45,480 nt of DNA from an uncultured Nitrososphaeraceae archaeon (lineage in GTDB: Archaea > Thermoproteota > Nitrososphaeria > Nitrososphaerales > Nitrososphaeraceae), in contig CAWGVG010000055.1 in the NCBI GenBank assembly GCA_963825865.1, positions 1 to 45,480 of the forward strand, read 5' to 3'. Numbering within the stretch: the first letter of the stretch is position 1; every line of letters begins with the position of its first letter. The notes below the pieces were generated by a model. It had not been told where the DNA came from. It made no database searches and saw nothing but the letters and a program-made list of their open reading frames with translations. Below, one piece after another: positions 1-45,480 of the stretch. The translations under genes and the position numbers were made by a program.

Positions 1-52
1 GACCGTGTGACCCACTCACACGCTGTAAACAAATTATACAACTTAGACAGAG
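1..52. repeat. GTGAC-core dispersed site, copy 1 (core + B arm, cut by window edge)
   Basis: TCACACGCTGTAAACAAATTA at 16-36 is identical to 1799-1819. It is preceded by GTGTGACC and followed by CAGAGA. Confidence 0.85.
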
Positions 53-92
53 AAAGGTAAAATAATTACTCTAAAGGAAGACCTTTCTCTCT

Positions 93-1017
93 TTATTTCT
101 TTCCTTTATTCAAAAAAGAAGACATCATTTTTTGTCTGTCTTCATGTGCAAAGCATAATGCCCAACCATAAATCTCTAACCTTAATCCCGTATCAATGTC
201 TGTATCCATTCCTTTGTTGATTAACATTTTGCTGGTTTTAACAGCAGTAAAACTATTCTTTGTAATATCTTTTGCAAAGGCAAGGCATTCATCCATTAGC
301 TTTTTGTTTAGAATTTTAGCTAGTTTACATCTGCTATTTGTTTTTCTTCTTGTTGCTCTTCTTCTTTAGAAGAACCTGTAGTGGTTGTTGCTATGGCAGT
401 AGTGGCTGCTCCTGTTGTCTGCTAGCTACTTAATTCATCTTCAGGTGTCAAACTAACTAATTTATTAACAAGTCCAATTCTTTCTGCTTCTTATGCTGTA
501 ATCATTTTACCGGTATAGATAAGTTCTTTTGTTTTTGCAAGACCAACAATTCTCGATAGTCTTTGAGTCCCTCCCCATCCTGGTGGAATACCGATTGTAG
601 CCTCTGTCTGGCCTATCTTAGCATTGCTTGACGCTATCCTAATATCACATGCCAATGCAGCTCACAACCTCCTCCCAAAGCATATCCATTAATTGCAGCA
701 ATAACAGGTTTTTCTAAATTCTCTATCTTGTTAAGTAAGGTATGAATAAAAGTTGCATACCTTTCTGCTTCAATAGGATCAATATTTACTACGTATCTGA
801 TATCTCCTCCTGCACAAAAGGATCTTTCTCCAGTACCAGTTATAATTAGAACCTTTATTTTTTCATCTGCACCAACGATGTCAATTGCGGTAGATAATTC
901 TGACATAACTTCTTTATTCAGAGCATTCAGTACTTCAGGTCTGTTGATTTTTATAATAGCAATATCTTTGTCACTATTCAAATCTAGTAGTATGTATTTC
1001 ATCATTACTGCAGACAT
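93..1017 (-). pseudogene. Enoyl-CoA hydratase/crotonase family protein, interrupted, with a low-complexity insertion
   Basis: Motifs [31 protein letters not shown], then in another frame [13 protein letters not shown], and C-terminal HEDRQKMMSSFLNK. Frameshifts near 640 and 320, in-frame stops near 492 and 424. Confidence 0.9.
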
Positions 1018-1103
1018 AAAGAAGTTTAGGCAATGGCTTTGATTTAAATATCAATCAAAAAAAGTGTTAATTCAGTATAATAGAAGGTCATCATATCCAA
1101 GTT

Positions 1104-1690
1104 TCATGTTATTTTTATATCCTTGATATTAGCAAATTCAGTTTTAAAGCAATCTAAAGTCTCATTATCAAATATACAAAATTCTATGATGTCTATTGAA
1201 CATTTCTTATTATTATTATTGTATTGTTCAAGAAACCTTTCTGACTCTTCTACAAGTATCTTTGCACATTTATCCTTAGGAAATCCAAAAATGCCAGAAC
1301 TTATCGCTGGCATAGAGATATTTTTGAACCCCTTCTCTGCAGCTAATGCCAGAGTACTTTGAACAGCTCTAAGCGAGCTTATTGTCTTCGTCACCTTCAC
1401 CCATCCTTGGGCCAACTGTATGTATTACCGCCTTACATGGTAGTTTCCCAGCTTTAGTAATCACTGCTGAACCAACCGGGACAAAGCCTCCTGCTACTAT
1501 CCTGTCGCTTTCCTCTTGAATGATTGCTCCACCTTTTCTTACTATGGCAGCTGCCAACTCCTCCACCATGTTTTAGATAAGAATTTGCAGCATTTACTAT
1601 GACATCGACATCTCTTTCTGTGATATCTCCTTTAACAAGTCTAAGGATTTTATTGTTATCTAGCTTTGCCTCATATACTATTATTACGGC
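1104..1690 (-). CDS. Macro domain (ADP-ribose binding/O-acetyl-ADP-ribose deacetylase-like) protein, frameshifted
   Basis: [37 protein letters not shown] and [12 protein letters not shown] read across three frames. Start approximate. Confidence 0.9.
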
Positions 1691-1751
1691 GATATCACCA
1701 CAGACTCATCATAAATACACATTGTCTTCATTTTTCTCAATAAAATTTTAT

Positions 1752-1832
1752 CCTCTCTCTGGGTCGGAAATAATTCTAACGTGTGACTGTGTGACTGGTC
1801 ACACGCTGTAAACAAATTACACTACAGAGAGG
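1752..1832. repeat. GTGAC-core dispersed site, copy 2 (complete A arm + core + B arm, imperfect palindrome)
   Basis: CCTCTCTCTG..GAAATAATTCTAAC GTGTGACT GTGTGACT GGTCACAC GCTGTAAACAAATTA..CAGAGAGG. Confidence 0.85.
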
Positions 1833-1909
1833 CGCGCTAAAAAAATATAATCAATTAAAATTAATCCATCTGATCAACACACATAACTAGTGCTTGGATG
1901 CGCCTCATA

Positions 1910-2970
1910 TCACTCTATAACTGCTAAAGTCCAAGGATGTTGTGAAAGATACTCATTAGGCCATTGTAGACCTTCAAGCATTTTCCATGAAATACCTGAA
2001 TCAGTAGAGCAGAATATACCACGATTGTTGATGGCATAGAATTCTCCTGCAACCTTAGGATTTTCTGCAAGAAATGAGATGAGTGTTCCACGTCGTTCAG
2101 GAAGGCCCTTTGATACAACCTTCCACTCTTCATCATTATTGTTATCAGAATCCTGAGTAGATGCCGTTCTTCTATAAACCAGTGATTCCGCATCTTCAAC
2201 AGAATATGCTTTATACGGCCACGAGGATGCAGATACAACAACGGTTTTAGGATCTCCTGAATCAACAGCAAGACCAACTAGGTAATCGTAATCATCAAGT
2301 CCTGTCACTGATCTTTTCCAGGTCTGTCCATAATCATAGCTTTCAAAATATCCATCACCTGCGAGCAGAGTATAGCCATCCGGGCATCTTTTTGTGGGTA
2401 GCTAAAGTGTGAGTATCGTATGGTCCTCTCTCTACTTTGTCTATCCAAGTTTTACCTCCATCATGACTTTGGACTAGAGCTCCAGCCTCTATAGCAGCAT
2501 ACACATAACCAGGCTTAGTTTTATCTGATTCAATCCAGCGAACATGGGAAGTCCAAGGCCTCGGAGGAAAGCTCCACGATGAAGACGATTTTAAATTATT
2601 AATGGAGCTCATTTTCTGCCAAGATTCACCTCCATCATCAGAATCTATAGAAGGCAGTAGGTTCAGTTCCCACATATACGGTATTGAAGGCTTTGTATCC
2701 TCTTTCTAGATGGCTGACTGAAACTGACATTACATCTTTACTGGATATGATTTGGTTTCCAATATTGTCCCAACTTTTTCCACCATCATCTGTCTTCCAC
2801 AGTCCTCCACCAAATGTGCCACAGTATGCACGATTTGGATTATTAGAATCAAAAGATATGCATTGTGGATGAGTTCCTTTCAAAGATTCATTGGCCTTCT
2901 TCCATCCGGTCTTGGAAGACTCAAACGTTAGAACCGCGTCCTCCATCGCTATAAAGAGCATGGTAGTCAT
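1910..2970 (-). CDS. BNR/Asp-box repeat beta-propeller protein (sialidase/glycosyl hydrolase-like fold), split by two frameshifts
   Basis: Repeated Asp-boxes TDDGGKSW, SDDGGESW, SHDGGKTW and STDSGISW, plus WSFPPRPWTSHVRWI, in three consecutive ORFs. Confidence 0.9.
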
Positions 2971-3316
2971 TGGAGTATGTTAATGAAAGGACAGATTACC
3001 TATTAAATAAATCGAGAATTCCTTTTTGGTTTTGTCTTTTATGAAATGTATTTATCTCCTCAGTCAACTGGTCGTCATTTTGCATTATCATATATACTTT
3101 AGAACTATAGCTAGCTTCAAATATCTTCTTTAATCTTTGGAATAAAACTATGATTGGAAGGATAAGCTATCCACATTGAACCCTTTGTCTTCTAACTCTA
3201 ATTGTCTCTTTTACACATTTAAGGTTGTCATGATTGTTATTATGCTCCAGCTTGAAGCTAAATTGACATAGCTGACAATAAATGCACCTGGCTAGCTATA
3301 TCAGAGTGAAACATTT

Positions 3317-3547
3317 TTATCCAAACTTAATTGATGCTACTCCCCGATTACTGATAGTAAATGCTACTTTTTTCTGCTTCTTGGTCAATGTATTCTTTAA
3401 GACATGTACCACATACCTTGAATTGTTCTTGGTCGTTGGTACTGCTACTCCACACAACTCGCAGTTGTAAATGTTGTCATTCATCAGAGGAAGGAAATGA
3501 TGATGTTCTTCCACAGATGGATTTTTCCGTTCCATTACTGCTACCAT
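3317..3547 (-). CDS. Small hypothetical protein with CxxC
   Basis: 76-aa ORF with CELC only. Confidence 0.3.
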   Translation of the reverse strand: MVAVMERKNPSVEEHHHFLPLMNDNIYNCELCGVAVPTTKNNSRYVVHVLKNTLTKKQKKVAFTISNRGVASIKFG

Positions 3548-3660
3548 TATCTCTGTTCACCTTCCTTCCCTATCCAAAGATCCACATAAAAAAACTGGAT
3601 CTATTAAGTTCTAGTTCTTTGATATGAATATATGGATCACGCTAATATGATATCTTAGCG

Positions 3661-3704
3661 TGTCTCTGAAGTTCAAAATACTTTCAGCATGTGACTGTGA
3701 CCAT
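3661..3704 (+). repeat. GTGAC-core dispersed site, copy 3 (A arm + core)
   Basis: TGTCTCTGA-N5-AAAATACTTTCAGCATGTGACTGTGACCAT; 39/44 identical to 4255-4298. Confidence 0.9.
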
Positions 3705-4020
3705 CCATGTGACCTAGTGTAATTGTTAGCTGCTCTTCTAATGGCACTTGTTCTACAATCTGTACACGTTTCTTTAAATTTTGTTCAACTTCTTTATTTC
3801 CATAATGAGTTATCGAAATTATTCCTCCCAGAGCTCTGAATTCAAGCAGTCCTTCTCCCTTCAGATATTGAGCTATGGATATTGTTAGATTACGATCAAA
3901 TCCTAATTGATCTCCAATTTCCCACATACTAACAATTTTATTCTCATTCCGGTCACTAAGTTCATGTAATTTTCTTAAAAACTCAAAGCGTTTTTTCTCT
4001 AGTTCGTCTAATGAATCCAA
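3673..4020 (-). CDS. Hypothetical winged-helix-like protein; 3' end and stop codon lie inside repeat copy 3
   Basis: MWEIGDQLGFDRNLTISIAQYLKGEGLLEF...ISITHYG fits a wHTH pattern. The last residues GHSHMLKVF are encoded by the repeat. Confidence 0.65.
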   Translation of the reverse strand: MDSLDELEKKRFEFLRKLHELSDRNENKIVSMWEIGDQLGFDRNLTISIAQYLKGEGLLEFRALGGIISITHYGNKEVEQNLKKRVQIVEQVPLEEQLTITLGHMDGHSHMLKVF

Positions 4021-4254
4021 TTAAATACAAATCCTTGGCAATTCCATATAATTTAAGGTCTGTCATACAGTTTATTTCTTCATATAACATATAGAATATG
4101 CTTAAAAAGTGATCGATCATCTTCCCTTACATAAATCACTTTTTATGTAACCAAAAAAATCTATAATATTCCTCAGCAATTTCAGATGGTCAAAGCTTAG
4201 TTAAGGAGTGTTTGAATATAAAAGATAAGGGCTGAATCTAATATAGAAAATTCA

Positions 4255-4298
4255 TGTCTCTGAGGGGTAAAATACTTTCAGCTTGTGACTGTGACCAT
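4255..4298 (+). repeat. GTGAC-core dispersed site, copy 4 (A arm + core)
   Basis: TGTCTCTGA-N5-AAAATACTTTCAGCTTGTGACTGTGACCAT, 594 bp after copy 3. Confidence 0.9.
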
Positions 4299-4450
4299 GT
4301 GATAAGCGGTGCGTTGCGATAATGATATAATGAAACTAAATCCCATTCTCTCCAATGACGCTTACAAATTTGATTATAGTCCAAAATATCATCTTAGCTA
4401 TGAATCTCAAAGAGGTAGGAGTATGCAAACAGTAGGGAGGGCAGTTTGAC

Positions 4451-4639
4451 ATGAATATTGCATATACAGAAGTACCTTTGAAGATAATTGCAAAGACATG
4501 TGGTTATGAAGAGAAGAAAAAAGTAGCATATACATTTATTGATGAATACCATAATACTTCTCTTGACAAAAAGGACATCACAATTGCTGAATTGGAAGCA
4601 TGTAAAAGGTTGTTGAAATATCCTAAAATCTGTTTATAA
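4451..4639 (+). CDS. Small hypothetical protein, probably truncated
   Basis: 62-aa ORF with natural-looking composition and purine-rich upstream sequence. Confidence 0.45.
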   Translation: MNIAYTEVPLKIIAKTCGYEEKKKVAYTFIDEYHNTSLDKKDITIAELEACKRLLKYPKICL

Positions 4640-4991
4640 TCATAGATAAAAGCGTTAGCAAAGTACGTATTTTATGTTATTTCAGGAAATAACAAAGACG
4701 ACAAATCAGAAGTCCATTACGTCAACATAGGCGAATACGGCATAGATTATACCAACAAACAATAGCTTTTTTCCTTCTTTTTTGCTAAATGGGCCACTTT
4801 TCCTATTTGTTGAATTGAATTCGCTTGACTTTAACCATTTCCCTTAACAAACAACTTTTATCTCTTTTAATAAAGGATTTATACAACCTACAATCGATAA
4901 ACAATCTACAGTAAAAACATGCAATGGAAATAGAATATTCTATAAAAGACTATTTAGTCATGCTTCAGGTGCTATATGACGAAGGTCTCAA

Positions 4992-5288
4992 ATGCATGGC
5001 GGAATCATTATGAATAACAGAGTTTGTTCTTATTGTGGATCAAATACAGGCTATGACAACGACAAAGAAAGCAATGGTTATTGGTATTCTTTAGTAACAC
5101 GAGACAATAAGACATGTCTTTATTTTCTTTGCAGTAATTGTTATGCTAAGCAAACCGATAAGAATCCAGAATGGAATCCGATTATTAATACTAAATCGCA
5201 AAATAGAAAAGAGTTAGAACAGATGCAGCTAAAAAATGCTTTATCGCCAAGAGTAGTTGCTCCCTTGACTATTGAGATTTTGACATGA
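4992..5288 (+). CDS. Small putative zinc-finger protein
   Basis: CSYC ... WY ... CSNC paired CxxC motifs. Confidence 0.5.
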   Translation: MHGGIIMNNRVCSYCGSNTGYDNDKESNGYWYSLVTRDNKTCLYFLCSNCYAKQTDKNPEWNPIINTKSQNRKELEQMQLKNALSPRVVAPLTIEILT

Positions 5289-5866
5289 TTACCGCTTATT
5301 CATGGGCAGCAGGATTATTATTTCAATAATAGAATGACATTTTGTATTTGTTATGTATACCAATGATATGATAGCAGGGACTTTGTTCCAGAGAATGTTT
5401 TGGTAGAGGTTTCCAAGGATTTTCTGTTGCACGATTGTTTTCTTTGTATCTATATAGATATTGCGGAATCCAACAATGGTGTAAGCTAATTCTTCTATTT
5501 TTTGTTCCAAAGTCCTAAGTGTTGGTGACGGTTGTTGAGGTTTTCATTTACGTTAGTCATTAACAGTTTTATAAATTCTGCAATAAAAAGGAATGGACCT
5601 GCATTTTAGATTCCATTGTATACGTAATCGTTCAATCTTATGTGTTTGAATTTATTACCATTACGGCATTGAAAAAATGCTCTATATAGGTACTTGCAGG
5701 TGGATATATCTATATATCTAACTCTAGTATTGCATTTTGTAACTCTGTTATTGTGTTACCATGATAATAACCTCTGCTACCATTATCCCTTTTGACACAT
5801 CCTTACTTGAATGATGAATATTACTAAATTTACAAAAAATATGCTTTAAAAAGTAATTCATTGTCA

Positions 5867-6124
5867 GCTGTATACTCCCTTTGTTAGTATCATATATTAC
5901 AATAGAAATATTACTCAGGGTTTCAACCCCAACCTTAGTACTCCAAAGACCACTCTTATGGAGTATTCAGCAAAAGGAGGCAATAAATCTAAAGCCAAAG
6001 TTATAAGTATTACATCCTGGATGTGAGATCAGTAAACGCTGTTTGTAAGAGATTAAAGAAAGGAGAGGAGAAGAGTTGATAATGTAGCATATGAACAACA
6101 CAAGGTAGCGGCCTGGCTCTCCTT
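5867..6124. ncRNA. Candidate structured RNA/element-end region upstream of tnpB remnant
   Basis: GCTGTATACTCC (5867-5878) pairs with GGAGTATTCAGC (5960-5971). Inner TACTCCA/TGGAGTA stem; AAGGAGAG/CTCTCCTT stem (6060-6124) followed by a T run. Confidence 0.3.
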
Positions 6125-6145
6125 TTTTTCTTTCGAGTACAACAA

Positions 6146-6775
6146 TTGCAAAAAGATAACAGACGACAGCAAAACAAAACTATCTTTGATAGAATCAGAT
6201 TATTCGAATTATCAAACATACTTGCAATCTGGATGCAAAAATGCAGAAGAAATGAATCTATATTCAGTCATAAAGCAGCAAGCAAAATGTGTCTTTAAAC
6301 GAGTTAAAGAATAACCAAAACCAAAGAAACAGTATCCGCTAGTCTTAAGGCGTGACCTGTGGACATACAGAAAGATAGCAAATTTCGATATGTATACTGG
6401 ATGAAGGTTCCCGTTTATCCAAAATCGATTAATGTAAGAATACAAGCATCATGCAAATATGACCTGAGTAGCAAAGAATACTCCATAAGAGAAAGCAAGA
6501 TAGTGAAAATACAAAACGATTGGTATATCTATGCGACAATTGAGAAGCAAGAACAGCAAACTAACTTCTTAATCGATAATACCATTGCTGATAATGTCTT
6601 AGCAATTGACCTAGGTTGCAAGCATATCGCTGTAACAGTTAATACGGCAAACACAATGCCAAATTTCTATGGCGGTAGTTTAAGGCAGATGCGAGGTTTT
6701 CATTTGGCTAAGAAGGAAGTTAGGATAGAAGAAAGCAATCTACCAAGATAAGAATAGGTTATAAGAAACAAGTGG
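6146..6775 (+). pseudogene. tnpB: IS200/IS605-family TnpB-like (Cas12f-like) nuclease remnant, 3'-truncated
   Basis: NLYSVIKQQAK..*..KQYPLVLRRD, then WMKVPV, DWYIYATIE, RuvC-I VLAIDLG and a bridge-helix-like WLRRKLG. RuvC-II/III and Zn finger absent; stop and frameshifts present. Confidence 0.8.
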
Positions 6776-7097
6776 ATCTTTATCATTATGCATCTATTGC
6801 AGACTATATGTGAACAATATCTCCTGCTGACAAGCCCAAAAAGATTAACATCTTTATGACTCATCCAGACGGTAAACTTGTCCTTGGAGGTACAGCAGAA
6901 TTAGAAGTCAATAACTCTAAATTTTCGATCCGATCTATTTCTCAAGTAGGTATGTTTCCAGTTCTAGTCGAACGAACTGTTAAAGATAATAAATTAGAAG
7001 TAACAAGTGTACAACTCTCCGCAATCATACAGAATAGAAATCAACCCATTGAACTAGATTGAGAAATATCATTCTATTGTAAATAAAATTTCTTATA

Positions 7098-7142
7098 TGT
7101 ATCTGAGTGGCAGTCAAAATACTTTCAGCGTGTGACTGGTCA
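7098..7142 (+). repeat. GTGAC-core dispersed site, copy 5 (A arm + core)
   Basis: TGTATCTGA-N9-AAAATACTTTCAGCGTGTGACTGGTCA. Confidence 0.85.
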
Positions 7143-7235
7143 TAGCCTATGCCTTAATAAAAGAGACATCATATTTGAAGAATTGATGATGACGACGAGG
7201 AAAGCGAGAATGAACTGTAACTTACCTTCTATCTA

Positions 7236-7904
7236 TTGATTTTCAATAAGCACTTCTGGTTTGACTCGCGCAAGTATTCCAGCCGAAATGTCTACAAAGC
7301 AATTGGTATGGAAAAAGAAATAGAAGTAGGTGTATCATATTACAGATGTTACAAATTTATCAGATCTGTCATGGAGAGACTAATATCATCATCTTCTACG
7401 TTAGGTGGTGTTAAACTTAGGCTGCCTGGAAGACCACCACGACGTAGAGGATTGAAACCTTGGAGAGGAAGAGGTACCTATGAAAAGGAATATCCAATGA
7501 TAACATGTATACATCAGAGAGGAAGAATGACATACTTTGATGTTCGTATAAAACATTCTCTGATCAGTAATATTTGTAGATCAGTACATCGTCATTCCAA
7601 AGTATACACAGATGAGTATCTGGGTTACAGGAATTTGAAAGAATATGGATTTGTACATAAACAAGTTTGTCATTATCATGTAAAGAATATGCAAGAGGAG
7701 TTGTACACGTAAACAATTGTGAATGTAGAAGCAATCTTTACAAGATATGGATCAGAAAATTCATGGGTGTCAATAAACACAATCTGCAGTCATATACAAA
7801 GACCTTCCAGTTTATTCATAATATCAGAAAAGATGGTATAAGAGACAAGTTGTTCAAAGCTGTTCTTAATTGTCACTAGCTGAAACATTCACTGAATAAG
7901 AGCG
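7236..7904 (+). mobile_element. IS1595-family transposase remnant with right terminal repeat; left end missing
   Basis: SKVYTDEYLGY, HKQVCH, EYARGVVHVNNCECRSNL..RKFMGVNKHNL. The element ends AAGAGCG (7898-7904), the reverse complement of the CGCTCTT end of ISH4-group IS1595. Confidence 0.85.
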
Positions 7905-8280
7905 TATTAAATAACTAAGATAACACAAAGATCTACTTCTATATATCTAAATCTTATACTCAGATGCTACTTCATTGTGTAGTACGTTTCCATTACACAA
8001 TGATGATCTATTACGGGTTTCTATAGAAAAGCAAGAACAATCCCATGAAAAAATAATTGAAAATATCCTAAAGATTATCAGTGACCTTACAGCCCAAGAT
8101 ATCTCTTGAACTTACTTTTGTTCTTATATGAACTTTGAAAGCAGATAGCCTTCATACTCTTTCTTATATATGATAATGACAGTAATAACAAAAATTCAAA
8201 CTCCAAAGGCTCACTTGTCATCGCACAAACACATCATCGCTTGATCAAAGCTTCTTTTTTAACTAAAAATACATACATAT

Positions 8281-8748
8281 ATGTCAACTACTGCTAGTCA
8301 AAAGACAATGTTCTCCAAAATACTAATTGCAATAGATGGCTCTGATGCGTCAATGGATGCAGCAGATTATGCTGTATCTATATCTGAACAATATAATGCA
8401 GAACTTCTTTATGCTTTGCATGTTATACACCCAGCTGACGCTGATTTATTTGGATCAACTGGAGAAATGACAACAGCAGCTTACAATACAATAGACATGA
8501 ACAAAGAAGCTCAGAAATATTTGGATAAAGTTAAACTCAAAGCAAATCAAAAGAATATTCAGATAAAATCAGAAATTATTGCTTCTACAAATACAGCAGG
8601 AGGTATAGTAGATTATGCTGAGGATAAAGACGTTGATCTGATCATTATTGGAACAAGAGGAAAATCAGGTTTCAAGAAAATACTACTTGGAAGTGTTGCT
8701 TATAAAGTAGTAACTTATGCACATTGTCCTGTAATGGTAGTGAAATAG
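8281..8748 (+). CDS. Universal stress protein (UspA family)
   Basis: KILIAIDGSDAS ... DLIIIGTRGKSGFKKILLGSVAYKVVTYAHCPVMVV; intact ORF. Confidence 0.95.
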   Translation: MSTTASQKTMFSKILIAIDGSDASMDAADYAVSISEQYNAELLYALHVIHPADADLFGSTGEMTTAAYNTIDMNKEAQKYLDKVKLKANQKNIQIKSEIIASTNTAGGIVDYAEDKDVDLIIIGTRGKSGFKKILLGSVAYKVVTYAHCPVMVVK

Positions 8749-8834
8749 TTATTTTACTTCAAACAAACCTTTCAGATAACAAAATCAAAAAACAATAATT
8801 ACAATTTTTGGTTTTAGATTCATTCATTAGACAA

Positions 8835-9170
8835 TCGCGCGCGATAAAGCTTGTATTTTTTCTCTCTTTTCATCTGACTGCTGTGCAGCATTACATGCCT
8901 CTCTTAATATTGCTGTGAAGCCAACAAGACATTTCTCGTACTCTTCTGGCAGCCTTTCGTCTATGTACCTTCTGATATTGGACTTTGCTTGCTCGCCTTA
9001 GATAGGATAAGTCGCTATTAACAGTGCCACTTGACACCAGCAGGATCTGTGCAATCTCCCTCTGGCTATGTCCCTGGCTCGCTTAGCTCCTGGACTTTAT
9101 TCCTCCGCCAATCAATTCTACTGCTTTCTTTTTCCTGTTTTTGTTTGCGTTCAATTTGCAGGCTCAAATG
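8835..9170 (-). pseudogene. HTH protein remnant (possible terminase small subunit-like family)
   Basis: Manual translation across frameshifts: IDWRRNKVQELS / QGHSQREIAQILLVSSGTVNSDLSYLR / QAKSNIRRYIDERLPEEYEKCLVGFTAILREA. Not in the ORF track. Confidence 0.7.
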
Positions 9171-9644
9171 TTCAATTTCACCATGCTCATCTTGCGCTGG
9201 CGTTCAAGGTTGGAGTATATTACAAAATAAAATGAAACAAATAGAAAGTCAAAAATAATAAGAAAAAGAATTTTGCTAGTTAGCCATTCTTTTTTATCAG
9301 CTTGTGGAAATGCTCGCCATTCTTTGCAACTTCTTCATTCCATGATTACTCTTTATAACCATACTTCAATGTCTAAGGGACTGGTTAGTGATGACTTATC
9401 GACTTAGGATTCAAATACTAACTCAGTCAGATAATACTACCCCAATTAAATAGTTTCATTATGAAAATATTGCATGTTAAAGTAAAAACAAAAACAAGTT
9501 CACATGAACAACAACAATAAGTTAAGTTTGAAGACATTATAATGATATATCGTATAAGGATAGGTCTATCTGTATGCTGCTACTGCGGTTATAGAAACTT
9601 TTTAAACTGTCATCAACAAATCTTGTATATTATTGGGCCTAGCT

Positions 9645-9755
9645 ACATCCTCAGGCTTCACATTGAATTTATTGATCAGAATGACCGGCCCATGTTTTTT
9701 TCTTCCATTTGCTTGGAGAGTGTTATTTTTTCATCCATTTCAACGAGCTTTGCCA
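9645..9755 (-). pseudogene. N-terminal fragment resembling antibiotic biosynthesis monooxygenase family
   Basis: LAKLVEMDEKITLSKQMEEK / GPVILINKFNVKPEDV, then similarity is lost. Family recalled from memory. Confidence 0.5.
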
Positions 9756-10364
9756 AGACCTGACGTTGCAAAATATGACTTTTCCATATAATAAAGATGG
9801 TGGTGCCTGATGTAGATTGACACATAAGTGATACGAATTTACTCAAAACTGTCACAGAATGAATGCTGATTTAATTTTCAATGTGGCTAGCTTACGCTTT
9901 CGGCAGAAAAAGACAAGATGTAGCAACTATTAACAAACACCACACAGTTTCAAAACAAACAAACTACACCTTCAGATTTTATTTCCTAGACCTTTATTTT
10001 CTCCGATGTTATCTTTCATTTGATCCCTCTTTCTTAAAGAAGGACAATTTACAATATATAAAAATGTCCTGTAACTAGATGATTGCAAGTATGCTATTTA
10101 TTATAGAGTCCTGCGCTAGGCTCAATCTTTTTTGAATGGAAGTATAACAATTTCTGCTTTGTGGAGGTATGGAAATAATGAAGATATTTTCTTCATACCA
10201 GTAGAGTGTGCTCTCCTTTGTTCCATGAAGAATTGATCTATTTTAGTATATGAAAAATCAACTATGATCAATAGAATTGATTAGCATACAAGTCAAGATA
10301 TGTGAGTATGTGTTTTCAGACAAAGAACTAAGCTCAGAATGAAGTAAAAAATGATATTGAAATG

Positions 10365-10503
10365 ATTGAGTAGGCCAAATCAACCTTTCTAAAACCCACA
10401 AAGAATCAAAATCAGCATTTTCAGCCCCTTTTGCAAGATTAATTATATTTTCTTTTGTAGCACGCCGTTCATCTGTCTGTGGCAGCCTTAGTCCTACTTT
10501 CAT
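10365..10503 (-). pseudogene. LLM class F420-dependent oxidoreductase, N-terminal fragment
   Basis: MKVGLRLPQ...AKGAENADFDSLWVLERLIWP, then abrupt truncation. Confidence 0.8.
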
Positions 10504-10890
10504 ACTACCTCTACGTATATAATATACAGGATTTAAGTTCAAGTGATTGCAACTCAATTCTCGTATGTCCAAAGATTATATAGCATTTGGTATAGCGCAT
10601 TAGTTAATTATTATTACTCCATAATACTATTGGTATTATCATAGCATAGGATTTAACACTCTGGCATTAGCAGCATAAATCTATCCTTTTTAGCTTTTCT
10701 ATTTTTATCCCTTATCCTTTTTCTTCTTGTTTCTTTTCTTGCTCTTGCGGTGGTTGTTGTTGCTGCTCTCCCATATATGACTCATTGACCTTTTGTATGC
10801 TTAAAACACTATCTCTGTATAATCGATTCGCTCTTTCAAAATATGTTAAAAACTTATATCCTCTCTCTTGATTATACGTTATCATCTCAC

Positions 10891-12070
10891 AATGATTAGT
10901 ATAAAAAAGACAAAGAAGCTGTGGATGATAGGAACGGTTTTAATGATTTTGTTTGTATCATCATTTAGCACTATTAACAATTCAATACTTCCCATAAGGG
11001 CCGTAGCTGCTGAAGTGGAAAACAATGAAGATGAGGAGACAGCATATCTTAAATTCGCATCTCAGGCAGTAAAGCAGTCTGATAATAGTAGGTACTGTTA
11101 GTGCTACAATCCAGCTACCTGAAGCAGCAAAAGGACCTCCAATACCTGCAAAAGGATACCTAGTCCAACAAATTAGAGGTGGTCTTTATTGGCTAACTGA
11201 TGGAGCTTACCAGACTATGTTTATGGTAACTGACAAAGGCGTTGTAGCAGTTGATGCTCCTCCAACCATTGGCAATAATTATCTCAAAGCCATAGCAGAA
11301 GTGACAACCAAGCCAGTTACATATGTAATTTACAGCCATGCTCATATAGATCATATCGGCGCAGCAGGGATATTCCCGAAGAATGCTACTTTTATAGCTC
11401 AACAAGAAACTGCAGCCGAGTGCAAAGAGCGAAAAGTGTAGCCAAAAATGCTTCCATGGTACCACCAATTCCTACTGTTACCTTTACCAAGAACTATACA
11501 TTGCAGATTGGAAATCAAACTCTAAAGCTAGACTATTATGGCGTCAATCATTTGCCTGGAAATATATTCATTTATGCTTCAAAACAAAAGGTACTCATGT
11601 TAGTTGATGTCATATTTCCGGGATGGGTTCCATTTCCTTATTTGGCAATAGCTAAAGATACTGCAGGCTTTATCAAAGCTCATGACATAGCCTTAAACAA
11701 CTATGACTTTGACACAATTGTTGGTGGCCATCTTACTAGACTTGGAACAAGAAATGATGTAATAGTACAAAAGGAATTTGTATCCGACTTGGAAAGGGCA
11801 GCTGCTCAAGCAAACCAACAAGTCTCATTTGGTGGGATTGCAAAGCAGGTAGGAGGAGGACAAGAACCTTAACCATGGCTGATTTTCTCCAAATACATTG
11901 ATGCGGTTGGCGAAAACTGTGTAAATAACATGTTGCCTAAATGGGAAAATAGGCTTGGCGGAGCACAGCAATTCATGTCAACCCATTGCTTTACCATGGC
12001 TCAGTCTGGGAGAATAGAATCCTACAGGTACAGGCATTACTCCAAAACAGTACGTTTGTATACAAATAAG
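10891..12070 (+). CDS. Secreted metallo-beta-lactamase-fold hydrolase, frameshifted
   Basis: N-terminal hydrophobic signal; VAVDAPP, YSHAHIDHIG, GVNHLPGN, LMLVDVIFPG and IVGGH across four or more ORF pieces. Confidence 0.88.
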
Positions 12071-13046
12071 CAAACGTACTCCTAGTAATTTTTTCTTCTG
12101 TTTGAAAATCCTTCTGTGTTGTTATAAACCGTACGAATGCCACTCATTTTGAGGGGGAAATCAAATGATATGGTAAAGTTATTTATTTATTTATTTATTT
12201 GCGATATTTTTTCCTTTGATACTGCTATTTACATTCAAGCAAGAGATAGGCGATTAATTCATTCATATATTATTAATCTGTCTGCTGCAAAGTGGAAATA
12301 GAAATAATAGCAGTCATCCAGAAGAATTGCAAAAGTCAATAATAACAACAACTAGTAACACACCTACGAATGTAGAGACTGCCAATAGAAGTACAGAACA
12401 ATAACAGTAACAGCAACTATAATAGCAAAGGGATGGCAGGACGACAAGAAAGACAAGCAAAGAGATGGTGGAAATGATAATGGTAACACAGTTACCGTCC
12501 AAGTAAACAAACAAAAAGCGTCACAAAGTGGATGGGATAACACACAAGCGCACACACCGTTGTCAACAACACTAGCAGTGAAGGCGACGGTCAGAGTTCT
12601 CCTGGTGGAGGTGGCGACGGTCACGGAAGCCCAGGGCACTAGCAAGATAGTTCTTTTATAACTACTACCACAAATTTTTTTTATTTTTTAATACTCAATA
12701 CAAATATTTCATATATGCGTTAACGATGGCATATTATTTCTTGGTACTAGTTAATCGAAAAAAGCGATAAAGATGAACTATGTAGTTAAATAAATGAAGG
12801 CTTTCTGTAGTTGATTCACATGTCTGGAGGAAGTAATAATCCTTGCATAGATTTTACTACACAAACTGCAGGTCCTCTATCTAACCCCTATAACGTATCA
12901 GTCCTCAATCATAAGCTTGTATTTTCTACTTCCAATGGAGCAGGAATAGAAACCACTTCTTATATTGATTATTATTAATGGGAAAAATCAGAGGCTAAAA
13001 TTATCTTCATTTATATTAATAATAATTCACAACAATAAATAAGCAT

Positions 13047-13868
13047 ATGGTATTGTTATGCTCTAAGTTATCTTCTTTTGATCCAAAGATTAGTTACAGG
13101 TCAAGGACATTAGATGAATTAAACTCTCTATGCAATGTACTCAATGATTCCAAGTCCAAATTAAGCAATAGTCTTCAGTATTATCTACAAAAGTATAAGC
13201 AACTATTAGATATACCAAGGCTATGTAGGGCCTTGGCTGTTCCTGGAGAACTTGCTGAGCAGTTTGTAGAGGCTAATAAAACAGAACTGTATACAGACGG
13301 GCTAGATGTAGTAACACATTCAACAAATCAAATTGCTGATATTCTTCAAAAATATTTTTTTTATCCACACAATAATAACAATAACAATAATCATCTTATT
13401 GCATCAGATCTGAATAATAACCAAAAAGAAGCAATCTATACGGATATAAACGAATTAGCTGTATATTCAAAGATGTACTACGATATAGAAACCATAAAAT
13501 CTGATCCCCTAATATCAGATGAATATCCTTATGGCAACCCCTTTGATCATATTATAGATATAATGAAGCATGGAGCAATAATTGTTAGGTTCAAATATGT
13601 CTCAAATAATAAATCTCTTCCTCCTGAAGAAAAAATAGTAAGTTACCATATCATGAATTTTAAAGGAAAAGATGTACTTGGTGTACATGTCCAAGGTGAT
13701 CAAAGGTTTAGCATGTACAAACAATGGGGGAGTGGCGACGAAAGACTTGAACCAATTTATCCAGAATATGAAAATATGATAATAAGGTGGGGAAAGGAAG
13801 AAGTAGTGGAAGCTGTAATGAAAGGTAACAGGACAAATGATGATGGTAATAATGAATTCCTTTACTAA
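13047..13868 (+). CDS. Hypothetical protein (273 aa) with poly-Asn tract
   Basis: Long intact ORF in AT-rich DNA; no motif recognised. Confidence 0.75.
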   Translation: MVLLCSKLSSFDPKISYRSRTLDELNSLCNVLNDSKSKLSNSLQYYLQKYKQLLDIPRLCRALAVPGELAEQFVEANKTELYTDGLDVVTHSTNQIADILQKYFFYPHNNNNNNNHLIASDLNNNQKEAIYTDINELAVYSKMYYDIETIKSDPLISDEYPYGNPFDHIIDIMKHGAIIVRFKYVSNNKSLPPEEKIVSYHIMNFKGKDVLGVHVQGDQRFSMYKQWGSGDERLEPIYPEYENMIIRWGKEEVVEAVMKGNRTNDDGNNEFLY

Positions 13869-14044
13869 ATAATAGTTGAATAATAATTATTTATCTTCTA
13901 AATCAGTAACTTGTATCTCTGTAGATATAAAATGTTCAGGACCTATTCCATAAAATCCGCTTTCAGCTATACTTAAAGGCCTCAAGAATTCAAGGCATCA
14001 CTATGGGGAATTTGCCAGACAGGATTTGGCCATCCTCATCGATT

Positions 14045-14239
14045 GGTTTGTTTATCTCAAAGAGTATCGTGGAAGCTCATGGGGGCAAGATGTGGAGTGA
14101 GAACAATGAAGATGGTAACGGAGCTACGTTTTACTTTAGCCTACCGTTAAGCAAGTAGATATAATACACATATCTAAAGCCTAACATTTTGTTTTATAAA
14201 ATCTTCTGAAAGCTGGATGACAAAAATGGGTCAAATTTG
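14045..14239 (+). repeat. 195-bp direct repeat copy 1 (histidine kinase 3' end + downstream spacer)
   Basis: Matches 21627-21821 with 4 mismatches by eye. Encodes GLFISKSIVEAHGGKMW..TFYFSLPLSK*. Confidence 0.95.
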
Positions 14240-14381
14240 ATTCACATCCCTTCGAGCAAAAGAAGTACTCGTCAATAGACCTTCTATATATATATACAGT
14301 TGTAGGAGATAATGCTCTCACGATAACAAGTCTTACAATTATGCACTATTTAAGAAGGCTTTTATTGATTTTCTAATCTTC

Positions 14382-15041
14382 ATGCTATCATCAATGCAAA
14401 ATATTGGAGATAAAAAAATAATCTATAACACTATTGAAGAGATCATAGATCCTTCACATACGGCATTAGTTGTGTGGGATGTACAAAATATGTTCGTAAA
14501 TCTAATTTTCAATAGACAAGAATTTACTAGAAATCTTGGTTCAGTTATAGAGCTCGCACGAAGAGCAAATGTCCAAATATTCTTTACACGTCATCAACTG
14601 CTGCCAACAAGATTTGAATCTTCAGCAAGACTAGATATGATAAGTAGATTAGGACTTGATCGCATTAGTCAAACAGCAACTAAGGAAGACCTAGACTTTG
14701 TAATAAAACCAAAACAATCATACCGGCAACAACAAGAACAAGAACAACAACAGCAAAGCGAAATAGTGATAGATAAACATACAGCAAGTATTTTTATAGA
14801 TACGGGATTTGAACGCATGCTACAAAGTGCAGGTATTATTACAGTAGTATTTACTGGTATTGCAACAGAGTATGGAATTGAATCTAGTGCTAGGGATGCT
14901 TCTAGTAGAGGCTTTTATTCTGTAGTAGTTTCAGATTGTGTATCTTCACCTGACAAAGAGGGACATAATAGGTCTCTTGAGAATATGAAGATAATAACCA
15001 TTATAAGTTCGAACGAGATTGAGAATATTTGGTCAAAATAA
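14382..15041 (+). CDS. Isochorismatase-family (cysteine hydrolase superfamily) protein
   Basis: TALVVWDVQN, VIDKHTASIF, FTGIATEYGIESSARDA; intact ORF. Confidence 0.93.
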   Translation: MLSSMQNIGDKKIIYNTIEEIIDPSHTALVVWDVQNMFVNLIFNRQEFTRNLGSVIELARRANVQIFFTRHQLLPTRFESSARLDMISRLGLDRISQTATKEDLDFVIKPKQSYRQQQEQEQQQQSEIVIDKHTASIFIDTGFERMLQSAGIITVVFTGIATEYGIESSARDASSRGFYSVVVSDCVSSPDKEGHNRSLENMKIITIISSNEIENIWSK

Positions 15042-15171
15042 GTTGTTGTTCATTAAAGGTCTTTAAGTTAAGAAACCTGAGCACGTAACTATCTCAGATA
15101 CCGTACTGTTTCTTGACCTCAACCTGATGGATAGTAAATCTAATTATAAAGATAATAATATATGGTAAGAA

Positions 15172-15363
15172 ATGACTATGAATTGTCCTTTGTGTGGTGC
15201 GTTAATGGTTTGGCTTAATGGATCAATCAATCACGATCCTCCAACCAAATACTACCAATGCAGAAATGACAACATATATGTTACAAAATTTCAGGATGGA
15301 ACTTATGAGATTCAATATCCAAAGAAAAAAGCGCATAGTTTCAAGCCTTTCTCTTTGTTTTAA
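15172..15363 (+). CDS. Small zinc-ribbon protein
   Basis: MNCPLCG...YYQC; TATA-like TTATAAA about 25 bp upstream. Confidence 0.6.
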   Translation: MTMNCPLCGALMVWLNGSINHDPPTKYYQCRNDNIYVTKFQDGTYEIQYPKKKAHSFKPFSLF

Positions 15364-15459
15364 CATGTTATAAGCTGATGTATTTTAGCTTGTCAAAATC
15401 TAGCTTTTTCTTTTGATTCCATCATTATGGTTTGTACTAATAGAAAATGCGCATATGTT

Positions 15460-15609
15460 GAAATGTGTAACATCTTTCATTATAAGCAAACTGCCATGTT
15501 CAAGTACAAGTGAAACTGTTTGTTTAGTTTGCTTATGCTTAAATGAGAATTTTCGTTCTGCTCCAAAACTCAACGAAGCAATAGTAATGTTCTTTCCTAG
15601 TGATTTCAT
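15460..15609 (-). pseudogene. Internal fragment of AlkB-family 2OG-Fe(II) dioxygenase
   Basis: IASLSFGAERKFSFKHK...LEHGSLLIM is typical of ALKBH2/3-like enzymes; both ends missing. Confidence 0.75.
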
Positions 15610-16181
15610 GTATATCCCATGTAGTACTTAAGAGCGTTTGACGATAGAACAGACAAGAAACAATTTATTGAACGCTCTTATAATAACGTGAGGCTTACTA
15701 ATCTAGGCAGAGAACTGCGATAAGGGAATTTTCTTATTTTTGCTTGATAATTTAACTATAGATACATACATTAAATGCATGACAAACCCAGATAATTAAT
15801 GCTACCATGACTAAATTCCTACATTTTATTGTCTGCAGATCTGACTGTGCACGAGCAGTGAGACTCGCATTGCCATAAAATAAGAAAGATATAGAATAAA
15901 GAGAAAGTATTGTAGCTATCTGTTATTGATATCTTCATTATGTATTATGAGGATAACTTCATTATGTATTTGTGGGGAGCATTTGGTAAATTATTAACAA
16001 AATTCATAAAAGAGAATAACTTAATATGGATATGCTGCTCGGAGCATCGACATTCTCTTCCAAAAACATCCCGATTCCTTCACTGGCATTGCCCCTTACA
16101 CTATATACTCATATAACAAATACTGGATAATAAGTGGTCAAGCTGAGAACACTACTCTTAGATAGATAGTTGTTTTTCTTC

Positions 16182-17048
16182 TTATTTATGTTCTAAATTA
16201 TAGGTATTCATCATTTGACTAATTGCTTGTACGTATTTACTCGGATAATAATAAACGTCCATCACCATGTTTTTTAGATTTCCTGGTTCTATTCTTCTAA
16301 CTAAAGAACTATTAGTACCAGAACGAAGCTCTTCATTGGCTTTATCATACTCTGCTACAGGAATTAACCATCTATATTCCTCTTCTTTGCGTTTCCAAAA
16401 TCTTTCATGTTCTAGGCCTTTCTTGTACCAATCCCTTTCTTTTATCACTTGTTCTAGTTCCTTTTTCGTTGCTACCAAATTGTCTGCTACAGGTCTATCT
16501 CTCTCATATTCTCGTAGAGTATTGATAGTTACACTGTGATCTTTTAATAGATGCATTTGTGCCATTTGTAAATTGGTTATTTCTTGTCTTATTCCTTTCA
16601 GCCTTTCTTCTTCTTGTATTATATATTCAGGAATTTCATCTATTGGAATTCCAAGATTATCTGAAAGAACAGATATCTTATTTACGGTATTGATAAATTC
16701 TTCAGGTTTCAAACCACAACGAAAGCAATGAACATCTACATTTTCCATAAAAGATTCTATCTGCTCTTCGCTCAATCCCTTCTCATCTAATTTTCTCTGA
16801 AGCCTTATTGAAGATGCAAATGATTTTACATCTACACCTTCTCGCTTTAGCATAACAGATAATTCTCTGATTAGATCAAATTCAGAATAGTTACCATCGG
16901 GATATTCTTTTTGTTTACACTGCTTAATTATCTCACTTACAGTCCCAGCTCCTATTTGATTAGCTTTGGCAATTTGATCTCTAGAAAAGCCATATAGCCA
17001 TTGGGTAATGACCTGTCTTCTTATTGTATTGGGTATTTTTCCTCCCAT
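16182..17048 (-). CDS. N-terminal HTH plus coiled-coil protein
   Basis: SRDQIAKANQIGAGTVSEII HTH followed by an E/K/L-rich helical region; intact 288 aa. Confidence 0.85.
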   Translation of the reverse strand: MGGKIPNTIRRQVITQWLYGFSRDQIAKANQIGAGTVSEIIKQCKQKEYPDGNYSEFDLIRELSVMLKREGVDVKSFASSIRLQRKLDEKGLSEEQIESFMENVDVHCFRCGLKPEEFINTVNKISVLSDNLGIPIDEIPEYIIQEEERLKGIRQEITNLQMAQMHLLKDHSVTINTLREYERDRPVADNLVATKKELEQVIKERDWYKKGLEHERFWKRKEEEYRWLIPVAEYDKANEELRSGTNSSLVRRIEPGNLKNMVMDVYYYPSKYVQAISQMMNTYNLEHK

Positions 17049-17204
17049 TGATATTACGTAATTTAATTATATAATCTACACATAAATAATAAAGTGTACT
17101 GTTCAATACATTTGTATGGTATGTACTATTAAATAATCAGATTGAAAAATATCAGAGTGAGTTGGCCAAATGAATGAACCAGTCCATAGGCAAGCACAAA
17201 AAAG

Positions 17205-17292
17205 CTATTTGACTTCTATCTGACGACTATCTGACGATAAAATGACGATTATCTGACGAACATCTGACCAAAATATGAAGCCTATTTCATCA
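17205..17292 (+). repeat. Tandem 11-bp phased repeat array (consensus CTATCTGACGA)
   Basis: CTATTTGACTT CTATCTGACGA CTATCTGACGA TAAAATGACGA TTATCTGACGA ACATCTGACCA, then two degenerate units in register. Confidence 0.85.
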
Positions 17293-17542
17293 GAAGATGA
17301 AGGTTCTATGTATAAGCATATTATAGAACTTTCTAATAAATTTTATCGATTCAGCGATCAGCTCCGCATCATGTTATATTAAATTTTTATGGTATTTTCT
17401 TTGATTGGTATCAATACCATAGTTGGACGACGCTAGAAGGAAGTTGGTCATTCATTGATCTTCGACATATCTTTACACGAGTGGGTACTTCAGAGTTGCA
17501 GAGGTTTTGTATATTTGTACAATATTTGATGAAATGTCGATC

Positions 17543-17707
17543 TCAGATCAACATATCAGAAATTACGATCCCCAGTTTTTCCCACGCGTGATGATAAGCA
17601 TTTGTTAACCGGTCCAGTTCATATAATGCATAATGTCTAGCTGAAACGGATTTTGCACGACCTGCTAAAATGTCAGCCTCGTTCATATCCATAACTCTAC
17701 TCATTAC
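17543..17707 (-). pseudogene. C-terminal remnant of a probable tyrosine recombinase
   Basis: MDMNEADILAGRAKSVSARHYALYELDRLTNAY resembles box II with the catalytic Tyr (L-x-G-R...RHY). Below the ORF-track cutoff. Confidence 0.6.
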
Positions 17708-17875
17708 ATTATAGTGCTGTAAATATTATACTCTTTCAGAATGCCAATGACAGTTGGAATTTCTAGATCAAGTTGCAAAGCGATAAACTCTTCTGCTATA
17801 CCTGATTCGTACAAATTGATAACAACCCTCTTTTGTTCCTCTTGTGAGAATGGCCTGTTATAATGATAAGCCCAC
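17704..17875 (-). CDS. Small HTH-like protein
   Basis: VINLYESGIAEEFIALQLDLEIPTVIGILK; true start uncertain. Confidence 0.5.
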
Positions 17876-18287
17876 AATAATAATAATATGAATAAGTAGA
17901 TTATATAACATTGATTAACATAGTTAATTGAATAGATAAGAAAACAATTGTGTGAAGTAGAATATTGGCTCACTAGCTATGAATCTGAATTTTATTATTG
18001 TTTAGTATGACGACTATAGTCATTGCCCATCATATTTATCTATCTATATAATACAATTCTTTCTCCTACGCCATTTAGCGTTTCTATTATTATCATAATC
18101 TGATGCTTCTAAGCTATCATTAGTGGCCAGACTTCGGCATAAACATTTTTTACCTTTGAATGAGTAAATGAGAACTTTTTTCCAGCTGCAATCGCGAACC
18201 GGCGGATTTTTAATACTTAAGGAAAGAATGCTTTCTGAATAGGGTGGCACTAGAACATTCTAAATAGGAAGACTTCGTAAATAAAAT

Positions 18288-19299
18288 ATGCGTTCGGTAC
18301 AAGTCTCCAAGCCCAAAGGGCCTTTCGAAATGGTAGAACGAGACATTCCAGAACCTGGTGCTGCACAAGTCCGCATCAAAGTTCAGGCCTGCGGCATTTG
18401 CCACAGTGACTCAATGATGAAAGAAGGGTTATTCCCGGGTGTCCAATACCCAAGGGTTCCTGGTCACGAGGTCGCAGGTATTATCGATAAAGTAGGCAAA
18501 GATGTAGTTGAATGGAAGCCTGGACAGCGAGTCGCCGTAGGCTGGCATGGGGGCCATTGCGGTCACTGCGAATCCTGTCGACGGGGGGATTTCGTCACTT
18601 GTCGATTCGCCCAAGTACCGGGTTTTTCCTACGACGGCGGCTACGCTGAATATATGATTGCCCCTACCGAAGCACTTGCATCTATCCCTGACGAGCTTTC
18701 AGCTACAGAAGCTGCACCATTGATGTGTGCCGGAATCACAACATACAACGCTCTTCGGAACAGTGGTGCACGTGTAGGCGATGTCGTTGCAATACTCGGG
18801 ATAGGCGGACTTGGTCATCTAGGAATCCAATTTGCTGCCAAGATGGGTTTTAAGACCATTGCTATTGGGCGAGGAAAGGATAAGGAGGATCTTGTGAGAA
18901 AGCTCGGCGCAAGACAATATATTGATAGCAAATCTCAGAATCCTGTCGAAGAGCTTGTCAAGCTCGGAGGTGCCAAGGTCATTCTTGGAACGGTCCCAAG
19001 TGGAAAGGCGATGAGTGAGGTATTGGGTGGTCTTTCCGTCAACGGAAAGCTAGTCATGATTGGTGCGTCTGATGAACCGCTTGAAGTATCTCCAATTTTT
19101 TTCCTCTCAGGACGTAGATCAGTAGTAGGTTGGCCTAGTGGTACTTCAATCGATTCGCAAGACACGCTATCATTCAGCGTTCTCTCAGGTGTGAGACCGA
19201 TGAACGAGGTCTTTCCACTCGAGCAGGCTAACAGTGGCCTACGAGCAAATGATGAGCGGCAAGGCACGATTTCGAGCGGTCCTAACAACAGGACATTAG
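18288..19299 (+). CDS. Zinc-dependent alcohol dehydrogenase (MDR family), one frameshift near 19230
   Basis: CGICHSD, GHE, CGHCESC..C and GIGGLG. The natural C-terminus AYEQMMSGKARFRAVL..* is in another frame and ends at 19299. Confidence 0.95.
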
Positions 19300-19905
19300 T
19301 GATCAGCCTCTGTCAGTCAGATGTTATAAAAATAGCATTAAATGTCATCCCTTCAGGGCTAGAAGAGAAGTCAGGTACTCCCCTGAAACCTGTGTATGGA
19401 TCTCTTACTATTGAAGCTCCATGTTGATTTATTCTCTTACCTACATTTATAGCCCTTAGTTTGGCTTGATAGATATCTGCAATCTCTTTATCACATATAC
19501 TGTTCCATTTGTAGGTTGGATATATTTATATGCACTTGCAAGTTATCTATAGAGGTTGTTGTCTCCTGCTATTACAGCTTGACAACAGCTTGATTCTATA
19601 TCCTCTACTAACGCTCCGGACTACATCTCTTAACAGTCATCCTTTTCTTTGAATGATAAAACTTCAACGCCAGCCTAAAGGCGTCAAATATGTCATTATC
19701 TATATACGATAAGGGTACTCATTATGTAACAAACCAAAGGCTAAGGTTAGAAATACTTAAGGAAATTTCTGATTGTGAAGATGTTTTGGAAATTGCTGGC
19801 GATCATATACCAAAGAAGGAACAATTGAATGACGATTGCAATAATGACAATCAGATATTGTAGGTATATGCATATGCTGCATAATAGTAACAATTACTCT
19901 TCTAC

Positions 19906-21140
19906 TTAAATATGTCTGACATTGTTCCTATCTATTAGTCTCATTTGCATTCCATATTTCGGACGTAGTGTGACAAGTGGCTGAAGTATAACAGGATGTT
20001 CTGGTATGATTGTCATTTTCCAACGTCGAGCAATAGTGGCAATTACTAATATTCCCTCCATCCATGCAAACGGCTCTCCTATACAAGACCTTGGACCACC
20101 TCCAAATGGAAAATAGCTAAATCTTGGTCGTTTAGCCTTTTCTTGTGGATTCCATCTTTCTGGATCAAATCGCTCGGGTTCAGGAAAATAGCGGGGATCA
20201 TGATGCATTAAATATTGGCTCATTAGAATTGAAGAGCCTGCAGGTATAACATAATCGCCAATCTTGCAATCATTTATAGCCTGACGACCTATTGCCCATG
20301 CTGGTGGATAGAGGCGCATCGATTCGGCAAAAACTCTTTCTGTATATTCTAAATTGGGTATGTCTTTAACAGTAGGAACTGCATGATCATAATTGTAATA
20401 TCAAGTACAGAATCAACTTCCTCATGAAGCATCTTTTCTTCTTCAGGATTTTGGGAGAGAAGGTAAAATGTCCATGTTAGTGCGTTTGCCACAGTTTCAT
20501 GGCCAGCAAGGAAAATGGTGGTTACATTATCTCTTAGTTGCTGTTTGTCGTTAGTGATGGTGATATTATCAATCTATTATTATTCCTTTTATTGGCAGAT
20601 TTATTATTATTTTCATTTGCTGAAATATAAGCATCTGATTTGACCTTGCAGTAATAGACTTATTAGATCTTTGTGAGGATAAGACCCATCTTGTTTATTG
20701 TTATGATGATGATTGCTATTACTGTTACTATTTCTATGGCTATCAATTATGCGATAAATTATTGTATCTAATTGTTTTTTGGCATGACGAAAGTGTATAT
20801 TATTTGGTAAGGGTAATTTTTCTATAATCCCAGCAAATGGTATTCTAGCACGGTTGAAATATTCTATAAGAGTGGTAACATACTGATCAATTTCTTTAGT
20901 CTCTGATTCTTCAATACTAATGTTAAAGAAAGCCTTACTAACAATGGCTAACGTCAGATGCATGAATTCCCTGTGAATATCTATTTGCCATGGTCGTCGT
21001 CATTCCATCGATTAGATATATCTAGAGCATAATCTGTCATAATATTTGCATAGTTGGGAATCTCATCTGGCTGAAAGACGGGTTGTATTAATTGACGTTG
21101 GCTGTGATGAAGCTCGCCTTCGCTGGTCAATAAGCCTTCT
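19906..21140 (-). pseudogene. Cytochrome P450, frameshifted and 5'-truncated
   Basis: [40 protein letters not shown] and heme motif [10 protein letters not shown]; N-terminus absent. Confidence 0.92.
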
Positions 21141-21149
21141 GCAGTTCTT

Positions 21150-21740
21150 AGATCAGAACAAAAGACACAGGTCAGTACGAACTGCTAGATGCAATTATCA
21201 GAAATGCAAAAAGACTACAGCGACTTACGGAAAACATATTAGATGTTACAAGAATTGAAAGTCAATCATTACAACTAAACAAAGAACGATTTAGCTTAAA
21301 CGAAATAATAAGAAATGTAATAAATGATGTTAATAATCAGGCCGGACTTCGCAATACCAATAATAAAACTGTATCTATATTATTTGATCCCAAACAAGAT
21401 GTTTTTGTAGAAGCAGACAAAGTAAGAAGAGGTTATTTCAAACGTGCTTAAAAATGCCATTCAATTTACAAAAGAAGGTACCATAACTATCATAGCAGCG
21501 GCAGAAAAGATGAATCACAAGGAGGCCATAGTTAGCGTGAAGGATACAGGCACAGGAATAGATCCTCAAATATTCCATAGATTGTTTACAAAGTTTGCTA
21601 CAAAATCTGTTACAGGTACCGGCTTGGGTTTGTTTATCTCAAAGAGTATCGTGGAAGCTCATGGGGGCAAGATGTGGGGTGAGAACAATGCAGATGGTAA
21701 CGGAGCTACGTTTTACTTTAGCCTACCGTTAAGCAAATAG
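21150..21740 (+). pseudogene. Histidine kinase C-terminal part (HATPase_c), 5'-truncated
   Basis: IIRNAKRLQRLTENILDVTRIE, then KNAIQFT, DTGTGID and GTGLGL. H-box and sensor missing. Confidence 0.9.
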
Positions 21741-21821
21741 ATATAATACACATATCTAAAGCCTAACATTTTGTTTTATAAAATCTTCTGAAAGCGGGAT
21801 GACAAAAATGGGTCAAATTTG
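21627..21821 (+). repeat. 195-bp direct repeat copy 2
   Basis: Matches 14045-14239 at offset 7582. Confidence 0.95.
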
Positions 21822-22391
21822 TTTCAAATTCCACGAATCCGTTTAATACCATAACAGATTGAGCGAAACATTAAGAAATATTTTATTTTACCATTGCTAA
21901 TATCTTGAGTATAGGATCATACTACTAACCTACTCTTGCAGGGGCTTGAAACCTGGGAAAGGTGGCTTTCCTTTTTTGGTTTGATTTCAAAACCAGAACC
22001 GTTTTTCCTTAGCATAGGCTAATAATCGTCGAGCTTAGGCTCGGAACTTATTCTCGATATCGAAGTTGTTTTCCTATTATGTCAATAAATAACTTTTACA
22101 ATAATAGGCATATTTATTACTCTATGTAGGCATTCTACTCTTCTTCTTCTTCTTTTCTTTTACGTTTAAGTTTATAAATACACCACGCAAAGTAATCTGA
22201 TATAAAATTCATATCTTCTATTCATCATCAGAAATTAGGACGGAAAAACTACAGCCTCCTAGCCCTAGTGGTGTTCTTTCTCTATCTTATATCAAACGTA
22301 AAAATCAAGCTAAACGTAGAGCTTTGTTTCTACTCTAGTTTCATCCATAGGCTTTATAATAATAAAATAGTGAAAAGTAAGCGGAATAAAA

Positions 22392-24312
22392 ATGGCATAC
22401 TTGAAGAATACCCTTTTTTCTCCTAAAACAAGAGGGATAGTCTGTTATCTTTACTATAGCGATTATTGTTATTTCTTATAGTTTATTTTTTTACCTTCAA
22501 AGCACTACTGAAAGTGATATCAGAAACAGCATTTTTGAGAGCAAAAGGCTCGTCAGATGCAATCTACACAGGCGCTTTCCCAACGCATTAGCTCAGACCT
22601 TGGTTCTATAATGGCCAGGTTGCAAGGCTTAGCAGGCTCATCGTATTTGCAGCAAGCTGATTTGTCTAGTGATAAGACAAGAAAGCTATTACAGGAAATG
22701 TACCTTCAGATAAACAATATCACCACCGCAGACAGACTTTTTATTTTAAACAAAAATGATATTGTAATGATAAACCTGGTACCGGAAGGACAGAAGACTT
22801 TTGTTGGTACCAATGTATCAAATATTGATTGGGTAAGAGAAACTAGAACTCAACATAAACCAGTATTTTCCAATGGATATTTTGGTTTGGATGGTAAATA
22901 TAGAATAGCCATCACTTACCCTATCATAAATAGAGAAACCGGCCAATATATAGGGCTGGTAGGTTCCCTGATGCCTACCATATCGCTTTTCGAAGATTAT
23001 GGCAACATTTTTGATATTAAATCTCAGTATCTAGCAGTTCTGGATCGAAACTCAGATCAACTGATTCACCCGGTAAATTCATTTATAGGGAAGCCATTTT
23101 TTGGAAATTACACACAGCAAGTTACTGGTCACAATAAAGCTCTAAACAGTCTTATTCGAACAGTTATGGATGGTAAACCAGACTTTGCTGTTTATCCGTT
23201 TAAAAATGGTGAAAGATTGAATACTGGATTTCCTATATTTGTGGAAGGAAAACCAACATACTTTGTTAATGTTATAACTCCTACATCTGTAATATATTCA
23301 CAGATCAACAAAGTCATATCAACTGAGAGACTCGAAATGTTTTCGCTTATAGTGGGGACTACTAGCGCAATTGTGATCCTCGTCATATTTCTTATTAGAT
23401 GGAGCATTACGTTGGATAATGAAGTAAAGAGAAGAACAAGGGAACTAAGATAGAAGCTGAAGCTAATAACTCACTGACAGAATCAAATAAACAACTTGCA
23501 TTAGCAAACGAACAACTAAAGATACATGACAAAATGCAAAAAGATTTCATCAATGTAGCAGCACACGAATTAAGGACACCAATTCAGCCAATACTAAGTT
23601 TAAGTCAAATCATTCGAGATAGAATGTCAATAAAGAAAGAAGAAAAACAGGAGAAGCAAAAAAAGAACGAGAGCAGTTGGAACTTTGCCAATTACAGGAT
23701 GTTGTAATAACAAGTGCGAAAAGGTTGCGAAGGCTTACAGATGATATATTAGATGTCAGTAGGATTGAAACTCACACTCTTACATTACAAAAGAAAAGGT
23801 TCGATCTAAATGATCTAATATCAAATATAATACAAGATTGCAAGAATCAACTTGAAAAACAAGGAGACTCATTAATAGCTGATAATGGTCACATTCCTAC
23901 TGATGCTAACCTAACAATAGTTTATAAAGGATCTGAAAAGGAGATATCACCAATTTTTGTTGAAGCAGACAAACAGAGAATTAGTCAAGTTGTTTGGAAC
24001 CTTCTAAATAACGCTATCAAATTTACCAGAGAAGGAGGCACATTAACCATAACTGTAGAAAAGAAGAAGAAAGGAAATAAAGCTGAAAATGAAGAGGTTG
24101 TGGTTAGTATAAAGGACACAGGCACTGGAATCGATCCAGAAATAAGGCCCAGATTGTTTGAAAAGTTTGCCTCAAAATCCTATCAAGGAACCGGCTTGGG
24201 TTTGTTCATCTCAAAAAGTATTATAGAAGCTCATAGTGGAAAGATTTGGGCTGAAAACAATGCTGATGGCAGAGGATCTACATTTGCATTTAGCCTATCA
24301 CTTAGCAAGTGA
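22392..24312 (+). CDS. Membrane sensor histidine kinase with Cache-type extracellular domain, frameshifted
   Basis: TM-Cache-TM layout (PVFSNGY, IAITYPI), H-box FINVAAHELRTP near 23550, then N, G1 and G2 boxes. Confidence 0.92.
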
Positions 24313-24593
24313 GTGGCGCCATACACTACTACTAACCTACTCAGGCAGGCGTCTGACGTCCTTCCTGACTGTGATCCATTCTCTTATGCGAATTTAATGT
24401 TTCAGAGCTGTCGAAAATTCTACCACATACATAACAGCGATGTTCCTTGGTAGAACTCTTAGGATTTGAAGCTGGAGCAGTCATTCTTAATTATTAATAT
24501 ATGAAAAGATGTAATTAAGAATTAATCTATCTAAACATTGCGCGCAAAATACTTCAAGAATAGATATATTTTGCATTATGATAACATATAGAC

Positions 24594-24935
24594 ATGGCTC
24601 AAACGCTTTGTATTAAATGTGGTTCAGATCTCAAAGTATCTTCTTATTGTCAGCTTTGCCAAGAGCCTTTAATATTTACATGTACTTCATGTGATTATGT
24701 TACTGAAGAAAAAGTTCATACCGATTGCAGGAATGCTGAAGTACTAGCAAAAACAGAGGCGAAAGAAGAACCCGCACATACAACAGGGAATAAAGAAGAA
24801 GAGAGCATTGTTGATAAACCAAGAGAAGAACAAACGGTTAAAGCAGAGCCAAGTTCTGCATCATCTTATATGACAAGGGAGCAAGATAAGGAAAATAATA
24901 ATGTCAATCCATTTGTTACAGGCACAGCGGTTTGA
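24594..24935 (+). CDS. Zinc-ribbon-containing hypothetical protein (may continue past 24935)
   Basis: CIKC, CQLC and CTSC motifs followed by an acidic tail. Confidence 0.7.
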   Translation: MAQTLCIKCGSDLKVSSYCQLCQEPLIFTCTSCDYVTEEKVHTDCRNAEVLAKTEAKEEPAHTTGNKEEESIVDKPREEQTVKAEPSSASSYMTREQDKENNNVNPFVTGTAV

Positions 24936-25399
24936 CAGAGCTTGATGACCTATTGGCTTAATGCTTATGGAGAATTCCTTAAAAATGCGCCAAAAATGAC
25001 AAAGATTGGTATAACACATATTGGAAGCCTTGGCTAAATTGGATGGCGTAGCGACAACAGCAAGACAAGGACAGAGCAAAGATAGAATAAGAATGAGAAA
25101 TGGGTCTGATTTAAGAAATTTCTCTTTCGCTTAAAATTGTATTCTTTCTACAAGCATGCTATACAATAGCATTAGAAGAAGATGGAGAACGCTTGGGATT
25201 CGAAGCAGTGGCCATTGCTAGTTATTTTAATACATCTACAAACATATAATTAATAAGTGATGTTCAACGTTTAGATCTTTTATAACCTATACATGATTGT
25301 TACTATTCCAACAATCATGTATGAGGTAAAGAATCGTCTAGGCGGTAGTGCTATTATAAGCCATGTCCCAAAAAAGTAATTCATAATTACAAGCAGTGC

Positions 25400-26010
25400 A
25401 AAATATCTTTTCATTAATAACTTATCTTTGTTACTTGCTTCCTTAGCCAAGGCACATAGAATGTTTTTTAGATCTTTTACTTGCATAAATGAGTCACTCG
25501 AGGAATAAACTCCACCCACTTTCTATATGTGTCATTTTCTATATTATACCTTGACAATTTTTCAGCTATTTCGAGATATGTCCAAGGGCATGGCGCCATA
25601 GCTGACACAATTTTACCCATATCATCCGCTGCTGATGAAGATAATAACACTTTTCTTAGATAGGAAGTATAGTTCAAGGTAGTTGTGCTTGGTATACTAT
25701 TAAGAATTGAATCCGGCTATATTCCAAGGGAATTAAGGATCTGATTTTGCAATTGCATTTCAAAATTAATTGTACCTGCAATAGGATATCAAACCACTGT
25801 GCGAGATGAACATCGTGAGACTTTTGTTTACAGCTTGTAAAAAGTTACAGAATTCAATGAGAAAAATGTGGTCTTGTTTTAGATAAAATATAAATTTGTC
25901 TATTGGCAGAGCGTTGGTAGAAATCTCAATTAAGAATGTATGATTTAGAATTTTATTCCAGTACCTATACAAGATTGTTTTAGATCATCTGCAAATGTAT
26001 TATGGTACAT
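25400..26010 (-). pseudogene. tenA: TenA/thiaminase II family protein, frameshifted
   Basis: WNKILNHTF, FIFYLKQDHIFL, NYTSYL, AMAPCPWTYLEIA and YRKWV; boundaries approximate. Confidence 0.85.
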
Positions 26011-26249
26011 TGGATATATCATCTATTTTGACACACACAATCAAGATATAAGTACATAACATATTCCGCCCTTAGTTAATTGTTCAAGGAATAATGCGGG
26101 TACAAGGGAGAAATATTTAGCCTTCAAATTGATAGTTACAGTTGCCAGTTTAATCGCACATTAGAATATAATAATATTTTATCAAATCATATTCATTATA
26201 CTCAATTATATAGAAATAAATACATAGAAAGTCTTTGACTTATATATTA

Positions 26250-26825
26250 ATGAACAACCACAAAATAATCTTACCTAGTATTGCGGTTGTGACTATGTTT
26301 GTTGTATGGTCACTATTATTACCTAACTTGGTGGTCCCAAGTTCTACTATTATCCAGATAGCAATGGCAGAAAATGCTACTACTAATACAACAATACCAA
26401 CCAATACAAATATCACATTAGGAAATCCAATTTTCATAGAGCATGACAAGACTACAAGTCGACAAGGAGCAATTATCAATGGAAGCCAGGGATTCAAAGC
26501 ATCTTTTGCAGGTAGTGGGATGATAAAAGGTATAAACTTCACAGATACTGGAACAGCCTTGATAGTTTTAAGGCCTAATGGTTATTCAGATATCCTAGGA
26601 AAGGCAGTTATAACAACTATTGATGGCACTGAAAAAGGGTCTTATACTTTTAAGTCAATAGGACATGCGGATGCCAATGGAACAATAAGAGATAATGGAT
26701 CTCTATTTTTCCACACAAACTCCACTAGTAAGCTTGCTATTGTTAATAACCTTGTAGTTATATTCAAAGATCAGATAGACAAAGCAGGAAATGGCATGAC
26801 TATAGGCTGGGAATGGAAAAGATAA
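26250..26825 (+). CDS. Secreted/membrane-anchored beta-rich hypothetical protein
   Basis: N-terminal hydrophobic segment, Thr/Asn-rich linker, ends GWEWKR; intact. Confidence 0.8.
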   Translation: MNNHKIILPSIAVVTMFVVWSLLLPNLVVPSSTIIQIAMAENATTNTTIPTNTNITLGNPIFIEHDKTTSRQGAIINGSQGFKASFAGSGMIKGINFTDTGTALIVLRPNGYSDILGKAVITTIDGTEKGSYTFKSIGHADANGTIRDNGSLFFHTNSTSKLAIVNNLVVIFKDQIDKAGNGMTIGWEWKR

Positions 26826-27101
26826 CAGTTTTTTAACTAATACTACGATATAAAATACTAATAAAATACTAATAGAATGAGTTTATCATATCATTAAGTC
26901 ACAAATTCTAGTTTTTTTTATAAAAGACTTTTACATACTTCTTAAAATACTGTCAAGACATTAAGAAGTATCACGGGCATTAACATAGTTACAACGTGAG
27001 CAAGTAAATGTTGTGGGTTTCTTGTATGTTTGCTGCTCAGAGTTCAGCATTTATGTAAGAGGAATGATCAAATTTAAATCAAATATTTTTCATTATATGT
27101 T

Positions 27102-27497
27102 ATGTTACAAGGTTATAGACCTGAGAAGGGAAAACCATCATCATCATCATCAGCACAATCTCCACTATCCTTCGAACAAGTATGTCCTAGATGGGCATGG
27201 AAAATAAGACAGGGACTCGACGAGCATGATGTACATACTTTGGTCCGTGACTCAAAATATTGTATTGTAGGTGAAGCATGGGGCTATAATGGAAGGCATG
27301 CGGGTTACTATATTGCCCCTTTAATTGCTCTTATTGGTTGTTGGAGATGCATTAAATTTGGTCGAGAAATGGGTAAAATCGCAAAGCTTCATGGCCAATC
27401 CTGTATCAACGATCTCCAGCCAGTAATTAATCATTTCCTTGAACACTGGAATAATAGGCATAGAAACATCACCACCAAAAGAGTATATGCTCTATAG
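27102..27497 (+). CDS. Hypothetical Cys/His/Trp-rich protein
   Basis: 131-aa ORF with CPRW, CIVGEAWG, CWRC and HWNNRH, possible metal ligands. Confidence 0.65.
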   Translation: MLQGYRPEKGKPSSSSSAQSPLSFEQVCPRWAWKIRQGLDEHDVHTLVRDSKYCIVGEAWGYNGRHAGYYIAPLIALIGCWRCIKFGREMGKIAKLHGQSCINDLQPVINHFLEHWNNRHRNITTKRVYAL

Positions 27498-28232
27498 ATA
27501 ACAGACAATGAGACGACACTTCTGGTCTATACTCAAATTAGACCATGGATATGACAACGCTGAGAATTGGCCAAGACCAGGTGGTACAACTCCAAAGATT
27601 TCATCTAAGAGAGTTAATACTACAATTAGATAGTAGGTTCAGTTAATTATGCAATATCTTATTTTGAAAAGTGCTCAGAAGTATCCATAAACTGATGCAA
27701 AAAGTGTTACCTAAAATAAGGGTCCACTACATTACATCAGGACGGAAATAGCTATAGAACACAAAGAGCAGAGCATTGAGTGAACAGAGGAGGTTCTTAA
27801 ATCCAAAGGTATAGAATGAAATACTATGCTATTGTTATACAAAAGCTAGAACGGGAATTAGGAATCGAAGTTAGTAGTTTTCGAGAGATTAGTCTTATGG
27901 CCCTTCAATTTTTAAGACAATCCAGAATACATAGACCAAGAACTAACAGGTGGCCCGCTTATTTCAGGATTTGCTTCGTCTATACTTTTTTTGAGCATGA
28001 TTTTTGATTGCTTTTCAGCGTGTATGAAAAGCTATCTCTTCTGTATATATTTTAAGCGTGAAATTTGGGCATCACTTTAAAAATAAGCATGATAAAATAA
28101 GCACTTGATATTATAGGTTGGGCAAGCCAAACAGAATTAAAAGAAGATGCAGTTTCTCTGCGGCGAGATAGGATCTTAGAGCTGACTTCTGAAAGACTTC
28201 GTTCAAAGGCTTTTTGCCATTGCGTAAGATGT

Positions 28233-28740
28233 CTAGATGAGATCTTTGCAGACATTACAAAAGTGACTTGCTTTGATATCTGTATCAGACAATGAATTGC
28301 TAAAATGCATTACACATCTTGTATTTTTACAATGATTCAACCCAAAAGCATGTCCTAATTCATGTACTGCCTCCTTGACTAATCTTTGATAAAAGAGAGA
28401 TTCATCTGGTTTTAATCCATAGAATTCTTGCCTTAACCTTGGAAGATAAATTGCTGATATGCTGCCATCTACATATGCTTCTCCAAATACAAAGTTTAGA
28501 TGAGCAGAATATGCATCAAAATCACATATAGCCAGTATTTTTGTTGATTTAGATGGATTGTACATATATGAAAGCCATATCATTTGATATCCATTGCCTT
28601 CTTTGCTTATCAAATAGTTGAATTGGGATCTCTTTTATTTGTGGTGCCGTACCAATAGAAGCATTAAATTCTTCTGACAGAACCTCTTCCAATGTAGTAT
28701 TCACTCTTTTGAGATTAAATTGAACAAATATATAACGAAA
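28233..28740 (-). CDS. amzA: Archaemetzincin Zn-metalloprotease, frameshifted 5' part
   Basis: LNFVFGEA, KEAVHELGHAFGLNHCKNTRCVMHFSNSL..D.K...FCNVC. Confidence 0.9.
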
Positions 28741-28764
28741 AATAAGTGAGTGTGCACCGTTACT

Positions 28765-29030
28765 ATCGTCTGATGTTTCTGCATTATATGGTAAAGGTAA
28801 TGCTCTTAATTTACAGGGTAATTATGCTGAATCTATACCATACTTTGACAAAGCCTTAGCTGTAGATCCAAATTACAAAGAAGCATTATATGGTAAAGGT
28901 TATGCTCTTAATGGCCAGGGTAATTATGCTGGAGCTACAGAGCTATTATGACAAAGCCTTAGCTGTAGATCCCAACCTTAAATATGCATTAGATGGAAAA
29001 CAAAAAGCTCTTTCAAAGATGGGCCGCTAG
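28765..29030 (+). pseudogene. TPR repeat protein C-terminal fragment
   Basis: 102-bp (34-aa) tandem units starting at 28781 and 28883: ALYGKG.AL..QGNYA....FDKALAVDPN. Not in the ORF track. Confidence 0.85.
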
Positions 29031-29184
29031 CCTACACAAGAAAAGCTTTGCTATCGCTTGTTTGGGATCAAGATCCAAGTGTTCCAGAATTTTCTTTTGC
29101 ATAGTATCTATGATCACTCTTAGAACTATCTTTTAGTATGCTTGTATATCATCTACTGATGTTTCCTCTTAGAATATAGTAAAA

Positions 29185-29386
29185 TACCTCCACTATCTCC
29201 ACTATCTCCACCAAAGCCAAATTCGTGCTCAAATTTAGTCCAAAATTGGTGGAGATATTCTCAGATACTATATTCAATATCTCCATTGTTAACAAATACC
29301 TCCACTCTATCTATGTCCAATAATCTGTCGTTAGTGGTGGAGATACTGCATACATTAGTGGAGATATCTCTATTTGATACCTCCAC
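29185..29386. repeat. Cluster of nine TAYCTCCAY / GTGGAGATA 9-mers in both orientations
   Basis: Forward at 29185, 29194, 29203, 29278, 29297, 29378; reverse at 29249, 29337, 29358. Confidence 0.85.
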
Positions 29387-29419
29387 TAAAAGAAGCTCAA
29401 ATCTTACTGTGTTTGGCAA

Positions 29420-29639
29420 AATAAACTCTAGCATTTCTACACTTACATTAAAACAGCGTGTTGTTACAGTAAAAAACTTTCTTCAATACTGCGATGTAGA
29501 TATAAGCCCAAGGAAGTTCAAGTTAAAAGTAAAACTACCTAGAGTAGTTAGAAAGAACAAAGAAGCGTTATCAAAAGAAGATATTATTGATATTTTAAAC
29601 ACATGTTCTGATATCAGATTAAAAACATATGTAATCTGA
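29420..29639 (+). pseudogene. Tyrosine recombinase internal fragment
   Basis: TLKQRVVTVKNFLQYCDV...KVKLPRVVRKNKEALSKEDIIDILN...RLKTYV, i.e. core-binding end and patch I; stops before the catalytic Arg. Confidence 0.75.
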
Positions 29640-30238
29640 TAAGGCATTTGGATACCTTAGCAATTTATCTGAAACTATAGATCTCTGTGAGACATGTACC
29701 AATGAGATTTGGATTTATGCTGTTTCTGCTAATGATGATAATAAAGGTAGTCGTCAACTAACGGCTTAACAGAAGGAAAATGACTTTATACCATCGACAG
29801 AAGGAAAATAATAGAGCTTTATCTTCTAATTTGAAAGATTCTTGATGCTTTTAGTCTATTACAGACCACGCTTTCAGGATTTCTATTCGATCTTGACCAG
29901 AGTAATGTTTGTAGGGATATATACATGTTAAAACCGCTTATCAAGCAGTGTATTCTATTGCCAAAGAAGTTGTATAAACGTACACTTAGAAAACAAGCAA
30001 GCCAAAGTTAAGTATCATAAAGAGATTTTCTTTTCGTAATTACGCAATACATCTAATTTGATGCATATCTTGATGTTAAATCTATCATTGAGGAAGTTTT
30101 GCCTATTCCGAATGGAGCGCCTATTACAATATACCACTCGTTAAAGTATGATAAATTAGATGCTTCAATACTAGCAGATCTAGCTGGAGCAGATTTGATT
30201 TCAAAGTGTTACGTTCCTGATTGTATAAGGCGGCAGTG

Positions 30239-31866
30239 TCATATTTGCAATAGTTCTTCTAGAAGTGCAGGTTTCCTTTTGTTTGCTGATTTTATAGTAT
30301 CTATATACTGCCTGAACTCCTTTTCCATTTTGAGAGAAGTATAGAGCCGATACATAGCTTTTAAGTAATATTTTGCTGTTCTGTATGCATTTCTATTTGA
30401 TTGTTTTATGGATTCTTCAGCCATGTTTCGATAGAGTGCAACTGCTGCCTCGTATGGCATCGATTTTTCGCATGCTTTCGCAACTCTTTCAGTATCATAT
30501 GTATCATTGATATGCTGTGAGGCTATTTTGAATGCCGAGGCAAGATCTTTATCTCTAAGGTACATTTCGAGTAGATTATGGGTATCTCCATGTTCTAACA
30601 TAAAAGAAGTTAACTCTTCTTTAACGTCTTTCCACAAGCCAAGTTCATTTGATAAACGAGTTATCTTTTCGAGTAATTCCTCTTCTGGTCTATCCTTGAA
30701 TGACTTTATGTATAGAGATAGTGATTCGTCATTATTTCCACGACTATATTTTAAATCCCCCATCTTTTCAATGAGATCCGTTTTCAGGAAACCCTTTGCA
30801 AAATCTGAGACTCTTGTCCAGATTGCGGGCTTCATCAATTTTTCCTTTTAACTCAAGCTTTTCAATATATCTAAAGTATGAATGTTCAAACTCTTTTTCA
30901 CACAATAGCAGAAACTTTTTTTCATCTTTCTTGTTTTCATATATATCTAGTAAAATGTCAACTATTCCTGAAACACGGTATTCCTCTCCTCTGGCCCTGC
31001 TTTCTTGCAGCTTCTTCTAATGCAAGTTTTTCAATAAAGGTAAAATCTTCTTCAGTGCTACATGAATCTACTATCATTTTTGAAACATAATCAGAAAAGT
31101 TGTCCAGGACAAACATCTTCCAGTTATCTTCATGGATTTTTTGTTTTATTGCCCATTCTGCGTTTAATACGTTCAATATTCTAGCATAAAGTTTCAAAGA
31201 CCCTTCAATGAATTCAGCGAACATACCACCAGAATCATCTACAACACCATAATTTTTCATGCACAACTTAATAATACCTTTTACAATATCGAATGACTCT
31301 TGGACATTATTGCTTTCAAAGAGTTTCTTTGCACGATTTCTTACTTCCTCAAGCTTTTCTATCAATTCATGCGCATTATAGTAATCTACCTGATTAGAGA
31401 ACAGCGCTTCCAAACGCTTCTTGAATGTCTTACTGTGGGGGCTTGATACCTGGAAAATGATATCAGGATTCATTCTTATGCTCTCTTCAATGAGTGTTAA
31501 TAGTTCCTCCTTAGACTTGTTCCTTAATTCCTTTAGAACTACATCAACGTTCAGGAATTCTTCTCTTCTGTGAATCCAGTGAAGTAGCAGTGTTATCGAA
31601 TGCTTGCAGAATTCCTCTTGGTCAAATGGACATGTACACTTTGGAATTAATCTACCGCTTTTATTATCATATTCTATTTTAATCCTGTAGCTTCTAGATT
31701 CACTTCCTTGTACATCTCCGCGAAGAGTCATGCCATGAATCTGTGTATTTGATACTCGTCCTTCTTTGAAATATCCCAGTCCTCGCTCAAATACTTGCCG
31801 ACTACACAACTCTTTTACATCTTTGTTCTCCAAGTTAAAGGAACCATCTAACAAGGAATTAATCAC
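30239..31866 (-). CDS. SWIM zinc-finger protein with helical-repeat C-terminus, frameshifted
   Basis: FERGLGYF..GRV, VQGS...YRI, CTCP..FCKH; C-terminal AY..AKYYL...NKRKPALLEEL. Confidence 0.9.
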
Positions 31867-32041
31867 TGTGGGGTATCGTTGTTAGTGCTGATTTTTAAGG
31901 GCATCGTAAACTTCACTCTGATACACTTGGCGAAGGGCCTAGTAAGTTTGCTTTAGTGAATGGAACATTAAAACAAATGTTGGTCGCTTGCATTATAGAG
32001 CAAAGCAAAACCTTTAAAGTGGGGGTATTGTATTAGGTTCG

Positions 32042-32182
32042 ATGGTATTAGATCCAATGGATACGGTTAAGGATGTGTCGCAATATGTAACTGGTTTGAT
32101 TGGATTTGCTGGAGGAGCATTAGTTACTGCAATGTTCGGGGCATTATTGAGTAGTTGTAGTTGTCCACAAATTGCTCTGTGA
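32042..32182 (+). CDS. 46-aa single-TM peptide, not in ORF track
   Basis: MVLDPMDTVKDVSQYVTGLIGFAGGALVTAMFGALLSSCSCPQIAL*; TTTAAA box at 32013-32018 preceded by purines. Confidence 0.55.
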   Translation: MVLDPMDTVKDVSQYVTGLIGFAGGALVTAMFGALLSSCSCPQIAL

Positions 32183-32208
32183 TTGATATACGGTCCTATT
32201 CTCGAATA

Positions 32209-33037
32209 TTATTTGGTGCTTCCTTTTGTTGCATTCAGGATTAATTCGGCGGTCTCTTCTGGGTGTGATACAAATGATGCATGACTAGCGTTGACCATTA
32301 CAGTGGTAGCATTAATTTTTTTTGCAAAAAGACGCTGTACATCAGGAGGAATCACGTGGTCGCCCTCAGACATCTGGTACCATGTTGGAAGTTGTTTCCA
32401 TGCCGGAGGGCCAGATTTTTCAGCAAAAATTGATTGATTAAATGGCTTCTGCACAACTGCCATGATATGAGCTTCAGTCGCATCTACATCTTGAGCAAAG
32501 GCTACTTGAAACATTTCCGGGTTTATGTAGACAAACCCTCCACTATCGTAAACCAAAAAGATCTTTGGGAAACTTTGTGACGTCGACGAAATTCGACAGC
32601 GATTGACCCTCATCTGGAGCAAAGGCAGAAATGTAGACAAGTCCAGTGACGTTGGGATTATTATAAGCAGCATCTGTAATAACAAATCCACCATATGAGT
32701 GTCCTACAAGAATTGTTGGTCCCCCAACCTGATCGATTGCACGCTTAACAGTAGCAATATCATCCGACAGAGAATGGAGAGACATTTGTACAGCGATAAC
32801 TTTATGTCCTGCGTTCTCTAAAATAGGAATTATTTTGCTCCATGAAGAGCCATCAGCCCATGCTCCATGGACAAGAACAATATTAGTAGCGTTTGTTGTT
32901 GTAATCCCCTGTATTCCTTGGGATTGCATTAATGTCTTCTTCTCTGGGCTGGCTTCGCCAGAATATGTAGATGATGCAAAACTTGCGATAATTATAATGC
33001 TCAGACACAGCAGAAGTAAAACTTTTGCTTTTTTCAT
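32209..33037 (-). CDS. Secreted alpha/beta hydrolase, one frameshift
   Basis: Signal peptide, LVHGAWADGSSW, GHSYGG nucleophile elbow, DHVIPP and SHASFVSHP. Confidence 0.93.
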
Positions 33038-33159
33038 ATCATGAGTGATTAATCTTGTATATAAGGGCAGTATATAGGAATGGTTACAGTATTCTCTGAA
33101 ATAACACCGCAGAATGTATCAAATTCTCGTAGAAATACAAATCACCAGCCTAACAAAAA

Positions 33160-33315
33160 TAACAGACAGAGCCATACCATAAACCTCACAAAGGCTCATC
33201 TGTTACCCCTAATCCTGTAGCCTTCTTTATCCACAAATGCTTGTCTTTAAAATCGTGTTTCAGAGGATTGCAAAAGTCTGGTGAAAGCAAAGCCTCATAC
33301 AACAACTGCTGGTAA
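33160..33315 (-). pseudogene. Degraded terminase large subunit-like ATPase fragment
   Basis: YQQLLYEALL...KHLWIKKATGLGVT / RFMVWLCL, a deviant Walker A resembling TerL K-x-R-Q-x-G-x-T. Family recalled from memory. Confidence 0.5.
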
Positions 33316-34489
33316 TGTCTCTCTTTTATCTACTGATGAGAATTATGTCAATGATATAGTTCTATTGCATTTCCAACCTTCTAACAGGCATCGTCTTTTG
33401 CTTGCCTTACTTCCAGGATATTGATGTTACGTATGAAATTTTTTCCAGAAATGAAATCTAGGTGCGTTTTGTTTGTTTATGAATTTGTTCATGATGGCTC
33501 ATGTCCAGAAAGAATCTTTATAATGAATTATAACGTCAATTCCTAGATTACAAAGTATACCTCATTTGATATACTCAATTGTTATATGAAACAACAACAA
33601 CAATACAGGTAAGTGGACAAGGAGAGGGGCAAAACTTTTGTCCAAGAGCGACAGGATCAATCCCGGCATCTATAACATTTTCTGTTCAGCAAAATGTAGG
33701 CGGCGCAGTACCAAGGACAGTTCAATGTGGACGTTCACTTCCCTCCGCTTCCATTTACCAAAACAGGTACCTTGGATAGTGTACAAATAACTGGAAACTC
33801 ATTTACCATTACGGGAAAAGAACATCCGAAAGCAATCAAACACATGTTATGTAGTTAAAGCATCACTAAATGATAGGTGAAAAATGTAGAATTGAATTAT
33901 GTCCATGTCTCAGTTAGATAGTTTTTCTGAAAAATGTAAAATTCAGTATCTTGCATTCCATCAGCGCAAAAAAACATGTTCATTATCCTCTAAATTTATT
34001 CAAGATAATGAAACAACAAGAAATGATGAACGAAAAAGAAGTGATAGAGGCTAAAAATATTGTCATATTTTAGATTAAAAATTTCAAAACACTTACAACA
34101 TAATGCGTACAGAAAAGACAGAGGTCTACTTTTGCTTTCTGCTTTTCCCTCGTGCTAAACCGCCGCCTAACTTGTTTCTGGCTTTTGCCAACTTTTTGAT
34201 TTATGTAGTTAATGTCATATTATAGTTATTGTATATATATTTTCTGACAGATATTGCAACTCCACAATTGAATAGAGTGGATATTATCTATCCTATGTCT
34301 CTCTACTGTTAAACAACCACATGACGACTTACAATTAGCACAGCAGCGGTATGATGGCACTTTTGTGAGCTCGTCAACTCCAAATTGAAAGCAACACTGC
34401 CAGTAGTGCATATATGCCTATGGTTTTATTCATTAGATAGTATATAGCAATAGTGTATATACATAAATATATATATGTAGATAAGTATA

Positions 34490-35950
34490 GAATAACAGTA
34501 CACGACAGAATTTATAGAATTAGACAAGAAGCGATGGATGGTAAGATTCTTGGTCCTCGCAGCAGTTGCTGCCATCCTAATGCTTAAACTTTACTTATTA
34601 TTATTTGTGATGGACTTTGCTGTAGGACTTTACAGCTTTCTTACAACTTTTATCTTGTTCAGTATTTTGATACGTGCATGGATGGCATACAAAGATCCTT
34701 ATCTTAAAGCCAAAGACATTGACCTTTTAAATGTTAAATTGCCTCTTATTTCAATTGTAGTGCCCAGTAAAAAATGAGGAAGATAATATAAGAAATTGTG
34801 TTCTATCATGCATAAATCAATTATATAAAAATAAAGAAGTTATCATAATTGATGATTGCAGTACTGACAATACGCCTAAAATTCTAGCTGAAATACGAAC
34901 AGAAGTAGGAGCAGACAACTTAACTGTAATTTACTTATCAAAAAGTGTGGGCAAAAAACAAGCGATAGAAGCAGCAAGTCAGATCGCCAAAGGCGAAATT
35001 TACGCTTTTATAGATAGCGATTGTAATATGGATAGTGATGCAGTCGAAAAAGCAGCCAAGATTTTCCTGTCAGATAGGCTAGTTGGTGCCGTGACTGCTC
35101 AGGGAACAGTAAGGGGCGCACATACAGGTAATATATTATTAAAGATGCAACATGTATACATTGATGGAGCGTGTAGGGTAATAAAAGGATTCGAAAGCTC
35201 ATTTGATTCACTTACCTGCTGCTCAGGCTCTCTCAGTTTCTATAAAAGAGAAGCTATACAGGATTTCATCCATGATTGGGCACATGACCGTTTTCTTGGA
35301 GTTGATTTTAAGTTCTGTACTGACAGACGTATGACTGCACATGTACTTGGGACGAAGCCTAAGTTATATAATAATATCTTGGATAACAAGCAAGATTGTC
35401 GCTATAAAATGATTCCAATACTAAGGGTTGGAAAAGATGATGATATAGATACGATGAAATCGTCTTCAGATCCAAATATCGATGATGATAAAGCTACTGC
35501 ACCTAGCCTATACTGGAAAGTGTTGTATAGTTCAAGCATTAGAGTAACTATAGGAGTACCAGATAACCTTCCAGCGCTTCTAAAACAGCAGATTAGATGG
35601 AGAAAAAGCTTCTACAGGAGTCTTATTTCAACAGGAGAAATATTTTGGAGACGTCCATTTTATGCACTATGCTGTATTACATAATAACTGGTATGAAATT
35701 TATTCGTCCATTTATTCTACTACACGCAATAGTTCTTCTACCTCTTGCTGGGAATATTTTATCACCTGTGCTTTGGTTGGCAGGTATAACGTTTACTGGA
35801 ATGATTTATGGAGTAGATTATAGATTACGTAATCCAGGAGACAAATTGTGGCTGTATCGTCCAGTATGGATGCTCATGTCTACATTTGTATATACTTGGT
35901 TGCTCATTTGGGCTGAGTTACAATTAAAAAACAGTCATGGAGATAGATAT
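34490..35950 (+). CDS. Processive GT2 glycosyltransferase (hyaluronan/chitin synthase-like), frameshifted
   Basis: IVVP, IIDDCSTD, GKKQA, FIDSD, CCSGSL, TDR and QQIRW motifs, with N- and C-terminal TM helices. Confidence 0.92.
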
Positions 35951-37034
35951 GTGAGTTATGAAAACATGTATCTTCAGATACCCATTCTTCAGATATTTCA
36001 ACACACAGAAACAACATTAAAGGAACTATTACCAATTATTAGTAAATATGTACGCCAAAAACTATTATATTTTAGAGTATAGTCTGGTTGTTTTCTAACT
36101 CTGCCACACGTTTGAAGAATGATTCATTAATGAATGCGAACCTGTGACTCTGCTAAGATTTTAGCTTCTTTTCTGAATCCTTTTTGAGATGTCGAAGGTA
36201 ATATATGCTATGTCCAAATCAAGTTTCTCCTTTACATATTGCTGGATCTCAACTGCCGTCAAATGTCTAACAGTAGAATAGATAATACATTTCTATTATT
36301 ATTATTATTACAATTATTGGAGTGTAAGAAATTAAAAAACAACTTTTTTTTGAAGAAATGATATGTATTTCAAAAGTATATTATAATCTGCTAGCCTAGT
36401 CTTTGCTTCTTCTATCGATAAAGTCATATTCTTTTGCTTTATACTGTCATCTTTTAAATTCATACTAGTTCAATCATTTTGTTGATTCGTATGCAAGAAG
36501 CTGATGTATTGCATTCATTTTCACTCATCCTTTATCACATTCCTTCAGTTTGTTTTATTATTGTCGTATATTGTCTAGACGTTTACGGATTTGAAGTTAT
36601 TAAAAAATGGACACACCATGGATTTGATAATTTTTAATACTCATAATCTGTTTATACCGTTGTATCTGCCAAATGATGTCAAAAGGAGTATTTTTCTTAG
36701 TATTGGCTATCATTTTAGTATCAATCATTATTTGGATTTTTAAACAAGTAATCTTTTTCCATTAGTCTTGTATCTGTTTCTGGAAATATAGAACTCCTAG
36801 GTGCCTATTAAGTTCGAGACTGATCCTATTTTTAAAACACTTTAAGGTCTTGTCAAACCCGTTGGGCACTTTTATATACGTAGAGCACTCATTAAAAACA
36901 GAAAACTCTAAAGCTAGCAACTCTATCTAATAGGTTAGAATCCTTTTTTAGTAGCGATTTCATTGCGGAAACCTTCGAGCCCGCATAATATACGGGTTCA
37001 TATACTTCAGTCTTCCAGGATAGATGTTACAATA

Positions 37035-37595
37035 AGGATAACAAAAACATCTGACAGAAAATGCCTAACCACCTGGAATGATTATCTTGGACGCTTAAGG
37101 TATTTCTTCCGATGGCTTCACAACTGCAGAAAAAATAGTGGTAACAATACTAACAAGAATTTGTACAGCAATCTCTCAATCAGAATGGGAAACTCCTGCC
37201 TTTGTCAAAATTAAAGAGAAGAAAACCAAACGTCTTAGTCCGTATTCTGAAACAGAATTATGGGAAAGAGATGAAATATTGTGTATAGTCAAGTATGAGC
37301 CATACAAGCGCAACAAAGCGGCTTTAACCTTACTTTGGGATCTAGATGCAAGAAATCATGAGATAACTCTGCTTAAAATCAAAAATATACGTTTTAGAGA
37401 GAAATATGGAGAAGGAGAAATTCCACATGAAGCAAAAACAGGTTCTGGCCCTATATTGCTAACATGTTCATTCCCATATGTACAGCGATTGGCTAAATGA
37501 ACATCCATTCAAAAATGAGCCAAATGCCAGGTTAATATGCAATCTTCAAAATGGAGCGCCAGTAAAGTCTGATACCTTGTGGAAAGTAATGAGGA
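37035..37595 (+). pseudogene. Tyrosine recombinase (XerC/D-like) remnant, truncated
   Basis: TTWNDYLGRLRYFFRWL, LWERDEI, LLWDLDARNHEITLLKI (box I Arg), AKTG and DWLNEHP; HxxR and Tyr missing. Confidence 0.85.
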
Positions 37596-38035
37596 AAATA
37601 AGAAAAAAGACACCGTCCTAAACTCTATTTTATCTTGAAATTTTGTACGTGTCCTTTCAAACGCATAGCCATTTTTTATACCAAAATCTTTGAGTAACTT
37701 GTTATATTCAGTTTTAACAAAATCATAGGAAAACTGGTCTGAAATAAATGGAAAGCAAAGAAAAAGTATTTTATCTGTTTCATGCCCGTTCCGTCATCTC
37801 TTCAATGTCTGTTGCAAACCTTTGTGGCGTTCTTTGTGCGGCTCCAATGGAGAAGCAAGAGGGATCAGCACCCCATGCAGCGTCAGTTAATCAATGGTAA
37901 ATACCAAGCTGAACAGCGTAGAATGAAAATAGCTTCTTTACTACTCAAACTATGACTGAGAATGAGATAGCACAAGAATTAGATATGGCTAGGAGAAGAG
38001 ATAGAATTAATCAGTAGACACAGGCTAGAACCTAA

Positions 38036-38521
38036 ATGAATCAAGTACCGGTCATAATCTACCTTCAAACTATAAAGGTTGATACGCAAAGTATGTATCA
38101 TAACTTGGTCAATTTACGAAATGACTTGCATTTAGGTTCATATGTCGCCATGAGTCAAGTAGGTGAAGTTGTAAAGAAATTTGATGAATTTGAAAACTCT
38201 ATGAGAACACATCTTGGAAAAGTCGATCCAATATTGATCGTAAATATATTACTACGTCAAAAGAAAGAGAAAAACAAGAATCCAACATATACACTTGAGG
38301 TTTTCATAAAGTCAAAGCAGAATACTGAGGAAATCAGAAATAGGATAATTAATGAAACAGGCATGGTTCCTGCATTCTATGATGGAGGAACTCATCTAGT
38401 AGTGGCACACAAGATTGACTTTGATATGCTCAAGATGATAAACGATATTGAGTTTGTAGAAAGAATAAATGGGACTTATGCTGGCGGTGGCATGGCATCG
38501 ATAGGTCCAGTATATGAGTGA
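38036..38521 (+). CDS. Hypothetical protein
   Basis: Intact ORF; the real start is probably a downstream Met. Confidence 0.7.
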   Translation: MNQVPVIIYLQTIKVDTQSMYHNLVNLRNDLHLGSYVAMSQVGEVVKKFDEFENSMRTHLGKVDPILIVNILLRQKKEKNKNPTYTLEVFIKSKQNTEEIRNRIINETGMVPAFYDGGTHLVVAHKIDFDMLKMINDIEFVERINGTYAGGGMASIGPVYE

Positions 38522-38578
38522 ACCCAAGCGCAGCGAATCCCTATAGTAGGTTGTTGTTATTATTGCGCTGCGGTGGGT
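38522..38578 (+). terminator. GC-rich hairpin just after stop codon
   Basis: ACCCA..CGCAGCG ... CGCTGCG.TGGGT inverted repeat. Confidence 0.35.
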
Positions 38579-39201
38579 CCATCAAAAGATCCAGAGTGTT
38601 CTAGCCTAGTCGTACCTGTTCTCTTCCATCGTCTTCTTTCATGCATGAAGACTTGCGCACCCACATCTGACAGAGCTATAAAATATTTTTTGAATTAGAC
38701 GGCAAGGCGATTAAGGAGATCAATAATAACAACAAGAAGAAGTATGGGCTAAACCGCTTTCATGACATGACATAATATTATATGATTTCATATAACGTTT
38801 TTCGTACGTATTATGTTGTATATTGTAAGTGCTTTTAATTTTTAATATATAACAACACAATACTTTCCCCAAAATCTCTTAATCTTTGTTATTATTGATC
38901 ATCATGAAATAAATTGCTTCTTTCTGAATTCAATTATGCTGTCAAAGCCAAAATTTTTCTCCTGATCTATTATTATCCTATGTTGTGAAGATATTACACA
39001 GACACATATGAGTTGCAGTATTCTGTTAGAAGGAGAAGAAGGAGAACAAGAATTACAACTAGAACAAGGAATACCTGTATGTGGAGCGAACCTATTATCG
39101 CCTGTTGTCGACCAAGCATTCTACATTGAAGAAATCCATTATAGAATAGGAAACAGACTATATATCGAAAATGCAGATTAACAAATAACATCAAAAAAAG
39201 T

Positions 39202-39462
39202 TTGAATAACAAAAATCAGGCTCCAAACATTGAAGAGGAAAGAGATCTGGAACTTGAAAATATTGTTGGCAATCTCATGATTGCGCAATACCAAGTTGAC
39301 AAACTAAGATCTAGGTTGAGTGAAAGGATAAGTGGATACGGTTCTATCAGTAACAAAAAGGGCTCTGTGAATGTATTCAAGCACAATGGGAAGTGGTATA
39401 AGGTTTCAGCCAAAGTAGAAGTATCTTTGAATAGTAATAGTGATAGTATAATAAAGCCTTAA
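39202..39462 (+). CDS. Small hypothetical protein
   Basis: 86-aa ORF with natural-looking composition. Confidence 0.45.
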   Translation: MNNKNQAPNIEEERDLELENIVGNLMIAQYQVDKLRSRLSERISGYGSISNKKGSVNVFKHNGKWYKVSAKVEVSLNSNSDSIIKP

Positions 39463-39712
39463 TATATTGGCTAAAAAGGCTGAGTGGCTTGTTTCTGATG
39501 CGGTTGACGATTTATAATATAGAAGACAGCGGCGAATGAAGTATAATATTGTTGTAGTAGCATTTGTATCATAAGTTTTTAATGCTGTTTACATAATATG
39601 GTTCCCACGAAATAGAAAAGGACAATCTAAGGTTGGCTAACTGCCATTATTATCATTAGTTGACCAATTAGATAGTAGTAATACTTTTCACAGACTAACT
39701 ATACCTATTGTG

Positions 39713-40021
39713 TTATTCTCTTATACCTTCAAGATTTGATACAACCTGCCATAGCATCGTTCTAATATGTGATTTCATCATCTTATCTTGTGTCATTCCA
39801 TCTAATATACTAAGGGCATTTGCTCCTCTTACAGATAAGCTAAATTTTTGCTCTTTATCTTTCAACAAAACAAGTAATTCATTCATCCTATTTTTTGTAT
39901 TTCTATTAACTTCACCATAATAATTCCTTTTTATGTTTTCAAGCATTACCATTGCGGCATCTAAATTTTCTTGGTTAGTTTGTTGAGAGTTGCTATTCAT
40001 TATAGCAAATTTTATAATCAC
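39713..40021 (-). CDS. Small helical hypothetical protein
   Basis: 102-aa ORF ending RTMLWQVVSNLEGIRE. Confidence 0.6.
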   Translation of the reverse strand: MIIKFAIMNSNSQQTNQENLDAAMVMLENIKRNYYGEVNRNTKNRMNELLVLLKDKEQKFSLSVRGANALSILDGMTQDKMMKSHIRTMLWQVVSNLEGIRE

Positions 40022-40036
40022 GGATGAAGCTTTGCT

Positions 40037-40324
40037 TTATATCATCAGTAAATCCTCAAGCCCTTGACTATCATTTGATTTATTTTTCTCAGTATTACTA
40101 CTGCTTTTCTTAGTTCCAAGTGAATCTAGCTCACTTATCCACCAACCAACCTTTTCAGACCTCTCGTTATCGTTGGCATTTACAGCGGTGATGATGTTTG
40201 CATTTGCCTTAATCAAAGTGTTTACTATTTCTCTACGTTTGGAATCTAATAATAATAATCTGTCAGCGTTCTCTTTAATATTGTTGTTTGTTGTGGGCTT
40301 TCCGACCATTAAAACGATAGACAA
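40037..40324 (-). CDS. Small hypothetical protein
   Basis: 95-aa ORF co-oriented with its neighbour. Confidence 0.5.
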   Translation of the reverse strand: MSIVLMVGKPTTNNNIKENADRLLLLDSKRREIVNTLIKANANIITAVNANDNERSEKVGWWISELDSLGTKKSSSNTEKNKSNDSQGLEDLLMI

Positions 40325-40523
40325 TTTTTACTTCATCAGCAGACTGAATGTTAGCAGCATACTTAAAGCTATGTAATTAGTGATTGCTCATCTTGCCATT
40401 AATAGTTATTAGTTTCTATAATTAATTGGACTTTGAATGGTTTTTCTTGTAAAGATAAAAACAAACAGATACATAGTTATAATAATGTAAATGAGCAGGT
40501 AATGGACCTTCTAAATATTGCTC

Positions 40524-40853
40524 TTAGCCATATGAAATTAATGTGACAGGTATATTGTAAAGGAAAGTAAGGAATCTCACGACCGTGAATTCGCGCTGCC
40601 AACGAGAGGTAGCCCGCTTATTGTATACATGTAAGAAGTGTCTTCCTTTGTCTGTTGATATAAAACAAGAAGAAGTTTGTTTTTCATTTTCCTCAATCTC
40701 TCTCAGGTTCCTTTCGAGCATAAATAGCAGGTATTCTTGTAGCATAGTATATGATGTAAATGATCTATAGATAATTTTCGGGCTAGTGGCTCCAGGATTA
40801 GCAGTAGTTTCTAAAATAGATGCAATTATTTCTAGTCTGCTTCTATTTTTCAT
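40524..40853 (-). CDS. Archaeal winged-helix transcription regulator
   Basis: MKNRSRLEIIASILE...KIIY....SY..LQEYL...TDKGRHFL. Confidence 0.85.
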   Translation of the reverse strand: MKNRSRLEIIASILETTANPGATSPKIIYRSFTSYTMLQEYLLFMLERNLREIEENEKQTSSCFISTDKGRHFLHVYNKRATSRWQREFTVVRFLTFLYNIPVTLISYG

Positions 40854-41290
40854 ATTTGTTTTTCTTCTTCATAGATGATAGAATATGCCTCCTGTTGTTT
40901 TTTCCAAATATAACTTCTGTGAATTATAACAAATAAGTTCTAACAGGTAACTGGATCAATATTGACCTTCTAAATCAACAAATACAACCTACAGGCATAT
41001 TCAAAGACATTCCAGTTTATTCAAAACAGTGCACTTGACGTTTAGTCAATTGCAAGATAATATATTTTTGTTAAACGATTAAGGTGAGAAGTAGAAGCAA
41101 CAACAAGAAATACCCACTTGTTAAATAGTTGTTGAAATAACCAAACATAATGCCATTTAGAAAAAGTTACGAGTTTACATACATAACAATAATACTGGCA
41201 AAAGCGTAACTTACCACCAGTAATATTAACCACTTTTTTTATGTTTATATCCTGGTTGTTGCCTAATTTGATATCGTTGTATCAGATCTC

Positions 41291-42214
41291 CTAATTTGAT
41301 AATTTTAGCTTGCTTTTTAAATCCTTCAATCTGTTCCTGAGAGTCACTTCTGTTACTCCTGCTGCTTGTGCAATATCATTTTGAGTTATATTTTCGCCTA
41401 TATTTATAGATGATAAGTAAAGAATAGTAGCTGCAAATCCCATTGGATTTTTTCCAGCAGATAATAATATTTCATCTTTTCTAACTTCATTCATTATACT
41501 TATTGCCTGACGTTTCGTTTTTTCGCTTAGATTAGCTTTGTTTGCAACTTTGGCAATACACTTCATTTGATCGACTAATGGAACTTTAAGGTCAAGTTCG
41601 ATAAGCAGTAATCTATATGCTTTTGCTAAATGTTTGCGTTTGATGTTACTAGCTGCCGCAATATCTCTTAATGTTCTTGGAATTTCCATTTCTCTACATG
41701 CAATATATGCAGAAGCAGCCAATAATGCATTTATTGATCTTCCTCTTACTAATCCTCTTCTTTGAGCTTTTCTATATATGTATGCTGTTTTCTCAACTAC
41801 TGCATCTGGCAATGCAAGTTTATCGCTCAATACATCAAGTTCATTGAAAGCTTGCATAAGATTTATAGCAGTAGCAGTACGACTCTGTGTTCTAAAATCC
41901 CATGCTCTTAAGCTTTTTATTGTAGAGTATGTGGATGCATCTAGTTTGTGTCCTGCTCCATCTTTGTCAGTCCTTCCAATTATAGTATATAATCCCCTAT
42001 CATATCTTGCTAGAGAAGTAGGAGCTCCTGTTCTGCATCTATCATTTACTTCTTCTGCACTAAAAGCACGCCATTCTGGTCTGCTCATATCCTGCACTTT
42101 GTCTGAAATTACTATGCCACAATTACTACAAATGATTTCTCCAGATTCAGGATCTATAATGACTGTCTTACCTTTCGCTTTTCCACATATTGAACATACA
42201 ATCAAAGTTTGCAT
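41291..42214 (-). CDS. tfb: Transcription initiation factor IIB
   Basis: Zn ribbon (CSIC...GEIICSNCG), PEWRAF, GLVRGRS, two cyclin repeats, GVTEVTLRNR; intact. Confidence 0.97.
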   Translation of the reverse strand: MQTLIVCSICGKAKGKTVIIDPESGEIICSNCGIVISDKVQDMSRPEWRAFSAEEVNDRCRTGAPTSLARYDRGLYTIIGRTDKDGAGHKLDASTYSTIKSLRAWDFRTQSRTATAINLMQAFNELDVLSDKLALPDAVVEKTAYIYRKAQRRGLVRGRSINALLAASAYIACREMEIPRTLRDIAAASNIKRKHLAKAYRLLLIELDLKVPLVDQMKCIAKVANKANLSEKTKRQAISIMNEVRKDEILLSAGKNPMGFAATILYLSSINIGENITQNDIAQAAGVTEVTLRNRLKDLKSKLKLSN

Positions 42215-43120
42215 TATCGTAAAGGAGAACGTGTTATGTTATACTATTAATAATATGTCAATTCAAGTAATTCAAGTATATAGAGTACTCGCCGTTATAA
42301 AACTCAGATATATGCAGTTCATTAGCTTCAGCTTTTTCTTTATTTGTAACTGATGAAGACATAAACGCAATGTACTACTACAGAAGGCGTATGGCAGGGT
42401 TAGAGGCAGCAGCGTTACAAAGAGGTGCTTTTTATACAATTCCATATATACATCTGAGATAAATAAGAACTAGGCCGATAAGGAAAAGATACCTGTCCCA
42501 TTATCTAATGTTTTTACAGAGTTGGCTGAGTCACAACTTTAACTGTGTACTTAAAGTTGTGGCATTTTCAACTTGTACTTTCAACTGTCCAGTAAAATAA
42601 AACTCTCCGTCTTTGAATAAAGAAATCCATGTTTGGTCAGGGGACACAATAGTTAGCTTCTTAAAAATCATCGAGGCATTATTATTGTCGGTATTTGTGA
42701 ATGGCAGGCAAGGCAGGCAGCTGCGCAAAGATAATGGATTCAAAGATGTATTAGTAGAGAAAGTTAGGAAGGAATATGAAGGGAGATCTTTTTGGAATGT
42801 CAAGTGAAGAAGTTAGTATGAAGTCTCTTTATATGTGGCATGGATGTGTAAACATAGACAAACAATGTAGGCTAAAAGATGTTCATGGCATTGAACCACA
42901 AGATAGGCTTGCTGTTCATGACTTCTTGGTAGGCCAGTCAAGCTCAAACCCGTGGATAAGAAAAGGATTTAGCTCAGCACGTCTTTTCAGACAAACACCA
43001 GATCAAACACAATTAAAGGATTATAATTGGATTCCATCAGACTCTCAATATCGGAAATAAAAACCTGCTTCATTATCATTACCATACTTACCAATTAGAA
43101 TAGAGACAAAAAAAGTTATT

Positions 43121-43630
43121 CTACAATTTCTTTCTCTTTCCTATAGCATCAACTATTTGCGTTACTCCTCTACCAATTAATTTGCTAAATGGAGCTAGTG
43201 GCATAAATGTAGCTGCAGTCTCTGCTGCTTCTGGCAAAACATTTAGTATTTTTTGTACTACAGAAACAGTTTTTGATTCTATGTTTACCTGGTTAGGATA
43301 ATCCATTTGTTCTTCTCTTCCTGGCTTGACATCTTGGACTTCTTTTGCAAGTTCCTCTAGACTGGTGTTTATAGATTTTACCTGTTCTTCGGGTATCTGT
43401 CTTCCTTTAAGCTGTTGGTTAATGTTCTCAGAAAAATCTTTCAAAGCTCTCGCATATTCTGAATCTTGAATCTTTGCTAATTCCTGTTGGCTTACATTTA
43501 TTGTCCCTGAACCAACTACAATATTTTTTCCAATGATGTTACCAGAGCCTGAAAAACCAGTGCCAATGACATCACCTTGTGTTTCACTAATGTTTATGCC
43601 TCTTCTTTTCTCCTCAGGTTCCAATTTCAT
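43121..43630 (-). CDS. Hypothetical protein: Gly-rich short repeats plus helical C-terminus
   Basis: Intact 169-aa ORF (GDVIGTGFSGSGNIIG...); may be the 3' part of a longer broken gene. Confidence 0.7.
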   Translation of the reverse strand: MKLEPEEKRRGINISETQGDVIGTGFSGSGNIIGKNIVVGSGTINVSQQELAKIQDSEYARALKDFSENINQQLKGRQIPEEQVKSINTSLEELAKEVQDVKPGREEQMDYPNQVNIESKTVSVVQKILNVLPEAAETAATFMPLAPFSKLIGRGVTQIVDAIGKRKKL

Positions 43631-43960
43631 CTCAGGTGGCGTACCATAGATAAGTAATCCATGTTCGTAATCGTATTATCTCGCACTCCCAAAGATAAGA
43701 ATTCGCATATATTCTTATATCCCATTCCATGTCCAGTAGCAATCCAAGATGGCTTTTGGTCCTCTGTAACCACCAGATAATTGCCTGTCCACGTCTATTA
43801 TGATCGTAATATCTCGCGCTACGCTTATTGTGATTCATTGGAATCCAAAATAACCCTCATAACAGCTAGTTTTCAAAATTCATTAAAACATTCTCTGTAT
43901 ACCATATCTAAATTCTTAAGTAATATGAATACAAGCTTCTTAAATGGCTGAAGGGAGAGA

Positions 43961-44880
43961 ATGCTAATGAGAACTGCAAATGCTTGGCCCGAGCTACCGT
44001 TAGCAGAGTGGAAAGACACATATGATACTTTGCATATGTGGACCCAGATAGTGGGCAAGATTAGGCTCGCACTCACTCCGTTAGTGAATCACTGGTGGAA
44101 CGTTCCTCTCTATGTTACTTCTCGTGGACTCACGACTTCTGTTATGCCCTATAATGATCGCTCATTACAGATAAATTTTGATTTCATAGCTCATCGCCTA
44201 ATCATAGAATCGTCTGACGGTTCTACCAAGTCAGTCGCTCTACGACCACGCTCGGTAGCTGAGTTTTACCAGGAAATGCCGCATTAGAATCGCTTGAAAT
44301 GCCTGTATCCATCTGGACTACGCCTGTAGAAGTACCTGATCGAACGCCGTTTGAGAAAGATCAGAAACATGCTTACTATGATTCCGAATATGCACAAAGA
44401 TTCTGGCATATTCTCCTGCAGTCCAGCCAAGTTCTTATGAAGTTTCGTTCCCGGTTCATTGGAAAGGTGAGCCCTATACATTTTTTCTGGGGTGCCTTTG
44501 ATCTGGCCCTTAGCCGCTTTTCAGGACGTAGGGCACCTACTCATCCAGGTGCGCCGAACTGTGGTGTTTTTGTTATGGTCGAAGCTTATTCACACGAAGT
44601 TAGTAGTTGCGGTTTCTGGCCAGGCGGTGGTCTGGTTGACAATCCAGCTTTCTATTCATATTCCTATCCTGAACCTCAGGGTTTCAAAGATTATGCCATC
44701 CAGCCGCGTGAAGCGTATTACCACAAAGGAATAAGTGAGTTCTTGTTACCTTACGACGTTGTACGTTCATCAAGTTCACCTGGTGAGGTCTTGCTTAGTT
44801 TCCTTCAGAGTACATATGAAGCAGGCTGCAACACGTGCCAAATGGGATCGACATTCATTGGAGCGTCAGTAAAGTGGAAT
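43961..44880 (+). CDS. DUF5996 family protein, frameshifted
   Basis: WKDTYDTLHMWTQIVGKIRL, NHWW, SPIHFFWGAFDLA and EAYSHEVSSCGFWPG. Confidence 0.88.
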
Positions 44881-45324
44881 ATCGATATCAACCATTCTTG
44901 CAATTGTTCTATCTTTAAATGGCCTATTATTTTATATTCAAAACATACCAAAAAAGATCTCAGGTAGATATTGGTTCATGCACTATCATACCATCCATAC
45001 TTTAGTACTATATCTTTACTCATCTGACTCACTCGATCCCCTCGAACGTAACTCAGTTTTATGTCCCGATACATCTGTTAGAATTTTAACTATTACTCCA
45101 AGGCTACCAAAAATTATAGAACAATGTTTATCATCTTTATCAATTCTCGATCTAACAAAAAAATTATCATGATTAGTACCTCCCAAGTCAAGATCGTGCT
45201 CAAAATTAGAATGCAGCAATGACGGAAATTCTAGCAAATAAAGTGTTGCTATTCCAGATTTTTCTATCAATATCTGAATGTCACTAAATGCTGTGTACTT
45301 CTATATTGTACATAGAACATAATT

Positions 45325-45480
45325 ACCTCTAAATGTAGCAGATAGCCTTCCACATAGATCAGAGGGTGAATCTGTCTTGATAGATCACCTGCCTGAAAAT
45401 ACTAAACGAGTATTGGATTTAGGTATAGGAGATGGAAGGTTAATCAAGCTGATAAAGGCGGATCATCCAGATATAGAAGA
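45325..45480 (+). CDS. Class I SAM-dependent methyltransferase, partial at window edge
   Basis: [14 protein letters not shown]...[14 protein letters not shown] (motif I). Confidence 0.75.

Follow-up and report, generated by a model that had tools for sequence, protein, structure and literature searches.

A directional GTGAC-box palindrome borders shuffled gene modules in Nitrososphaeraceae and may serve as a cassette-type recombination site

In a contig of an uncultured Nitrososphaeraceae archaeon (GenBank assembly GCA_963825865.1, contig CAWGVG010000055.1), related short junctions separate modules of unrelated genes, and the question is what these junctions are and how the modules came to stand between them. 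The window, i.e., the whole stretch of DNA analyzed here (45,480 nucleotides), is the entire contig and starts inside the first junction. The original prediction described five junctions built from two arms, A and B, and took them for recombination sites or element ends used in trans.

Anatomy of the junctions and content of the window

All five junctions and both arms were found to be real. Arm A was matched at 3675-3695, 4269-4289 and 7116-7136 with 0-1 mismatch (no matches in 100 shuffles), arm B was matched exactly at 16-36 and 1799-1819 (none in shuffles), and both HMM and covariance-model searches supported them. At 1751-1787 the A arm has diverged further; a search allowing ≤3 mismatches missed it, and the arm HMM detected it (E 0.0011). 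The whole site at 1747-1837 scored 90.4 bits (E 4e-19) with covariance model R1. As had been claimed, the remaining 38 kb hold no further copies: the best additional HMM match had an E of 7, and the covariance-model matches at E 0.1-0.2 were the known half sites. The features of the window are as follows.

1..54, plus strand: site 1, clipped by the contig start; GTGTGAC at 5-11, exact B arm at 16-36, outer CAGAGA at 47-52; R1 40 bits, model positions 39-91.
93..1017, minus strand: enoyl-CoA hydratase (ECH) pseudogene, frame pieces 93-296, 491-655 and 634-1017; ECH_1 E 9e-29 and 4e-13.
1104..1569, minus strand: Macro-domain pseudogene in two frame pieces; Macro E 2.6e-14 and 1.9e-9.
1747..1837, plus strand: site 2, the sole whole site in the window; A 1751-1787, GTGTGAC twice, B 1799-1819, outer CAGAGAGG to 1832.
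1838..1900, plus strand: truncated copy of a conserved leader, which in other places links the B arm to an HTH/coiled-coil gene.
1910..2970, minus strand: broken gene in three ORF pieces, weakly BNR/sortilin-like; Sortilin-Vps10 E 0.0016, under the cut-off.
3594..3717, plus strand: site 3, left half without B arm; "alpha" extension 3594-3657, A 3658-3695, boxes TGTGAC..CATGTGACCTAG to 3717; E 5.9e-7.
3673..4020, minus strand: 115-aa ORF whose 3′ end overlaps site 3; no known family matched.
4251..4305, plus strand: site 4, left half without B arm; A 4251-4289, then TGTGACCATGTGA; E 3.6e-7.
5604..5930, no strand assigned: dispersed repeat of about 300 bp within module 4; 18 other places in the genome at 72-92% identity.
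6359..6751, plus strand: transposase fragment; phrog_506 transposase E 5.5e-8, no Pfam match.
7100..7142, plus strand: site 5, left half, then broken off; A 7100-7136 plus TGGTCA, the first bases of the B arm; E 7.7e-6.
7141..7923, plus strand: IS1595-like fragment and dispersed repeat (start 7141) cutting site 5; DDE_Tnp_IS1595 E 1.6e-5.

One asymmetric nested palindrome of about 90-105 bp underlies all five junctions, either as a copy or as a half, and arms A and B are its two halves: site 2 is whole, site 1 is clipped, and sites 3-5 are left halves. The left arm is laid out as CTCTCTGGG - AAAATACTTTCAAC - GTGTGAC and the right arm as GTCACAYGCTGTAAACAAAT - CCCAGAGAGGCAC, with a short, variable core between them (9 to about 30 nt across sites) that carries 0-3 additional GTGAC/GTCAC boxes; in most A-B composites the innermost GTGAC and GTCAC boxes are only 2-3 bp apart. 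In an alignment of 82 sites from several genera the asymmetry between A and B is kept, and the boxes read CTCTCTG..GTGTGAC / GTCACAC..CAGAGAG. Copies share a 21-nt core, and their mean column identity is 59%. The palindrome extends to TGCC..GGCA, and most copies are flanked by TA and A-rich direct repeats that look like target duplications, are nearly identical everywhere and have their A-runs on the same strand on both sides. Downstream of the B arm there is a conserved A/T-rich, TATA-like stretch, CTAAAAAATATAAT.

As ssDNA, site 2 is predicted to form a nested hairpin on either strand (z -3.7), and stable nested hairpins are likewise predicted for single copies. This would suit a small structured RNA gene, a reading that is nevertheless highly improbable: the two strands fold equally well, the 82-site alignment has neither a consensus fold nor compensatory changes, the core varies in length, half sites are common, and no Rfam family was matched (a single chance miRNA hit was far under threshold and away from the sites). 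We infer that DNA, and not RNA, is the active form.

The module sizes (about 1.8, 1.9, 0.6 and 2.8 kb) and the minus-strand ORFs are as originally claimed, and tandem stacking of unrelated cargo is a fair description, except that modules 1 and 2 hold broken genes (enoyl-CoA hydratase, Macro and the weakly BNR/sortilin-like gene). The cargo of the window is mostly pseudogenes and IS debris, and the direction of its genes relative to the site is the reverse of the general tendency described below. The ECH pseudogene has a 97% identical copy on contig C48, where it is one open frame of 320 aa; Macro-plus-site units homologous to that of the window occur in genomes G045 and G067, and paralogues of the broken 1910..2970 gene are on contigs C60 and C49. 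By eye, the transposase fragment at 6359..6751 resembles the N-terminal part of TnpB/OrfB. The IS1595-like fragment itself spans 7236-7739, and metagenome contigs part from the window sequence at 7141.

Distribution and polarity of the family

The scan of this genome and its relatives that the original prediction had called for took the motif well beyond this contig. This genome carries 25 A arms and 22 B arms, which make up 15 whole, 10 A-only and 7 B-only sites. With the R1 model, 28 of 151 Nitrososphaeraceae genomes were found to carry the site, patchily over 9 of 18 genera and at 1-23 copies per genome; 19 other families of the order, represented by 127 genomes, gave no hit. Soil metagenomes contributed 38 contigs bearing the B core; IMG/VR viral contigs gave no match, and of two phage and plasmid collections one gave a chance 33-nt hit and the other nothing. 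No sequencing run contained more than 26% of the words of the window, and a literature search found no description of the motif. Whole A-core-B is the normal state of the site (15 of 32 sites here, nearly all in relatives), which speaks against the earlier view of A and B as two distinct types of end that meet at 1752-1832; the A-only sites of the window are exceptions among the sites of the family.

Polarity is fixed. All 15 whole sites of this genome read A and then B, and never A-A′ or B′-B. Neighboring sites were co-oriented in 40 of 43 pairs (14 versus 0 in this genome, 20 versus 2 in relatives, 6 versus 1 on metagenome contigs), with the reservation that neighbors within an array are non-independent events and p-values for orientation are therefore overstated. 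Arrays reach 7 sites in 3.4 kb (G093), 8 in 4 kb (G157) and 3 in 3 kb (G045), and in tight runs the sites are spaced by just 55-110 bp of non-coding DNA. Groups of at least two co-oriented sites, spaced by under 4 kb and with genes in between, were found in the window, on contig C49, in G093, G157 and G045, and on metagenome contig L149. The cargo genes are of an accessory type (GNAT, glyoxalase, MFS, hydrolases, methyltransferase, PNPOx, GmrSD, helicase-nuclease) and run in either direction, and some modules have two genes or a leader. Sites also occur at contig ends. A link with the direction of replication was not apparent, GC skew being positive around the sites on 10 of 20 contigs.

The sites are intergenic in 61 of 62 cases in relatives and in 34 of 34 on metagenome contigs. 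In these two sets a gene lies with its 3′ end toward the A side in 36 cases and with its 5′ end in 14, which is a tendency only, and the B side is unbiased (19 versus 17). At 8 loci in this genome, the B arm leads into the conserved leader and a gene start. Such a position, the TATA-like stretch and the predicted ssDNA hairpin could mean that the unit is a transcription boundary between modules, i.e., a terminator hairpin plus a promoter, and that modules are swapped by ordinary recombination between the repeats. A comparable case is the PeSL (promoter-early stem-loop) of T4-type phages, which delimits mobile gene cassettes: there too, a hairpin and an A/T-rich promoter-like stretch recur at the borders of modules, which are swapped at the repeats. 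The host here is, however, a cellular archaeon, viral contigs gave no match, the arms are conserved in sequence across genera, and the promoter and terminator roles are putative. With A-runs on one and the same strand to the left and right of the unit, genes that enter the A arm would meet A-tracts instead of U-tracts; the B side shows no bias, the aligned sites have no common fold or covariation, and Rfam has no counterpart. Moreover, presence in 28 of 151 genomes is oddly patchy for a host regulatory signal, and a 21-nt core with 59% identity is too short for ordinary homologous recombination. We consider this explanation unlikely.

Module shuffling at the sites

Left-flank and right-flank families are freely combined at the sites. 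Site pairs with right flanks 95-99% identical have unrelated left flanks, pairs with left flanks 80-92% identical have unrelated right flanks, and one site-bounded module has different neighbors in G045 and G056. The positions at which the flanks part were not confined to the GTGAC core, where the original prediction had proposed to look for an exact break, but were scattered: at the core|B boundary, after position 9 or 21 of B, or past the outer CAGAG box. Half-site joints can be sharp: C1:10908 and C26 agree through the flank, the A arm and 20 nt of core ending in ..CTGG, and beyond this point only C26 has B. The two copies of a duplication in G056 differ in that one holds just one site and the other includes 5.4 kb more, starting inside the B arm; at the right end of this difference there is no site and 14 nt are missing. 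In three contexts the ECH module has its start precisely at the B arm. Some right-hand modules begin past the whole palindrome (right flank 95-99% identical, outer part of B 41-71%), and in relatives the palindrome comes along complete with whole left modules.

Neither of two comparisons yielded the empty site that had been looked for, as they led only to shuffled modules or to no collinear region. Metagenome contigs from relatives (90% likeness) contain the alternative joints 3695 + CATGTGACCTA + 1798 (X8) and 7099 to 16 (X6), together with loose ends at 1830 and 7141; these joints are not evidence of the predicted circles, since they could stem from other sites of the same family.

The best explanation of these data, to which we give a probability of roughly 0.4, is that the palindrome is a directional cassette-type recombination site used in trans and confined to Nitrososphaeraceae. 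Short gene modules would sit between co-oriented sites, a putative recombinase would act in trans, and DNA breakage and rejoining would take place within or next to the core/B arm, whereby modules would be gained, lost, copied and reshuffled. Half sites 3-5 may then be either decayed sites or places where a site was joined to non-site DNA; in the case of site 5 an IS fragment did the cutting. Of the original proposal of recombination sites used in trans, the part that holds is that the flanking modules differ between copies and between genomes, as fits joints. On the opposite side of the cassette reading stand the three opposite pairs, the breakpoints that do not fall on a single base, the G056 difference with its site-less right end and missing 14 nt, the gene direction that is only a tendency, and the lack of an adjacent or co-distributed recombinase. 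The A-rich direct repeats and TA beside the palindrome would suit a transposed element equally well.

The other half of that proposal, that B and A are inverted-repeat ends of non-autonomous cargo transposons (B...cargo...A) and the composites abutted ends, fares worse. Tandem copies (dimers) of IS30, IS21 and IS911 do form abutted IRR-IRL junctions, which resemble the two inverted end-like arms 2-3 bp apart. That the arms are imperfect inverted copies, that solo A and solo B arms exist and that the ECH module begins precisely at B would also agree with such ends. However, the B...A intervals examined contain no transposase, and the palindrome travels as one unit with the neighboring module. 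In addition, 15 of 15 composites are A then B, an outcome with a chance of about 3e-5 under random abutting; several right modules start only after the complete palindrome, and three successive B-less A ends in the window do not fit. This makes transposon ends quite unlikely.

The search for an enzyme and comparison with integrons

No adjacent or co-distributed recombinase was found. In agreement with the original prediction, the contig has no PF00589 match, and only the transposase fragment at 6359-6751 and the IS1595-like fragment are nearby; the 22 PF00589 matches of this genome (G000) include none beside sites. A multi-copy integrase family is only loosely linked: among 41 loci of relatives just 3 have a member 2-4 kb from sites, and the family is present in 113 of 151 genomes and hence not co-distributed with the sites. 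An apparent integrase-only insertion in G056 was actually a 5′ deletion of the other copy. IntI, IS1595 and Y1/RAYT were each rejected as the enzyme. IntI (TIGR02249) exceeded its cut-off in none of five site-rich genomes (best 38 bits versus a cut-off of 265). IS1595 is missing from 3 of these 5 genomes and absent from genus g17, and Y1/RAYT is missing from 2 of 5; PF01797 was not found in G016 and G067, occurred as fragments in G000 and G093, and was present as one full copy in G056, on a contig (C13) without an R1 site. IS200/IS605 ends were also discarded, given that the only transposase fragment is 350 bp from site 5, the other sites have none and Y1 is lacking. A multi-copy HTH/coiled-coil gene is often beside sites, loosely linked, and its product was rejected as the enzyme because its AF2 model is all-helical with no catalytic fold (pLDDT 71, pTM 0.31). 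Foldseek found nothing at E≤0.001 for this protein, Pfam and PHROG gave weak HTH matches only, a likeness to mariner/Tc3 end-binding domains was not significant (E 0.07-0.8), and its 19 best homologues in other genomes have no R1 sites upstream.

These results bear on the possibility that the ~100-bp palindrome is a selfish MITE/REPIN-type element that spreads by transposition, its copies acting passively as breakpoints of ectopic or hairpin-induced recombination. REP/BIME and REPIN elements are mobilized by RAYT transposases, and they share with the sites the form of intergenic palindromic doublets, clustering with short linkers and a role as recombination hot spots. Many copies, a patchy presence over genera, tight runs, location at contig ends, varying breakpoints and the TGCC..GGCA limits with their TA and A-runs are all in keeping with this possibility, as are the IS630-type transposases, abundant in all five site-rich genomes tested, and the non-significant mariner/Tc3 likeness. 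An IS630-type parent was not identified: the ends of one IS630-like family of this genome were read, and its inverted repeats are unrelated to the arms. Fixed polarity and co-orientation argue against free transposition, from which both orientations would be expected; neighboring REPIN copies, unlike the sites, alternate. The flanking A-runs, being the same in nearly all copies, may be part of the element and not of the target; no empty site was found in the two comparisons, 2 of the 5 genomes have no RAYT/Y1, and copies number in the tens, not hundreds. A selfish element is possible, though we hold it to be doubtful.

The cassette-type site is close in kind to integron attC sites in chromosomal arrays and CALINs, the archaeal integrons of Ghaly et al. 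2022 (PMC9668308) among them. Both have a similar length, imperfect nested palindromy around a variable center and a conserved asymmetry, and the likeness extends to short accessory modules between sites, to the tendency of the site to follow a gene, and to the frequent lack of a nearby integrase. The boxes are different (CTCTCTG/CAGAGAG and GTGTGAC/GTCACAC here, RYYYAAC/GTTRRRY in attC), as the original prediction had said and as the alignment bears out, and there is no IntI; here, furthermore, breakpoints are unfixed, cargo lies in either direction, some modules have their own leader, and single-strand recombination is putative. The main text of that 2022 paper reports classical attC for archaeal integrons and is silent on this group, and passages of a 2019 survey of thaumarchaeal mobile elements (PMC6563490) state that integrons and cargo-carrying transposons were not seen in archaea, thaumarchaea included. 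We further infer that an enzyme carries out the exchange in a site-specific manner. A wider proposal, which for now is speculative and has the odds against it, is that these soil ammonia oxidizers have their own cassette system, unrelated to integrons, in which a directional ~90-bp GTGAC-box site and a trans-acting recombinase would allow accessory genes to be stacked, copied and exchanged within and between genera; the enzyme might belong to the divergent multi-copy family of tyrosine recombinases (integrases), with the HTH/coiled-coil protein as a site-binding partner.

The routes by which Nitrososphaeraceae, which rank as major nitrifiers of soil, acquire accessory genes are little understood. 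Even a selfish or regulatory repeat would account for many assembly breaks and rearrangements in these genomes. A lineage-specific boundary of module exchange would mark the variable gene pool of these archaea and, if driven by an enzyme, would represent a second, independent invention of cassette recombination.

Site architecture and copies in the window

The original prediction had proposed five GTGAC-core junctions bounding tandem cargo modules at the left end of the window, which is the complete 45,480-bp contig C55 of the source genome G000 (62 contigs, 4.98 Mb, 35% GC, 82% complete). The predicted arm copies were recovered, the left arm (A) with 0-1 mismatch and the right arm (B) exactly, and 0 matches to either were obtained with shuffled sequence. 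A more diverged A arm (1751-1787) was picked up by the arm HMM, and the whole site that contains it scored 90.4 bits with R1, the covariance model of the site. As predicted, no further copy was detected in the remaining 38 kb with the arm HMM and R1.

Sites in the window and adjoining features
16-36: arm B of site 1, a site truncated by the contig start, which falls within it
1747-1837: site 2, whole, with arm B at 1799-1819
1838-1900: leader fragment of a helix-turn-helix (HTH)/coiled-coil gene
3675-3695: arm A of site 3
4269-4289: arm A of site 4
7116-7136: arm A of site 5, followed by TGGTCA and then interrupted by an IS1595-like repeat starting at 7141

In G000, 25 A and 22 B arms were found with the HMMs at E<=0.01, corresponding to 15 whole, 10 A-only and 7 B-only sites, which makes the whole unit, as at 1747-1837, the typical form. 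Arm A consists of CTCTCTGGG, AAAATACTTTCAAC and GTGTGAC, the core of 9 to about 30 nt carries further GTGAC or GTCAC boxes, and arm B consists of GTCACAYGCTGTAAACAAAT, a few bases and CCCAGAGAGGCAC. The palindrome reaches outward to TGCC..GGCA, and TA and A-runs flank it on both sides, on the same strand. The outer and inner boxes are common to both arms and the intervening 14 nt are consistently different, an asymmetry that holds throughout an alignment of 82 sites drawn from several genera and from metagenomes. The site family is real and beyond chance. That the site is an RNA gene seems very improbable: nested hairpins are predicted for single copies, on both strands, and neither a consensus fold nor compensatory changes emerged from the 82-site alignment, nor was there a match in Rfam. 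Two look-alikes (G000:C47:5798-5818 and C25:11435-11455, ..GGTTAAAAATACTTTCAACC..) carry the arm A word AAAATACTTTCAAC and lack the GTGAC box; an integrase gene is 2.7 kb away from one of them. The site and flanks at C43:9287-9386 and C56:33521-33620 are identical, which may reflect either a double assembly of a single locus or a very recent duplication.

Modules 1 and 2 of the window carry three broken cargo genes (enoyl-CoA hydratase, Macro and one with weak BNR/sortilin similarity), whose reading frames are all interrupted within 93-2970, and a hydratase copy on C48, 97% identical to that of the window, is intact in one 320-aa open frame. The frame breaks reflect either real decay in duplicated modules or a local assembly error. 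Module 4 contains a transposase fragment as well as a dispersed non-coding repeat of ~300 bp (5604-5930), which matches 18 other places in the genome at 72-92% identity. The segment 8241-8998, which includes a universal-stress-protein gene (8281-8748), is repeated on at least 4 other contigs at 93-96% identity and on dozens more at lower identity. Extra TFIIB paralogues were observed at 41291-42214 (-) and, beside a site, on the metagenome contig L136 (2271-3416).

Polarity of the sites and exchange of flanking modules

The sites lie outside long ORFs (61/62 in relatives and 34/34 on metagenome contigs), and their A side faces a gene 3′ end in 36 cases and a 5′ end in 14, with no such bias on the B side (19 vs 17). 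A terminator-promoter boundary element, which is one reading of such positions, is in our view unlikely. All 15 whole sites of G000 are in the order A then B, and neighbouring sites are co-oriented in 14/14 pairs in G000, 20/22 in relatives and 6/7 on metagenome contigs (counted without L166, a duplicate of L163), figures that overstate the statistics because sites within one array are not independent. Orientation was unrelated to GC skew. A selfish MITE/REPIN-like palindrome whose flanks recombine passively is the strongest of the alternatives, though still somewhat unlikely; co-orientation and fixed polarity would not be expected from free insertion of a symmetric element.

The left flanks group into a small number of families that each have a characteristic A-arm variant, the right flanks belong to other families, and the two are found in free combination. 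In pairs with 95-99% identical right flanks the left flanks are unrelated, and in pairs with 80-92% identical left flanks the A arm is retained and the right sides differ. The module of the HTH gene starts after the whole palindrome, since in its pairs the outer parts of B are divergent as well (41-71%), and the hydratase module takes in the B arm. The sites at C1:10908 and on C26 have in common the flank, the A arm and a 20-nt core to ..CTGG, after which the B arm follows only in C26. The Macro gene and its site are common to G000 and the relatives G045 and G067, and homology stops at the site. A 1.8-kb site-bounded module of G045 is present in the relative G056 with a different right neighbour, which is itself found alone in G016. 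G056 carries a duplicated region in which a single site is present in one copy. The two copies are 99.5% identical up to B position 21, beyond which the second contains 5.4 kb of extra DNA before homology resumes, with the A arm repeated, two further sites and, among other features, an HTH gene and an IS630-type transposase; at the right end of this difference there is no site and 14 nt are missing. That the arms are the inverted-repeat ends of B...A cargo transposons we consider quite unlikely. The metagenome contig L171 shows an A-core-GTCACATGCT joint and, after a further 460 bp, a full B arm. From the joints observed in G000, its relatives and L171 it follows that breakpoints are concentrated within or next to the core and the B arm, and not at any single fixed base.

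Distribution, neighbouring genes and candidate enzymes

R1 matches were obtained in 28/151 sampled family genomes (including the unpublished G092, with a single weak match) and 9/18 genera, most commonly in g13 (11/21), g17 (6/7) and g18 (3/4), with 1-23 copies per genome; 0/127 genomes sampled from 19 other families of the order matched at E<=1e-4. Arrays occur frequently, with 7 sites in 3.4 kb (G093), 8 in 4 kb (G157), 3 in 3 kb (G045) and 3 on the metagenome contig L149. The 20-nt B-core pattern was present on 38 soil metagenome contigs and on 0 IMG/VR viral contigs, and no real match to the site was found in phage and plasmid collections.

The neighbour found most often beside the sites is a 389-aa protein, without a Pfam family, that combines two HTH motifs at its N-terminus with a long coiled coil.

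Copies of the HTH/coiled-coil gene in G000
C36:27733-28899 (-)
C62:43870-45018
C48:57920-58957

The gene directly follows 8 B arms in G000, after a conserved leader containing about seven GATAACAG-type repeats, and in relatives 11 loci have a homologue within 5 kb of a site. The protein occurs in 97/151 family genomes, many of them site-less, the gene being often found as pseudogenes and on short contigs, and none of its 19 best homologues in other genomes has a site upstream. Its structural model, entirely helical, shows no catalytic fold and only weakly resembles transposon-end-binding domains; the protein is possibly a site-binding protein. We regard the gene as an independent one, present in multiple copies and tending to adjoin sites, whose behaviour resembles that of selfish or plasmid-type DNA-binding genes.

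No enzyme for the sites was found among the hand-picked families tested. None of the 22 tyrosine recombinase matches in G000 is adjacent to a site, in agreement with the original prediction. In 3/41 loci of relatives a member of a divergent, multi-copy family of tyrosine recombinases (integrases) is found 2-4 kb from a site; the family is present in 113/151 genomes, and its distribution is therefore uninformative on a link to the sites. Copies of this recombinase are found at G000:C3:202883-203941, C15:120459-121391, C62:61067-62119 and about 20 more places; there are many per genome, with inter-copy homology limited to the gene itself. IntI, Y1/RAYT and IS1595 each failed the test as the site enzyme. 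IS630-type transposases are abundant in 5/5 site-rich genomes, and the single element whose ends were read has different inverted repeats. This element (G000:C18:59697-60808; L125:916-2027) is 1.1 kb long, with ~20-bp inverted repeats flanked by TA. DDE_3 matches numbered 38 in G000 and 53 in G093.

Relation to known systems

No description of the site motif was found in the literature; supplements aside, it is mentioned neither in the thaumarchaeal mobilome survey (PMC6563490) nor in the archaeal integron paper (PMC9668308). In several respects the sites work as attC/CALIN arrays do, but they fail the defining sequence test and the integrase test, and the system is therefore not an integron. 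As the leading reading, with a probability of roughly 0.4, we propose that a cassette-type system acting in trans may use them as its directional recombination sites.
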